The position numbers and the translations under genes were made by a program. Shown here piece after piece: positions 1 to 64,000 of a DNA stretch of 64,000 bases (the stretch's first letter is position 1; each line of letters starts with the position of its first letter). The notes beneath the pieces are model-generated. The model was given only the letters and a program-made list of their open reading frames with translations. It had not been told where the DNA came from and searched no databases. The stretch lies in the NCBI GenBank assembly GCA_963662285.2, contig CAXXMV010000002.1:1472001-1536000 (forward strand), written 5' to 3'. The stretch is from a bacterium (GTDB taxonomy: Bacteria; Hinthialibacterota; Hinthialibacteria; Hinthialibacterales; Hinthialibacteraceae).

Positions 1-1233
1 CAGGGGAGTTTGAAAAGAATCTGGATGCTGCCTGGCATACATCCGGATTTTTCCCTCCAAGATGATATCCCGCAACGTCCCAGTCTTAACTTGCACGGGA
101 GGTAAAGACGCGTGTTCTTCTAAAACAACATAATTCGGTTTCCATAAACTCGGCGCAATTGTTAATCCGAAACCAATGATATTTCCCGCTACAGCAGCTA
201 TAATTGCAGTTGCCAGCGTAGTCGCTGTATAGCGCACAACAATTTTCTTTTCATGCATTTTCATGCTCATCAGGGTAGGTAATAAATATCCAAAACCAAA
301 ATAATCACTGACCTGATATTCAGGGAAATACCGCAAAATAACATACCCTAATCCCATTTTGTAGAAAAATGATACATTAAAAAAAAGCGCCAGTTTCCGG
401 GCGCCCTCTATGGAACTCTCTCTAAGAAATGGCGTCTTCAGAACCAGACTGGCCAGCAGATATATTATCCATGCTTCAACAAATGAGGTGAAGATTTTAC
501 TCAAATCATATAATTGCAAAGCCAATAGAGACGGTAATAAAATACCGTTAAAATCCCAACCGTAAAACATATTGAATCTGGAAGCCAGATAGGCCGCTGT
601 CAACAATATGATGTATGCCTTGGGCGAAGCTACCAGTGATTCAGAAATTCCTTCATACATAAATTGAAGATTGGCGATGCTGAAATTGGTATAAACCATC
701 AGTACATAGCGTACTAATAAGAATGAAATGCCCAGAATCACTCCAAATTGCAACAATCCCCGTTTTAGACCCGGCTTCCAGAATTGATTCGCCAGTAGAG
801 TTACCACGATTAAACCAAAACTGTGCAGATTGTTGCGGTAATCAAAATCTATGCTGAACGAATCGGACATTAAGGCGCCGACCGTCGGAAATATGACTGC
901 ATCGAATAACAACCGGGCTATAACGCCTGATAACAATAATCCAAAAAAACGGTCTCTACCGAAAAAATTCCCCCACAATCCCCACTTTGAGAGTACTTCG
1001 GACAAAAAATAAAATTGGATATAGGCATAGATCGCCACGATGATGATTGCCAAAGCGCTCCAGGGTTTAGCAATCAGAAGAGGAACAAGATATCCTGGAA
1101 CTACCAATCCGGAAAACGCCCACCCGAAACGAAGATTGAAAAATGAACAAACCAATACGCCAATCCATACCGTAGTAACGACGGAACTGTCTAAACTGCC
1201 CGCTGGAAATATGTTGAGAATGAATGACTCCAT
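1..1233 (-). CDS. CapC/PgsC-like (poly-gamma-glutamate biosynthesis C domain) multi-pass membrane protein, partial (runs off window start)
   Basis: Missing from the ORF track. Manual translation of the minus strand from ATG at 1233 gives MESFILNIFPAGSLDSSVVTTVWIG..GWAFSGLVVPGYLVP..FFGRDRF..FGLIVVTLLANQFWKPG..YGWDFNGILLPSLLAL..FGFGYLLPTL, open to base 1. It contains two CapC-like repeats (GLVVPGY, G-x-x-R-F motifs). Confidence 0.7.
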   Translation of the reverse strand, partial: MESFILNIFPAGSLDSSVVTTVWIGVLVCSFFNLRFGWAFSGLVVPGYLVPLLIAKPWSALAIIIVAIYAYIQFYFLSEVLSKWGLWGNFFGRDRFFGLLLSGVIARLLFDAVIFPTVGALMSDSFSIDFDYRNNLHSFGLIVVTLLANQFWKPGLKRGLLQFGVILGISFLLVRYVLMVYTNFSIANLQFMYEGISESLVASPKAYIILLTAAYLASRFNMFYGWDFNGILLPSLLALQLYDLSKIFTSFVEAWIIYLLASLVLKTPFLRESSIEGARKLALFFNVSFFYKMGLGYVILRYFPEYQVSDYFGFGYLLPTLMSMKMHEKKIVVRYTATTLATAIIAAVAGNIIGFGLTIAPSLWKPNYVVLEEHASLPPVQVKTGTLRDIILEGKIRMYARQHPDSFQTPL

Positions 1234-1340
1234 CGCGCTATATTGTAGAATCCTTTTCCATGGTCAATATAAAGATAAATTCTACCTTGCCATGTGTATT
1301 CAATTCAAAAAATCATACTGTTATCATTTATTGAATATTT

Positions 1341-4037
1341 TTATATGAAGCTTTCCAACGATACCTTGACGCGCGTCCCTACGCCCACGTCGCTGCTCAC
1401 CGCCATTCGGCCTCCCCAAAATTCCACCCAACTTAACGCTTCACGCATATTTTTGTTTTTTTCCGAATGAGAGGCGCTATCCTCTTTCATGTACTCTTGA
1501 ATCTGTTCATTGGGAATCCCGTAACCGGAATTTGAAAAGAGAAAATGTATTTCACGATCATCTTCATCAACCTGTATAATTATCTCGCTATCATCCGATG
1601 CATCATCAAGCAACATTTCCAGAATGATCTCGAAAAAAGGCTGCAAGTGTCTCTGTGAGGCGTATACAAAATTCATAACCATCGGCTTTTCCACGTTAAA
1701 ACGAATCTTCCGCTGATCGATTTTTGCCTGGAAATCCGCCAGGGCGGCATCCAACACCGGCAAAGCGTTAACTGGAAATCGGTTGATCTCCCCATAATCC
1801 AATTCCGTTTCCAGATATTTTTCACTGGTTTGCAGCAATCGAACAACATCATCTATTCGAGTCTGGATGTTTAACATCATTTTTGCTCTGTCTACTGGAG
1901 TGCTGTCACTATCACACATCATCTGAGCCGTAATTTGGATGGCGCTCAAAGAGTTGCGTAATTTGTTGCCCAACTCCATAGAAAGCAAACCTTTCAACTG
2001 GAAATAGTTATCTTGATCAGTCGTGTCTATCAACTCCATTAATATTCCCCAAAGACCGAATATGGCTACATCCGGTGATAAAACATTGGAGTCGCTCTCT
2101 AAAGGACGAAGTATCAAACGGTAGTTGCGCTTGTTGGGCGCATTGATAGTAAATGATATCTGCTGCCGGTCCAACACAACATTACGAAACATTTTACGTG
2201 TTTGCAGTAAATCAAACTGGCTGATTTCAGCGATAATATCCAAGGCGGATAACTTAAAGGAAGTTATCTTGGCGCTGGTCAGAATTTCCTGCATCGAATT
2301 ATTGACCATATACACCCGGCCAAAAAGATCAAATATTACAAATGCTCCCTGTAACTGATTATGCAGTTTATAAAGTTTCACTGACCGGTCATGCAGGAAG
2401 GAAGTTAACTGCCTGACCCCCTCAAGCGTAGTCTGAAAATGCTCATAAGTTATTAAGCGTGATAATAAGGAAGGTCGTGCATTTAAATCTTTCACAATAT
2501 TATAATCATACAATAAACGCCCTATCTGCTCTCCATAAGCCGCCAGGATATTCTCGAAATCCTTTATATCTCCGGTTTTATCTTTTGCTACGCTCAATGC
2601 CCCGAACCCATAAACCTCTCCTCCGAAAATCAAGGGAAATATGTATTGCAATTCATCAGGCTTTGGATTCCTCAGGTAGTTCTCTAACCTTATGGGGCCT
2701 TTTTCTTGAATGGCCGTGTTGTAGGGTTCGCGGCGAATATCTCTTCTGAGTTCTTTAATATCTTCCAGTCCACATTGAAAGGATATGATCTCCTTTAAAT
2801 GAAAAGCATTCTTCCGGCGATCCAGAAGAATTACCCGGTCCAGATTCAGCATATTATTGATAATCCCCAGAATTTGAGACCAGTATTCTGGAGATGTATA
2901 AAAATTCTCAGGTTCAAAAAACTGCTGGGTTCGGGCGGAAAGCGAAACAGTTATAGTTTCCAGCGCTTGCCCGATGATCTGTAACTTCCGGTTTTTAATC
3001 ATTATCAAGAGCAGCAACTGGGCTAGGATGAATTCATTCACCGCACACCAGTAATGAAATATATGAAGCAGCGCAAACCCCATCAATGTATACGCAGCCA
3101 TCATGCAAACCGTAAACAGAATTATCAAATTGGCGCCCGACATTTGATAGACAAAGGAACAAATACATATCACAATAATCAAAACAATATAGTGTATCCA
3201 AGGATTGATTTCAAATATCGGATGGTTGCTCAGCAGACTGTTCAACGCATGACCTTGATATTCCACCAGCGGCATTTTGGGGCTGTTTACAGTGGTTGGC
3301 GTTGGATACTCAAATTCCACTCCTTCACTTTGGGCGCTGATCAATACTATCCGGTTCGCAACCATCTCATTAATTAATTGATCGCTGATTACCTGGTCAA
3401 ACGAAACATTTGGCAGGCTGCCAGACGGCCCGTGGAAATAGATGCGATAAGAATCTTCTTTCATTACCCGGCTTGTCATCGGCAGGTTAGAATCAAGACA
3501 AGCAATCTCTAAAGCGGGATATATATTCCCATCCACTGAAAAATGAGAATATTGCCTCCGGAAAACGCCTTTCTCCCACGGTGGAATGTGGACAATGCCG
3601 AATGGAAAATTGTTGGCAGAATCAGGAACCGTCTCCAGACTGAATCTCTGCTGATCATTCACATCAGCAATCAGGCGTCGACCAAATATAATATTGTCGA
3701 ATGTCCCCGCTTTGCTGAAAAACAGATCATCCTTAAATTGGGGAGTAAAATTGAAAACAATGCCTTCCGGTTCAAATATCTCTAACTTTTCCAGCAATAG
3801 AACATAATCATCTGCTGCCCGTTTTCCGGGATTATCATCATAAACTATTAACACATGGGATGGTTGGTCGCGTAATGAGACGCTGAAACCCAGAATCGGA
3901 TCGTAGATATATTCATCCAACAACGAAGATATCCCGATAAACGATAGAATCAAAACGCTTAAAACAGCAATTAGCCCCAGAATCAAGCCTGAGTATTTCC
4001 ACTTCGGTAATTTCGAAAAGATGGTTTGGGTGTCCAT
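1341..4037 (-). CDS. CHASE2-domain membrane sensor with GAF/PAS-like region and degenerate histidine-kinase-like C-terminus
   Basis: N-terminal TM, CHASE2-like periplasmic region followed by 3 TMs, HATPase-like end (SNSGYGIP, WGGRMAVSSDVGVGTRV). Start taken as ATG 4037 (MDTQTIF); the track ORF extends to 4106. Confidence 0.75.
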   Translation of the reverse strand: MDTQTIFSKLPKWKYSGLILGLIAVLSVLILSFIGISSLLDEYIYDPILGFSVSLRDQPSHVLIVYDDNPGKRAADDYVLLLEKLEIFEPEGIVFNFTPQFKDDLFFSKAGTFDNIIFGRRLIADVNDQQRFSLETVPDSANNFPFGIVHIPPWEKGVFRRQYSHFSVDGNIYPALEIACLDSNLPMTSRVMKEDSYRIYFHGPSGSLPNVSFDQVISDQLINEMVANRIVLISAQSEGVEFEYPTPTTVNSPKMPLVEYQGHALNSLLSNHPIFEINPWIHYIVLIIVICICSFVYQMSGANLIILFTVCMMAAYTLMGFALLHIFHYWCAVNEFILAQLLLLIMIKNRKLQIIGQALETITVSLSARTQQFFEPENFYTSPEYWSQILGIINNMLNLDRVILLDRRKNAFHLKEIISFQCGLEDIKELRRDIRREPYNTAIQEKGPIRLENYLRNPKPDELQYIFPLIFGGEVYGFGALSVAKDKTGDIKDFENILAAYGEQIGRLLYDYNIVKDLNARPSLLSRLITYEHFQTTLEGVRQLTSFLHDRSVKLYKLHNQLQGAFVIFDLFGRVYMVNNSMQEILTSAKITSFKLSALDIIAEISQFDLLQTRKMFRNVVLDRQQISFTINAPNKRNYRLILRPLESDSNVLSPDVAIFGLWGILMELIDTTDQDNYFQLKGLLSMELGNKLRNSLSAIQITAQMMCDSDSTPVDRAKMMLNIQTRIDDVVRLLQTSEKYLETELDYGEINRFPVNALPVLDAALADFQAKIDQRKIRFNVEKPMVMNFVYASQRHLQPFFEIILEMLLDDASDDSEIIIQVDEDDREIHFLFSNSGYGIPNEQIQEYMKEDSASHSEKNKNMREALSWVEFWGGRMAVSSDVGVGTRVKVSLESFI

Positions 4038-4330
4038 TGAGATAAAGACTCGCCTCTGAGCATTATTTTGTGGAAAATTCCTTATAATACATCTTATCAA
4101 GTACACACTGAAACAACTAGAGCGTTTTTCAAAATCATGTTTGTTTATAAACGTGAGTCAGAACGTTATTATGAAAAACACTCTAAAGAATCAATCATTC
4201 AAAGCATGCACGGTCGACAAGAAGTCCTTGACATAATGGATGCTGCAACGAGAATCTTTGTTAAGAAAAAAGAATGCAGGCATAATTATCCTATTTAATG
4301 GATAACGCCGATTTATAGGAGATACCAAAT

Positions 4331-5023
4331 ATGAAACAAATGCTTAGTCTTATGATTGCTATCTGCATGTTGGCATTGGGAGGCGTCACCGGGAATTCAG
4401 AAACAATAGCGGCGGTGGACAGTGAATCCGGATCGGCCGTGTCAAAGGATGTTAAAGCCATTACCCTGTTTAACGGGAAGGACCTCCAAGGCTGGCACAT
4501 GTTTGTCAAGGATGCAGATGTCGATCCCAAGGATGTTTGGCAGGTTAAGGACGGCGCAATTTGGTGTAAAGGAGATCCCTTCGGCTTTTTACGCACAACG
4601 AAAATGTACAGTAATTTCAAACTGGTCGTTGAATGGAAATGGCCTGAGACGCCCAGCAATAGCGGCATCCTTTTGAGAATGAGTAACGACGATAAAATCT
4701 GGCCTCTATGCATGGAAGCGCAACTCAAGTACCAAAATGCCGGCGATGTTGTGGGAATGGGGTGCGACTTCAATGAAAACACAAGCGCCAAGGGCGAGTT
4801 TTTCCGCTACGCCAAGCGCCAAAATGACTCCAACGAGACCAAACCCGGCCAATGGAACAAGTACGAGATCGTCTGCAAAGGCGATACTATTGAACTAACC
4901 GTTAATGGCAAATTCCAAAACAAGGCGACTGGAATAGGCATTCTCAAGGGTTACGTCGGTCTTCAGAGTGAAGGCTCCCCCATCATGTTTAGAAACATCA
5001 AACTGACGCCTCTTCCCGAATAA
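4331..5023 (+). CDS. DUF1080 / 3-keto-disaccharide hydrolase family secreted protein
   Basis: Signal peptide; LFNGKDLxGW, NSGI, GQWNxYEI, GYVGLQSEG, FRNIKL motifs; AGGAG RBS. Confidence 0.9.
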   Translation: MKQMLSLMIAICMLALGGVTGNSETIAAVDSESGSAVSKDVKAITLFNGKDLQGWHMFVKDADVDPKDVWQVKDGAIWCKGDPFGFLRTTKMYSNFKLVVEWKWPETPSNSGILLRMSNDDKIWPLCMEAQLKYQNAGDVVGMGCDFNENTSAKGEFFRYAKRQNDSNETKPGQWNKYEIVCKGDTIELTVNGKFQNKATGIGILKGYVGLQSEGSPIMFRNIKLTPLPE

Positions 5024-5061
5024 TTTGACTGGTATAATGATATTTTACACCATGAGGTTCA

Positions 5062-5092
5062 GGCGGTTATTGGAACGAATCCAATAACCGCC
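5062..5092 (+). terminator. Hairpin, probable terminator
   Basis: GGCGGTTATTGGA-acgaa-TCCAATAACCGCC, 13-bp stem downstream of the DUF1080 gene; T tract weak. Confidence 0.5.
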
Positions 5093-5168
5093 GCCTTTGA
5101 TTCTACTTGGCTTATAAAATTCCTACCATTGCATTCCCGCACAGCCGTTTCGACAGTTCCCATTCCAT

Positions 5169-5248
5169 TACTCTGACTAACTAATACTCTGACTAACTAA
5201 TACTCTGACTAACTAATACTCTGACTAACTAATACTCTGACTAACTAA
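5169..5248. repeat. Perfect 16-bp tandem repeat x5 (TACTCTGACTAACTAA)
   Basis: Units start at 5169, 5185, 5201, 5217, 5233. Confidence 0.95.
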
Positions 5249-5271
5249 TTATGTCGGGCGGCCTCGTCCCC

Positions 5272-6011
5272 CAATGTCATTAAATTAACCGTGTTGTCCC
5301 CTCTCCCGCCGGGAGAGTATGGGTGCCAAGGGCAAGAGCGCATTGCGCTCAGCCCTTGATCAAACCACCTACGATAGGTAGAAATTCCTTAACTTAATGA
5401 AATTGTCATCATAGAATAGGGAACATCATAGAATGGGGAGCATCGGCTTCTAGCCGGTGTGTCAAATAGAATAGAATGAGCACCATGACGCATAATCATT
5501 TCCATGAAGATAGGGGGATGATGGGTGCCAAGGGCAAGAGCGCAATGCGCTCAGCCCTTGATCAAACCACCTACGATAGGTAGAAATTCCTTAACTTAAT
5601 GAAATTGTCATCATAGAATGGGGAGCATCATAGAATGGGGAGCATCGGCTTCTAGCCGGTGTGTCAAATAGAATAGAATGAGCACCATGACGCATAATCA
5701 TTTCCATGAAGATAGGGGGATGATGGGTGCCAAGGGCAAGAGCGCAATGCGCTCAGCCCTTGATCAAACCACCTACGATAGGTAGAAATTCCTTAACTTA
5801 ATGAAATTGTCATCATAGAATGGGGAGCATCATAGAATGGGGAGCATCGGCTTCTAGCCGGTGTGTCAAATAGAATAGAATGAGCACCATGACGCATAAT
5901 CATTTCCATGAAGATAGGGGGATGATGGGTGCCAAGGGCAAGAGCGCATTGCGCTCAGCCCTTGATCAAACCACCTACGATAGGTTGAATTTCCTTAACT
6001 TAATGACATTG
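5272..6011. mobile_element. IS4-like non-autonomous element (MITE) carrying a REP tandem array
   Basis: 17-bp terminal inverted repeats CAATGTCATTAAATTAA / TTAACTTAATGACATTG (1 mismatch), flanked by a 10-bp direct repeat CCTCGTCCCC (5262-5271) / CCTCGTCTCC (6012-6021). Confidence 0.6.
5321..6011. repeat. 202-bp tandem repeat (3 full units plus a partial fourth) built on a REP-like hairpin
   Basis: GGGTGCCAAGGGCAAGAGCGCAwTGCGCTCAGCCCTTGA at 5321, 5523, 5725, 5927 with near-identical intervening sequence. Confidence 0.95.
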
Positions 6012-6216
6012 CCTCGTCTCCTCTCCGCCGGGAGAGGGCTAGCGTGAGGTGAATTACAGAAAACCACCTGACAAAAGAAACTGGTCGTACTACCCAGTAT
6101 AATTTACTTAGCCAGAGCGTGATATAATACGATTTGGTTCTATGCAGGCTATTGCTTTGCATAACAGTCGATATCTGGTTACGCTATATCTATCTGTTTT
6201 GAAAGAGGATATGAGG

Positions 6217-6894
6217 ATGGGAAGAACAAAATATCAGCTGGTAATTGTTATTTTATCAACGTTGATTATATTTTCAGGCTGCCAAACAGCCCAATTCATG
6301 GCGCAACCCGCCAACGGCGTTACCGTCATGCCTGATGGACGAATGGCCTCGCTCAGTTTAGAAGGTCTGGCTATCAGTGTTTATAATACCAAAACTCCCT
6401 ACGGTTTGGGAGATGATATCACTACTTTTCATACAACGCTTATCAATCAAACCGATCAGCCAATCGAGTTTATTCCCAGACAATATCTTCTCTTTGATCA
6501 GAACAACCGGCAGCATCTTGCCTTAACCAAACCCGATCTATCCGAAGCGGCGGGCATGAGAGCAAGACCACATGGTTCAATGGCATGGGGATTCGGCGGC
6601 GGCGCCTTCCACAGCCGGTCTTTCTATCACGTTCACTACTATGCAAATCCCTATTGGAATTATGATCCCTGGCGTTATAGAAGCGCATACCAGGGTTTGC
6701 TGGCCAACGCGCTGCCTATTCATCCAATCACTATTTATCCACATGCAATGATTGATGGCAATATATATTTCGCAGTATCTCCAAAATCATTACGTAATGT
6801 TCGCCTTAACATCGTGCGCTTCTCCAGTCGCCCCAGTCGGGATACGACTACACGAACTATTCCGTATTCGATTGAGTTTGAAATAATAAAATAG
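6217..6894 (+). CDS. Putative lipoprotein
   Basis: Lipobox IFSGC after a hydrophobic stretch; GAGG RBS before ATG 6217 (track ORF starts 6142). Confidence 0.7.
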   Translation: MGRTKYQLVIVILSTLIIFSGCQTAQFMAQPANGVTVMPDGRMASLSLEGLAISVYNTKTPYGLGDDITTFHTTLINQTDQPIEFIPRQYLLFDQNNRQHLALTKPDLSEAAGMRARPHGSMAWGFGGGAFHSRSFYHVHYYANPYWNYDPWRYRSAYQGLLANALPIHPITIYPHAMIDGNIYFAVSPKSLRNVRLNIVRFSSRPSRDTTTRTIPYSIEFEIIK

Positions 6895-6962
6895 AGTGAT
6901 TAATTTTTTAATATAAGAATTGGAAAAATTATAAGGCTATGTAGATAATTAGGAGAACCATC

Positions 6963-7940
6963 ATGAAGCGGGTAATCGTTCTAATACTAATCACAGCCGG
7001 TTTTGTCCTATCATTAATCCCGAATACGGCTGACGCAAGAACTCACTATAGATATAACTCAAGATATAATTCGAGAATTTATTCCAATTATTATCATAGA
7101 AATTCTCCGGTATTCGGTATGCGCTCGCCATACGTTCGTACGCGTCGTCCTCTGAATGTTCCAGTAACAACTCCACGTTACTCATATAGACCAACAAGAC
7201 AAATCATCTATATGGGACCACAACCAATGCCATTTTATAATCCCTGGGATGTAATGGTTCAACCAGTTTATCAATCTGCTTATCAACCAATCTATACCAG
7301 TATGATCTCTCCTTATCCCCAATCGAGTATTCGCCTGATCCAACCAATGCCGCCGACTATAATCGAACGCGAAAGAATCATCGTCGACCAGCAACCCGCA
7401 ACCAGGTCTGTGGCGCCAGCTTCTTCCATCACGGATGATAATGCTTATACGCCATCCATCTCCACCGATAACGCAACGGATATTTCCGAACAATTGGCAA
7501 TTGCTCAACAACTATTCAGAGAACGAAAATACAAGGAAGCCGCACAAGCATTCCACAACGTTTCCGGTCTAAAGCCCGGTGACGCCGAGGTTAAAATGGG
7601 ACAATCTCTCTCATTATTGGCAGTGGGAGATTACCAGGGCAGCGGCGCCTCATTACGTCAGGCGCTTTCACTCAATCCTGTATGGTTCGAAAAGCCGATT
7701 GACCCCACCGAATATTATGGAGAGAACAAAGATATCCAAGCTCATCTCATCACAATCAATAGATTTGTTGATAAAAATCCCAATCACGTGGAAGCGAAAC
7801 TGACGCTGGCCTATGTCTGTTATATATGTGGAAACTTAAATGATGCAGCGGAACATCTGGCTGACATACTGGATATGAACCCTGGCGATATAGAAACGAT
7901 GTCTCTTCTAGGAAATCTTGCCGCCAAACAATCAAAGTGA
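6963..7940 (+). CDS. Secreted TPR-domain protein with Tyr/Arg/Pro-rich N-terminal region
   Basis: Signal peptide (ADA), low-complexity YRYNSRYNSR/PVYQ region, C-terminal TPR helices; AGGAG RBS. Confidence 0.75.
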   Translation: MKRVIVLILITAGFVLSLIPNTADARTHYRYNSRYNSRIYSNYYHRNSPVFGMRSPYVRTRRPLNVPVTTPRYSYRPTRQIIYMGPQPMPFYNPWDVMVQPVYQSAYQPIYTSMISPYPQSSIRLIQPMPPTIIERERIIVDQQPATRSVAPASSITDDNAYTPSISTDNATDISEQLAIAQQLFRERKYKEAAQAFHNVSGLKPGDAEVKMGQSLSLLAVGDYQGSGASLRQALSLNPVWFEKPIDPTEYYGENKDIQAHLITINRFVDKNPNHVEAKLTLAYVCYICGNLNDAAEHLADILDMNPGDIETMSLLGNLAAKQSK

Positions 7941-8101
7941 AACAACAAAACTGTCTAGTACCGTCCAACGCATAATGTCGTGCAACCAAGTTCCTCCGCG
8001 AGATGGCTAAGGGCGTAATGTTTTTAGGGAACAGGGATTTTGGAGATATAACCAGTTATATCGTTTTGGCTGAGTAATACCAAATACTGTGGTCTAACAT
8101 T

Positions 8102-8258
8102 CCTCTCCCAATCTTGGGAGAGGTTAGGAGAGGGTTGATAACGACCACCCATGTAAAGAAATATCCAACGACTGGGTGGCAAGGGCAAGACCGCATTGCG
8201 GTCAGCCCTTGATCAAACCACCTATGATAGGGTGCAATTCCTTAACTTAATGACATTG
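8102..8258. repeat. Intergenic REP mosaic
   Basis: CCTCTCCC..GGGAGAGG palindrome, REP hairpin at 8174 and a solo TTAACTTAATGACATTG end, between convergent genes. Confidence 0.8.
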
Positions 8259-8320
8259 GACTAGGGCGAGGAGGCAATTAAAAACACAAAACGGCTAAAC
8301 AAGTGAGACGCACTTCACAC

Positions 8321-9286
8321 CTATTCTTTTGAATCAAGGGAAGGATCAAAACATGTAACGCAATTACGTCCATTCTCTTTTGATTGATACAAAGCCAGAT
8401 CTGCTTCCGCGATCATCTCCTCATATTTATTCATATCTTGACGAAAGAAGGATACTCCGGTGCTAAGCGTCATTCGAATTTTCTGATCTTCATACTTAAA
8501 AATATATTCAGAAACAGTTTGCCTGATTCTCTCTGCTACTGCGACAGCGCCTTGCTGGTCAGTGTGAGGAAGAATGACGGCAAATTCTTCTCCTCCATAT
8601 CTTCCAGCAATATCAATCTCTCTGATTTCTCTCATAATGATTCTAGCCGTGAGACGTAACATTTCATCACCGGCCATGTGTCCGTAAGTATCGTTGACCT
8701 TCTTAAAAAAATCTAAATCTAACAGAAAATATGAAAGGTCTTCTTTATATCGTTTGGCTCGTTTCCATTCTTCAATCAAACATCTTTCAAAATGTCCTCT
8801 ATTAAAAATACCCGTCAGACCATCAATTCGGCTTAGTGATTTTAGCGAAGACATTGCTTCGATCAATTTACTTTCATAAATAAAATGATCCGTCATATCA
8901 GATACAGTGATGCAAACTTTCTCCACTTTTCCAGTTTGATTTTTAATCGGTTGAAATACGCAATCCTGCCGCATATGATCGATATGTCCCGTTAATGGTC
9001 GGTTATGACGAAAATTGAAAACATAAGGCCTCTGTTTCCAGGAAGAAAAACTATTGTTCTCGAAAAGGAAGACGCCTTCGATCTTCTTCTTCATCCATGC
9101 GACTGGCAATTCGGGAAAACAATCAAATAGATTCTTGCCTAAAACTTCAGATGCTTTTCGCCCGCTATATATCTCCATGAAAACATTCCACAGGATAATA
9201 TTCATTTCAGAATCAATAACCAAAACTCCGACATTGATTCGTTCAACAATGCTATTGAGCAAAGAGAGTTTATCTTTAGGCATCAT
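8321..9286 (-). CDS. PAS-domain diguanylate cyclase
   Basis: PAS N-terminus; DGLTGIFNR, DLDFFKKVND, RYGGEEF active site; REID I-site. Confidence 0.93.
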   Translation of the reverse strand: MMPKDKLSLLNSIVERINVGVLVIDSEMNIILWNVFMEIYSGRKASEVLGKNLFDCFPELPVAWMKKKIEGVFLFENNSFSSWKQRPYVFNFRHNRPLTGHIDHMRQDCVFQPIKNQTGKVEKVCITVSDMTDHFIYESKLIEAMSSLKSLSRIDGLTGIFNRGHFERCLIEEWKRAKRYKEDLSYFLLDLDFFKKVNDTYGHMAGDEMLRLTARIIMREIREIDIAGRYGGEEFAVILPHTDQQGAVAVAERIRQTVSEYIFKYEDQKIRMTLSTGVSFFRQDMNKYEEMIAEADLALYQSKENGRNCVTCFDPSLDSKE

Positions 9287-9296
9287 ATAATAAGAT

Positions 9297-9899
9297 TCAC
9301 CCGAGCAAACGATCTATAGATTTCTTAATTAATTCTATAGATTGAGAAGGGACAAAGTATAGAAGATAGAAGGATGAAGTACGATCTTCAAATCGAAAAA
9401 TGATTCTTACCAGCAACGCGTAATCCCACGCGAAATTAAATCCGTCAAAAACTTCTTCAATCAATGTATCTTTACACAAAATATCGGGAGGAGAGAAACT
9501 TATCTCTGTTTCCAATTGATGCGCCACGCCTTTAAGACATGCACCCGCCAGGATATTACTTACATCCAATATAATATCATCGTTCACATCTACTGTTGAG
9601 CAATCATTTCCTAAAAGGGTTGCCAAATCACCATCATTGCTATGAAACACGGATAGACTTTCACCTTGAATATGATTGAAAAACGATTGACGAACTACAC
9701 TGACTCTTGATTCATGCCCTATCAATCCGTTTAATAAACCAACCAGCTGATCAGATTTGATTATTATTATTTCCGGAACGGATAATTCAACAAACAAATC
9801 GAAATAGCGGGCCAGAGAATCGCCAGCTTGTCCTATGGCAATATTGAAAACTTCTTGCAAGGCGTCCTTTTGATCAGCAGAGAAATAATTATTGTTCAT
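9297..9899 (-). CDS. CheC-like phosphatase
   Basis: DALQEVFNIAIG and LDVSNILAG (E/D-x-x-N) motifs, LSVP and FSPP. Confidence 0.85.
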   Translation of the reverse strand: MNNNYFSADQKDALQEVFNIAIGQAGDSLARYFDLFVELSVPEIIIIKSDQLVGLLNGLIGHESRVSVVRQSFFNHIQGESLSVFHSNDGDLATLLGNDCSTVDVNDDIILDVSNILAGACLKGVAHQLETEISFSPPDILCKDTLIEEVFDGFNFAWDYALLVRIIFRFEDRTSSFYLLYFVPSQSIELIKKSIDRLLG

Positions 9900-10261
9900 T
9901 GCGCAATCCTATCTTTGATAACCGATTTAATCTTATCCGCATTAATCGGCTTTCCTACGAATAAATTTGCGCCTAGTTCTATTACTCTTTCTCTAGCTTT
10001 GGGTTGTATATCCGCTGAAACAATTACTATATATGTTGAGAAGCCATCTTCTTTTAAGGCCTTCAGGAGTTGAAAACCATCCATCTCCGGCATAGTTAAA
10101 TCTAAAAACATTATGTCTACTTGATTATTACGAATAAATTCCAAAGCTTCTTTACCATTGCACGCTTCTGAAATAGCAAACTCAATATCGTCTGGTAAAG
10201 CATCCTTTAAAAATTTTCGCGCCAATCTGGAATCGTCTACAATCAAAATAGAAAATGACAT
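9896..10261 (-). CDS. Stand-alone response regulator receiver (CheY-like)
   Basis: ILIVDD, LDLTMPEMDG, VSAD, KP; overlaps the CheC-like gene by 4 nt. Confidence 0.92.
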   Translation of the reverse strand: MSFSILIVDDSRLARKFLKDALPDDIEFAISEACNGKEALEFIRNNQVDIMFLDLTMPEMDGFQLLKALKEDGFSTYIVIVSADIQPKARERVIELGANLFVGKPINADKIKSVIKDRIAQ

Positions 10262-10485
10262 TTATACACCATGATTTTAATCACTTCATAAAGATATGAT
10301 TCATAACATGAACTGCTTGAATACTACCTTAAAAATCTTTAGAGTTTATTGTTATGTTCAGTCAACAAAGTATTGAATTGAAATTATAGTTTTATTCTAT
10401 CTTCTAAAAAGTAAAATATAACCCTAAAATAAATATTAATAAATACAAACATATACTTTATTAAATCAGGCTATTATCCTACATT

Positions 10486-12036
10486 TCATTTAGCAACCCA
10501 TGCGGGAATCTCGTTCAACTTCACATCCATTAAAAAATTCGTTAATAAATATGTTATCAGTGTAATCAACACTATAGCAATTAAATTCATATAAAAACCG
10601 GTTCGAGCCATTTGTTGTATAGATACTTTCCCCGATCCAAACACAACCGCATTCGGCGGAGTAGCGGCTGGCAGCATAAATGCCATCGATATTCCTATAC
10701 AGGTTGGCATCATCAATAGCAACGGATTTTGCCCCAACGCCATAGCAATGGCCCCCATAATAGGCATGAAAATTGTCGCAGTGGCGGTATTCGAGGTTAA
10801 TTCGGTTAAAAAAACCACTAACGTCACAGACAACAATACAATTAACACTGGTGGATAATCCGCCAGAAATTTCATCTGATTAGCGATCCATTCCGAAAGC
10901 CCCGATTCAGAAAAACCTCCCGCTAAACAGACTCCCCCACCGATTATCAATAATACATCCCAGGGTATCTTCAATGCTGATTTCATATCAAGCACAAATT
11001 CTCTTTTCCTGATATCAACCGGCAAGATGAACAAGGCTAAAGCGCAGCACATTGCAATCGTGGCGTCTGTATCGAGTTGAGGAAAAACATCAACAAGCCC
11101 CGGTAAGTAAAAATCTCCAATTTGAATTGGTTTGCGGAAAGTCCATCCCAATGCAGTGCAGCAAAAAACTGCTCCCACCAACCATTCTCCGTATGACAGT
11201 GAACCTAAATTCTTTCGTTCATCCTTTATCAGATTTTTCTTACCTAGGCCGATATTGTCGGGAAGTTTGAACTGAAAGCGCACCAGATACAACCATGCCA
11301 GTGGCAATAATACTACAACAATTGGCAAACCAATTTTAAGCCACTCAAAAAAACCAATCTCCCTGCCGTATAATTCACCGATCTGCGTTGCAAATACCGC
11401 ATTGGGCGGCGTTCCTACTAATGTCCCCACTCCTCCGATAGATGCTGCATAGGCTATGCTGAGCATCAGCGCAGGCGCAATCCGTTTACTGGCTTCTTCT
11501 CCAGCCGCATCTTGAATATTTGCCAATACTGCCATCGCTACAGGCAGCATCATCAGTGATGTTGCGGTATTTGATATCCACATGGATAAAAAGGCGGTTG
11601 CCAACATGAAACCAAAGATAATTCTTGACGGCGTTAGCCCCGACCAGTCAATCACCGCCAAACCGATGCGCTTATGCAGGTTCCAACGCTCCATCGCCGC
11701 TGCCAGCATGAAGCCGCCCATCAATAGAAAGTTTAAAGGATGCGCAAATCGCTGCACCGCCGCTTTGCCGCCCATAATGCCTAATAAGGGAAACATGACA
11801 AACGGGATCAAGGCGGTTGCGCCAACTGGAATAACTCCACTGATCCACCAAACCGACATCCAGGCCGCCACTCCCGCCACACGTTGCGCTTCCACCGTCA
11901 TTGATTCCGGCGCCGGGATTATCAATAATATGATGAATAACAGAGGCCCTCCCAGAAAAGGTAGGAAAAATAACATATTGGAATTATTCGCTTGGTCCTT
12001 TTTGTTCATATCACCCTCGCCAGGATCAATTATCAT
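10486..12036 (-). CDS. SLC13/DASS family Na+-coupled dicarboxylate/sulfate transporter
   Basis: SMWISNTAT, GTPPN, TELTSNTAT, ATPPNA motifs; many TMs. Confidence 0.92.
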   Translation of the reverse strand: MIIDPGEGDMNKKDQANNSNMLFFLPFLGGPLLFIILLIIPAPESMTVEAQRVAGVAAWMSVWWISGVIPVGATALIPFVMFPLLGIMGGKAAVQRFAHPLNFLLMGGFMLAAAMERWNLHKRIGLAVIDWSGLTPSRIIFGFMLATAFLSMWISNTATSLMMLPVAMAVLANIQDAAGEEASKRIAPALMLSIAYAASIGGVGTLVGTPPNAVFATQIGELYGREIGFFEWLKIGLPIVVVLLPLAWLYLVRFQFKLPDNIGLGKKNLIKDERKNLGSLSYGEWLVGAVFCCTALGWTFRKPIQIGDFYLPGLVDVFPQLDTDATIAMCCALALFILPVDIRKREFVLDMKSALKIPWDVLLIIGGGVCLAGGFSESGLSEWIANQMKFLADYPPVLIVLLSVTLVVFLTELTSNTATATIFMPIMGAIAMALGQNPLLLMMPTCIGISMAFMLPAATPPNAVVFGSGKVSIQQMARTGFYMNLIAIVLITLITYLLTNFLMDVKLNEIPAWVAK

Positions 12037-12208
12037 AATGAAGTCTGTTGATAATATAGTCCAAAGACATTAGAATTAAAATAACATGTATAAAGAACTT
12101 TGAGAACCAATATCCTATATCAGGCAAATAATGGCCTCAATGGAAAGTACTGTAAAAGTCGTATAATTTTATACATTTAAGCGTATATCTTTCAGTTTCA
12201 GGAGAAAA

Positions 12209-13243
12209 TTGTTAATGAAGCATCAAAGGTTTCTATATATATTTGTTCTTGTTCTATGTTCGACCGCATCATATTCCGACAAGGTGATCTTAAACGATGG
12301 CAGTATTATCATAGGTGACATCCTTAGCTTGACCGATGGCAAAGTAAAAATCAAAACCTCCTTCGCTGGAGATATCCAGTTCCCCATGTCCGAGGTTATC
12401 ACCATGGAGACGGATGAATCAAAGCCGGTTCATCTCAGCGATGGAAGCATAATTCAGGGAACCATTGAAGTCAAAGGAACGAACCAAATGGAAGTGGTTC
12501 GCAAAAAAGGCGAAACCGGATTCAAGATTGATCCCTCAGAAATCAAAGCCATTAATCCGCCTCCCCCGCCTCCACCGCCGCCGTCGAAAGTTAAATGGGA
12601 AGGCAGCGTTGTCGGCAACCTGGCAATTTCCAATGGCAATAGTGATACTAAAGCAATTGGTATATCGTCCGACATGAACCGCCGCACTACTGAAGATCGC
12701 ATCAATCTGCGCACCGGGTATTATTATTCAGAAAATAACGGAATCGGCAGCCGCGACGATCAGTTTGTTTTTGGCAAATACGATTACTTTTTTAACAAGA
12801 AATTGTTCGCTTATCTGACCTCACGCCTGGATCGTGACGTAATCCGCGATTTAGACATGCGGACAACCGCCGGCGCTGGCGCCGGTTATCAATTCATTGA
12901 AGATGAAATGTACAATCTTTTCGGCGAATTGGGTCTTTCCTATGTTTATGAAGATTATGGCAATGATGGGGATGACGATAGTTACATCGCCGAACGAACC
13001 GCTTTGCATTTTGATTGGTGGATACTAAAAGACCGCCTACAGTTTGTTGAAAACATCGAACTATTTCTCGGCATCGAAGATTTAGATGATTGGTTCGCCA
13101 TTTCCGAAAGCAGCTTAGTCTATAAATGGACCAAGCAATGGTCGGTCAACGCCTCACTCCGGTTGGAGTACGACAACACGCCGGCCAATAGCTACAAAAG
13201 CACCGACGCCAAATATACCCTAGGCGTAGGATACTCGTTCTAA
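12209..13243 (+). CDS. DUF481-like outer-membrane beta-barrel protein
   Basis: Signal peptide, DxVxLxDG repeats, poly-Pro linker, beta-strand-rich body, terminal GVGYSF. Confidence 0.8.
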   Translation: MLMKHQRFLYIFVLVLCSTASYSDKVILNDGSIIIGDILSLTDGKVKIKTSFAGDIQFPMSEVITMETDESKPVHLSDGSIIQGTIEVKGTNQMEVVRKKGETGFKIDPSEIKAINPPPPPPPPPSKVKWEGSVVGNLAISNGNSDTKAIGISSDMNRRTTEDRINLRTGYYYSENNGIGSRDDQFVFGKYDYFFNKKLFAYLTSRLDRDVIRDLDMRTTAGAGAGYQFIEDEMYNLFGELGLSYVYEDYGNDGDDDSYIAERTALHFDWWILKDRLQFVENIELFLGIEDLDDWFAISESSLVYKWTKQWSVNASLRLEYDNTPANSYKSTDAKYTLGVGYSF

Positions 13244-14324
13244 CCATCTTCCCAACTAAAAATAAATTCCCGCGTATATTAAAAATGTAGGGCGCGCCCC
13301 TCGTGGGCGCCCTGTTTGACGCAATACCTCAGATCCTTAAATGGACAATTTAATCAAGTTAACCGAGTTGTCCCCTCTCCCGCCGGGCTGATCTTTACCC
13401 ACAAGTTTTGACAGAATTAATTGCTATGAATAGATCAATACGGGTGCGGGTGCCAAGGGCAAGACCGCAATGCGGTCAGCCCTTGATCAAGCCACTAATG
13501 ATAAGGTGAGATTACTTAGGGCTTGCTGAAAAACGTTTTCAACGACCGAAGATTATAATCTTCGGTAGTGACTCAGGGCGGGTGCCAAGGGCAGTGTCCT
13601 TTCTGCCCTTGACGGCAACTATAGAGAAACTGAATAATTTCTATAATTATTTATCTTCTTTTATATAATTATTGACATATGGTTCCAACTACCACAACTT
13701 TAAATCTAATCATAATTCTCTTTATTCAGTGAAACCGTGATTAAATTATCGAAATATAAGGGGTAAACTCAATCAAGGGCAGAAAATACACTGCCCTTGG
13801 CGCCCGTGCAATACCTCTGATTCTTAAATGGACAATTTAATCAAGTTAACCGAGTTGTCCCCTCTCCCGCCGGGAGAGGGTTAGGGTGAGGGGGACATTC
13901 AAATAACTTAAGTAATAACATTACTGGGCGCCAAGGGACTGGGCGCCAAGGGCAAGACCGCAATGCGGTCAGCCCTTGATCAAACCACCCATTGTAGGGC
14001 GAAAATTACTTAACTTAATGACATTGCTGGGTGCCAAGGGCAGTGTCCTTTCTGCCCTTGACGGCAACTATAGAGAAACTGAATAATTTCTATAATTATT
14101 TATCTTTTTTTATATAATTATTGACATATGGTTCCAACTACCACAACTTTAAAGCTAATCATAATTCTCTTTATTCAGTGAAACCGTGATTAAATTATCG
14201 AAATATAAGGGGTAAACTCAATCAAGGGCAGAAAATACACTGCCCTTGGCGCCCGTGCAATACCTCTGATTCTTAAATGGACAATTTAATCAAGTTAACC
14301 GAGTTGTCCCCTCTCCCGCCGGGA

Positions 14325-15831
14325 TGTAAAGGCCTGGGACATGGGTAACAGGTGTTCGGGGACATAGGTAACACATTCCCTGAGTGTATTCTAGCCTTGA
14401 AAGGAGGCGAAGAATATGCCCTGGAACGAGGTGGACCTTATGTCTCTGAGAAAAGAATTCGTATTGTTGAGCCAGCAAGAAGAAAGCAACATCAGCCAAT
14501 TATGTAAACGGTTTGATATCAGCCGTAAGACGGGTTACAAATGGATCAAACGGTACAAAGAAGGAGGAGTCGAAAATCTCCAAGACCGTTCCAAAAAACC
14601 CAATACTTGCCCTCATCAAACAGATAAGTCTATCGAGCAAGCCATTACAGAAAATCGCGAAAAAGGATGGGGAGGACGCAAAATTCGCTCTCGTCTGATT
14701 CAATTGGGATACGAAAATGTTCCTAGCGCCAGCACTATTACTGCCGTGTTACGCCGACTGGGATTGCTGGATGAAAAGGAAAGTCACAAGCACAAAGCCT
14801 ATAAGCGTTTTGAAAAAGATACGCCCAACGAATTGTGGCAAATGGATTTCAAAGGAGATTTTCCCACGCTCAAAGCACGCTGTTATCCGCTCAGCATTCT
14901 GGATGATTGCACGCGCTTTGTTCCCGGATTATTTTCGTGCGCCAATCAGCAAAGGGAAACCGTGCAAGACTCCCTGGAAAGCGTGTTCAGGATGTATGGT
15001 ATGCCTCGGGCGATGTTGATGGATAACGGAAGTCCGTGGGGAGGATGCAAAACCTGCGAATACACCAGATTGACAATATGGCTGATACGATTGGGTATTC
15101 GCGTGTATCACGGTCGCCCCTACCATCCGCAAACCCAAGGCAAGGTCGAGCGATTTCACCGGACCTTTAAGCAAGAATTGCTGATAAGGGAATCGTTTGT
15201 GGATTTGGAATATTGCCAAAGGCGGTTTGATGAGTGGCGTTATGAATACAATTTTGAGCGTCCTCACGAAGCCCTGGATATGGATGTCCCGGCTAACCAT
15301 TATACGTCCAGTCCTTTTGTTTATCCGGGAAGTTTGCCGGATATCGAGTACGCGCCGGGCAGCATTATCAGGAAGGTGCAACAAGGAGGTCGGGTGGCGT
15401 ACCGTGGTGAAGATTACCGGGTGAGCCGCGCCCTGGTAGGATGCCCGGTTGCCTTGAAACCCGCTATGACCGATGGGATGATGGACGTATATTTTTGCCG
15501 ACAAAAAATCAAGACGCTCGATCTGCGTTTGAATGAAATCAAAGAAGATAACTTGGCAATCCAGAAAAAGGCGTCACAATAGAAATTGGTTGGGCGAAAC
15601 GGAAGCGGGCGCTGCAGGAGTGCAACCCGCCAGGGATAGCCGATCCGAGGTGCGAGGGATAATGCAGGAGGTGAAATATTCACCTCCTCCCTCTAAGCCA
15701 ACCAATTATCCTGAGCATCTCTAGATGCCTAAAAAAAAACTCAAACAATAACCTGGGATAAATCCCGGTTTTGATAAAAAACTGTAACCCATGTCCCCGA
15801 ACATGTGTTACCCATCTACCCGGTCTGTACA
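14325..15831 (+). mobile_element. IS481-family insertion sequence, copy 1 (1507 bp)
   Basis: TGT..ACA ends; subterminal GGGACATRGGTAACA repeats at both ends; 5-bp duplication CGGGA (14320-14324 / 15832-15836). Confidence 0.95.
14416..15582 (+). CDS. IS481-family transposase
   Basis: MPW..HTH (ISRKTGYKW); rve DDE core WQMDFKG, DNG, GKVERFH; AGGAGG RBS. Confidence 0.95.
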   Translation: MPWNEVDLMSLRKEFVLLSQQEESNISQLCKRFDISRKTGYKWIKRYKEGGVENLQDRSKKPNTCPHQTDKSIEQAITENREKGWGGRKIRSRLIQLGYENVPSASTITAVLRRLGLLDEKESHKHKAYKRFEKDTPNELWQMDFKGDFPTLKARCYPLSILDDCTRFVPGLFSCANQQRETVQDSLESVFRMYGMPRAMLMDNGSPWGGCKTCEYTRLTIWLIRLGIRVYHGRPYHPQTQGKVERFHRTFKQELLIRESFVDLEYCQRRFDEWRYEYNFERPHEALDMDVPANHYTSSPFVYPGSLPDIEYAPGSIIRKVQQGGRVAYRGEDYRVSRALVGCPVALKPAMTDGMMDVYFCRQKIKTLDLRLNEIKEDNLAIQKKASQ

Positions 15832-16492
15832 CGGGAGAGGGTTAGGGGGACATTCAAATAACTTAAGTTAATAACATTACTGGGCGCCAAGGGACTGGGT
15901 GCCAAGGGCAAGACCGCATTGCGGTCAGCCCTTGATCAAGCCACTAACGATAAGGTGAGATTACTTAACTTAATGATATTTCCTTCATGGGCGCGGGTGC
16001 CAAGGGCAGTGTCCTTTCTGCCCTTGACGGCAACTATAGAGAAACTGAATAATTTCTATAATTATTTATCTTTTTTTATATAATTATTGACATATGGTTC
16101 CAACTACCACAACTTTAAAGCTAATCATAATTCTCTTTATTCAGTGAAACCGTGATTAAATTATCGAAATATAAGGGGTAAACTCAATCAAGGGCAGAAA
16201 ATACACTGCCCTTGGCGCCCGTGCAATACCTCTGATTCTTAAATGGACAATTTAATCAAGTTAACCGAGTTGTCCCCTCTCCCGCCGGGAGAGGGTTAGG
16301 GTGAGGGGGACATTCAAATAACTTAAGTTAATAACATTAATAACATTACTGGGCGCCAAGGGCAAGACCGCAATGCGGTCAGCCCTTGATCAAGCCACTA
16401 ACGATAAGGCGAAAATTACTTAACTTAATGATATTTCCTTCATGGGCGCTCTGTTTGATGCAATCACCTTCGATTATCAAATCCCCATCGCA

Positions 16493-17164
16493 TCAATTAT
16501 TGCGCGGCGACGGTATCGCATCTAAAAGTTCTTCTTTTTTAATCCGTGGAGCAACCATCCCGCTGGAGATTATCATCTTCATGGCGTTTTCCACTGATAT
16601 ATCAACTGGAATAACTTCTCTTTCCGGAACAATCAGAAAAATACCCGATGTCGGATTGGGCGTTGTAGCGATGAAAAGATAAACCATGCCCTTCTCAACA
16701 AGAGGTTCAATCAAACCTTCATCACGAGCAGTAATAAACGCCAGTGAATACAAACCCATTCGTGGATATTCGATAAGTACCACTCTCTCGAATATTCCCT
16801 TGCGTCGGCCCATCAAAGTCTCGGTGACTTGTTTTAGACCATGATACAGGTTAGAGACGCCTGGAATCTGTAAAAATACATTATCCACCAGGCCTAAAAT
16901 CTTTCTGCCTAAGTAAAGCTGAGTCAGAAATCCAACAAAGATTATCAACGTCACCGTCAATAAAAAACCTACGCCAAACTCAGGCGCATTAAAATCAATT
17001 GATAAATGCTGTTTTAAAAAAGCATGAAACTCATATTTTTCAGCTAACAGACTATACCAGGAATCAAATAGGTTAAAAATACCCCATATAATCCATATAG
17101 TGACGCCAATTGGAACAACTACAAGTAATCCGGAAAAAAAATAATTCCTTAATCTTCGTAACAT
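16493..17164 (-). CDS. DUF502 membrane protein
   Basis: GLLVVVPIGVT, VLIEYPR, TTPNPTSG, AMKMIISSG. Confidence 0.9.
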   Translation of the reverse strand: MLRRLRNYFFSGLLVVVPIGVTIWIIWGIFNLFDSWYSLLAEKYEFHAFLKQHLSIDFNAPEFGVGFLLTVTLIIFVGFLTQLYLGRKILGLVDNVFLQIPGVSNLYHGLKQVTETLMGRRKGIFERVVLIEYPRMGLYSLAFITARDEGLIEPLVEKGMVYLFIATTPNPTSGIFLIVPEREVIPVDISVENAMKMIISSGMVAPRIKKEELLDAIPSPRNN

Positions 17165-17388
17165 AATCTTTAATTTACCATCCAGTCAGTTTTCTATGGA
17201 TCATGAGATGCATCTGCCGCAATTTCATCGATAATCCAAGAGTAATTTTTTAAATCCAGGAGCCCCGCCTATACCTATCTCAGGCAAAACTAATCCAAAT
17301 AGCATGATATACGTTTTCTTGAATCATCTAAGTTATTAGATATCAGATGCTTCATAAAAAAAAGACTTGAATGATTATCCCCGAATAA

Positions 17389-18747
17389 CTAAATATTATT
17401 ACTGGATATTTCTGTTGAGGATGAACTATCCGGGTTATTTTCATCCACCAAATGTTCAATGTGCACCCGATTAATCCGGCGTTCATCTGCTTCTAATACC
17501 GTAAATCTATATCCTTCAAATTCAACCGATTCTTTGGCTGTCGGGACATCTCCAAACAAACTGAACAGGAAACCTCCCAGTGTCTCAACATCATCTTCGT
17601 GAAAATTAACCTCTAGAATTTCAACCAACTCATTCAGGTTGATTTTGGCTTCAGCAATTATTGAACCATCCTTTTGACGTTCATAATCTGGAGATTCTTC
17701 ATCATATTCGTCCTGAATATCGCCTACAATCTCTTCTATCACATCTTCTATGGTTACCAGTCCGGCTGTCATGCCATATTCATCCACCACTATAGCCAGA
17801 TGGGTTTTCTCTTTTTTGAAGGTTTGTAAAAGATCAATTACTCTCTTGCTGCGAGGCACAAAAAGCGCGGGACGCAGCATACGCTTCAAGTCAAATTCCT
17901 CCCCGCCATTCTTCTCCATCAACAGGTCTTTGACATATAACATGCCAATTATCTTATCCGGCTCATCTTCGTAAACCGGTATGCGGGAATGTCCTTTACT
18001 CAAAGCTTCCTTGCGCACTTCCTCCAGAGTCAGGTTGCATGGAATAACCTGGAAATCCACCCGCGGCGTCAGAATTTCTTTTACCAGCGTATCGCCGAAA
18101 TCAATGATGCTGTGGATCATTTCCCGTTCCTCCTCCTCCAGGACGCCCTCTTTTTCACTCAACTCTATCAGAGAACGAACGTCATTTTCCGTCAACAGAG
18201 GAACATCTTTAATCTTGGGACCGCCCATCAACCGGATAAACAAATTAGATATAAAGACGAACATTCCAATCAATGGCCGCAAACATCGATACATCCAGTC
18301 CAAGGGGCCAATTACCAACTGCGAGATTCTCACCGCATGCTCTTTGCAATATGTTTTTGGTACAATCTCTCCAAAAACCAGCAACATAAAAGTGGTCACC
18401 GCCACTGCAACAGCCGAACCAAACGCATAAGCATTGGATATCTTAAACCATTGAATCAAAATCGTTTCACAGATATGCGCCGCCAGAACCGATGCCAGGG
18501 TATTGACGAAATTGTTACCGATTAAGAGCGTCGCTAAATACTGATTGGGTTTTTTTAACCATAATTCTAATTTGGCGTAACCTTCTTCATTCTCTCCGAA
18601 GAGACGTTTGATACGCAATTTGGTCATGGATGTTAATGCAGTTTCCGATCCAGAGAACATTGCCGATAAAAATAAGCATATCGCAAAGGCCAGCAACTGA
18701 AACATAAAGAATGAATCTGCTAAAGAACTATTGATTTCGGGTTCCAT
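17389..18747 (-). CDS. Hemolysin family / CNNM (DUF21-CBS-CorC) Mg2+ transport protein
   Basis: FSGSETA, GEIVPK, HSRIPVY, VVDEYG, EEIVGDIQDEYD. Confidence 0.93.
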   Translation of the reverse strand: MEPEINSSLADSFFMFQLLAFAICLFLSAMFSGSETALTSMTKLRIKRLFGENEEGYAKLELWLKKPNQYLATLLIGNNFVNTLASVLAAHICETILIQWFKISNAYAFGSAVAVAVTTFMLLVFGEIVPKTYCKEHAVRISQLVIGPLDWMYRCLRPLIGMFVFISNLFIRLMGGPKIKDVPLLTENDVRSLIELSEKEGVLEEEEREMIHSIIDFGDTLVKEILTPRVDFQVIPCNLTLEEVRKEALSKGHSRIPVYEDEPDKIIGMLYVKDLLMEKNGGEEFDLKRMLRPALFVPRSKRVIDLLQTFKKEKTHLAIVVDEYGMTAGLVTIEDVIEEIVGDIQDEYDEESPDYERQKDGSIIAEAKINLNELVEILEVNFHEDDVETLGGFLFSLFGDVPTAKESVEFEGYRFTVLEADERRINRVHIEHLVDENNPDSSSSTEISSNNI

Positions 18748-18766
18748 TATTTATTTTGACGCATTG

Positions 18767-19342
18767 TCATACGTCAGTCTTTTCTCCCTTCAAAGTAGGG
18801 TGATTCGTAGGAATAAGCCCCTTGGGTACTATTAAAGAGCCATTACGTTTAAGCTCATTTCTTAAAACTTTTTCTGTTTCATGCCACTCTTGGCTGCCTT
18901 CACCATCATGTTCATAGCCTAGTAAATGAATAAAACCATGGAAAAGCAGCTCATTGATCTCGTCAGTCAGGCTATGACCATAGGTCTCAGCTTGACTTTG
19001 GGCTGTATCTATTGATATCACTATATCACCCAAGGCATATATCTGCCCGACCGGGTCGCCTTCTCTCAAAGAAAATGACAGTACATCCGTCGGTTTATCG
19101 CACCCGCGATATTGTTGATTCAATTCCTGTATAGCATGATCGCTTATTAAAGAAATTGATAGTTCGGCTTCTTGTTCTCCCGCAGCCTGGAGAAGGGAAC
19201 CGATGAATCGCCGATGCGCTGGCAAATCAATCGCGTATTGGCTTTCTGAAACATCAAAATACACCTTTCCCGTTTCTATTTCAGGATCAGTTGATTCTCT
19301 TGTTTCAAGATCAGGTATTTCCTCAGAATTATACTTATTCAT
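18767..19342 (-). CDS. ybeY: rRNA maturation endoribonuclease YbeY
   Basis: TDVLSF, LGDIVIS, HGFIHLLGYEH; located in the phoH operon. Confidence 0.93.
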   Translation of the reverse strand: MNKYNSEEIPDLETRESTDPEIETGKVYFDVSESQYAIDLPAHRRFIGSLLQAAGEQEAELSISLISDHAIQELNQQYRGCDKPTDVLSFSLREGDPVGQIYALGDIVISIDTAQSQAETYGHSLTDEINELLFHGFIHLLGYEHDGEGSQEWHETEKVLRNELKRNGSLIVPKGLIPTNHPTLKGEKTDV

Positions 19343-19353
19343 TTTAAGGCGTA

Positions 19354-21885
19354 TTACCCCTCCTTAAAAGCAACAGGTTTCTTTTCTGGTTGATCCAGTT
19401 CTTCATTTACCTGATTAGTATCAATGCCCATTGTTTTTGAATTTGATTTATCTGTTTCATTTTTCTTGCCTTGCGGCGCGACCTTGTCTATCTCCTTGTC
19501 GCGTTGACTCGGCGCAGATGGATAGGCGATGCGTTGATGCTGCATTGAAATAATAGATTCAGAAAAAGACAGGAATAGTGTATGTAAATCCTTAAGCGTC
19601 AGGTTGCATTCATCGAACTGCTCATCCATAAATCTTTCGTTGATCATTTTGCGCACTAATTGCCGCACATCTCGTTCATTGCCGCTCTCCAGCATTCGAG
19701 AAGCGGCCTCCACCGCATCCGACAGCATGGCGATAGCGGTTTCCTTACTCTGCGGTTTGGGACCGGGATAGCGGAAATCTGATTCTTTTATGTTTTCAGA
19801 GCCTTCTTCTTCTAATGCCTTATGATAAAAATAATTCATCAACGTAGTGCCATGATGTTCAGGGATAAAATCAAGAATCACTTTAGGTAATTTATTCTTA
19901 ATCCCCAACTCTAACCCATGCTTGACATGACTGCGAATCAGGAAGCAACTCATATTAGTCGTCAATTTGGAATGCTTGGCTTTATCAGCGTTGGTCTGTT
20001 GGTTCTCGACAAAATACTGCGCCTTCATTATCTTTCCGATATCATGATAATAACAGCCCACCCGCGTCAGTAAGGCATTGGCGCCAATCGCTTCTGCGGC
20101 TGTTTCAGCAATAGTCGCCACCCGCATCGAATGCTGGTAAGAACCGGGCGCTTCTTGTTCCAGACGTTGCAGCAACTCATTTTTCTGACTCAACTCCAGC
20201 AGTTTCATATCGGTTACAACGCCATAGAAATCCTCGAATATGGGCAGTAAAGCCATCGAGAAAATTGAGATCAAACCGCCGTTTACGCCTCCCCAGATCA
20301 ATGACCATTTCAACTCTTCCGCTTGCAAAAGCAACTGTTCAAAATTCTTGAACTGATTTAAAGATAATGCCAAAATCAACACGCAGGCCAGAATCATGGC
20401 CAGACCCCCGGCTCGATACAAATCGCTGCGCTGGCGGATGCGCGCTACTGCATAAATTGATGCGCAAGAGGTTATAAAAACAACCAGTATATAGGGCAAC
20501 GCCAGTTGATGGTTCGCGCCGCTGAATATAATCCCCATATAAATTGAACACAATGCGCAGCAGAATAACGCCATACGCGACGTAATCAACAGGGTCAGAA
20601 TAACGCCTAACGCCCCTAGGGGAACCGCATACGCCACATGCGATAACTTATGGTTCCCTTGATCAAGCAGTGAGATATGCATGGCGATGCGCGACAGAGC
20701 GAAGATCAACAACACGCACAATAAGATTACCGCTGTCTTGCGTAAATCATGCGCCACCTCTGGTTGGTAGGCTTCCAAATACTTCAATATCATCAGCACA
20801 AACAACAGCGATAGTACCAAATATCCTATCTCGGCCAGGAAAGATATGCGCATCCGGCTTTGCAATTCATTTAGTTTTTGCAGATGATTGTCGGTCAGCA
20901 GTTCATTTTTTCCGATAATGGAATCTTCTTTATATACTTGAACGATAACCGGAGAGACTTCTTTACGTACCTCTTCTTTTTTCTTCTCGGTCTTAACTTT
21001 ATCGTATATCAGCGTTGGTCCTGAATAAGCGGTCTCCACTATGGCCAGGGCAAGTTGCCGCGCCGACTTGTCTTTTACCGGATCAGGGAAATCGATGCTC
21101 AACAGTTGATTGAAATACTCAAAGAAACGCATTGGCGTTCTAATCTCTTGAACCGGAGCGGCATACTCCATCCCATCTGACGATACTAAAGTTACCGGAA
21201 TTGCTATCAGTGAGACCGGTTTGCCATCATCACCGCGCAGATTCAACGGCGTCACATCTTCAGCTATGCCTCGACCCACTGATGCTTTGATATTTTTATC
21301 TATGGATTTCCATAGACTTTCATATTCGCGATAATAAATCAGACTTTCATAAATCGATTTTGGAATAGTTTGAGTCGAAGAATCATTCTCTGTGGTTTCC
21401 TGGCTGACATCCTCAAAAATAATATTATCCAACGGGAAATCCGCTTTTTGCAAAACGGACTGAACCCACTCTTCAGGATTTTCGCCCTCTTTTAGTGGAT
21501 TTTTGTGAACCGTATCGGTTAACTGGCTGATTTTCGCCTGCATCTTTTGCAGATTTTCCGGTTTCAATATGTATATAGGAGAAACCAGCGCTTCGGCTTT
21601 TTGCTGTTTTTGCTGAGTGGTTATCTTGTCAACGAATGTAAATTCAAACGGCGCCGTAACTCCCCTCGGCGAGAATTGCCCCACTGCAAAACCTCTTATG
21701 TCCAAAGCCGCCAGGGGACGAATCAAAAAATCGATGGCTGCTATTGAAATTATTATTAGAAGGTAATAGGCGAGATACGGTCGTAATGCTATAAGAGACT
21801 TATGCACCCGTCGCCATAGCGAAGAACTCTGATTATTAGAGGTATTACTGCGTTTTTTATCTGAACTGAGCGCTAAATTATTCAT
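19354..21885 (-). CDS. 7TM-HD family phosphohydrolase (PgpH/YqfF-like)
   Basis: Extracellular domain, 7TM region, APGSYQHS, YHDIGK, HHGT, YPGPKPQ. Confidence 0.92.
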   Translation of the reverse strand: MNNLALSSDKKRSNTSNNQSSSLWRRVHKSLIALRPYLAYYLLIIISIAAIDFLIRPLAALDIRGFAVGQFSPRGVTAPFEFTFVDKITTQQKQQKAEALVSPIYILKPENLQKMQAKISQLTDTVHKNPLKEGENPEEWVQSVLQKADFPLDNIIFEDVSQETTENDSSTQTIPKSIYESLIYYREYESLWKSIDKNIKASVGRGIAEDVTPLNLRGDDGKPVSLIAIPVTLVSSDGMEYAAPVQEIRTPMRFFEYFNQLLSIDFPDPVKDKSARQLALAIVETAYSGPTLIYDKVKTEKKKEEVRKEVSPVIVQVYKEDSIIGKNELLTDNHLQKLNELQSRMRISFLAEIGYLVLSLLFVLMILKYLEAYQPEVAHDLRKTAVILLCVLLIFALSRIAMHISLLDQGNHKLSHVAYAVPLGALGVILTLLITSRMALFCCALCSIYMGIIFSGANHQLALPYILVVFITSCASIYAVARIRQRSDLYRAGGLAMILACVLILALSLNQFKNFEQLLLQAEELKWSLIWGGVNGGLISIFSMALLPIFEDFYGVVTDMKLLELSQKNELLQRLEQEAPGSYQHSMRVATIAETAAEAIGANALLTRVGCYYHDIGKIMKAQYFVENQQTNADKAKHSKLTTNMSCFLIRSHVKHGLELGIKNKLPKVILDFIPEHHGTTLMNYFYHKALEEEGSENIKESDFRYPGPKPQSKETAIAMLSDAVEAASRMLESGNERDVRQLVRKMINERFMDEQFDECNLTLKDLHTLFLSFSESIISMQHQRIAYPSAPSQRDKEIDKVAPQGKKNETDKSNSKTMGIDTNQVNEELDQPEKKPVAFKEG

Positions 21886-21893
21886 CGTTTCTA

Positions 21894-22964
21894 CTAAGAT
21901 TTATCCCCCTCTGATTCTGATGAATCCTGAGTGGTTTTATTGGCTTCACGCAGCATGGATTGCGTATCAAGATTATTCTCTTCATAAGCAGCAACGATTT
22001 TTCGCACTAACGGATGCCTTACGATATCATTTTTATTCATATGCACGAAACCGATGCCTTCTATCTCTTTCAATATATTGCATGCTTCTATCAATCCGCT
22101 TTCACGTCCTATGGGCAAATCAATTTGTGTTATATCTCCGGTAATCACCGCTTTGCTGTCTATTCCTATACGGGTTAAAAACATCTTCATCTGTTCTTTG
22201 GTGGTGTTCTGGGCTTCATCCAAAATCACAAATGAGTTATTCAATGTCCGCCCCCGCATATACGCCAACGGCGCAATCTCTACTACCCTCTGGGCAATAT
22301 AACGCTGCACCAGATCAGGATGAAGCATATCATATAATCCGTCATACAATGGACGTAGAAAAGGATCAACTTTGGCTTGTAAATCGCCCGGTAAAAATCC
22401 CAACGACTCCCCGGCTTCTACCGCTGGACGGGCTAGAATAATGCGTCGCACCCGCTTGGTCTGCAAAGCGGATACTGCCGTGGCTACAGCAAGATAGGTC
22501 TTTCCCGTTCCCGCAGGACCAATCCCGAATACTATATCATTTTTTGCGATGGCATTGATATACTTCCTCTGACCTGGAGTCTTGGATTTTATCATCCCCT
22601 TTCGGGAACGCAGAGGCATTGTGACTGGAGTAAACTCTTCAATCCTGGGGGGCGCCGATTCCTCTTCCAGCGATGCCGCCAAATATTCCACGTCACGCGT
22701 GGTTATTATCTCCCCGTTTCTATATAACTTCAGCATCTCTTCAAAAATACTGATTACCTGATTCACTTCCCTGGTTCGACCGGAAACTTTTATGGTTTCG
22801 CCGCGGGCGACTATACGGGCGCCGAAATGCTCTCTCAGGATGCGTAAATTCTCATCTTTTATTCCGAATAGATTCTGACTCTCGCCAGAATCGACTAGTT
22901 GTATAGTTTTTTGAATATTCTGCGCCGCAATATTTACTTGAATAGCCACAATAAGTAAGTACAA
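21894..22964 (-). CDS. phoH: PhoH-like ATPase
   Basis: GPAGTGKT, RPAVEAGESLGFLPG, MRGRT, DEAQN; exact start uncertain. Confidence 0.95.
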   Translation of the reverse strand: MYLLIVAIQVNIAAQNIQKTIQLVDSGESQNLFGIKDENLRILREHFGARIVARGETIKVSGRTREVNQVISIFEEMLKLYRNGEIITTRDVEYLAASLEEESAPPRIEEFTPVTMPLRSRKGMIKSKTPGQRKYINAIAKNDIVFGIGPAGTGKTYLAVATAVSALQTKRVRRIILARPAVEAGESLGFLPGDLQAKVDPFLRPLYDGLYDMLHPDLVQRYIAQRVVEIAPLAYMRGRTLNNSFVILDEAQNTTKEQMKMFLTRIGIDSKAVITGDITQIDLPIGRESGLIEACNILKEIEGIGFVHMNKNDIVRHPLVRKIVAAYEENNLDTQSMLREANKTTQDSSESEGDKS

Positions 22965-23501
22965 ACCTCCTGAAAGGATGATTTATCGATAGACCATGTC
23001 TCTGAATGTAAATTCTTCACGTTTGGATATATTGATTGGGATTTATCGAATAATGAAAGTATTAAATTAGATGGTTCATGATTTGATTTTGAATATTGAT
23101 TACGAGCACAACCATACGTTTGAACTCTTCTTTGTGAAAAGCGTCCCGTTGGTTCATTTGTATATTTTGCTACGGTAAGACTCTCTCCCATCATTCTCTG
23201 ACTAGATGGAGGGTGCCCGTCCGTTTCACTCGTGTTCTCATTCATCAATCAAAGTCTACCAATCCCTATCGCTTATGTCAATAAAGGATTTACTCAAAAG
23301 TTTTTAATAGCAAGGCTGCTTATCCTAAACCAAACAGCTCAAGGCGATGATTCAACTGACAAGCATTTTATATTTACTGTATAATTAGAGAAGGATTCAC
23401 TCACCATGAATATTCCCTTTTAATAAACGTCTAATTTTTCTAAAGATGTTTGTATAAAATATTTGGATAAAAACATTCTTAATCGCTATAATCAACCAAG
23501 T

Positions 23502-23945
23502 CCCCTCTCCCGCCGGGATTTACATAAGTAGGGGCAATTCCCTTGTGGTTACCCGATAAATAGAAACATATCTTAATACGAATCAGGAGGCTATGATGAT
23601 GCATATTGGATTTATAGAGTTGCTCTTGGTGATACCGCTTACGCTGGGTGCCAAGGGCAAGAGCTGGGTGCCAAGGGCAAGAGCGCATTGCGCTCAGCCC
23701 TTGAAAACCACCTACGATAAAAAACCACCTACGCGTAGGGTGGGTCACGCCTCACCGACCCACCGGAAATACTGGGCGTAGGATGGGCTGGGTGCCAAGG
23801 GCAAGAGCGCATTGCGCTCAGCCCTTGAAAACCACCTACGATAAAAAACCACCTACGCGTAGGGTGGATCACGCCTCACCGACCCACCGGAAATACTGGG
23901 CGTAGGATGGGCTAAAAGCGAAAGCGTAGCCCACCAAAAACCACC
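23502..23945. repeat. REP mosaic with a 124-bp tandem duplication
   Basis: REP hairpins at 23666 and 23790; GTAG-type hairpins at 23528, 23735, 23859, 23902. Confidence 0.9.
23593..23645 (+). pseudogene. Truncated duplicate of the 5' end of the small membrane protein gene at 23978
   Basis: CAGGAGG RBS plus MMMHIGFIELLLVIPLT, cut off by a REP at 23646. Confidence 0.7.
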
Positions 23946-23977
23946 TTTATTATTAATAATCAGGAGGTTAGATAATC

Positions 23978-24145
23978 ATGATGAATATTGGATTTATAGA
24001 ATTGCTTTTGGTGATACCGCTTACGCTTATTACATTAGCAATCCCGGTCTTCATTCTTTACTTATTGTTCAGAATTCATTCAAAAAATGTCGATCTAACT
24101 CGTAGAGTTGAGTACCTTGAACAAATGATTAAGAAAAATGATTAG
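23978..24145 (+). CDS. Small (55 aa) membrane protein
   Basis: Below the track cutoff. CAGGAGG RBS; MMNIGFIELLLVIPLTLITLAIPVFILYLLFRIHSKNVDLTRRVEYLEQMIKKND* (TM plus short coiled coil). Confidence 0.7.
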   Translation: MMNIGFIELLLVIPLTLITLAIPVFILYLLFRIHSKNVDLTRRVEYLEQMIKKND

Positions 24146-24318
24146 TTTTATAATGAAATTATTTATAAAACGTACAATGATACGATGTTACGATAGAATA
24201 TACGCATTTTTTCCTTTTATCCCACTTGGGATTATGGCGTCTTGCATGTAAAGTTTTTTTCTTGACCGCGAATATATAGTCGCGGTTGTCTAAGTACTTA
24301 TTTTTACTGGAGTTCATC

Positions 24319-25389
24319 ATGGAAAAGAAGAGAGCAGCAGTTTTAGGAGCAACAGGAGCAGCAGGACAACAATTCATCGAAGCGCTCAAGGATCACCCCT
24401 GGTTTGAAATTGCGGGTTTATACGCTTCAGAGCGTTCTGAAGGCAAACCTTATGGCGTAGCAGCAAAATGGTTCACTTCGTCGCCATTGCCCGACGATAT
24501 TGCCGCAATTACCGTAGGCAACGTTGAAAAAGCCATTAATGACATTGATAAATACGATATCTTCTTTTCCGCGCTGCCATCGGATGTATCTAAAGTGATG
24601 GAGGGAAACTTCGCTAAATATAAACCTGTTATCAGCACCGCTTCCGGCTATCGCTACGAAGACGATGTCCCCATACTGGTTCCCGAAGTTAACGCAGGAC
24701 ATACTCCTCTTATCGAACGCCAGCAAAAAGAACGCGGCTGGAAAGGCTTCGTAGTTCCCGGTCCCAACTGCACAACAATGGGCTTAATCATCTCACTGAA
24801 GCCCATTTATGAAACATTCGGAGTCAAAAGAGTCTTTATGACATCCATGCAGGCGCTATCCGGCGCCGGATACCCCGGTCATTCCAGTCTCGACATTGTT
24901 GACAACATGATCCCCTTCATAGCTAAAGAAGAGGGTAAAGTTGTTCTGGAAACCATCAAGTCGCTGGGCAAATACAGCAATGGCGCTATCCAAAACGCTG
25001 ATTTTCCAGTCAGTTGCACCTGCACCCGCGTCGCCACCATCGATGGTCACATGCTCTCCATCTTCGTCAATACCGAAAAACCATGCACGCCGGATGATAT
25101 TCGCGCTGTATTCAAAGAGTACAACGATAAATGTCGTAAGGAATTTGGCGAGTTGCCCTCAGCGCCAAAAGACACCATCGTTGTCAAAGAAGAGGAAAAC
25201 CGTCCTCAACCGCGTCTCGACCGCGAAATCGGCGATGGAATGACAACCGTAGTCGGTCGTATCCGTCAGGATGAAGTCTATGGCCAAAACGGAGTTAAAT
25301 ACGTCGCTCTGTCACACAACACCAAACGCGGCGCCGCCAAAGGCGAAATGCTAGTCGCCGAATACCTCATCAAACAAGGTTACTTCTAG
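24319..25389 (+). CDS. asd: Aspartate-semialdehyde dehydrogenase (archaeal/fungal-like type)
   Basis: GATGAAGQ, PNCTT catalytic Cys, QALSGAGYPG, QPRLDR, HNTKRGAA; GGAG RBS before ATG 24319. Confidence 0.92.
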   Translation: MEKKRAAVLGATGAAGQQFIEALKDHPWFEIAGLYASERSEGKPYGVAAKWFTSSPLPDDIAAITVGNVEKAINDIDKYDIFFSALPSDVSKVMEGNFAKYKPVISTASGYRYEDDVPILVPEVNAGHTPLIERQQKERGWKGFVVPGPNCTTMGLIISLKPIYETFGVKRVFMTSMQALSGAGYPGHSSLDIVDNMIPFIAKEEGKVVLETIKSLGKYSNGAIQNADFPVSCTCTRVATIDGHMLSIFVNTEKPCTPDDIRAVFKEYNDKCRKEFGELPSAPKDTIVVKEEENRPQPRLDREIGDGMTTVVGRIRQDEVYGQNGVKYVALSHNTKRGAAKGEMLVAEYLIKQGYF

Positions 25390-25412
25390 CAGGTTGGGTG
25401 GGCTAACAAAAA

Positions 25413-25489
25413 GTAGGGTGGGTCACGCCTCACCGACCCACCAAAACCACCTACGCGTAGGGTGGGCTAAAAGCGAAGCGTAGCCCACC
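25413..25489. repeat. Two GTAG-type REP hairpins
   Basis: GTAGGGTGGGTCACGCCTCACCGACCCACC and GTAGGGTGGGCTAAAAGCGAAGCGTAGCCCACC; also seen at 23735, 23902, 29135, 31369. Confidence 0.8.
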
Positions 25490-25524
25490 AAAACCACCTT
25501 AACGAAATCAAAAAACAAACATAA

Positions 25525-25551
25525 CGGCGTACTGGTGAATCCAGTACGCCG
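25525..25551 (+). terminator. Probable intrinsic terminator of asd
   Basis: CGGCGTACTGG-tgaat-CCAGTACGCCG followed by cgtttctt. Confidence 0.55.
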
Positions 25552-25654
25552 CGTTTCTTCAGATAGTTCAACAGCCCTTTTCTCTTCTATATTATTATTC
25601 TATAACTTCATTACTGTTTAATGATTATCCTATGAGGTACATCAAGTAATTACT

Positions 25655-27931
25655 ATGGTTCAACCACTGACCAACCAAACCAATAGCCATACATGGCTTT
25701 CTTCAATACTCCAAGAGTTTCGCCTTGAACGCCTTTTACCCAGCATCACGGCGGGTTTAATTGTCGGGATTCTGGTTATTTTTATCGAAATCTCCTTTGC
25801 AGCGCTAATCTTTTCCGGCGACCTCTCGGTCTATATGCCCAATGGCATTGGATACTTACTACTGGGTTCCTTCATCATCGGCGTGATCGTATCGCTCACC
25901 AGCTCTTTTTCCGGCATGATAGCCTTACCCCAAGACAGCCCTACCGCCATTATGGCGCTGGTCGCCGCCGCTATAGCCGCCAGTATGCCGGAGACTGCAA
26001 CCTCCGATAATCTCTTCTTCACTGTTGTCGCATCTATCGCCCTCTCATCGATTCTGACCGGCATTTTCTTTATGCTCCTCGGAACATTTAAGTTAGGCAG
26101 TTTAATCCGCTTTATCCCCTATCCGGTGATAGGCGGTTTCCTCGCCGGTACTGGATGGCTGCTGATGAAGGGCGCTATCGGCGTAATGACTGATGTCTCC
26201 GTCACATTCATCACATTACCATCATTCTTCCAATTATCCGTTATAATCAAATGGGCGCCCGGTGTTCTGTTTGGTTTATTATTGCTCTTTGTTTTACGGA
26301 AATATCATCATTTTCTGGTTATGCCATCCATGTTAGCATCAACCATTGTTCTGTTTTATATTGCATTGGCATGTACCAATATTTCAGTATCCGAAGCCAG
26401 CGCCCAGGGTTGGCTTTTAGGGCCATTCCAGGAAAGTGGTCTCTGGCGCCCCTTAACCATTTCATCACTCAGTCATGTCCATTGGCCAATCATCTTCGCG
26501 CAAACCGGCAGCATCTTATCCATCCTTATCGTCAGCGTAATTTCACTCTTGCTCAATGCTGGTGGAGTCGAACTCTCCGTGCGGCGTGATATCGACTTAA
26601 ACCGGGAATTGCAATGCGCCGGCGTTTCCAATCTTATCCTGGGGCCATGCGGCTGTTCTCCGGGATTTCATGCCATGTCCCTATCCGCTCTGGGTTATAA
26701 ACTTGGTTCCGACAGCCGCATGGTCGGTCTTATCTCGGCGCTGATGTGCGGCGTCATATTCTACTTTGGCGCTTCGATTCTCGGTTTTTTCCCCAAATTC
26801 GTCCTCGGCGGTTTGCTTTTCTTCCTGGGTCTCTCCTTTCTCTCTGAATGGGTATACGACTCACGATCCACTCTCCCCAAAGCCGATTACATTCTTGTCC
26901 TGATTATCCTCGGTATTGTGGGTACCTTTGGTTTTTTATCTGGAGTAATCGCAGGAATCTTTATCTCGGTTGTGCTTTTCGTGGTCAAATACAGCCGTAT
27001 CAATGTAGTCAAACATGTTCTATCAGGCGCCAATTTCCGCAGCAACGTCGACCGCTCTATGCCCCATCAGACCATCCTCAAAGATAAGGGAGATCAACTT
27101 CTCATCTTCAAATTGCAGGGATTCATCTTTTTCGGTACAGCCTACAATCTGATGACCCAGGTTCGTCAACGGGCCTCTGACCCGGACGCGCCCACTTTAC
27201 GCTATGTGATTTTCGATTTCAAACTGGTAACCGGATTGGATTCATCCGCTATCAATAGTTTTGATAAAATGAAGCAGGTTGCTGAATCGCAGAATATTAT
27301 CCTGATGTTTGTTTCTCTCTCTGATCAGATTCAACGCCGGTTTGAGATCGGTGGATACAAGGATGATGAAGAATCAGTAGTCCGCATACGGCCTGATTTG
27401 GATCACGGGATGGAATGGTGTGAAGAGAAAATCATAGAAAACGTAAAACCATCCCATTCTCAAGATCGATCCGCATTACTGGAGTCTTCTTTTGAAGACA
27501 TCATGAAATTTCTTGATAAACAAGAACTGTTTGAGTCGATTATCACCGATCTTAATCCATATCTGGAACAACAATCTACTGAAAAGGGAGATTACTTGAT
27601 CCGGCAGGGAGATTCTCCTGATTCTTTATACTTCCTTGAATCGGGCATGATCACCATTCAATTCGAGCATGAAGGCGGCAAAACAACACGCCTGAGAACC
27701 ATGCATTTCGGAACGGTTGTCGGTGAACTGGGCTTTTACCTGCTACAACCAGCCAGCGCATCTGTCGTAGTGTGCGAACCGGGAACAGTATATCGGCTCT
27801 CTATCGACGCCTTGCAAAAAATGACGGAAGCCGATCCTCAACTAGCCGTCAATTTCCATGATTTCATGGCCAAACTATTATGCGAAAAACTATCCACATC
27901 CAACGTCCTGCTAAGATCACTTATGGATTAA
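25655..27931 (+). CDS. SulP-family anion transporter with STAS and cNMP-binding domains
   Basis: RFIPYPVIGGF, LQGFIFFG (STAS), GTVVGELGF (cNMP). Confidence 0.92.
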   Translation: MVQPLTNQTNSHTWLSSILQEFRLERLLPSITAGLIVGILVIFIEISFAALIFSGDLSVYMPNGIGYLLLGSFIIGVIVSLTSSFSGMIALPQDSPTAIMALVAAAIAASMPETATSDNLFFTVVASIALSSILTGIFFMLLGTFKLGSLIRFIPYPVIGGFLAGTGWLLMKGAIGVMTDVSVTFITLPSFFQLSVIIKWAPGVLFGLLLLFVLRKYHHFLVMPSMLASTIVLFYIALACTNISVSEASAQGWLLGPFQESGLWRPLTISSLSHVHWPIIFAQTGSILSILIVSVISLLLNAGGVELSVRRDIDLNRELQCAGVSNLILGPCGCSPGFHAMSLSALGYKLGSDSRMVGLISALMCGVIFYFGASILGFFPKFVLGGLLFFLGLSFLSEWVYDSRSTLPKADYILVLIILGIVGTFGFLSGVIAGIFISVVLFVVKYSRINVVKHVLSGANFRSNVDRSMPHQTILKDKGDQLLIFKLQGFIFFGTAYNLMTQVRQRASDPDAPTLRYVIFDFKLVTGLDSSAINSFDKMKQVAESQNIILMFVSLSDQIQRRFEIGGYKDDEESVVRIRPDLDHGMEWCEEKIIENVKPSHSQDRSALLESSFEDIMKFLDKQELFESIITDLNPYLEQQSTEKGDYLIRQGDSPDSLYFLESGMITIQFEHEGGKTTRLRTMHFGTVVGELGFYLLQPASASVVVCEPGTVYRLSIDALQKMTEADPQLAVNFHDFMAKLLCEKLSTSNVLLRSLMD

Positions 27932-28398
27932 TACAGCCATATTACTATACATATAAATGCATCTAAATGCATCTAAATCTAAAATCCCTGATCCAACATG
28001 TAGGGCGCCCCCTCGTGGGCGCCCGAATCTCCAAATACTCCAAACGGATGAATTCGTTCATAGGCGCCAGGTGAGTATTGGGTACTGGGCGCCAAGGGCA
28101 AGACTGCATTGGTTCCAGTCTTTGATGCGATAAACTAAGCATCTCAAAACTTCACTCCGGCAAAAACGGGTTCGACGAACTCCTAGAGCAATTGTCAAAA
28201 ATTTGTTCCTTATACCAGAATGAATAAATTGGCGATACTGTAAAACTTTTAACCCGATAACCGATGTTATAATAAGTATAATATAGTCAGTGAATTATGG
28301 ATATATCTTTAAGAGTTACACCCATTTACATTTCCCAATTTTAAAGTATTATTTTAACGGTTTAAATCTGATCTTTCACTTATCAAAGATAAAAAATT

Positions 28399-29013
28399 AT
28401 GAGCGAATCAAAACCTATCTTTCGATCCAGCAAAGACCAAGTCTGGGAAAAACTAAGCCAGGAAATCGCGGGAAAGTTTGTTGCTGGTGAAACCAGCAAG
28501 GGAGGCAAAATCGTCGCCAAGGTGAACGATTGGGTCGTCACGTTGGACTTGCACCAGTTCGATACCCAACACGACCATGTGACTTATACCCGCCTTCGCG
28601 CTCCCTATATCAATAAAGACGGATTCCGTTTTCTGATCTATCGCCAGTCTTTCTTCTCAGCTCTCGAAAAAGTATTTGGTCTTCAAGACATTCAAATCAA
28701 TGAGCCGGAACTCGATAATAATTACATCATTCAGGGAAACAATGACGACAAAGTCAAGCAACTATTCTCTAATGCCAAAATTCGTGAAATTATCAAATCG
28801 ATTCCGGTCTTCTATAGCGAAGTGCGCAATGACGATGGTTATTTCCATGATGAATTTCCCCAAGGCGTGGACGAATTGTATTGCCTGGTCGAAGGAGAAA
28901 TACTAGATGAAAACAAACTGAAAGATTTGTTCGATCTGTTCGCCGAAATCCTCAACCATCTCTGCCATATCGATTCGGCTTACGAAATCGATCCCTGTAT
29001 CGAATTAGAATAG
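28399..29013 (+). CDS. Conserved hypothetical protein (DUF3137-like)
   Basis: TYTRLRAPYINKDGFRF, GLQDI, LCHIDSAY; clean 204-aa ORF. Confidence 0.65.
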   Translation: MSESKPIFRSSKDQVWEKLSQEIAGKFVAGETSKGGKIVAKVNDWVVTLDLHQFDTQHDHVTYTRLRAPYINKDGFRFLIYRQSFFSALEKVFGLQDIQINEPELDNNYIIQGNNDDKVKQLFSNAKIREIIKSIPVFYSEVRNDDGYFHDEFPQGVDELYCLVEGEILDENKLKDLFDLFAEILNHLCHIDSAYEIDPCIELE

Positions 29014-29384
29014 GATCATAATCTTCTGACAATTAGAATTGTTGCGCCCGGACGCCAAGAGCCGGGCGCCAAGGGCAAGACCGCAGTGCGTCCAGCCCTT
29101 GATTAAGCCACCAAAGAAAACAATTCACCACCGCGTAGGGTGGGTCACGCCTCACCGACCCACCAAAAATCCACCCCCGAAAACCAACCACTATCACCTA
29201 ATTAATCTCAAAAAAATCCTTGAATCATCATGACGCGCCTGATATTCCGGGCGCCCATGAAGGACGCCCCTACGGGTTTATCATGTGTTTTTTTGTTGGT
29301 AAAGATTATTGGATTAACGTAGGTGATCGCATCAAGGGCTGACCGCGATGCGGTCTTGCCCCTGGCGCCCGCCTCTCCCAGCGG

Positions 29385-30891
29385 TGTACAGACCGGGTAG
29401 ATGGGTAACACATGTTCGGGGACATGGGTTACAGTTTTTTATCAAAACCGGGATTTATCCCAGGTTATTGTTTGAGTTTTTTTTTAGGCATCTAGAGATG
29501 CTCAGGATAATTGGTTGGCTTAGAGGGAGGAGGTGAATATTTCACCTCCTGCATTATCCCTCGCACCTCGGATCGGCTATCCCTGGCGGGTTGCACTCCT
29601 GCAGCGCCCGCTTCCGTTTCGCCCAACCAATTTCTATTGTGACGCCTTTTTCTGGATTGCCAAGTTATCTTCTTTGATTTCATTCAAACGCAGATCGAGC
29701 GTCTTGATTTTTTGTCGGCAAAAATATACGTCCATCATCCCATCGGTCATAGCGGGTTTCAAGGCAACCGGGCATCCTACCAGGGCGCGGCTCACCCGGT
29801 AATCTTCACCACGGTACGCCACCCGACCTCCTTGTTGCACCTTCCTGATAATGCTGCCCGGCGCGTACTCGATATCCGGCAAACTTCCCGGATAAACAAA
29901 AGGACTGGACGTATAATGGTTAGCCGGGACATCCATATCCAGGGCTTCGTGAGGACGCTCAAAATTGTATTCATAACGCCACTCATCAAACCGCCTTTGG
30001 CAATATTCCAAATCCACAAACGATTCCCTTATCAGCAATTCTTGCTTAAAGGTCCGGTGAAATCGCTCGACCTTGCCTTGGGTTTGCGGATGGTAGGGGC
30101 GACCGTGATACACGCGAATACCCAATCGTATCAGCCATATTGTCAATCTGGTGTATTCGCAGGTTTTGCATCCTCCCCACGGACTTCCGTTATCCATCAA
30201 CATCGCCCGAGGCATACCATACATCCTGAACACGCTTTCCAGGGAGTCTTGCACGGTTTCCCTTTGCTGATTGGCGCACGAAAATAATCCGGGAACAAAG
30301 CGCGTGCAATCATCCAGAATGCTGAGCGGATAACAGCGTGCTTTGAGCGTGGGAAAATCTCCTTTGAAATCCATTTGCCACAATTCGTTGGGCGTATCTT
30401 TTTCAAAACGCTTATAGGCTTTGTGCTTGTGACTTTCCTTTTCATCCAGCAATCCCAGTCGGCGTAACACGGCAGTAATAGTGCTGGCGCTAGGAACATT
30501 TTCGTATCCCAATTGAATCAGACGAGAGCGAATTTTGCGTCCTCCCCATCCTTTTTCGCGATTTTCTGTAATGGCTTGCTCGATAGACTTATCTGTTTGA
30601 TGAGGGCAAGTATTGGGTTTTTTGGAACGGTCTTGGAGATTTTCGCCTCCTCCTTCTTTGTACCGTTTGATCCATTTGTAACCCGTCTTACGGCTGATAT
30701 CAAACCGTTTACATAATTGGCTGATGTTGCTTTCTTCTTGCTGGCTCAACAATACGAATTCTTTTCTCAGAGACATAAGGTCCACCTCGTTCCAGGGCAT
30801 ATTCTTCGCCTCCTTTCAAGGCTAGAATACACTCAGGGAATGTGTTACCTATGTCCCCGAACACCTGTTACCCATGTCCCAGGCCTTTACA
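29385..30891 (-). mobile_element. IS481-family insertion sequence, copy 2 (1507 bp)
   Basis: Reverse complement of copy 1, nearly identical; 5-bp duplication AGCGG (29380-29384 / 30892-30896). Confidence 0.95.
29634..30800 (-). CDS. IS481-family transposase
   Basis: Same as the copy 1 protein except GGVENL/GGGENL. Confidence 0.95.
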   Translation of the reverse strand: MPWNEVDLMSLRKEFVLLSQQEESNISQLCKRFDISRKTGYKWIKRYKEGGGENLQDRSKKPNTCPHQTDKSIEQAITENREKGWGGRKIRSRLIQLGYENVPSASTITAVLRRLGLLDEKESHKHKAYKRFEKDTPNELWQMDFKGDFPTLKARCYPLSILDDCTRFVPGLFSCANQQRETVQDSLESVFRMYGMPRAMLMDNGSPWGGCKTCEYTRLTIWLIRLGIRVYHGRPYHPQTQGKVERFHRTFKQELLIRESFVDLEYCQRRFDEWRYEYNFERPHEALDMDVPANHYTSSPFVYPGSLPDIEYAPGSIIRKVQQGGRVAYRGEDYRVSRALVGCPVALKPAMTDGMMDVYFCRQKIKTLDLRLNEIKEDNLAIQKKASQ

Positions 30892-31409
30892 AGCGGTAGA
30901 GGGGAGTTGGTTATCCGGTGTTTTTTTTGTTGGTAAAGATCATTGGATTACCATAGGTGTAGTCAAGGGCAGAAAGGACACTGCCCTTGGCACCCATCCT
31001 GATTTTGGATACGCTTTGTTTTTTTTATATTCATCGTTAATTATCATATTGGGCGCCCATGAAGGACGCCCCTACGGGTTTATCATGTGTTTTTTTGTTG
31101 GTAAAGATTATTGGATTAACGTAGGTGATCGTATCAAGGGCTGACCGCGTTGCGGTCTTGCCCTTGGCGCCCGCCCTTGGCGCCCGCCCGTCATCGCATA
31201 AACCGTAGGTGGAATCATCATCGGGCAACCATGAAGGATTGCTCCTACGGGTTATTATCGTTGGTGGTTTTTGTAGGGGCGCTTTTCATGGGCGCCCAAC
31301 CGAATGACCTGGGCGCCAAGGGCATTGTATTTTTTGCCCTTGATGCGATTACCTGTGTATTTCAGCAGGTAGGGCGGGCTAAAAGCGAAAGCGTAGTCCT
31401 AAAAACCAC

Positions 31410-33317
31410 CTATTTCGTAACATTAACAATCGCTTCGGTGAACTGACGCAGATCCCATTCTCCGAACGCGATATCAGCGGTGATGATCGAAACGCCTTTG
31501 GCATTATCGGCGGGCGTAACATAGACGGACACGGTTCGTTCTTCCCGTGGTGGGATAGTTATAACCAGCGGTCCTCGCTGGGTGTTCCATCCGCGTGGAA
31601 CGTGCGGCGTCACGGAGAAGGTCTGTTCGCGGGATGAATGATTAAATATTACTACCTTGCATTCATTCCTCTGTCCCGCTTGTGCGTCAATCCCGTATGG
31701 ATAAAACCTGATCCACTGATGATCTATGCCATAATTGACGTTATCCCAGGGCAGCAAGTCTTGCAACAGAGCGACTCGTTTTTCAAGCGTATCAATCATA
31801 AACTCAAGTTGCTTGGGAGAAAAACGGAATGGTTCTTTAATATGCTCGTTGATCAGACAGTAATCCGGTTTCATGCGCTTTAGCGCATCGAGGCAGTAAA
31901 AATAGCCTGTATCCGGGTGCAGCATGTTGCGGTTTAACATGCAATAATCGTCGATGCCTGATGGCGAAAACGAATCGCCGATAAAGAAGATGGTTTCACC
32001 GTCAATCTTTTTAACCAGCAAGCCGCCATGATAAAGCGTTTGCCCGGGAAAATAAGAGAAGGTGAACTCGAACTCTTTCCAGCGCATTTTTTCACCTTCC
32101 GGCATAACCTGAGTATTTCTTATGGCCTTGTCGGTTTGGGCTGGCATGTAGTAAGCCTGGGGATTTTCAAGGATATCCTGCTGCTCCCGGCAGAAGAATA
32201 CGCGGCAGCCGAATTCAGTGGAGGCCCTTTCAATGAAATCAGTATGGTCGTCGTGATAGTGGGTCACATAGATTCCGTCTAGAGATTTAAGGCGGCCATC
32301 TTCTTTCAGTTTACGTATTTCTTTGATAGCGTTGCTGCTGCCGCAATCGATCAGGAATCCATCGCCGTCTTCAGATAGTATCAGGCGTGATGTCCCGAAT
32401 TGAATAATCCACTCAGGCGGATAAGGTTGAACAGTTTCCGCCATTGGCATCCAATCAATACCGGTTGCTCCCAGAATACGGCCAGCGCAGCCGGTAATAT
32501 AATCATCTTTGAAATACCAGCGTAATGCGCAGATGGATAAGTAATTTTCATAAATTGCTTTTAATCGGCCAATCAATTTATCGATGGCTTGTGCTGGTTG
32601 AGTAATTACCGGGCCTCTCGCCGGGATTAGAATATCCGGCGTTGCCCGGCGTATTGTTTCCAGGCTGGCGATTAAATCCGCCGCCCGCGTCATGTAGCCA
32701 TGATATCCCATGGTTTTGGGTTTTGTGATCAAATCCTGAAAACTGTAGAGATCAAGAATTTTGCCATCGCCATAGATCAAATCGCCAACGCAGGCGATTC
32801 GTTTGCCATCAATTTTGAATAGATAAGATACCGCATTGCGGGTATAGCCGGGAGTATCAAGCACCTGAATATCAAGCCCTTGCCATTCAACTGCGTCGCC
32901 GCCTTTGACCGTTTCAACATCCTTAAATGATTCGCTCAGAACTTTAGTGGTTTGTTGCTCATAATCATGAAATCGTGCGGTCTTCTTCTTTTGCCAGTAA
33001 CTTTCAACATCAGTGAAAAGTTGCTTTTCTCCTTGTGGGATATAAGCCTCTGCGCCGCGTTTAACCAGTTCAGCGCCAGCCCATACAACATCACGCCGGT
33101 GATGAGTGAAAAGAACTTTTTCAGCAGGCGCCTGCTGGTCGCGGGGGTCGCCGTAAATAACCAGCGTTTTGCCATTTTGATTGATCAAAATCCCATTAAC
33201 CGCATCATGAATCACAGTGACATTTTCGGTTATAGATTCAATCGATGCATGAGAAGCCAATGCAACCAGAGGCGATATGATAGCCATTAAAATAATGATA
33301 CCGATTATTGATCTCAT
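31410..33317 (-). CDS. Secreted tandem metallo-beta-lactamase-fold hydrolase with C-terminal Ig-like domain
   Basis: Signal peptide; first MBL domain THHRRD (degenerate), second THYHDDH; GGAG RBS before ATG 33317. Confidence 0.8.
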   Translation of the reverse strand: MRSIIGIIILMAIISPLVALASHASIESITENVTVIHDAVNGILINQNGKTLVIYGDPRDQQAPAEKVLFTHHRRDVVWAGAELVKRGAEAYIPQGEKQLFTDVESYWQKKKTARFHDYEQQTTKVLSESFKDVETVKGGDAVEWQGLDIQVLDTPGYTRNAVSYLFKIDGKRIACVGDLIYGDGKILDLYSFQDLITKPKTMGYHGYMTRAADLIASLETIRRATPDILIPARGPVITQPAQAIDKLIGRLKAIYENYLSICALRWYFKDDYITGCAGRILGATGIDWMPMAETVQPYPPEWIIQFGTSRLILSEDGDGFLIDCGSSNAIKEIRKLKEDGRLKSLDGIYVTHYHDDHTDFIERASTEFGCRVFFCREQQDILENPQAYYMPAQTDKAIRNTQVMPEGEKMRWKEFEFTFSYFPGQTLYHGGLLVKKIDGETIFFIGDSFSPSGIDDYCMLNRNMLHPDTGYFYCLDALKRMKPDYCLINEHIKEPFRFSPKQLEFMIDTLEKRVALLQDLLPWDNVNYGIDHQWIRFYPYGIDAQAGQRNECKVVIFNHSSREQTFSVTPHVPRGWNTQRGPLVITIPPREERTVSVYVTPADNAKGVSIITADIAFGEWDLRQFTEAIVNVTK

Positions 33318-33564
33318 GATTATCTCCAAAATTAATATGATTAAGGGACTATTACCAAACAAATACTGTTATCAAACAAACAACACCGATAAAAGAAAGT
33401 AAGGCGCGCTTCTCGTGACCATGTCATTAAGTTAACCTGTCTTATCCCCTCTCCCGCCGGGAGTGGGCAAAGGTGAGGAGAAAAAAGAAATCACCTAATG
33501 TAGACAGAGTGGGCTAAAAGCCATAGCGTAGCCACCAAAATTCCCAAAGCGGGCGCCAAGGGCA

Positions 33565-34184
33565 GTGCGCCTTGAAAGTTCATGGCGTCAAGTCGTCTGA
33601 AATGGCGACCACGGTAAAGCCTAACCAGCAGCCGTGTATCGAGTCTTGCGCTGTGTCTGGCAACAGCCATGGTGAAGCGTAGACAGAAAGGAAGCAGGCC
33701 GTAACGCAAGTGAAGAGATTTTAGTTCCGAAATACACGTCTTTGAAGTCGCAGACCTGTGTTGCCCTACGGGGAATGCGGAATTGGCGCTGTCGGTATGG
33801 TGAGGCGGTGACCAAGGCTTCCGGGATTTCAACTCACGGCATGTTTTCAAATGATGTCATGGGAACAAGGGAGGTCCGGTTGGTTCCGGCGGAGCCGGTA
33901 GGTTCAAACAAGCCCTAGCAAGGTGAAGATGATCTGATGACCGGTCGTAAGTCAGACCAGCTGATAATACTCTGAGTAAGGGAGAGCCTGTCACATGGGG
34001 AAGCGGCTGGCAGGAAAAGAGTCTTTTCAGGGACGCATAAGCTCCATGCAAAGGGAGGCTGCGGGCGATTCATCAAAAGGGATATCATCCTCCGGCGGTT
34101 CGGAGAGTGTATATACCTAAACCGGGAAAGAAGGAAAAACGTCCTCTAAGAGTGCCGTGCGTAGTGGACCGCGCCTTGCAGCGC
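33565..34184 (+). mobile_element. Group II intron remnant (5' ribozyme domains I-III plus an RT fragment), bacterial class E/F-like
   Basis: 5' GTGCG; GAGTCTTGCG..GAAGCGTAGACAG; GGAAC..GGGAG junction; domain III-like AAGTCAGACCAG..ACATGGGGAAG; RT1 peptide IHQKGYHPPAVRRVYIPKPGKKEKRPLxVPCVVDRALQR at 34068-34184; no domain V/VI. Confidence 0.85.
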
Positions 34185-34800
34185 CGGAAAGCGCATCCTT
34201 AGTTTTCTCGCATTAAAATTATCTGATGTCAGAAGGTATTGTGAAGATGACCGTTGGTGCATGGACAGAAGTCTCGGGCTTTTTGCAAATTTAAATGTCT
34301 TACCCAAAGTCGGATGGTTTTCGTCTTACTCAAGCCGGATTACCCGCCGGATGAATTTGTCATTTTTAAGAAGCCTTTATCAACTATGGAAGAAGCATGG
34401 ATTGTTATCGGATTAAGGGATATTGGATTAAGGGATATTGGATTATAGCGACGCGACCATTAGACATGCGAATGAATCCGATGTTGTTTTGGAATTTCTT
34501 GATTTCTACAAAGCCGGGAATCCCCCAGATTCCAATTTGAAACACTTGATATTTGATAGCAAATTTACGCCATATAAAAACTTGCGCGAATTGGATGAAA
34601 AAGGAGTGAAATTCATCACCATTCAAAGGCGGGGCAAAACGATTGCCAGCCAATTAGAAAAAATCGAAAAATCTCAATGGAAAAAAATACTGGTTATGGG
34701 ATCGGATGGTAAAGGAAGGCTCTTGAAAATTCATGAAGAAAAGTGACCATCAAAGATTATGATAAACCCATCCGATAACTGGCGATTACCGTCCATGTGA
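34181..34800 (+). pseudogene. Transposase remnant with internal deletions
   Basis: Nucleotide match to 38707-39083; peptide SFLALKLSDVRRYCEDDRWCMDRSLGLF..DYSDATIRH..LIFDSKFT..KFITIQRRG; frameshifts and stops. Confidence 0.7.
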
Positions 34801-35031
34801 AACAATACGAGCCCTGATTAGCTAATATAGATCAAGTGAATTGATGATGTCGCTTAATCGGCGTTGGCTGATGGGGCAGAGATTCATTTTTTCAGCGAGG
34901 TCTTTATATTTTTCATAAACATCCCCAGAATGAACGCGTTTTTTTGTACGCAGGAAGAGTGCGTAACAGGCGGTAAGACAAAGTTTTTGATGCAATGGTA
35001 GATTCTCCCCGCTACTTTTTTAAAAACCCTA

Positions 35032-35063
35032 TTGACAACGATATATTATTGTGCACAATTGTA
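35032..35063 (+). promoter_or_regulatory. Promoter with BlaI/CopY-type operator
   Basis: TTGACA (35032) then 16 nt to CACAAT; CACAATTGTA at 35054-35063 matches TACAnnTGTA at all but one position. Confidence 0.5.
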
Positions 35064-35098
35064 CTCGATGAGGTATTCATGTAATTTTGAAGAGGACC

Positions 35099-35500
35099 AT
35101 GATGAAAAAGAAAAAGCCGATATCCCTCTCTCCGTCTGAATGGAAAGTGATGCGCGTCGTCTGGAAATTGAAAACATGCGCGGCTCGGGACGTTTATTCA
35201 GTCACGACCAAGAAATACGGCTGGACTCCGGCCACCGCCAAGACCATTCTGCGCCGGTTGGTGGAAAAAGGCCATCTGTCAACCCAGCAAATTGGGAATT
35301 GCTACGTCTATCAGCCGACGGCCTCCATCCTCGATCCTTTGTATAAAGCAGCCGATAACCTGTTGGAAAACGCCATTGATGGCACAATTGCTCCCGTCAT
35401 GTTTCACATGATCAAAAAAGGGAAAATGTCTGGAGAGGACATTCACGAACTTCGCGCGCTGCTGGATGAATTCGAAAAGAATCAATCCTCCAAGGAGTAA
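35099..35500 (+). CDS. BlaI/MecI/CopY family repressor
   Basis: LSPSEWKVMRVVW, TAKTILRRLVEKG; GAGG RBS before ATG 35099. Confidence 0.92.
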   Translation: MMKKKKPISLSPSEWKVMRVVWKLKTCAARDVYSVTTKKYGWTPATAKTILRRLVEKGHLSTQQIGNCYVYQPTASILDPLYKAADNLLENAIDGTIAPVMFHMIKKGKMSGEDIHELRALLDEFEKNQSSKE

Positions 35501-35503
35501 GCC

Positions 35504-38347
35504 ATGGATCTTATTGAAACCTTCAACCGGCTTTCCGAATCCTGGGCGTCTTTTATGTTGCATCGTTTTCTGGATTCGACACTCGTCTTTGCATTTATCA
35601 CGGCGATCTGGATGACGATCCGCAAGCGAACATCCCCGCAAGCCGGATACTGTTTGTATCTTTTAGTATTGATCAAACTCATCATTCCATTCGAAATCTC
35701 TATCCCTGACGTTGTATCTTCCTATTTCCCGGATTCGTCAATCGCACGGCAGGCGAGTTTCTTTTATATAGATGAATGGGCTAATCCAGAACGCATGAAG
35801 CCATCTGAAAGCATGAAAAGCATCGCTCCATCTGACGAAGACGAAAAGGATGCGAAAGGCATGGAGAAGGATGCGGTATACACCCCCTCCTTATCATCGC
35901 AAATTGACGAATCCGTCATTCGGAGCACTCCGCAATTAATGGTTTACAGACCGATCGCGCTTGTGTGGGCTCTTGTGACAATATTTCTGTTGGCGCTTTT
36001 TGGCTGGTCGGAGATCGCGTCCCGCCATCTGCTCAAATGCACTCATTTGCTGAAGGCCGATCAATTTCCCATCGATTTATTGAAATTGCAGAAAATCGCC
36101 AAAATCAAACAATCCGTGCGTTGGTTGACGGCGGACTGGGTAAAAAGTCCGATGGCCTACGGTTTTATCAAACCAGCCGTTATCATCCCCACAAATATGG
36201 ACGAACGTTTCAACGTAAATCAACTCCGGTGGATTCTACTGCATGAGTTGGCTCATATTCGCCGCAGGGATTCGTTCGTAGCATTTTTTCAGAAAATCAT
36301 TCAAATTATTTTCTTTTTCCATCCAATCGTCTGGCTAACCAATAATAGAATCAATCAGTTGCGCGAATATGCATGTGATGACGAAGCGTTGATTTTTTGC
36401 GACATCCCCCGTGCCGATTGCGGAGAGGGTTTGTTGTCGCTGGTGCGACAAACCAATAATTTCCCCGCATTCATGACAGTTCCTTTAGGGATAATCGATT
36501 ACAAGACGCAAGTCAGGAGGAGAATGATGAGAATTTTAGATACTGAGAGAAAATTGAAAGTAGGATTATCTGCTGGAATGACTATTTTATTGTTGTTCGT
36601 TGCTTGTGTGTTATTACCAACAGTGAAAGCAGAAAACAAATTCGTAACCAACAAATCTAAATCAAATTCAACCTTTCCATATAGTACAAAATTAAATCTT
36701 CAAGGTATTTATCCAACATCGATTTCTCCGGATGGCTTAAAAATAATTGGTATTCAATATAATGAGAATTATGATAAAGAAAATTTAGTTTTATATGATT
36801 TTAATGCAAATACAATTCAAACATTATTAGATGATCATTATTGTGTAAATGCCATATGGGATACGAAAGGAAAAAACATAGCAATCAATTATTACGATGA
36901 TCAAGGGGTAATGAATATCTCTATCTATAACCTCGAAACAGAAAATATTGAAGCAATATTAAATAAGACAACTCAAAGCGTTGTTGATTGGTCTCCTGAT
37001 GGCGAATCGCTTTTGTGTACTGAAAATAATAAGGATACTCAAAAAGTTTCTTTGATTAATCTTGAATCAAAAGAAATAAATTTCTTGTTTGAAGATAATC
37101 ATGATGCGGGGGGCAGACATAGAGGTGGTCTTACTCCAAGTTTTTCCCCAGATGGTCGCTATGTAGTTTACCTGGCACGAAAAAAACTTCTTGAAAATAG
37201 TATTAAAATATTCAACCTTGAAACATCTGAATTTGATGAATTTAAATGTCCGCCAATCTGGATGTTTTTTCCAACATGGTCAGAAAAAGGAGATTCAATA
37301 ATTTTTATTGGATACTCAAAAGTTCACCTTGATGTATTGGATTCCGATATATTTTCCATTCCTGTCAAAGATGGAAAATTTGAAGGCATACCCAAAGTAG
37401 TACATCCTGATTTTTTTATGAACGAAATCATTGCATTTGGAAAAGGGAATGATTTTTTATATCAAAAAGGTCAAAAGGTCCATTGGATGTATGTTTTACC
37501 GATAGATATTGAAACAGGTAAACCGAATGGTAATCCAAAGAGGATTGTGAAAAGTGGTCCTAGCGTATATCTTTGGGGGCCAGAGGGGAAATACATTATT
37601 CAACAACGTATGATTCGGGGACTAGGAGGCTATTCTTTTATATCTATAGATAATGGGATGATATTACGAGACATTACAGCGCCAAATATGAATGCATTTG
37701 ATAGATCACAAAGATATCTTCCAAATAAACAAATGATTCTTTCTGGTTCAATTGATGAAAAAGGTCGAAAAGGTATATTTGGAGTTGATGTTGAAAACGG
37801 AAAAATTGAATTACTTAAAGAGTCGAGTACTTACCGAAATTTATACCCGTCTGTTACTCCAGATGGGAAAATATTGGTTTACTCAGAGAAAGGTACAATT
37901 TTCAGCCATGATTTAACGACAAATACAACGCATGAACTGTTCTCCAGTACCAGTTTTTTTACGTCTCCTTCTATTTCACCTTTTGGAAAACAGATTGTAT
38001 ACGCTAAACATGAACAGGAAACATTTTCTATTATGATTTCATCTATTGATGGAAAACAATCGCGCGAATTATTCAGAAAACCCCTTGCTGAAGTAAGAAA
38101 TCCTTCTTTGGAATGGTCACCCGATGGTCAGTTTATTATCTTTAGTGTCGGTAGGTACATAAAAAGTGATAAATTATGGCTGATTTCTACGGATGACGGG
38201 GAAATTAGTTATATTAAAATACCAAATGAGATAGGGATACCATATTACCCTCTTTGGTCACCCGACGGGAAATATATATCATTTTTTGCTTATAATGACA
38301 TAGAAACAGAGTACTGGATGTTGAATGATATAATTAAAGAACAATAG
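35504..38347 (+). CDS. BlaR1-like M56 peptidase fused to TolB-like (PD40) beta-propellers
   Basis: HELAH, FFFHPIVW, REYACD; repeated WSPDG/FSPDG motifs. Confidence 0.9.
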   Translation: MDLIETFNRLSESWASFMLHRFLDSTLVFAFITAIWMTIRKRTSPQAGYCLYLLVLIKLIIPFEISIPDVVSSYFPDSSIARQASFFYIDEWANPERMKPSESMKSIAPSDEDEKDAKGMEKDAVYTPSLSSQIDESVIRSTPQLMVYRPIALVWALVTIFLLALFGWSEIASRHLLKCTHLLKADQFPIDLLKLQKIAKIKQSVRWLTADWVKSPMAYGFIKPAVIIPTNMDERFNVNQLRWILLHELAHIRRRDSFVAFFQKIIQIIFFFHPIVWLTNNRINQLREYACDDEALIFCDIPRADCGEGLLSLVRQTNNFPAFMTVPLGIIDYKTQVRRRMMRILDTERKLKVGLSAGMTILLLFVACVLLPTVKAENKFVTNKSKSNSTFPYSTKLNLQGIYPTSISPDGLKIIGIQYNENYDKENLVLYDFNANTIQTLLDDHYCVNAIWDTKGKNIAINYYDDQGVMNISIYNLETENIEAILNKTTQSVVDWSPDGESLLCTENNKDTQKVSLINLESKEINFLFEDNHDAGGRHRGGLTPSFSPDGRYVVYLARKKLLENSIKIFNLETSEFDEFKCPPIWMFFPTWSEKGDSIIFIGYSKVHLDVLDSDIFSIPVKDGKFEGIPKVVHPDFFMNEIIAFGKGNDFLYQKGQKVHWMYVLPIDIETGKPNGNPKRIVKSGPSVYLWGPEGKYIIQQRMIRGLGGYSFISIDNGMILRDITAPNMNAFDRSQRYLPNKQMILSGSIDEKGRKGIFGVDVENGKIELLKESSTYRNLYPSVTPDGKILVYSEKGTIFSHDLTTNTTHELFSSTSFFTSPSISPFGKQIVYAKHEQETFSIMISSIDGKQSRELFRKPLAEVRNPSLEWSPDGQFIIFSVGRYIKSDKLWLISTDDGEISYIKIPNEIGIPYYPLWSPDGKYISFFAYNDIETEYWMLNDIIKEQ

Positions 38348-38657
38348 TTATTGACTGGCAACATTAAAGGGCACCATACAGGTGAGATTCGAACCTCGTC
38401 GTATTTATCTGACTATACCAAAGTTGATATCATCTTGGAAAAGTGAGTAAAATATGATGAAGAACAAATGCATTCACTATCACTAAAAGTGTGTGAAAGT
38501 AACGGTTTTATTTATCACTGATTTTCATGAGACTATCCACCCCAAATTATTCTATCATTAATTTCCCACAACTCTCTCCTAAGTTTTAGCAAATCAATGT
38601 TATAGGTTTAAGAATCGTATGCCCGTTTTAGAATATATTTTGGTATGTAAATCCCGG

Positions 38658-39083
38658 GCGAAGCCAACGCCAAAAAAACGCCGCTGCACTGCAAGAAATT
38701 ATTGCGGCGCCGGAAAGCGCATCCTTAACTTTCCACGCGGAGAAATTTACTTCCGAATCGTCCATCGGGATTCTGTGCTTTTTGCCGATCCTCAGAACCT
38801 ATGGCATTGACAAGGTCATTTGTGATTCCCATTACCCCGAAACCAAAACCATCAATAAGTTTTCATCGATCCTTAGTTTTCTCGCATTAAAATTATCTGA
38901 TGTCAGAAGATATTGTGAAGATGACCGTTGGTGCATGGACAGAAGTCTCAGGCTTTTTGCAAATTTAAATGTCTTAACCAAAGTTGGATGGTTTTCGTCT
39001 TACTCAAGCCGGATTACCCGCCGGATGAATTGGTCATTTTTAAGAAGCCTTTATCAACTATGGAAGAAGCATGGATTGTTATC
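38658..39083 (+). pseudogene. Transposase remnant (same family as 34181-34800)
   Basis: GILCFLPILRTYGID..YPETKTI..SFLALKLSDVRRY..WFSSYS..WKKHGLLS, truncated at both ends. Confidence 0.7.
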
Positions 39084-39982
39084 CATCCAATGCCGTGACA
39101 AGATGCGGCTCCATTGCCCGACCGATTCGGGCGCCGCCATTGCAGACGTCTAGCGAGGTCTCGAAACGGGTGGGCGTTGCGCTGGCTTTTGTTGCTGCCG
39201 TTCAGGTCTTTTTTTTTTGATAGGAGATCAACTCGGATATGAATCCTTCGCCTGATGCGAATAGAGGTAATAAGGTCTGCGGCATTTTTTTAACTCCCTC
39301 ATACTCTGCAGGATTGGCCTTCCCTCCAGTATCCTAACAAAATCCCGCGAGAACCGAAAACCACGGGTGAGCTCAGGAGGTCTGAAATTAGAGATTTTAG
39401 AACCTAAGCAATAACAAGACTTAAGATTTTTACCATAGACATAAGCTTTTAGGCTGACGGCAGTCTTTATTATGATATAACGACAACTGTTTCAAAATCG
39501 GATCGTACGGTCATTTTGAGTTTTTAACGGCAATGAAAAAATTTGAATTATGATTGTTTAATTGATAACATATTCCAGCCGAGGAATCCTCTTTGGAATC
39601 CTTCATTAAAAAAACATCTCCTTTTTTCGATATATTATTGAAATACTCAATTTTGTAATCCCTACAAAAATAATAATTTACATAAATGGCTGATTTTCAT
39701 ATTAGTGGAGCATCAGTCCGATTAGCTGTAGGGATAATTTATTAATAAATCACTTATATAATAATCGATAGATTCTAGTTTATTTTTTTGAGGAATGAAA
39801 TATTATCCCTGCAATATACAATTCATCCCAACAATCTGTAAATTATCACAAATTACGCTCTAATTAAATTAAATTGGACTATCCTACATATCAAACATGA
39901 ATACAAAATGGTTGAATAAAGTGGGGCATACAGTACGCCTCGACTTTTACCCTTTGATATTTATGCAAAAGGAGATTCTTTT

Positions 39983-41320
39983 ATGAAACGTTTTGGTTCA
40001 TACCTCGTATTGTTTTTACTCAGTGTAACTTTGTTCGTCGTGAATTCTGAATCTTCAGACTGGCCGCAATATCTTGGTCCGGACAGAAACTCAACGTCGC
40101 CGGAAAAAGGTATTTTACATTCCTGGCCTGAAAATGGTCTGGAGGTTCTATGGACGGTTCCAGTTAATAGAGGTTATGGCGGACCTGTTATCAAAGACGG
40201 CAAGGTTTATTTGCTCGACAGGGATGATAAAGTCGGTGATAACATTCGGTGTTTTGATTTCTCGAATGGCAAGGAACTCTGGAACTTTGCTTATGATGCT
40301 CCTGGAGAAGTCATGTTTCCTGGTTCGAGAAGCGTACCGATTGTAGACGGCAATTATGTGTATTCTTGCGGACATAACGGCGACTTATATTGCATCGATA
40401 TAAGCACACTCAAACCCGTCTGGAATAAGAACGTTTGGACGGATTTCGGTGGAACTAAGCTCCCGATATGGGCTATAACACAGTGTCCGTTGGTTTATGG
40501 TGATTTGCTGATTTTGGCTTCGCAAGCTCCGGACGCGGGCGTCGTGGCTTATGACAAACTCACTGGAGCTATTAAATGGAAGACGCCCAATCTTGGCAAT
40601 GAATCATATGCCAGTCCTTCAGTTGTGAAAATAGACGGAAAAGACCATGTTGTAATGGTTATTTCATCTACTAATCCCTTTGGAAATAGAGGAATGCCGC
40701 AAACTCTCGGTAATATTGTTGGACTAGAACCCCTTACTGGAAAAATCCTTTGGGAATACAAGCAGTGGGAATGTCATATTTCCGTACCGAGTGCAGTGGA
40801 TGCCGGTAACAATAAAGTGCTTGTTGTTGGTGGATATGAACACGGTGCGGTTATGGTCGAAGTCAAAAAACAAGCAGATGGCAGCTACATTGCCACAGAA
40901 CTTTTCAAGCATAACGATTTTGGCGATCAAACCAAACCGCCGATATTACATAATGGTTATTTCTACGCTCAGTTCTCAACCAATAGTAAACGTGACGGCC
41001 TTGTATGCATGAATATGGATGGTGAGATTATGTGGAAAACAGGACGTTCACCCAATTTTAATAAAGGCAGTATGATTCTGGTTGACGGCCTGATTCTAGC
41101 TACTGATGGCGCAAAAACTTTATACCTAATAGAACCTGATCCGAAAGAGTTTAAACCACTGGCAACAGCTGAATTACTCGGTGAAGCTGGATTAAATGCT
41201 GAAGGCATTGCAGCCCGCTTTGGAGGTTCAACTCAGAACTGGGCTCCAATCGCTCTTTCCAACGGCAAACTCCTTATCCGGGATCACAGCCAGTTAAAGT
41301 GCGTCAAAGTCGCTAAATGA
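39983..41320 (+). CDS. PQQ-binding-like (BamB-type) beta-propeller secreted protein
   Basis: Signal peptide, DWPQYLGPDRN, repeated G-x-x-x-W blades; AGGAG RBS. Confidence 0.88.
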   Translation: MKRFGSYLVLFLLSVTLFVVNSESSDWPQYLGPDRNSTSPEKGILHSWPENGLEVLWTVPVNRGYGGPVIKDGKVYLLDRDDKVGDNIRCFDFSNGKELWNFAYDAPGEVMFPGSRSVPIVDGNYVYSCGHNGDLYCIDISTLKPVWNKNVWTDFGGTKLPIWAITQCPLVYGDLLILASQAPDAGVVAYDKLTGAIKWKTPNLGNESYASPSVVKIDGKDHVVMVISSTNPFGNRGMPQTLGNIVGLEPLTGKILWEYKQWECHISVPSAVDAGNNKVLVVGGYEHGAVMVEVKKQADGSYIATELFKHNDFGDQTKPPILHNGYFYAQFSTNSKRDGLVCMNMDGEIMWKTGRSPNFNKGSMILVDGLILATDGAKTLYLIEPDPKEFKPLATAELLGEAGLNAEGIAARFGGSTQNWAPIALSNGKLLIRDHSQLKCVKVAK

Positions 41321-41359
41321 TCCCATGAAATTGATTTATGAATAGTCGAACTCAGCAAA

Positions 41360-41386
41360 CCTACGGCATGTTATTCATGCCGTAGG
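41360..41386. other. Intergenic hairpin
   Basis: CCTACGGCATG-ttatt-CATGCCGTAGG with no T tract; possibly an mRNA stability or attenuation element. Confidence 0.4.
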
Positions 41387-41400
41387 CCTATAGGATAGAT

Positions 41401-42723
41401 ATGACGAGTATAGAGATTAAATATCATTCCCTTACCAAATATTTCGTTTTAAAAGTTCTTGTCACGCTCGCTTTTTTTATGACTGATTTAGTATTTTTGC
41501 CTGAAGCTCAAGCCGATGAAAACGTACCTTCCAAGCAAAAAGAAATCGAAAAGAACTGGCCCCGCTTTCGTGGTCCCAATGGACTGGGAATATCGTTCTA
41601 CACGAATATCCCCACTTCGTGGAATGGAAAGACAGGCGAAGGTGTTCTTTGGAAAAAAGAGATTCCTCTTCCCGGTGAAAATTCTCCGGTGCTATGGGGC
41701 GATCGTGTTTTTGTAACTGGAGCTGATAGAGAAAAAAGAGAAGTCTATTGTTTCAACGCCAATTCGGGAGACCTGTTTTGGCGAAAATCAGTAGACAATA
41801 TTTCAAGTGATTCGGATTACCGAAAATTGCGTGAGTCTTCAGTATTGACCGCTTCGACATCGGCAACCGATGGCAAGCGAATATTCTCCATCTTTGCCAA
41901 CGGAGATATTTTTTGTCTTGATTTTGATGGGAATAGCATATGGTCAAAATGTCTTGGCCCAATCAAAAACGATTTTGGCCATGCGAGTTCGTTGCTAGTT
42001 TACCAAGACCTTCTAATTGTTCAACTTTATCAGGGTTTTGATGATGATGGGCTTTCAAAAATAGTGGCGCTTAGAACCAATAATGGAGCTGTTGCTTGGA
42101 GCGCAAAGATAAATCTTCCATACTCATGGGCGACTCCAATCGTTATTAACACAGGCAAGCGGGAGGAAATTATCACTTGCGGCAATCCCTGGGTAATTGC
42201 CTATGCCCCATTGACCGGAAAAGAACTTTGGAGAGCAGAATGTTTGGGTGGAGAAGTAACGCTTTCTCCTGTTTATTCAGATGGTCTTGTATTTGTCGCC
42301 AATGCCATGGCCTTGTGCGCCGCAATCCGCCCTGGGGGACAGGGTGATGTTACCGATACAAATGTTGTATGGGCTTTCGGTGACGTTGTAGCAGATATTT
42401 GCAGTCCATTAGCTACGGAGGATTTTTTATACCTTCTGGAATCGGGAGGATATCTTATTTGCTATGACGCTAAAACAGGAAAAACAATCTGGGAACACGA
42501 TTTGAAAAATGGATTTACCGCTTCTCCCAGCCAAGTTGGAGATCGTATTTATTTATTGGCCGAGGATGGTGTAATGACAATAATTAACAATGGCCGTGAG
42601 TTCAAAGAGATTGCGAAATGCGAGTTAGGTGAAAAAACGCAGGCGACTCCCGCTTTTTCAGATGGAGCGATCTATATCCGGGGCGAGAACAATCTTTACT
42701 GCATTGGACAAGAGCAGATGTAA
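41401..42723 (+). CDS. PQQ-binding-like beta-propeller protein
   Basis: NWPRFRGPNG, SSP-like/ATP motifs, TGKELW, ATPAFSDG..LYCIG. Confidence 0.88.
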   Translation: MTSIEIKYHSLTKYFVLKVLVTLAFFMTDLVFLPEAQADENVPSKQKEIEKNWPRFRGPNGLGISFYTNIPTSWNGKTGEGVLWKKEIPLPGENSPVLWGDRVFVTGADREKREVYCFNANSGDLFWRKSVDNISSDSDYRKLRESSVLTASTSATDGKRIFSIFANGDIFCLDFDGNSIWSKCLGPIKNDFGHASSLLVYQDLLIVQLYQGFDDDGLSKIVALRTNNGAVAWSAKINLPYSWATPIVINTGKREEIITCGNPWVIAYAPLTGKELWRAECLGGEVTLSPVYSDGLVFVANAMALCAAIRPGGQGDVTDTNVVWAFGDVVADICSPLATEDFLYLLESGGYLICYDAKTGKTIWEHDLKNGFTASPSQVGDRIYLLAEDGVMTIINNGREFKEIAKCELGEKTQATPAFSDGAIYIRGENNLYCIGQEQM

Positions 42724-42784
42724 CAATATCGCGTTCTCTTGGTCGAGAAAATCATACAATTTTATAATCAACAAGGAAAGAAAA

Positions 42785-43393
42785 ATGAGTTTTATTTTCC
42801 AAAGGAATGCTCCAGCATTCACACTTATTGAGTTATTGATCGTCGTTGCGATTATTGGAATATTGGCGGCGATAGCTGTCCCTAATTTCCTGAGCGCCCA
42901 AGTACGAGCAAAAGTAGCACGAACAAAAGCGGATATGCGTTCAATTTCCACAGCGCTTGAAACGTATCGGATCAATTATAATTCATATCCTCCCGATGGA
43001 GATGATTTACCAAATTTTAATCCAATGGATTTCGATACAGCGGCTAGACTCAAAGTTTTAACAACCCCAATAGCATTTATGTCGAATTTACCGAATGATC
43101 CGTTTCATGCCAACGATATAGAATTTCCTCCAGAAACGGGAATTCAATTGCTGTTTCCAAATGGCGGACCTTATACATACATTTATACAACATTCGGAAA
43201 TCATGCTGGAGATGAACGTCAAGCACCTAATTTGGGTAAACCAAATAATTATGGACTTAGTTCTCTGGGGCCGAATCAAATATTTAACGCTTTTATTGGA
43301 TATCCCATTCTCTATGATATGAGTAATGGTGTCGTATCTGACGGAGATATCACAATAGTTGGCGGAGAACGTACACCACTTTCTCCTCAATAA
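42785..43393 (+). CDS. Prepilin-type N-terminal cleavage/methylation domain protein
   Basis: AFTLIELLIVVAIIGILAAIAVPNF; LTTPIAF..DPF; YDxSNGxxSxGDI; start taken as ATG 42785. Confidence 0.88.
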   Translation: MSFIFQRNAPAFTLIELLIVVAIIGILAAIAVPNFLSAQVRAKVARTKADMRSISTALETYRINYNSYPPDGDDLPNFNPMDFDTAARLKVLTTPIAFMSNLPNDPFHANDIEFPPETGIQLLFPNGGPYTYIYTTFGNHAGDERQAPNLGKPNNYGLSSLGPNQIFNAFIGYPILYDMSNGVVSDGDITIVGGERTPLSPQ

Positions 43394-43461
43394 TTTATTT
43401 ATTCAGACGCATCTCATTTTTGTGGTTATAATGAGTTGATTCTACTATAGGCAAGAATTTA

Positions 43462-44577
43462 ATGAACTTAAAGTTTTTTCATGAAAATGTTTGGAAGGGA
43501 ATGATTCTCTTCGGATTCTTTACCCTTGCGGGCATAATCTCCGCATTACCTTTCTGGTTCTTTGCAACCAAACACGGGAAATACGATTCTCCGTACATGA
43601 TCCTTTTTCAGGGATTGACGGAGTGGTACTTATGGATTTTATTCATTCCTCTCATCTACTGGATATATAAAACTTTCCCCATACAGGCACAATCTCTTGT
43701 AAGAAATATTTCCATCAATTTTCTCCTATCCTTTATCGTCATCCTGGGGAAAACATTATTAGATCAAACGATGCAGGTCCATTTTTGGAATACAAATCCT
43801 AACCCAAAACCATTGTTGGATGTGATATATTATACCTTTTTCTCTCCAAAGACATTTGCTCTCTTGTTGACCTATTGGTTAATTATGATGTTCATATACA
43901 TGATTCAATACTACAAGGAATTGCAAGAGCGCAAGCTGGTATCGTCGCAACTCGAAGTTCAATTGGCCCAGGCGCATCTGAGCGCGTTAAAGATGCAAAT
44001 CCAACCCCATTTTCTCTTCAATACGTTAAACTCCATCACATCGCTCTTGAGGAAGAATGTCGACGCCGCAGAAGATATGATTATCAATCTAAGCGACATG
44101 TTAAGATATAGTCTAAGAACAACAGACATACAGGAAGTGACTCTTGGGGAGGAACTTGATTTTTTACAACATTATCTGGATATCGAAAAAAAACGTTTTC
44201 AGGACCGTTTAACCACAGAATTTCAAATTGAGCGAGACGCCTTAGATGCCTGGGTTCCAAGCATGTTTCTGCAACCCATTGTAGAAAACTCGTTCCGCCA
44301 CGGGATTTCAAAACAAATCGGCTCCGGCAAGATTACCATTCGAAGTCAACGTTTAGGGGATGCTTTAAGCGTGTCAGTCCTGGATACGGGAGAAGGTTTT
44401 CTTCATGTAAAAGATAAAGAAGGTATTGGCCTTAGCAATACACGGAAACGCCTGGAAAAATTATATGGATCGTCTTTCGATTTGCAATTTGGACGTACGG
44501 AAAACAATGAGACGATTGTAACAATTTCAATTCCATTTACAGAAAAAAAAGATAACATAAGAAATGACAAATCATGA
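43462..44577 (+). CDS. LytS/YehU-type sensor histidine kinase
   Basis: 4 TMs, QIQPHFLFNTLN, LQPIVENS, GIGLSN. Confidence 0.93.
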   Translation: MNLKFFHENVWKGMILFGFFTLAGIISALPFWFFATKHGKYDSPYMILFQGLTEWYLWILFIPLIYWIYKTFPIQAQSLVRNISINFLLSFIVILGKTLLDQTMQVHFWNTNPNPKPLLDVIYYTFFSPKTFALLLTYWLIMMFIYMIQYYKELQERKLVSSQLEVQLAQAHLSALKMQIQPHFLFNTLNSITSLLRKNVDAAEDMIINLSDMLRYSLRTTDIQEVTLGEELDFLQHYLDIEKKRFQDRLTTEFQIERDALDAWVPSMFLQPIVENSFRHGISKQIGSGKITIRSQRLGDALSVSVLDTGEGFLHVKDKEGIGLSNTRKRLEKLYGSSFDLQFGRTENNETIVTISIPFTEKKDNIRNDKS

Positions 44578-45350
44578 GTATTCCTAAGATACGCACTCTG
44601 ATCGTTGATGATGAATCACTCGCTCGTGATAGAGTATGCGCGTTGCTTGGCGAGGTTGAAGAGATCGATATCATTGGAGAATGCTCTAACGGTCTTCAAG
44701 CAGTAAAATCGATACTGGAAAACAAGCCTGACCTTATTTTTTTGGATATTCAAATGCCCGGTATGGATGGCTTTGAAGTGATTCGAACCATTGGCGTGAA
44801 GAATATGCCAACGATAATCTTTGTTACTGCTTACGATCAGTATGCCGTTCAAGCATTTGAGAATCATGCATTCGATTATCTATTAAAACCATTTAATTCC
44901 AAAAGGCTTATCGCTGCGGTTGAACGAGTTATGCCATTAATTAACCATCAAGCCGCGGATAATATCCATAAACGCCTTGATGATTTAATGGAGCAGATTA
45001 AACATAAGGAAAATTATATAGAAAGAATTCTGATCAAAGCGGCAAATCGCATCTATTTTATTAAAGCCGAAGAAATAGAGTGGATTGAAGCGGCGGGAAA
45101 TTATGTTGATATTCATACCGGCCAGGAAACTCATCTTCTTCGTGAAACGATGAACAACATCGAAGCAAAACTCAATCCTTCCAAGTTCTTGCGCATCCAT
45201 CGTTCAACCATCGTGAACATCGATCAAATCAAAGAGATGCAGCCCGATGTGGATAATAACCATATTGTTATTCTGAAATGTGGAAAGCAAATTACTATGA
45301 GTCGTGGACAACGTGAAAAGTTGAGAAACCTTATCGGCTCATATTTTTAA
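44574..45350 (+). CDS. LytTR-family response regulator
   Basis: REC domain (FLDIQMP, DYLLKP) plus LytTR (FLRIHRSTIVN); 4-nt overlap with the kinase. Confidence 0.95.
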   Translation: MSIPKIRTLIVDDESLARDRVCALLGEVEEIDIIGECSNGLQAVKSILENKPDLIFLDIQMPGMDGFEVIRTIGVKNMPTIIFVTAYDQYAVQAFENHAFDYLLKPFNSKRLIAAVERVMPLINHQAADNIHKRLDDLMEQIKHKENYIERILIKAANRIYFIKAEEIEWIEAAGNYVDIHTGQETHLLRETMNNIEAKLNPSKFLRIHRSTIVNIDQIKEMQPDVDNNHIVILKCGKQITMSRGQREKLRNLIGSYF

Positions 45351-45475
45351 CTCAATGAATCAATAATTAAGATTATTGGGTATAATAAATATCAGTTAAA
45401 TATATAGAAGATTATAACCAAGAAAAACGATGGAAAAAGAAGCAAGACGCTGAATTACAGGGCTGAGGGCCAGGT

Positions 45476-46363
45476 ATGACTTTAATGAATGAATCTATCA
45501 AAATGAATCGATCAACTCTTGTTTTCTGTCAATGTAAGAATAGCGATTCAATCCCGGAAGACGTCAAACAAACCGTTTGCAATGCGCTAAACAAGTCGTC
45601 CATTGAATTCAATTCGGTGGATGATCTTTGCGGTTTAGCGGCGAATCAAGATGAATGGTTCGGCAAATTAAAAAACGATCAAAAACATACTATCGTTGCT
45701 TGCACCGAACGCGCAGTCAAATGGTTATTTCATCTGGCAGGATCAGAGATGCCCGAAAAAACAACGGTGCTCAATATGCGCGAGATGAATGCCGATGCGA
45801 TTCTGCAATCATTAAACATAGAAAAACCATGCAGTTCATGCTTACAGGATCAGGCTGAAATCAAACCTGAAATGGATGTTACCTGGATTCCCTGGTTCCC
45901 GGTCATTGATTATGATCGCTGTACACACTGCAAACAGTGCCTGAATTTCTGTCTGTTCCGTGTTTTTGAACTGGATGAAAAAGAGAATGTCATTGTTAGG
46001 AATCCCTCAAATTGCAAAACCAGCTGCCCCGCTTGCGCAAGAGTCTGTCCAGAAAGAGCTATCATATTCCCGAAACATGAATCATCACAAATAAATGGAA
46101 GCGATATTCAACCAAATGAAGTAAAACAAGAAACGAATCTGAATATTCTTCTCCAAGGTGATCTGCAAGATATCTTGCGAAAACGAACTGCCGGGGCCAA
46201 AGGAAATTATCCAACGATGCAAGACATCGCTTTGGCTCAGGAAGAACGGAAAAAATGCGGCTGCGAGCCATCATCTCCCGTTCAGATCGGCCTAATGGGT
46301 AATATGAATCCTGTAAAAAAAGCACCGTCAAGCAATAAAGGAGATATAAACAGCAGTGGTTAA
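45476..46363 (+). CDS. Fe-S protein with 2x[4Fe-4S] ferredoxin domain and Cys-rich N-terminal domain
   Basis: [11 protein letters not shown] and [13 protein letters not shown]; N-terminal FCQC..DDLC..IVAC. Confidence 0.85.
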
Positions 46364-47876
46364 TTCATCTTTGAAACCTTCAGTCATTCTTGTTGCGGAC
46401 CGGACGCTTTCCAGTAATTATAAAATTCTGTTCGAGGGTATTTTCGCCACCATGCAAACTACGAAAGTCCCTGAACTGGCTATGAAATTGCTTGTATCGC
46501 CAAAAATGCCTACGGACAGCCAAGGCCGCGCAATGGCCGTCCCTTTAGGTTTGCGCCGTTTAGAAGCGGCTCTAATCGAACAAGGCGTGTTACATGAAGA
46601 CGAAGTGGTTTGCACAACTCCAGAAGCGCTAGAATCTCTCCTGGGACCATGGGTGAAAATAGTCGGGATCAGTTCCAGCGACCCACTCGGGCAAGGTATG
46701 AGCAACACTACTACCGACAAATTTTGGAGCGGAGAACTCTACACTAAAGTCTGGACTGCCAAGATGATGGGCGAACTGAAAAAGGCCAAGGAGAAATTCA
46801 ATTTTAAAGTTATTGGCGGCGGAGCTGGAGCATGGCAATGGCAGAACGCTCCGCAAGAATGTCAAAACCAGGGAATAGACCATCTCTTTATTGGCTACGG
46901 TGAATCAAAAGGCGTTAATTTAATCCGCGATCTACTCAATGATAAAGACGCTTCATTCACGACAATAGAAAAAGACAACACTGTCGGCGACATACCTAAA
47001 ATCCGTCATGCTTCACTCCTTGGAATCATCGAACTCTCGCGGGGCTGCGGAAAAGGATGCCGTTTCTGCACGCTCGCCAAACAACCGATGGTGCATTTAC
47101 CTGCCGATACCATCCTCTCCGACATCGAAACCAATGTCTCTCAGGGAGTAACTTCAGTTGTTAGTGGAAGCGAAGATTTTTTCCGCTACGGCGCAACCGG
47201 TTCCAAAATCAATTTTGATGCACTCCATCAGTTATTTACTGAAATGAAGAAAATCAAGGGACTCTCATTCATGCAGATCGACCACGCCAACATTTCGTCG
47301 GTCTTACAAATGAGCGATGACCAACTCAAAGAAATCCGGTCTCTTCTCCAATGGGAGAAAATGAGTGATTACCTGTGGGTGAACATGGGCGTCGAAAGCG
47401 CCAATGGAAATCTGGTCGCGGCCAACGGAGCAGCTAAAATGCATCCCTTCGATCCTTCAAACTGGGAAGACATGGTCAAAGACGCCGTCGCCCGTTTAAG
47501 CAGAACAGGCTACTTTCCCGTTCTCAGCATCATTCTAGGTCTCCCTGGTGAAACAGAAGACGATGTTGAAAGAACGATCCAACTCGTGAAAGAAATCTCG
47601 CGTCAATCTGCGGTAGTATTCCCGGTGTTCTATGAGCCGGTGCTTCCGGGAGAACAACGCTTTACACTGGAAAGCATGACCGCCAAACACCTGAAACTCT
47701 ATGCCATGTGCTATGAAATCAACTTTAAGCATGTTCCTGAAATGTACTGGGACAATCAACGGGCAGGAGGCGTGCCATGGCTCAAACGTGCGCTAGTCCG
47801 ACTTTTGGGTAAAACAGAAATTAACGCGTGGCGCAAGAAGTTTAGACAATTGGAAACGACTCTTGCTGTCCAATAA
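46356..47876 (+). CDS. Radical SAM enzyme with putative B12-binding N-terminal domain
   Basis: [26 protein letters not shown]; [11 protein letters not shown] and IGGGAG Rossmann-like region. Confidence 0.85.
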
Positions 47877-47929
47877 AATAATATGGTGATATAGTCATCT
47901 ATGAATAAGAAAAATTCCGGGATTTATCA

Positions 47930-49618
47930 ATGCAAGAATTAAACGAGACAAAATTGGAACTGCCGCTGGCTACCCAATCGCTACCCATTCAGGACAACAT
48001 CTGTCAAACCAAATCCGAGCGGGATGAACTCCGTTCGGTTATCCACGCCTATGTTCAGCAAGAAAACCTGATTGCCCCTCTATCCATAGATGAACTATCA
48101 TACCATGCAAATGCAATCTTGAAGATCGCTGGATGTGATGCAAAATACCAAGACTATACAGCCATCCTGGTTCACAATGAACTCTGGTCTCAACGCGTCA
48201 GTCAAATCCCTTATGATAGGAGACTATTGCTTCTTCCGCGTTGCTTTAAGCACCAAGAACTCTGCCAGGCTCAAGAAGACAGCCTGGGCCTTATCTGCGC
48301 TCATTGTGGGAACTGCGCCATTGATGATCTACAAACCGAAGCCGAACAGTTAGGTTATATGGTCATGGTCGCTGAAGGATCACCAGTTGTTATGGCCTTG
48401 ATCGAATCAGGAAAAATTGAAACTGTCATCGGTGTTTGTTGCATCTCCGTCTTAGAAAAAGTCTTCCCCTACTTGGAAGCTGGCGCCATACCTGGAATCG
48501 CAATTCCCTTACTCCGCGATGGGTGCTTTGATACGTATACCGACATGGATTGGGTCTGGGAAGCCATTTACCTCAACTCAGATAATCCCGTTCCAAGAAT
48601 GGATATAAACTCACTCAAACAAGAAGTGCAAAACTGTTTCGATCTCAAAACGCTAGAATCCTACATGGGATCCCCACAGAGCGAAACCGAAAAGATCGCC
48701 CTTCAGTGGCTGGCAAAATCTGGCAAACGCTGGCGTCCTTATCTAGCGGCATGCGTCTATCAATCATTACGCGACGACTCTTCAGCGCCGTTGCCCGGAT
48801 CGATATGTAAATTATTAATCGCAATCGAATGCTTCCATAAAGCATCGCTCATCCATGACGATATTGAAGATAATGATAACCTGCGATATGGAGAAGAGAC
48901 GCTGCATGTCCAATACGGCGTTCCCGTTGCGCTCAATGTCGGCGATATTCTGGTCGGCGACGGATACCGCCTGATTGCAGAATTAGATATCTCTAATGAC
49001 CAGAAAGTAGACATGCTGTATATCGCGGCTCTTGGACACCGGACCTTATGCCAAGGCCAAGGCGCAGAACTCTGTTGGCAACAACATCGCTCACCACTCT
49101 CCATCAATGATATTCTCGATATCTACAAACAAAAAACCGCCCCGGCTTTTGAAGTTGCGCTCAGGCTTGGAGCCATGTTTGCCGGTATGGATGATAAGAT
49201 CGGCAATATCCTCCAGCAATACAGCACGGCTTTGGGCATTGCCTATCAAATAAGAGACGACTTTTCCGATAGCGGTTTGGAAGAAGGGCAGAGCCTAAAT
49301 AACCATAACTCAATGGATATCTCTCTGCTCATGGCTGTCGCTTATAAGAAAGCCAATGAAGGCGACAAAAAAATACTCAAAGCGTTTTGGCAACAGTCAA
49401 CATCAGACGCGCAAAGCGCAGACCAAATCTACAACCTAATGAAACAACTGAAAGTTATTAATGACATTCAGGCGTTATTCCAACAATACAAGAATGATGC
49501 GTATTCAGTACTCTCACCTATTGATAATCCAAATTTAAAATGCGTTCTTCACCGGGTTATTGGCAAAATCTTCAGTGATATAACAAATATGGGTTGTTGC
49601 AATGACTATAAGACTTGA
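47930..49618 (+). CDS. DUF116-like domain fused to trans-isoprenyl diphosphate synthase
   Basis: RRLLLLPRCF..CAHCGNC..GVCC (DUF116-like); GKRWRP, LIHDDIED (FARM), KT, YQIRDDFSD (SARM). Confidence 0.88.
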   Translation: MQELNETKLELPLATQSLPIQDNICQTKSERDELRSVIHAYVQQENLIAPLSIDELSYHANAILKIAGCDAKYQDYTAILVHNELWSQRVSQIPYDRRLLLLPRCFKHQELCQAQEDSLGLICAHCGNCAIDDLQTEAEQLGYMVMVAEGSPVVMALIESGKIETVIGVCCISVLEKVFPYLEAGAIPGIAIPLLRDGCFDTYTDMDWVWEAIYLNSDNPVPRMDINSLKQEVQNCFDLKTLESYMGSPQSETEKIALQWLAKSGKRWRPYLAACVYQSLRDDSSAPLPGSICKLLIAIECFHKASLIHDDIEDNDNLRYGEETLHVQYGVPVALNVGDILVGDGYRLIAELDISNDQKVDMLYIAALGHRTLCQGQGAELCWQQHRSPLSINDILDIYKQKTAPAFEVALRLGAMFAGMDDKIGNILQQYSTALGIAYQIRDDFSDSGLEEGQSLNNHNSMDISLLMAVAYKKANEGDKKILKAFWQQSTSDAQSADQIYNLMKQLKVINDIQALFQQYKNDAYSVLSPIDNPNLKCVLHRVIGKIFSDITNMGCCNDYKT

Positions 49619-50483
49619 GATGATCCAAACCGCCAAATTCGGTGCGGCTAGTTTAAACCCGACCATAGCCAATCAAATCATTAATTTCGTGAGCAGCTTA
49701 CACAATCCTGATGGCGGATACCGCGGACGCAGCACGGCGAGCGATTTATACTATACCGTCTTCGCCATGAAAATCCTGTTATCATTTAATGCAGAGTTGC
49801 CCGTAGATAAAATTGAAGCCTATTTAAACTCTATCAGCGCCGGTCAACCTCTCGATCTTGTTCACTTATCTTGCCTGGCCCGCTGCTGGGCGAATTTACC
49901 TGATAAAAAGCCTTCATTTGAAAAGCGCGCTTCAATCATAGAACAGATCAAAAGCTGCTGGATCGGCCCAACAGGATTCGCCAATCGGCCAGGAGAAAAA
50001 AAAAGTTCAATTTACAGCACATTCATGGCATTGAGCGCGTATCAGGATTTAGAAGAGGCCATGCCCGATCAGGAGGCCATTATTGATTGGCTCTTTTCCA
50101 ACGAAGCAGCTGAAGAAGGTTTTGCGTTTAAGACGGATGCCAACGGTTTAACGCCAATCACATCAGGCGCCGTTATCCTGCTCAAGCATTTAAGCGTTGC
50201 GGTTCCAGATGAAACCAGGCAATGGCTGCTCAACAGACATAATCCGGATGGTGGATTCTACGCCGCATCTCTGCTGCCTCTCCCCGATCTATTATCCACA
50301 GCTACCGCTCTGCATGCATTAAAAGCGTTAAACGTTTCCCTCGATGAAATCCGTGAGCCTTGCTTAAACTTTGTTAATAGCCTTTGGCGTAAACACGGTT
50401 TCTGCGGGATGACCGTTGATGAAACAGTTGATTGCGAATACACCTTCTATGGATTGCTTGCGCTTGGTAACTTATTAGAATAA
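49602..50483 (+). CDS. Prenyltransferase/squalene-oxidase repeat (alpha/alpha barrel) protein
   Basis: HNPDGGY, SDLYYT, HNPDGGF, PDLLSTATAL, DCEYTFYGLLALG. Confidence 0.82.
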   Translation: MTIRLEMIQTAKFGAASLNPTIANQIINFVSSLHNPDGGYRGRSTASDLYYTVFAMKILLSFNAELPVDKIEAYLNSISAGQPLDLVHLSCLARCWANLPDKKPSFEKRASIIEQIKSCWIGPTGFANRPGEKKSSIYSTFMALSAYQDLEEAMPDQEAIIDWLFSNEAAEEGFAFKTDANGLTPITSGAVILLKHLSVAVPDETRQWLLNRHNPDGGFYAASLLPLPDLLSTATALHALKALNVSLDEIREPCLNFVNSLWRKHGFCGMTVDETVDCEYTFYGLLALGNLLE

Positions 50484-50496
50484 ACAGAGGATTGAC

Positions 50497-52359
50497 ATGA
50501 GTTTCAACATCAATGATCTAACAACAACATTAAACAATACCCGGCAACGCTTACTCCATGAACGCAACCAACAAGGCCATTGGGAAGGCGAACTTTCCAG
50601 CAGCGCCCTCTCAACCGCAACGGCGGTTGTGGCCCTGGCGTTAACCGACTCTAAAAAACACCGGCGCCGCATCCAAAAGGGCTTGGATTGGCTAGTTCAT
50701 AACCAAAACCAGGATGGCGGCTGGGGGGATAGCGCATGCAGTCCAAGCAATATCAGTACAACCACGTTGGCATGGGCCGCTTATGCTGTAGCGGAAAATG
50801 AATCTATCTACCAAAAGACCATAGATGGAGCAGGTCAGTGGATAATTAAGAAGTCAGGCAGTTTAGATATTGAAGCACTCGCGGATACCATCACCGCTTG
50901 CTATGGAGAAGACCGGACTTTCTCTGTACCGATCTTGACGCATTGCGTCTTAAGCGGGAGATTCGGCTCAGACTGTAAAACATGGTCATTAATTAAACCG
51001 CTGCCTTTTGAGTTCGCCCTGGTTCCGTTCTGGTGCTTAAAATGGCTGCGAATCACGGTTGTCAGTTATGCGCTTCCCGCGCTAATCGCTATCGGTCAGG
51101 TAAGGCATCATCACGCTCCTCCCAAGAATCTCCTGGTGCGAATCGTGCGCAATCTAGCTCGCTCCAGAACATTAAAACTCCTAAACCGCATACAGCCCGG
51201 CAGCGGTGGATTTCTGGAAGCAACGCCGCTAACAAGTTTTGTAACCATGTCGCTGGCATCATCCAATGAAAAAGATAATCCCGTCGTCAAAAAAGCCATT
51301 GAGTTTTTAACGCAATCACAAAGAGAAGATGGCAGCTGGCCCATTGATACTAACCTGGCCACATGGGTAACAACTTTAAGCATAAATGCACTTGCGATTA
51401 ACAAAGATTTTCACAATATCCTTCAAGAAAAAGACCGGACGGCCATCACAACCTGGCTATTGATGCAACAAAACCGTGACATTCATCCCTATACCCGCGC
51501 AGGCGCAGGAGGATGGGCCTGGACTGATTTAGCGGGAGGCGTCCCCGACGCTGACGACACGGCAGGAACTCTTATCGCATTACAAAACCTGGGAATTTAT
51601 AATGAAAAAGTGAGAGAATCTATCCAACCAGGCATTCTATGGTTTTTGCAATTGCAAAACAGCGATGGCGGCATCCCGACTTTCTGCCGCGGCTGGGGAA
51701 AACTTCCCTTCGATCAAAGCGCCCCGGATCTAAGCGCTCATTTCATTTCAGCATTAATGATTTGGTCGCAGACAAACAAGTTGCCAGAGCGCCTCAATCT
51801 AAAAATCAAAAAGGCCATCAAGAAAAACCTGCATTACTTAAAAACCGCGCAAAAAGAAAATGGTTCCTGGATACCTCTGTGGTTCGGCAACAACCACGCC
51901 CCAAAAGAAGAGAATCCCGTCTATGGAACAGCGTTGGTAATATCATCTCTTGCAAGCCTGGAAATAATCCCGGACAATGACCTTACCGGGATGATATCAA
52001 GAGGCCATAAATACATCCTGCAAACTCAAAACACGGATCAAGGTTGGGGAGGCGCAAATGATATCCCCTCAAGCATTGAAGAAACCGCCCTGGCGGTCAG
52101 TGCTCTATCTCTAACACTGACCTGGTGTTATAAACATGAAATTGCGCCAGAATGCTTTGATCAGCAAAATATTAAAAATTCAATTCAACAAGGCATAGTT
52201 TGGCTCATCAACAAAACCAACCAAGGCGCAGAGTTCCCCCCATCGCCAATAGGTCTTTACTTCGCCAAACTATGGTATTACGAAAAACTTTACCCCATCA
52301 TCTTCACAACCAGAGCTCTTGAAAGAGCAAACACAATCCTATATCTACTGGATGAATAA
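50497..52359 (+). CDS. Squalene-hopene-cyclase-like class II terpene cyclase
   Basis: QW repeats (QNQDGGW, QREDGSW, QNSDGG, QKENGSW, QNTDQGW) and catalytic PDADDT motif. Confidence 0.9.
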   Translation: MSFNINDLTTTLNNTRQRLLHERNQQGHWEGELSSSALSTATAVVALALTDSKKHRRRIQKGLDWLVHNQNQDGGWGDSACSPSNISTTTLAWAAYAVAENESIYQKTIDGAGQWIIKKSGSLDIEALADTITACYGEDRTFSVPILTHCVLSGRFGSDCKTWSLIKPLPFEFALVPFWCLKWLRITVVSYALPALIAIGQVRHHHAPPKNLLVRIVRNLARSRTLKLLNRIQPGSGGFLEATPLTSFVTMSLASSNEKDNPVVKKAIEFLTQSQREDGSWPIDTNLATWVTTLSINALAINKDFHNILQEKDRTAITTWLLMQQNRDIHPYTRAGAGGWAWTDLAGGVPDADDTAGTLIALQNLGIYNEKVRESIQPGILWFLQLQNSDGGIPTFCRGWGKLPFDQSAPDLSAHFISALMIWSQTNKLPERLNLKIKKAIKKNLHYLKTAQKENGSWIPLWFGNNHAPKEENPVYGTALVISSLASLEIIPDNDLTGMISRGHKYILQTQNTDQGWGGANDIPSSIEETALAVSALSLTLTWCYKHEIAPECFDQQNIKNSIQQGIVWLINKTNQGAEFPPSPIGLYFAKLWYYEKLYPIIFTTRALERANTILYLLDE

Positions 52360-52431
52360 GTTTGACCTGAAATAATGTTGCAGTTATTTGTGAAGCACAC
52401 AGAACATATCCGTTTTAGAAGCAAGACCATC

Positions 52432-52731
52432 ATGACTAAGAAGGTATTTTATCTTTCGCTCATTTTATTCGCCTCAATACAGGCGTCCGCTGATATTACT
52501 ATAGTGGCCAATCCAGGCCAATTTGAAAGCATAGAAAAAGCAGCCAATGCAGAAAAACAGGTTGATTTCTGGGATGCGGATTTAACCGATGACCGCGCCT
52601 GCACAGAGTGTTTTGCGGCGTTGGAATTGAAGACCTTCCTGCTCAAATCCCTCTGTGCCAGTTTTTTTCAGCAGAGATCTAGGTTGAATCCTATTTTCTT
52701 TATTTTCCATTTTGAAGAACCTCGGTTATAA
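52432..52731 (+). pseudogene. Short secreted-protein ORF, probably a truncated N-terminal fragment
   Basis: Good signal peptide and ACTECFAALEL segment, then a non-coding-looking tail after about 52646. Confidence 0.45.
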
Positions 52732-52997
52732 ATCTCACGATTATAAGTAAAGCCTATAGAATCTAGAGATTTGATGCAAGAATTCTAGCAATTATTTTAA
52801 ATGTACGGTTAGTTATAATGCATTTTAGATCACTGCTGTCCACGGAAATATATGAATGATCCGAAAACATTGGAAATTTCCAATGTTGGCAAATACATTG
52901 AATACAAATCTAAAAACTATAAAGTCTATGGATAAAATAAGAAACTTGTGACGTGGTTGCATTGATACGATCATTATAAAAGGAGTGACGAACCATC

Positions 52998-54332
52998 ATG
53001 ATGAACCGGCGCCATTTTCTACAGACTTTCGGGGCTTGTAGTATTCTCGCATCTAATCTCATCTTGAACGCAAGCAGCAGTGTGCGAAAATCTAAACGTC
53101 CTCCAAATATTATCGTTATCATGGCGGATGATCTCGGCTTCGGTGATTTATCCTGTTACGGTAACGACTTTATTCAAACACCGAACCTGGACGCGCTGGC
53201 TGGTGGAGGAGTTCGCTTCACGGATTATCATTCCAGTTGTCCCGTATGCAGCCCTACGCGTGCGGGATTGGTCACAGGACGTTATCAGCAGCGTTGTGGA
53301 ATCCCGGAAGTGTTGACCGTCGCAAAACACCGGGATCAAGGCCTATCAACTGACGAAACAACTTTCGCGAAAGTATTTAAAAAGGCAGGATATTCAACTG
53401 GACTGTTCGGAAAATGGCATCTGGGATATAAACCGGAATTCAATCCGGTGAACCATGGCTTCGATGAGTTCCGGGGATACCTGAGCGGCAATGTCGATTA
53501 TATTTCCCACATAGATCAAAGCGGAGTCTATGATTGGCGGCATAATGATAAACTCGTTGAAGAAGAGGGTTATACAACTCATTTGATCACTAAGCACTCT
53601 GTGCAATTTATAGAAGAGCATAAATCGAAACCGTTTTGCATCTACGTTGCTCACGAAGCGCCTCATTACCCATACCAAGGGCCGGAAGATAAAGCTGATC
53701 GAACCGTCGATGGTGATTTTTTATCTCACGGAAGCCGGAAAGATGTCGCCAATGCCTATAAAACCATGGTCGAAGAAATGGATCATGGTATTGGACAGAT
53801 CGTAAAAAAATTGCGTGAACACGATATCGAGAAAGATACGCTGATCTTTTTCTGTTCCGATAACGGCGCGACAAAGGCTGGTTCCAACGGGCTGCTACGA
53901 GGCTATAAAGGCGCATTATGGGAAGGCGGGCACCGTGTTCCAGCCATTGCTTATTGGCCGGGGAGCATCGCACCAGGTCGAATCTGTGGAGAGGCGGCAA
54001 TCAGCCTGGATGTCTTTCCAACCATTGCTTCAGCCGCGAAGTTGCAACTACCCGAATCACTATATCTGGATGGGGTGGATCTCATGCCTGAATTGCTTTC
54101 AGACCGGGGAATCCCTAATCGAACACTTTTCTGGGCATTTAAAAATCAGAAGGCAGTACGCCAAGGGTCATGGAAACTTGTTGTAACTCAAAAAGAAAAC
54201 ATGGAAAAAATTGAACTGTTTAATCTAAGCAATGATTTAGAAGAAAAGCATAATCTCTCAGGAAAAGAATCCGCAATACTCAAATCTTTATTGTCAGATT
54301 TAAGCAAATGGATCAAAGATGTTGCTTCATGA
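52998..54332 (+). CDS. Tat-exported formylglycine-dependent sulfatase (arylsulfatase A-like)
   Basis: RRHFL Tat motif, ADDLG, CSPTRAGLVTGR, GKWHLG, SDNG. Confidence 0.93.
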   Translation: MMNRRHFLQTFGACSILASNLILNASSSVRKSKRPPNIIVIMADDLGFGDLSCYGNDFIQTPNLDALAGGGVRFTDYHSSCPVCSPTRAGLVTGRYQQRCGIPEVLTVAKHRDQGLSTDETTFAKVFKKAGYSTGLFGKWHLGYKPEFNPVNHGFDEFRGYLSGNVDYISHIDQSGVYDWRHNDKLVEEEGYTTHLITKHSVQFIEEHKSKPFCIYVAHEAPHYPYQGPEDKADRTVDGDFLSHGSRKDVANAYKTMVEEMDHGIGQIVKKLREHDIEKDTLIFFCSDNGATKAGSNGLLRGYKGALWEGGHRVPAIAYWPGSIAPGRICGEAAISLDVFPTIASAAKLQLPESLYLDGVDLMPELLSDRGIPNRTLFWAFKNQKAVRQGSWKLVVTQKENMEKIELFNLSNDLEEKHNLSGKESAILKSLLSDLSKWIKDVAS

Positions 54333-54484
54333 TCTGATAAACCTTCTCAATAGAAAAATAAATTGTACGGATGTGCAATTTTGGCCTGGTTTTTGCCCTT
54401 TAACGTTTTTAATTCTTACATTTTATGACGTTGTCAGTAATGAATTTAGATTGACAATCGATCAAAACGAAAGGGAGATTTATT

Positions 54485-55099
54485 ATGAATACATCTACAA
54501 AACAAGAAAAAACAAGATGTTACGGTGAAGCAATTCATCCTCCTGAATGGGAAAATTTGTTAAAAGACGTTGCAATCGACCGTTCAAAAAATGAAAACAC
54601 ACTTGATCCTCTCTTGATGGACATGCTCTATGCAAAAGATGACATGATTGAATTGCTGGATCGTTTTGTAGATTCCAACTGGGAAGATGAAAGCATTCAA
54701 AAGATCGAATTGGTGCGCAAAATTGCCATAAATAAGTTAAAAGGCGTATCGCGTTACTGCATTTTACTGACGTTAATGACTGGCGCCGGACCCAAGCGTA
54801 TAGCGGAAATTCTGGGCAATGTATCTGTGGAAAATGTACAACGTATGTTGACTAAAGGAATCGATACTATCAAAAAATGTCTTGCCGATAATTTCGGTGA
54901 TTTCCCCGTTGGCAAGGGTACCAGGCCGCCTATTCGCGCTTGCCTTTTTCCTTTGGATACTCCAGAAGAGAAGAAGCAATTCACGGCTTTTCTAAACGAG
55001 CATACTATTATGCATGTCTCTTATCGCGGTGATGATATTTTCAGGGAAGCGCTGGTAATCTTTTTGACTGGTAAACCTGCGCGAAGGTCTTTGCACTGA
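54485..55099 (+). CDS. Hypothetical protein with possible sigma region 4-like HTH
   Basis: GGGAG RBS; GPKRIAEILGNVSVENVQRMLTKG resembles an HTH. Confidence 0.55.
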   Translation: MNTSTKQEKTRCYGEAIHPPEWENLLKDVAIDRSKNENTLDPLLMDMLYAKDDMIELLDRFVDSNWEDESIQKIELVRKIAINKLKGVSRYCILLTLMTGAGPKRIAEILGNVSVENVQRMLTKGIDTIKKCLADNFGDFPVGKGTRPPIRACLFPLDTPEEKKQFTAFLNEHTIMHVSYRGDDIFREALVIFLTGKPARRSLH

Positions 55100-55408
55100 T
55101 ATTCTTGTTGATCATCCTGAAAACGGCGGTTAATTTTGAAGATTTAATCTAACTGCTGTTTTCAGGTTCATTCATAACCATAAGTTGGTAGGCGTCTTTT
55201 ATATTCTCTTCCAATTATTCCAAGGTTTCGCCCTGAGTCATTATTTCGGGATACTCTTTTAATTTTCCCAGCCAGAAACGATCATCTTTCCAATAAATCA
55301 GGGTATAGTTATGCACGGCGAATATTCCTTAACAAAGCATTATTTCTTATATCAACCCATGTGATAATGCATCAAAATTAAAAAAAAAGTAGGATTTAAT
55401 CGCAGGAA

Positions 55409-56173
55409 TTACAAATCTTTGCTTTCTTCTGATTTCAGTTGTCCGCATTCGGGGCCTCTGGCGCCGCAATTCTGGCAAACCCAGGTTTCTTCAAATTGTG
55501 AAAAAAGGAAAAGCCCGACTGCAACGGCAGGGATGCCAATCAAGGCGTAAAAGGAGAACACCAGTCCGCACGATATAGCAATGCCAATGAAGACAATTCC
55601 TAAGGATAACTGGGGATTATAAATTGGGCGTCGCTCTTTTTCGATTAAACCATCGCAACACATACAAGGAGGGAATTCCGACTTGACTGGTTCTTTCTTT
55701 ACAGTCGTTTCGTCTTCCAGATTTGGAGGAGGATCACCGCTGGGCTCTACCGTATTTTGTTCTTCAGTAACTTCATCTTGATCGGCTTCGATCTTTTCGA
55801 ACTCAGATTCCTCAAACTCGTCATCCTGATCGTCTTCACCATTTTCTGTGTTTTCTTGCAGCTCCACATCCGGCTCTTCGCCTGAAATTATTTTGTTGAA
55901 GACCGGATCTTCATGTAATGCATTGAATTCCCGATCTTCGCTGGCCCAGTCTATACAGTGTGGATTCAGTTTAGCTGCGCGGCTCAGATACATTATGGCT
56001 TTATCTTTATCGCCGGTCATGGAGTAGCAACACGACAAATTGTATAAAGCTTCCGAATATTCAGGATTCTCCATAATGGCTTCTTCGAAATAGGTCGAAG
56101 CCTGGCTGTAACTTTCCTTGTGGAAAAAGTTCAGGCCTTGCTCAAAATGAAACCGGGACTTGTTCTTTGACAT
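55409..56173 (-). CDS. TPR - acidic linker - CxxC/hydrophobic hairpin/CxxC protein
   Basis: EALYNLSCCY TPR, D/E-rich linker, CMCC..hydrophobic stretch..CQNC. Confidence 0.75.
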   Translation of the reverse strand: MSKNKSRFHFEQGLNFFHKESYSQASTYFEEAIMENPEYSEALYNLSCCYSMTGDKDKAIMYLSRAAKLNPHCIDWASEDREFNALHEDPVFNKIISGEEPDVELQENTENGEDDQDDEFEESEFEKIEADQDEVTEEQNTVEPSGDPPPNLEDETTVKKEPVKSEFPPCMCCDGLIEKERRPIYNPQLSLGIVFIGIAISCGLVFSFYALIGIPAVAVGLFLFSQFEETWVCQNCGARGPECGQLKSEESKDL

Positions 56174-56468
56174 TTTAATCTACGTGGATTTACTGAGTCC
56201 ATTTTTATTGTTTCTTTAGACTCTTGTCTATCATCCACCTACTCCTGATTCCCCATCGAAATAAATAAATAGATTAACATCGTAATGAAAATCGTTGCAA
56301 TAATTCATTACGTTAGAATAATACTAGCATAGATAACAAGAGGTTCAAGAAAAAAATAAATTATTATTCATGTAATTATTAATTGTCGCTGGATGATAAT
56401 AAGTAGTTAATTTATATAGGCTTTCGGAAATCCTCTATGAAAAAGAATAAAAAAAATCAAAAAAAGTC

Positions 56469-56520
56469 TTGACACCACAATATGTAGGGGTTATCTTTTT
56501 GTTCCCTACTATAAATTGAT
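56469..56520 (+). promoter_or_regulatory. nrdJ promoter overlapping NrdR box(es)
   Basis: TTGACA (56469), 17 nt, TATCTT (56492); CCACAATATGTAGGGG at 56475 resembles the NrdR box; weaker second box near 56506. Confidence 0.65.
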
Positions 56521-56596
56521 GGTTGCTATTTAGGGGTTATTTCTTCTTTGCTTTTCAGCGGAAATCAGTCAATTGCCCATAAAGGAGATTATTGGC

Positions 56597-59419
56597 ATGG
56601 CTTTGGTCGATTCAAACCGTATTACTAACGAGCAGAAACATGAAATTGAGAATAAAGATATGAGCGCTTCGACATCCACTGAAGGTAAAGGATTGCACTT
56701 TCGGCGTATCTATACTCAAGAGGGCGTTGATCCGTTTTCTACAGTTGAGTGGGAGTATCGCGATGCTTTGATAGCTGGCGAAAAAGGGGAAACGATTTTC
56801 GAACAAAAAAATGTTGAATTTCCCAAAGCATGGTCGCAATTGGCTGCTAATGTAGTTGTTTCTAAATATTTCCGTGGACAAAACGGTACGAACAATAGAG
56901 AAAATAGCGTCAGGCAACTCATATCCCGTGTAGCGGATACGATTGTCTCCTGGGGCGAGCGGCAGAAATATTTTGCATCTGAGCGGGATCGCGACGCCTT
57001 TCATGATGAATTAGTCTATCTGCTGTTGCATCAACATGCTTCTTTCAATAGCCCTGTGTGGTTCAATGTCGGCGTCGAAAAGGAACCGCAATGTTCCGCA
57101 TGTTTTATTAATTCTGTAGAAGATACTATGGAATCAATCCTGGAATTGGCTAAAACTGAGGGCATGTTGTTCAAATATGGTTCCGGCGCCGGGGCTAATT
57201 TATCTCCGATTCGCTCTTCCAAGGAACTGCTGCATGGTGGAGGAACCGCTTCTGGCCCAGTATCATTCATGAAGGGTTATGATGCTTTCGCCGGGGTTAT
57301 CAAGTCTGGCGGCAAGACGCGTCGCGCCGCCAAAATGGTGATCTTAAACGCAGATCACCCCGATATCATCGATTTCATCCAATCGAAATCCAAGGAAGAA
57401 AAGAAAGCCTGGTCGCTGATCGATATGGGCTATGATGGCTCCTTCAACGGCGAGGCTTACAACTCGGTATTCTTTCAGAACGCCAACCATAGCGTCCGGG
57501 TTACAGATGAATTCATGAAATCAGTCGAAAATGACGGTGATTGGCATACTCGCTATGTTGCGAGTAATGAATTATGCGATACTCATAAGGCGCGCGAAAT
57601 TATGAGCATGATCGCCGAAGGAACGCATCTCTGCGGCGACCCGGGGATGCAATTTGATTCTACCGTCAACCGTTGGCATACCTGTCCTAACTCTGACCGC
57701 ATCAATGCTTCCAACCCATGCTCAGAATATATGTTTCTGGATGATACCGCCTGTAATCTGGCTTCTCTTAACCTGATGAAATATCAGAATGAGGATAGTA
57801 CGTTTGATGCGGATAAATTCAGGTATTCGGTTGATATAATGATAACGGCGCAGGAAATCATTATCGATAACGCCAGTTATCCAACCGAGAAGATCGGCGA
57901 AAATAGCCACCTATACCGTACTCTAGGCTTGGGCTACGCCAATTTGGGCGCCTTGATCATGGCTAGCGGTTACGCCTACGACAGCGAATCAGGCCGTACT
58001 TACGCTTCTGTCATCACATCGCTGCTCTGCGGTGAATCCTACGCCCAGAGCGCCCGCATCGCCCGTGAGATGCAGCCTTTCTCTGAATTTGCGATTAATC
58101 GCGAGCCGATGCTCAAAGTGATCGATATGCACCGCAAAGCCACCTATGATATAAATGCTGATAATGAGCATTCATACCTGCGTGACGAGGCCATTAAAGC
58201 CTGGGATAGCGCTTACGAACTGGGCGAACAGCATGGCTACCGCAACGCCCAGGTTACGGTTCTGGCCCCTACCGGAACCATCGCATTTATGATGGATTGC
58301 GACACCACCGGCATTGAACCGGATATCGCATTGGTTAAATACAAAAATCTGGTTGGCGGCGGAGCTCTCAAAATCATCAACAACACCGTACCTCGTTCAC
58401 TTGACCGATTGGGCTACTCAAAAGATGACAAAGAAAAAATCTTAGCCTATATCGCAGAAAACGACACCATCGAAGGCGCGCCGCAACTTAAACAGGAACA
58501 TCTTTCGGTATTCGATTGCGCCTTCAAACCATCTAAAGGCGAGCGTTCAATTAAATACATGGGGCATATTCGTATGATGGGCGCCGTCCAGCCATTCATA
58601 TCCGGCGCCATATCCAAGACCGTCAATCTTCCCACTGAAGCAACCGCCAAAGAAATCGAGAAAGTTTATCTCGAATCATGGAAACTGGGCTTAAAAGCGG
58701 TGGCGGTTTACCGGGATGGCTGCAAGCGGACTCAACCGCTGAACACCAGCAGTAACGCCGCTATGAAAGAAGCCAGCGATGCTCGCGCCAATTCCGTAAC
58801 TGATGCGACGCCGAAGCCTTACCGCTGGCGGTTGCCGGATGAGCGCTATGCCATTACTCATAAATTCAGCGTGGGCGGTCATGAAGGATATATTACGGTC
58901 GGCCTTTATCCTGAAGGTCAGCCGGGTGAGATTTTCCTGACCATGGCCAAAGAGGGAACTGTGGTATCGGGTATGATGGACGCTTTTGCTACAGCGGTTT
59001 CGCTATCCCTGCAATATGGCGTGCCCCTGAAAGTTCTGGTCAATAAATTCGCCCATACCCGATTTGAACCATCCGGTTTTACCGGCAATCCGGAAATCCC
59101 TATCGCCAAATCTATTACGGACTATATTTTCCGCTGGCTGGCTTCCAAATTTCTCTCTGATGAAGACCGCAAAATTGTGGGCATAATCGACCGCGGCGTA
59201 AAGAATGGCATTGATCTGAGCCAGGATAATTTCCCCGTTCCTGATTTGAATAATAAACTTGATTCTAAATCTACTGCTGGAGTAGGTAATTCAACTAAAG
59301 CATTCGCTTTCGAAACCCAGACCGACGCGCCCCCCTGCCATGAATGCGGCTCAATGATGGTGCGCAATGGATCGTGCTACAAATGCCTGAACTGCGGAGC
59401 AACCAGCGGCTGCTCGTGA
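56597..59419 (+). CDS. nrdJ: Class II (B12-dependent) ribonucleotide reductase
   Basis: FNSP, QCSACF, ASNPCSEY, ACNLAS, APTGTI, YRDG; C-terminal TSCPD domain and CxxC..CxxC..GCS tail; AAGGAG RBS. Confidence 0.96.
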   Translation: MALVDSNRITNEQKHEIENKDMSASTSTEGKGLHFRRIYTQEGVDPFSTVEWEYRDALIAGEKGETIFEQKNVEFPKAWSQLAANVVVSKYFRGQNGTNNRENSVRQLISRVADTIVSWGERQKYFASERDRDAFHDELVYLLLHQHASFNSPVWFNVGVEKEPQCSACFINSVEDTMESILELAKTEGMLFKYGSGAGANLSPIRSSKELLHGGGTASGPVSFMKGYDAFAGVIKSGGKTRRAAKMVILNADHPDIIDFIQSKSKEEKKAWSLIDMGYDGSFNGEAYNSVFFQNANHSVRVTDEFMKSVENDGDWHTRYVASNELCDTHKAREIMSMIAEGTHLCGDPGMQFDSTVNRWHTCPNSDRINASNPCSEYMFLDDTACNLASLNLMKYQNEDSTFDADKFRYSVDIMITAQEIIIDNASYPTEKIGENSHLYRTLGLGYANLGALIMASGYAYDSESGRTYASVITSLLCGESYAQSARIAREMQPFSEFAINREPMLKVIDMHRKATYDINADNEHSYLRDEAIKAWDSAYELGEQHGYRNAQVTVLAPTGTIAFMMDCDTTGIEPDIALVKYKNLVGGGALKIINNTVPRSLDRLGYSKDDKEKILAYIAENDTIEGAPQLKQEHLSVFDCAFKPSKGERSIKYMGHIRMMGAVQPFISGAISKTVNLPTEATAKEIEKVYLESWKLGLKAVAVYRDGCKRTQPLNTSSNAAMKEASDARANSVTDATPKPYRWRLPDERYAITHKFSVGGHEGYITVGLYPEGQPGEIFLTMAKEGTVVSGMMDAFATAVSLSLQYGVPLKVLVNKFAHTRFEPSGFTGNPEIPIAKSITDYIFRWLASKFLSDEDRKIVGIIDRGVKNGIDLSQDNFPVPDLNNKLDSKSTAGVGNSTKAFAFETQTDAPPCHECGSMMVRNGSCYKCLNCGATSGCS

Positions 59420-59451
59420 TGAGGAGAATATTTTTTGTGGATTAGCTTCAT

Positions 59452-59535
59452 GTAGGGGCGCCTCTCGTGGGCGCCCGATCTATCGATTGGCGTAGGCAAC
59501 CAATAGATCGGGCAACTACAAGGAATTGCCTCTAC
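59452..59535. repeat. REPIN-like inverted pair of GTAG REPs between convergent genes
   Basis: GTAGGGGCG..GCCCGATCTAT / ATAGATCGGGC..GCCTCTAC forms one long imperfect hairpin. Confidence 0.75.
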
Positions 59536-59657
59536 GAGGATAGTGCACATAGAATATTTGGAGAGAATTCGGTTGATTTTGCAGACATTTTAGACCATCC
59601 CGCCTGCTATTATTATTCATAATTCACCAACTTTATAATCATATTTAATATTGTATA

Positions 59658-60872
59658 TTATCCAAAGGCTATTATCCCTTTTTTGCCCGGCGTAATTTTC
59701 CCTAAAACTACTGCATGATCGGCGCCGGTTACTTGTGGGATGTTGGCTGGTATGCCGCACAAGGTTGAGAAGGCCAGGATCGCGAAACCTATTGCTTCTT
59801 TGGCGTCGGATGAGACGCCGTACTTTTCTATACTTTGCCAGCGTAATGCAGGGCATAGGGTTTGCAGGCGTTGCATCAAGAACTCATTTTTTACTCCTCC
59901 CCCGCTGATAATAACTTCTCTAGGCGACCCGTGAGGGAAAATGAATCTACGATAGGCGCCGGTAATGGATTGCGCCGTCAATTCACATGCAGTGGCCAGG
60001 ATATCCTCCAGCGGTTTTCCCGCGGCTTGGCTTAAAAACTGCTGTACGAATTGTTCGCCAAAATCCTCATGTCCGGTGGCTTTGGGTGGTGTTTTTTCAA
60101 AGAAAGGATGCTTCAGAGAGTCTTCTAAAAGTTGTGGAATAACGCTTCCACTTTTTGCCAGTTCGCCATTTTTATCGTAGCGTGCTCCTTTTATCATCTT
60201 TTGCACAATCAAATCCATGACCATATTTCCAGGGCCGCTGTCGAATGCTATGATGCCGCCGTCCTTTTGAATTAATGTACAGTTAGCGATCCCCCCGATA
60301 TTTTGACATAACACATCCTGATCGTTTTGCGCAAACAGAAATGCGTCGACAAACGGAATCAATGGCGCCCCGACTCCCCCCGCCGCCATATCGCTCATCC
60401 GGAAATCACCCACAGTCATCACGCCTGTTCTTTCAGCAATAACGCAGGGGTCGCCAATCTGCAAAGTCGAAGGTTTCAGCCAGCCGCGTGATTTATTGGT
60501 TGTGGGGATGTGGAAAATGGTTTGTCCGTGCGAGCCGATAAAATCCACCTTGCTTAAATCAACCTTCGCTTTCGCCGCAACATCTATAGCCGCCTCTGCA
60601 AACAATTCTCCCATTTCAAAATTGAGTTGGCAGATCAACTCAGCATTGGATCGTTGTGGATCAATGGCCTCCTGCAAACGTCGGCGCAAATGAGATGGAA
60701 TGGGCGTTTCCTGATAGGCGACCAGTTTAATCCGTTGATTACTGCAAGGTGAAATAGATACTAATGCAGCGTCGACTGCATCCATTGAGGTGCCCGACAT
60801 CAGCCCGATAGCCAAAACAGGCGAATCCAGTTTAATATCTCTCAATTGCTGATAGGCTGTTAACATTATCAT
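59658..60872 (-). CDS. anmK: Anhydro-N-acetylmuramic acid kinase
   Basis: GLMSGTSMD, GSHGQT, DFR..GGVGAPL, NIGGIAN, FDSGPGN, KEAIGFA. Confidence 0.95.
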   Translation of the reverse strand: MIMLTAYQQLRDIKLDSPVLAIGLMSGTSMDAVDAALVSISPCSNQRIKLVAYQETPIPSHLRRRLQEAIDPQRSNAELICQLNFEMGELFAEAAIDVAAKAKVDLSKVDFIGSHGQTIFHIPTTNKSRGWLKPSTLQIGDPCVIAERTGVMTVGDFRMSDMAAGGVGAPLIPFVDAFLFAQNDQDVLCQNIGGIANCTLIQKDGGIIAFDSGPGNMVMDLIVQKMIKGARYDKNGELAKSGSVIPQLLEDSLKHPFFEKTPPKATGHEDFGEQFVQQFLSQAAGKPLEDILATACELTAQSITGAYRRFIFPHGSPREVIISGGGVKNEFLMQRLQTLCPALRWQSIEKYGVSSDAKEAIGFAILAFSTLCGIPANIPQVTGADHAVVLGKITPGKKGIIAFG

Positions 60873-60998
60873 TGCCGTGATTCTTTCAAGAATATAAAAG
60901 CTTTTGATTATTGAATTATGATATGATAAAACACAATATTGAATTTTATAACCAATGATATTAAATAATGATGCACCCTATTTACGGGAGGGTAAATT

Positions 60999-62525
60999 AT
61001 GAAAAAGCAATCTAGGATAACAATACGGTTTTCTTTTATGCTTATATTTATGGCTGCTATGTATGCGTCAAGCGCGTTGTGCGCCCAGATGGTGGTAGAC
61101 CATAGCGGCGGCGGTGATTATGAATCCCTCAGCGCGGCTGTAGCGGACGCGCTCATTAATAACGGACCGGATGAGATTATCGTGAAACCGGGCGTCTATG
61201 TTGATGAGCAGAACGTCGGCGAAATTCTCTATTTTACCGGCGCTGATGATATCACCATCCGGGGAGAAGACCCTGCTGATCGTCCCATCATTGTCGTTGA
61301 ACCTAATCACGAAAATTCTGCAGCCGATAGCGTTGACGGCGTTATCATTCAAATGGGAGGGCAATTGACTTTTGAAAATTTGATTTTTGTACCTTCAGAG
61401 AATTTCACCATGGATAACGGGGTTGATGACCTCATCGCCGTCTTCAATGCGGAAGCCGAAGGAAATCAGTCTTGGCTTGAATTAACTTTCAGAAATGTTG
61501 TGATAACTCATTCAGACTTTGATAACCAACCCGTGACCACTGATGGCTTTGACGATCCCCGCTATTGGGATAACACCTTGCGGGATGACGCCATTAATAT
61601 AGATGTCAGCGCTGCACCCAATGATCACATCGATCTTCTTTTAGATAATGTCGTCATTACCGGTTATGGAACCGCTTCAGACTCGGATGCCTTGGTGCTG
61701 GATGGACCGGAAATCGTAGCCAGGATTACCGAAGGCTCGCGCTTCACCTACATTCGCCGACGAGGGATTTATGCTTATTCGGTAAAATATTTGATCATTC
61801 TGGGAACCGATGAAAATCCGGTGCTGATTTATGGAGCGGGAGAAACAATGATCCGCGCTTCAGACGGCTCCAATAACTGGAGTCATCTATGGTGCGTTGG
61901 ATTAAATGAGGGTGATGGTGGCATCAACACGGGTTTCGCCGCAAGGGTTGATCCGAATGGAATCGACTCGCTTGATGCGACCAATTGTATTTTTTCTACG
62001 GCCTTAAGCGATGGGCTATTCATGAATTTCGATTCAGAAGAACCGATTTTATGTGAGTTGCGTAGTTGTACGTTTTACAATGTGCCCGAATTAATTCGCT
62101 TTGGATTCGCCGGCGAACCGGGGCCATCGGCTAACGTCACAATGCGGGTTATCGATACAATCATCGATAACCAGGATTGGACTGCACCCAACGATGGCAC
62201 GTATTGGGCGCCTGAACCGACCGTGGTGCATTACGGCGACGGGGATAACACCTTGGCGCAGCTGACCTTTACAAATCTTGCCTATCGCACTCAGACTTTC
62301 ACTTCGAGCATGAGTGGATCAAGGTCTCCGACGACGGATGGCAACATCATAGAAATGACCGATTTCCAATTCGCCGCAACCGAACTGACCCGTGATAATT
62401 TCTCTGAATTCATGGTGGCGGAGAATAGCGACGCCCTTGCAGGAAAGGGCATCCAAGAGAGTTATCTCGGCGGCGCAAGATCTAAAGCGCACTATACGGA
62501 TATTATGGATTGGTCGATTTATTGA
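60999..62525 (+). CDS. Secreted acidic parallel beta-helix-like protein
   Basis: Signal peptide; GGGDYESLSAAV..EIIVKPGVY pectin-lyase-like N-cap; ends TDIMDWSIY. Confidence 0.7.
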   Translation: MKKQSRITIRFSFMLIFMAAMYASSALCAQMVVDHSGGGDYESLSAAVADALINNGPDEIIVKPGVYVDEQNVGEILYFTGADDITIRGEDPADRPIIVVEPNHENSAADSVDGVIIQMGGQLTFENLIFVPSENFTMDNGVDDLIAVFNAEAEGNQSWLELTFRNVVITHSDFDNQPVTTDGFDDPRYWDNTLRDDAINIDVSAAPNDHIDLLLDNVVITGYGTASDSDALVLDGPEIVARITEGSRFTYIRRRGIYAYSVKYLIILGTDENPVLIYGAGETMIRASDGSNNWSHLWCVGLNEGDGGINTGFAARVDPNGIDSLDATNCIFSTALSDGLFMNFDSEEPILCELRSCTFYNVPELIRFGFAGEPGPSANVTMRVIDTIIDNQDWTAPNDGTYWAPEPTVVHYGDGDNTLAQLTFTNLAYRTQTFTSSMSGSRSPTTDGNIIEMTDFQFAATELTRDNFSEFMVAENSDALAGKGIQESYLGGARSKAHYTDIMDWSIY

Positions 62526-62567
62526 TGGGTAATTTATTGAGTTTGATTGTTGAATTAATTCAACTAA

Positions 62568-62602
62568 GCCCTCTGCTTCCATTTGACTCGGGAGCAGAGG
62601 GC
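62568..62602 (+). terminator. Hairpin terminator candidate
   Basis: GCCCTCTGCTTCC-loop-GGGAGCAGAGGGC. Confidence 0.55.
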
Positions 62603-62656
62603 CAGTAATTTATGGTTGTTTGTTTTTACATCTATGGAATACTTTAAGGTGAATAA

Positions 62657-63895
62657 ATGAAAAAGTTATTTGTTTTATACATTTCTATGGCATCAATGAT
62701 AATCTTCGCGCAATCATCTCAGGCCGTTGACCGCGACTATCATTTCGACGGTATCATCTCCCGCGAAGTTCTATGCAATTATCTTTCACGGTCGACCACC
62801 TTTTGCGAGTTGCTCAATTCCAAGCGGACTGAGCAAACCTTGGGCGGCGATGTGGATGACAATATCCGCATGTTGAAGAATACCGGCGCCAAGTTCGCTG
62901 GCCGCGCCATCTATATGTGGGGCGGCGAGACACGTTTGGAAGCTCTGCTGGCTGATGGCGCCGTAGTTGCGGAGAAAGTCCATCAAGCCGATCCGGATGT
63001 GGTTTTGCAAGCCGCCGTTTTTGAGATTGTCACAACTCAAGTCAACCAGATTCCTATCCCTGACTGGGTGTTTGAGGCATTCGACCTCGCTCCAGAGCAA
63101 CGCAATTTCAAATATGAAGCTATGTTGTATCCCGATGGAAACCGGGTGAATCATTGGCGCAATGGGCAATCGGTTCCTGATATGAGTCAAATGGAAACCC
63201 GTATGTGGTTCTTATATATTGCCGCAAGTTACATCAACATCGGCGTCGAAGCGATACATTTCGGCCAAGTGGAAATCATGGATGACCGCGACCCTGATCG
63301 CGCCTATTGGAACGACATGATGACCCGCGTGCGCCGTTATGCATCGAAAAATGCACGACGTCACATGGTTCTATGCGACGCTCATGTTCCCAGCGGGGGC
63401 ATTGTACTGCCCGATGGCAAACTGCTGTTCGATTTTCACTCCTTCCCGCTGCGCATTGAGGAGATTGGCGACAAACCTCAGCAAGGCATTCTTCTGGTTG
63501 GGTATCTGGACAGCATCTTCCTGCGCAGCAAGGGGGGAATTGCTCCCAGCGGCTGGAAATGCGACAGCCTGCCCTACATTGTTGAACTGGATAATTTCGG
63601 CGGCAGCGGCGGCCATGAAGGAGAAAACTACGGCCAGCATTTTTGCTGGGGTTATGACGAGATTACCTGGTTCGCCAATCAAAGCCAAAACTACCGCGAC
63701 CTGTGGCTCCACTACGCCTGGAACTGGATCCGCCGCACCGACTCCAACGGCTACCTGCAAATGCCTCTAAGCCGAACTCTATATCAGAAAGTAAATGGAA
63801 AAAACTGGTATTGGGCCAACAAACCCAGCGACGCCGTCCCCGGCGGCTTCAATCAAGAAGAGACCATCAAGGCTATATGGGCGAATGATGGATGA
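62657..63895 (+). CDS. Secreted hypothetical protein, possible glycoside hydrolase
   Basis: Signal peptide (SQA), Trp/Tyr-rich, conserved-looking acidic motifs (FEIVT, VELDN, WGYDEI). Confidence 0.6.
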   Translation: MKKLFVLYISMASMIIFAQSSQAVDRDYHFDGIISREVLCNYLSRSTTFCELLNSKRTEQTLGGDVDDNIRMLKNTGAKFAGRAIYMWGGETRLEALLADGAVVAEKVHQADPDVVLQAAVFEIVTTQVNQIPIPDWVFEAFDLAPEQRNFKYEAMLYPDGNRVNHWRNGQSVPDMSQMETRMWFLYIAASYINIGVEAIHFGQVEIMDDRDPDRAYWNDMMTRVRRYASKNARRHMVLCDAHVPSGGIVLPDGKLLFDFHSFPLRIEEIGDKPQQGILLVGYLDSIFLRSKGGIAPSGWKCDSLPYIVELDNFGGSGGHEGENYGQHFCWGYDEITWFANQSQNYRDLWLHYAWNWIRRTDSNGYLQMPLSRTLYQKVNGKNWYWANKPSDAVPGGFNQEETIKAIWANDG

Positions 63896-64000
63896 TTCGT
63901 TGCTAAAAAGAATCTTCATCCATTTTTTTGTCGACTCCTTATATACTTTCAATATAAACGATAATTTCTCAAAATAGCGCACAGGCAATTCCTATCGATA

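Follow-up and report, generated by a model that had tools for sequence, protein, structure and literature searches.

Group II introns appear to have used REP hairpins as homing sites in the bacterial family to which the present genome belongs. In the window, by which we mean the whole 64,000-nucleotide stretch of DNA that was analysed, a group II intron fragment directly follows the 5′ half of an intergenic REP, and we put at roughly 80% the probability that a mobile intron retrohomed into the REP and that this element is its surviving, inactive 5′ part. The remnant represents good evidence for a clade of group II introns that would home into REPs through EBS1–IBS1 pairing, and this evidence is strengthened by relatives of the fragment in other genomes. 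With less confidence, we favour a broader proposal, namely that at least two endonuclease-less intron lineages in one small phylum have specialised on the REP stem linked to Y1 transposases, with EBS1 sequences that mimic the REP 3′ arm in registers offset by 1–2 nt, and that one of these lineages gave rise to a ~700-nt ORF-less mini-intron that multiplied in REPs. A retroelement would then be using repeats derived from a DNA transposon as safe landing sites throughout the genome.

The remnant and its probable repeat target

Direct reading of the sequence places GGGCGCCAAGGGCA at positions 33551–33564 and GTGCG at 33565–33569. The preliminary description, which had put the 5′ end of an intron directly after this REP 14-mer, is therefore accurate in its positions. 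The boundary has the GUGYG form, and the homologous boundary is present in the closest relative, L099, and in other relatives. The downstream sequence matches the Rfam model RF02005 (group-II-D1D4-6, group II intron domain I) with 119.6 bits, compared with a gathering score of 49. The features of the locus are as follows.

33551–33564, + strand: 5′ half of the REP (head GGGCGCC and 5′ stem arm AAGGGCA), forming the intron 5′ exon; from repeat matches, with 298 core copies in the genome
33559–33564: IBS1, AGGGCA, the last six exon bases
33565–34183, + strand: group II intron fragment with the 5′ end GTGCG, domains I–III, the first part of domain IV and remnants of the reverse transcriptase; from RF02005 and identity to L099
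33600–33836, + strand: domain I core, RF02005 model positions 1–225 (the full model); from the Rfam match
33756–33771, + strand: EBS1 hairpin, with the assigned EBS1, TGCCCT, in the loop at 33762–33767; from the covariance-model alignment, the local fold, the comparative fold of 18 introns and the exon–loop pairing statistic
33937–34187, + strand: broken reverse-transcriptase reading frame; from comparison with the L099 protein and the ORF list
34056–34060, + strand: junction of the 234-nt internal deletion relative to L099; from alignment to L099
34195–34409, + strand: mobile-element fragment, 97.7% identical to window 38869–39083; from sequence comparison
34438–34746, + strand: short ORF with a weak match to the DDE transposase profile PF01609 (E 9e-4, below the cut-off); from the ORF list and profile search

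The closest relative that we found, L099, lies on a metagenome contig recovered by a pattern search of public contigs. The core intron pattern returned 35 metagenome contigs and, when applied to genome contigs, 6 more; a pattern taken from the lineage-specific 5′ region had no match in the metagenomes. Window positions 33565–34058 are 81% identical to L099 129–621, and positions 34058–34183 are 75% identical to L099 856–981. The intervening 234 nt of L099 (622–855), which belong to the N-terminal region of the reverse transcriptase, are missing from the window. The broken frame matches residues 1–57 of the L099 protein at 57% identity, with one TGA inside, and residues 119–162 at 80% identity, including VRRVYIPKPGKKEKRPL..DRALQ. 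The homology stops at 34183, and the fragment ends at about 34184 against insertion-sequence debris: some 11 nt separate the end of the intron homology from the 215-nt duplicate at 34195–34409, the second copy of which (38869–39083) lies inside the ORF 38782–39153, which we read, by reading alone, as a putative transposase-like gene. The internal deletion and the 3′ truncation that had been described for this copy are thus both borne out by the alignment.

No match to RF00029 was found in the window at the gathering score, and domains V and VI are absent. Because this match is lacking and the homology to L099 stops at 34183, we classify the element as a remnant and not a functional intron; in its present state it is incapable of splicing or movement. 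Its 3′ exon has been lost, so that reconstitution of the REP cannot be shown at this locus. Searches of the same genome by DNA, by RF02005 and by reverse-transcriptase protein detected no further copy of this intron type.

The L099 protein, in turn, has 492 residues and matches TIGR04416 (group II reverse transcriptase/maturase) with 323 bits, where the cut-off is 300. It contains RVT_1 and a weak maturase domain, and the domain search detected no HNH nuclease domain. It also shows an apparent N-terminal extension.

The repeat that holds the intron fragment is the most frequent short repeat of this genome. The REP 14-mer has 28 matches in the window at up to 2 mismatches, compared with 0.31 expected, and the core GGG[CT]GCCAAGGGC occurs in 298 copies in the 7.29-Mb genome, followed by A in 292 of them. 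The complete REPs are hairpins of the form GGGYGCC-AAGGGCA-loop-(T)GCCCTT-GA, and fall into two subtypes. Subtype A reads GGGYGCC-AAGGGCA-AGAGCGCATTGCGCTCA-GCCCTT-GA, with AGA after the A of AAGGGC-A in 158 copies; subtype B reads GGGYGCC-AAGGGCA-G[TC]GTxxTTTC-TGCCCTT-GA, where GTG comes after the A in 96 copies and GCG in a further 21. Hairpins of the type CAAGGGYA..TRCCCTTG number 209 in this genome (G000), where the control count is 1, and 108, 40 and 29 in the related genomes G013, G003 and G014, respectively, with controls of 5 or fewer throughout. The genome also contains six matches to the Y1 transposase profile PF01797. At three of the six loci (L122, L123 and L124, at C8:1524445, C8:130150 and C8:829561, with ORFs of 189–196 aa), heads or hairpins of the same REPs lie ~100–500 nt away on both sides. 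REPs on both flanks are the arrangement typical of a transposase with its own REPs, and these repeats therefore behave like true REPs with associated transposases.

Two further repeat arrangements were observed in the window. A tandem array at 5319–6011 consists of 3.4 copies of a 202-nt unit (98% match), with one subtype-A REP per unit. A second palindromic repeat (CCTCTCCCGCCGGGAG...) occurs at 5300, 13374, 13861, 14310, 16276, 23504 and 33448, compared with 0.02 matches expected. The last of these copies lies ~88 nt upstream of the intron-bearing REP, so that REPs and this repeat lie together in composite intergenic blocks.

Pairing between the domain I loop and the 5′ exon

The sequence TGCCCT at 33762–33767 is the exact complement of AGGGCA, and could form six Watson–Crick pairs with all of the last six exon bases. 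Both a local fold and the covariance-model alignment put it in a hairpin loop. The preliminary description had proposed this loop as EBS1, within a hairpin CTGT-gt-TGCCCT-ACGG at 33757–33771; the sequence of the hairpin is correct, and its start is at 33756. Folding of domain I, which had been suggested as a check, gave different answers depending on the method. The minimum-free-energy fold of domain I alone did not reproduce the hairpin, paired the loop region elsewhere and was no better than those of shuffled sequences (z −0.07), whereas the comparative fold supported it. For the latter, RF02005-type introns were gathered from 150 related genomes and from public contigs, and the hairpin was aligned in those 18 introns in which it could be located together with the 5′ boundary. 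In this alignment RNAalifold returned a two-part stem with compensatory changes in five of its six pairs.

The same 18 introns were used to compare each loop with its own and with foreign exons, a helix being counted when at least 5 bp formed within the enclosed loop, anchored at exon position −1. With G–U pairs allowed beside Watson–Crick pairs, 17 of the 18 introns form such a helix with their own exon, compared with 22 of 304 pairings with the exons of other introns; with Watson–Crick pairs only, the figures are 12/18 and 0/304. The aligned segments of the 18 introns were centred on the best-matching position, which biases these figures to some extent toward pairing, and the columns of the hairpin were set by the conserved flanks. 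A cruder, motif-anchored test over 47 introns of two RNA types found at least 6 Watson–Crick bp in 9/47 own pairings and in 9/2138 others. An initial, loose scan for complementarity over the whole region was too noisy, and was replaced by the motif-anchored and loop-restricted tests. The exon–loop pairs are diverse in sequence, as exemplified by UUGCUCU/AGAGCAA, AACAUGA/UCAUGUU, UUCCUUA/UAAGGAA, UGUCCC/GGGACA, GGACAC/GUGUCC and UGAGAG/CUCUCA. The pairing of L012 and L029 with their own exons requires one or two G–U pairs. Loop–exon complementarity is absent from one of the aligned introns (L072), and from L073 and L011, which lie outside the alignment.

Because the loop pairs with the 5′ exon of its own intron in 17 of 18 cases, we assign TGCCCT as EBS1, as had been proposed, and regard the REP–intron junction as an authentic insertion junction on the strength of this comparison. 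The 5′ exon of L099 is not an REP (..CCTGATTC) and its loop, at the same place, carries GAAUC; the loop therefore changes with the target. Candidate EBS2 pairings lie in one internal loop, such as CGUCU of the window with GGGCG, and the EBS2–IBS2 pairing with the REP head cannot be distinguished from controls (mean of 4.5 with own exons and 4.0 with other exons).

These results bear on the simplest alternative, that an intron fragment and half an REP are adjacent by chance and that their 6-nt complementarity is a coincidence. REPs are frequent here, and in a fragment of 600 nt one 6-mer match would not be unusual. However, random insertion at exactly this REP position and in this orientation would have a probability of about 298/(2 × 7.29 million) = 2e-5, the match sits in the one loop that co-varies with the exons across the family, and the pattern is repeated at every one of eight 5′ junctions in four genomes. 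We consider chance adjacency extremely improbable.

Intron copies in the REPs of related genomes

All eight 5′ junctions and all six 3′ junctions lie in REPs, in the window genome and in genomes of three other genera of the family. The lineage of the window is represented by three further fragments (junctions are marked by a slash). One, G014:C73, reads GGGTGCCAAGGGTA/GTGCGTC, and another, G003:C348, reads GAGTGGCAAAGGGCA/TTACGTC; both are 3′-truncated, and their outer flanks are unrelated to each other. The third, G014:C45, has kept both ends around a large internal deletion, GGGTGCCAAGGGTA/GTGCGTCTTGAAAGTTCA ... CCCGAT/AGACGCCGTCCTTTACCCTTGA, and includes a reverse-transcriptase C-terminus that is 65% identical to residues 377–492 of the L099 protein. 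All three directly follow REP heads and differ in their outer flanks. The empty REPs of G014 read CAAGGGTA-AAACGCCGTTCTTT-ACCCTTG, and are rebuilt by joining the 5′ and 3′ exons of G014:C45, the 3′ boundary of which was set by a domain VI-like fold with a bulged A and could be 4 nt further on.

Every REP-resident copy that we saw is truncated or internally deleted, and no intact copy of the window lineage was found among the 35 genomes of the phylum. Searches at the level of the order and of the phylum (the same 35 genomes) yielded no additional intron copies, and no REP-like exon was seen at any intron of other phyla or of the metagenomes. The preliminary description had looked to full-length copies in which both exons reconstitute the REP. 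Reconstitution is indeed observed, at G014:C45 and at no fewer than five loci of G013 described below, in copies that are internally deleted, none being intact.

It is against these loci that an origin of the window junction by illegitimate recombination has to be weighed, in which GTG microhomology linked a subtype-B REP to a fragment of an intron that had resided elsewhere. The sequence AAGGGCA is naturally followed by GTG in 96 of the 298 REPs, the region is a rearranged patch with insertion-sequence fragments, and the 3′ end of the fragment is clearly a product of rearrangement. Nevertheless, such an event leaves unexplained why EBS1 and the exon match exactly over 6 bp, why three additional fragments of the same lineage follow REP heads at the same position in two other genera, and how the other half of the REP came to lie at the 3′ splice site of G014:C45. 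It also leaves unexplained a sister lineage inserted 1–2 nt away with a correspondingly shifted EBS1. We therefore judge recombination very unlikely, and retain homing into the REP as the preferred reading.

The sister lineage was found in G013. It is a ~700-nt ORF-less intron derivative with domains I–III, a remnant of the reverse-transcriptase N-terminus and domain V- and VI-like hairpins, the fold of which has a z of −4.87 in L039. Its copies (L039, 1512–2211, and L062–L068) occupy at least five REP loci and are 95–100% identical to one another. All four 5′ junctions read GGGTGGCAAGGG/GAAAGCGCC, and all five 3′ junctions read ..CCGCGAC/CAAGG..TTTTC-TGCCCTTGA, with an ambiguity of 1 nt in the boundary (G/GAAAG..GAC/C). 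The 3′ junctions differ in the REP loop variant and in the outer flank; since the junctions lie mostly at contig ends, they represent five to eight loci. Empty REPs in the same genome read GGGTGGCAAGGG-CAAGGTTTTTTC-TGCCCTTGA, and the exons of the occupied sites rebuild this sequence. The EBS1 loop of the G013 intron is CCCUUG, the exact complement of CAAGGG. This fits an insertion point 1–2 nt upstream of that in the window lineage, EBS1 being offset accordingly. No reverse transcriptase related to that of L099 was detected in G013 at E 1e-10 or better; judging from the assembly, the copies appear to be non-autonomous, or their parent is unassembled. On its sequence the mini-intron looks like a non-autonomous derivative that has multiplied.

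In G003, an intron type like that of G013 has a different inverted-repeat family on its flanks (ATTGTGATGCGGG... / ...CCCGCATCACAAT; 5′ exon in L015, 3′ exon in L116). A second palindromic repeat may be an additional intron target.

The uniformity of the G013 copies raises a further alternative, in which the REP-mobilising Y1 transposase duplicated REP and intron together, the intron already lying in the REP loop, or REPs were inserted next to introns. Transposase genes flanked by these REPs are present in the window genome, and the 95–100% identity among the G013 copies could be accounted for in this way. However, the REP loops in the five G013 3′ exons differ from one another in the way that those of empty REPs do, the REP arm is matched by EBS1 in two lineages whose registers are offset, and the closest relative outside the family, L099, is matched to its own, non-REP exon. 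Copying as a unit is accordingly improbable in our view, and we return to repeated homing of the introns into REPs.

In the pathway that we infer from the anatomy of the fragment, the EBS1 assignment and the occupied REPs of the relatives, an intron ribonucleoprotein would have found its site by pairing of the domain I EBS1 loop, UGCCCU, with AGGGCA at the loop-proximal end of the REP 5′ stem arm, and the intron RNA would have reverse-spliced exactly at the boundary between stem and loop. Synthesis of cDNA was probably primed by host replication intermediates, because the closest full reverse transcriptase, the 492-aa protein of L099, has no endonuclease domain. The copy later lost the 234 nt of the reverse-transcriptase region, and rearrangement with insertion-sequence debris removed everything past reverse-transcriptase motif 2, so that domains V and VI and the REP's 3′ half are missing. 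The idea, already put forward in the preliminary description, of an intron programmed to home into a high-copy REP is favoured both by the EBS1 test and by the REP exons of the relatives. All eight 5′ junctions are on the strand of the REP head, even though AGGGCA is also available on the opposite strand of the palindromic stem. This exclusive use of one strand hints that the REP head (GGGYGSC) is perhaps recognised as well.

Relation to other introns and to REP-targeting elements

Bacterial group II introns persist through the use of harmless sites, such as terminators, attC sites and insertion sequences, and in many genomes REPs rank with the most numerous of such sites. According to work attributed to Robart et al. 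(2007) and to Leon and Roy, group IIC introns reportedly insert after intrinsic terminators, and IIC-attC introns in the attC sites of integrons. The REP introns resemble both in being endonuclease-less and in using abundant DNA stem-loops as harmless landing sites. Unlike group IIC introns, which insert a few nt downstream of a complete stem-loop, the REP-resident introns all lie inside the hairpin, at the boundary between the 5′ arm and the loop. Further differences from the IIC and IIC-attC introns are the pairing of EBS1 with the arm of the stem itself, an RNA that matches RF02005 and a reverse transcriptase of 492 aa. Matches to solved structures did not discriminate between intron classes.

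Two other systems offer parallels for multiplication. The RmInt1-type introns studied by the Toro laboratory are said to be endonuclease-less and to home into a repeated insertion sequence, and Mohr et al. (2010) reportedly described ORF-less intron derivatives in Thermosynechococcus. The REP introns would resemble RmInt1 in lacking an endonuclease and in multiplying through homing into an element with many copies in the genome, and the ~700-nt mini-intron of G013 would resemble the Thermosynechococcus derivatives as a non-autonomous, ORF-less form that multiplies. In contrast to these, the target is not an insertion sequence or a gene but a non-coding REP hairpin of ~35 nt, of which there are hundreds of copies. 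The REP introns stand apart from the known systems compared here in two respects, their insertion at the arm–loop boundary within the hairpin and an EBS1 that reproduces the sequence of the REP 3′ arm.

Group IIB introns (CL1 and bacterial class E proteins) within integron attC arrays of halophiles are described by Sonbol and Siam (2021; PMC7923331). As presented there, these introns are not of group IIC, which is probably also true of ours; like ours, they are tied to a family of repeated palindromic recombination sites and include several truncated copies; their target is attC, whereas here it is an REP linked to an REP-associated Y1 transposase. REPs are themselves established targets of mobile elements: the table and accompanying passage of Tobes and Pareja (2006; PMC1525189) list the insertion sequences ISPpu9, ISPpu10, ISPsy8, ISPa11 and IS1397, which share with the REP introns the use of REPs as specific insertion sites. 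As treated in that passage, those elements are DNA transposons with protein recognition of REPs, whereas recognition here would be through RNA–DNA base pairing. The same table associates 2 of 9 copies (22%) of a Pseudomonas putida group II intron with REPs, a weak association for which that table passage describes no pairing. Our literature search, which covered sources other than subscription papers and supplements, found no description of REP-directed retrohoming by base pairing.

If confirmed, these findings would add REPs to the classes of targets used in retrohoming, and would provide a case of one mobile-element family parasitising another. The shift of 1–2 nt in register between the two lineages would represent a natural retuning of EBS1. 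Such introns might also serve to bring targetron cargo to hundreds of neutral sites in a single step. The copy in the window is, for its part, an inert fossil.

Several other introns were encountered in the course of the searches. The window genome contains a second, apparently intact group II intron on contig C8 (~1291710–1293720; L004 3711–5716, minus strand), in which domain I matches RF02001 (57.8 bits), domain V matches RF00029 (43.4 bits) and an ORF encodes a 420-aa reverse transcriptase. It was considered as a further copy of the window type and ruled out, since it matches RF02001 and not RF02005, and it is unrelated to the window fragment. A full-length RF02005-type intron was found in L040 (G011:C93), with a 457-aa reverse transcriptase and an RF00029 domain V of 40.1 bits; its EBS1, AGAGCAA, matches the exon TTGCTCT at seven of seven positions. 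Two ORFs, putatively IS21-type transposition genes, lie immediately upstream of this intron. On two metagenome contigs, L089 (~1880–1920) and L108 (~60–105), RF02005-type introns directly follow the domain V-like sequence of another group II intron. Their EBS1 loops match these domain V-like exons over 6 bp and 5 bp, respectively, and the two arrangements may represent nested introns.
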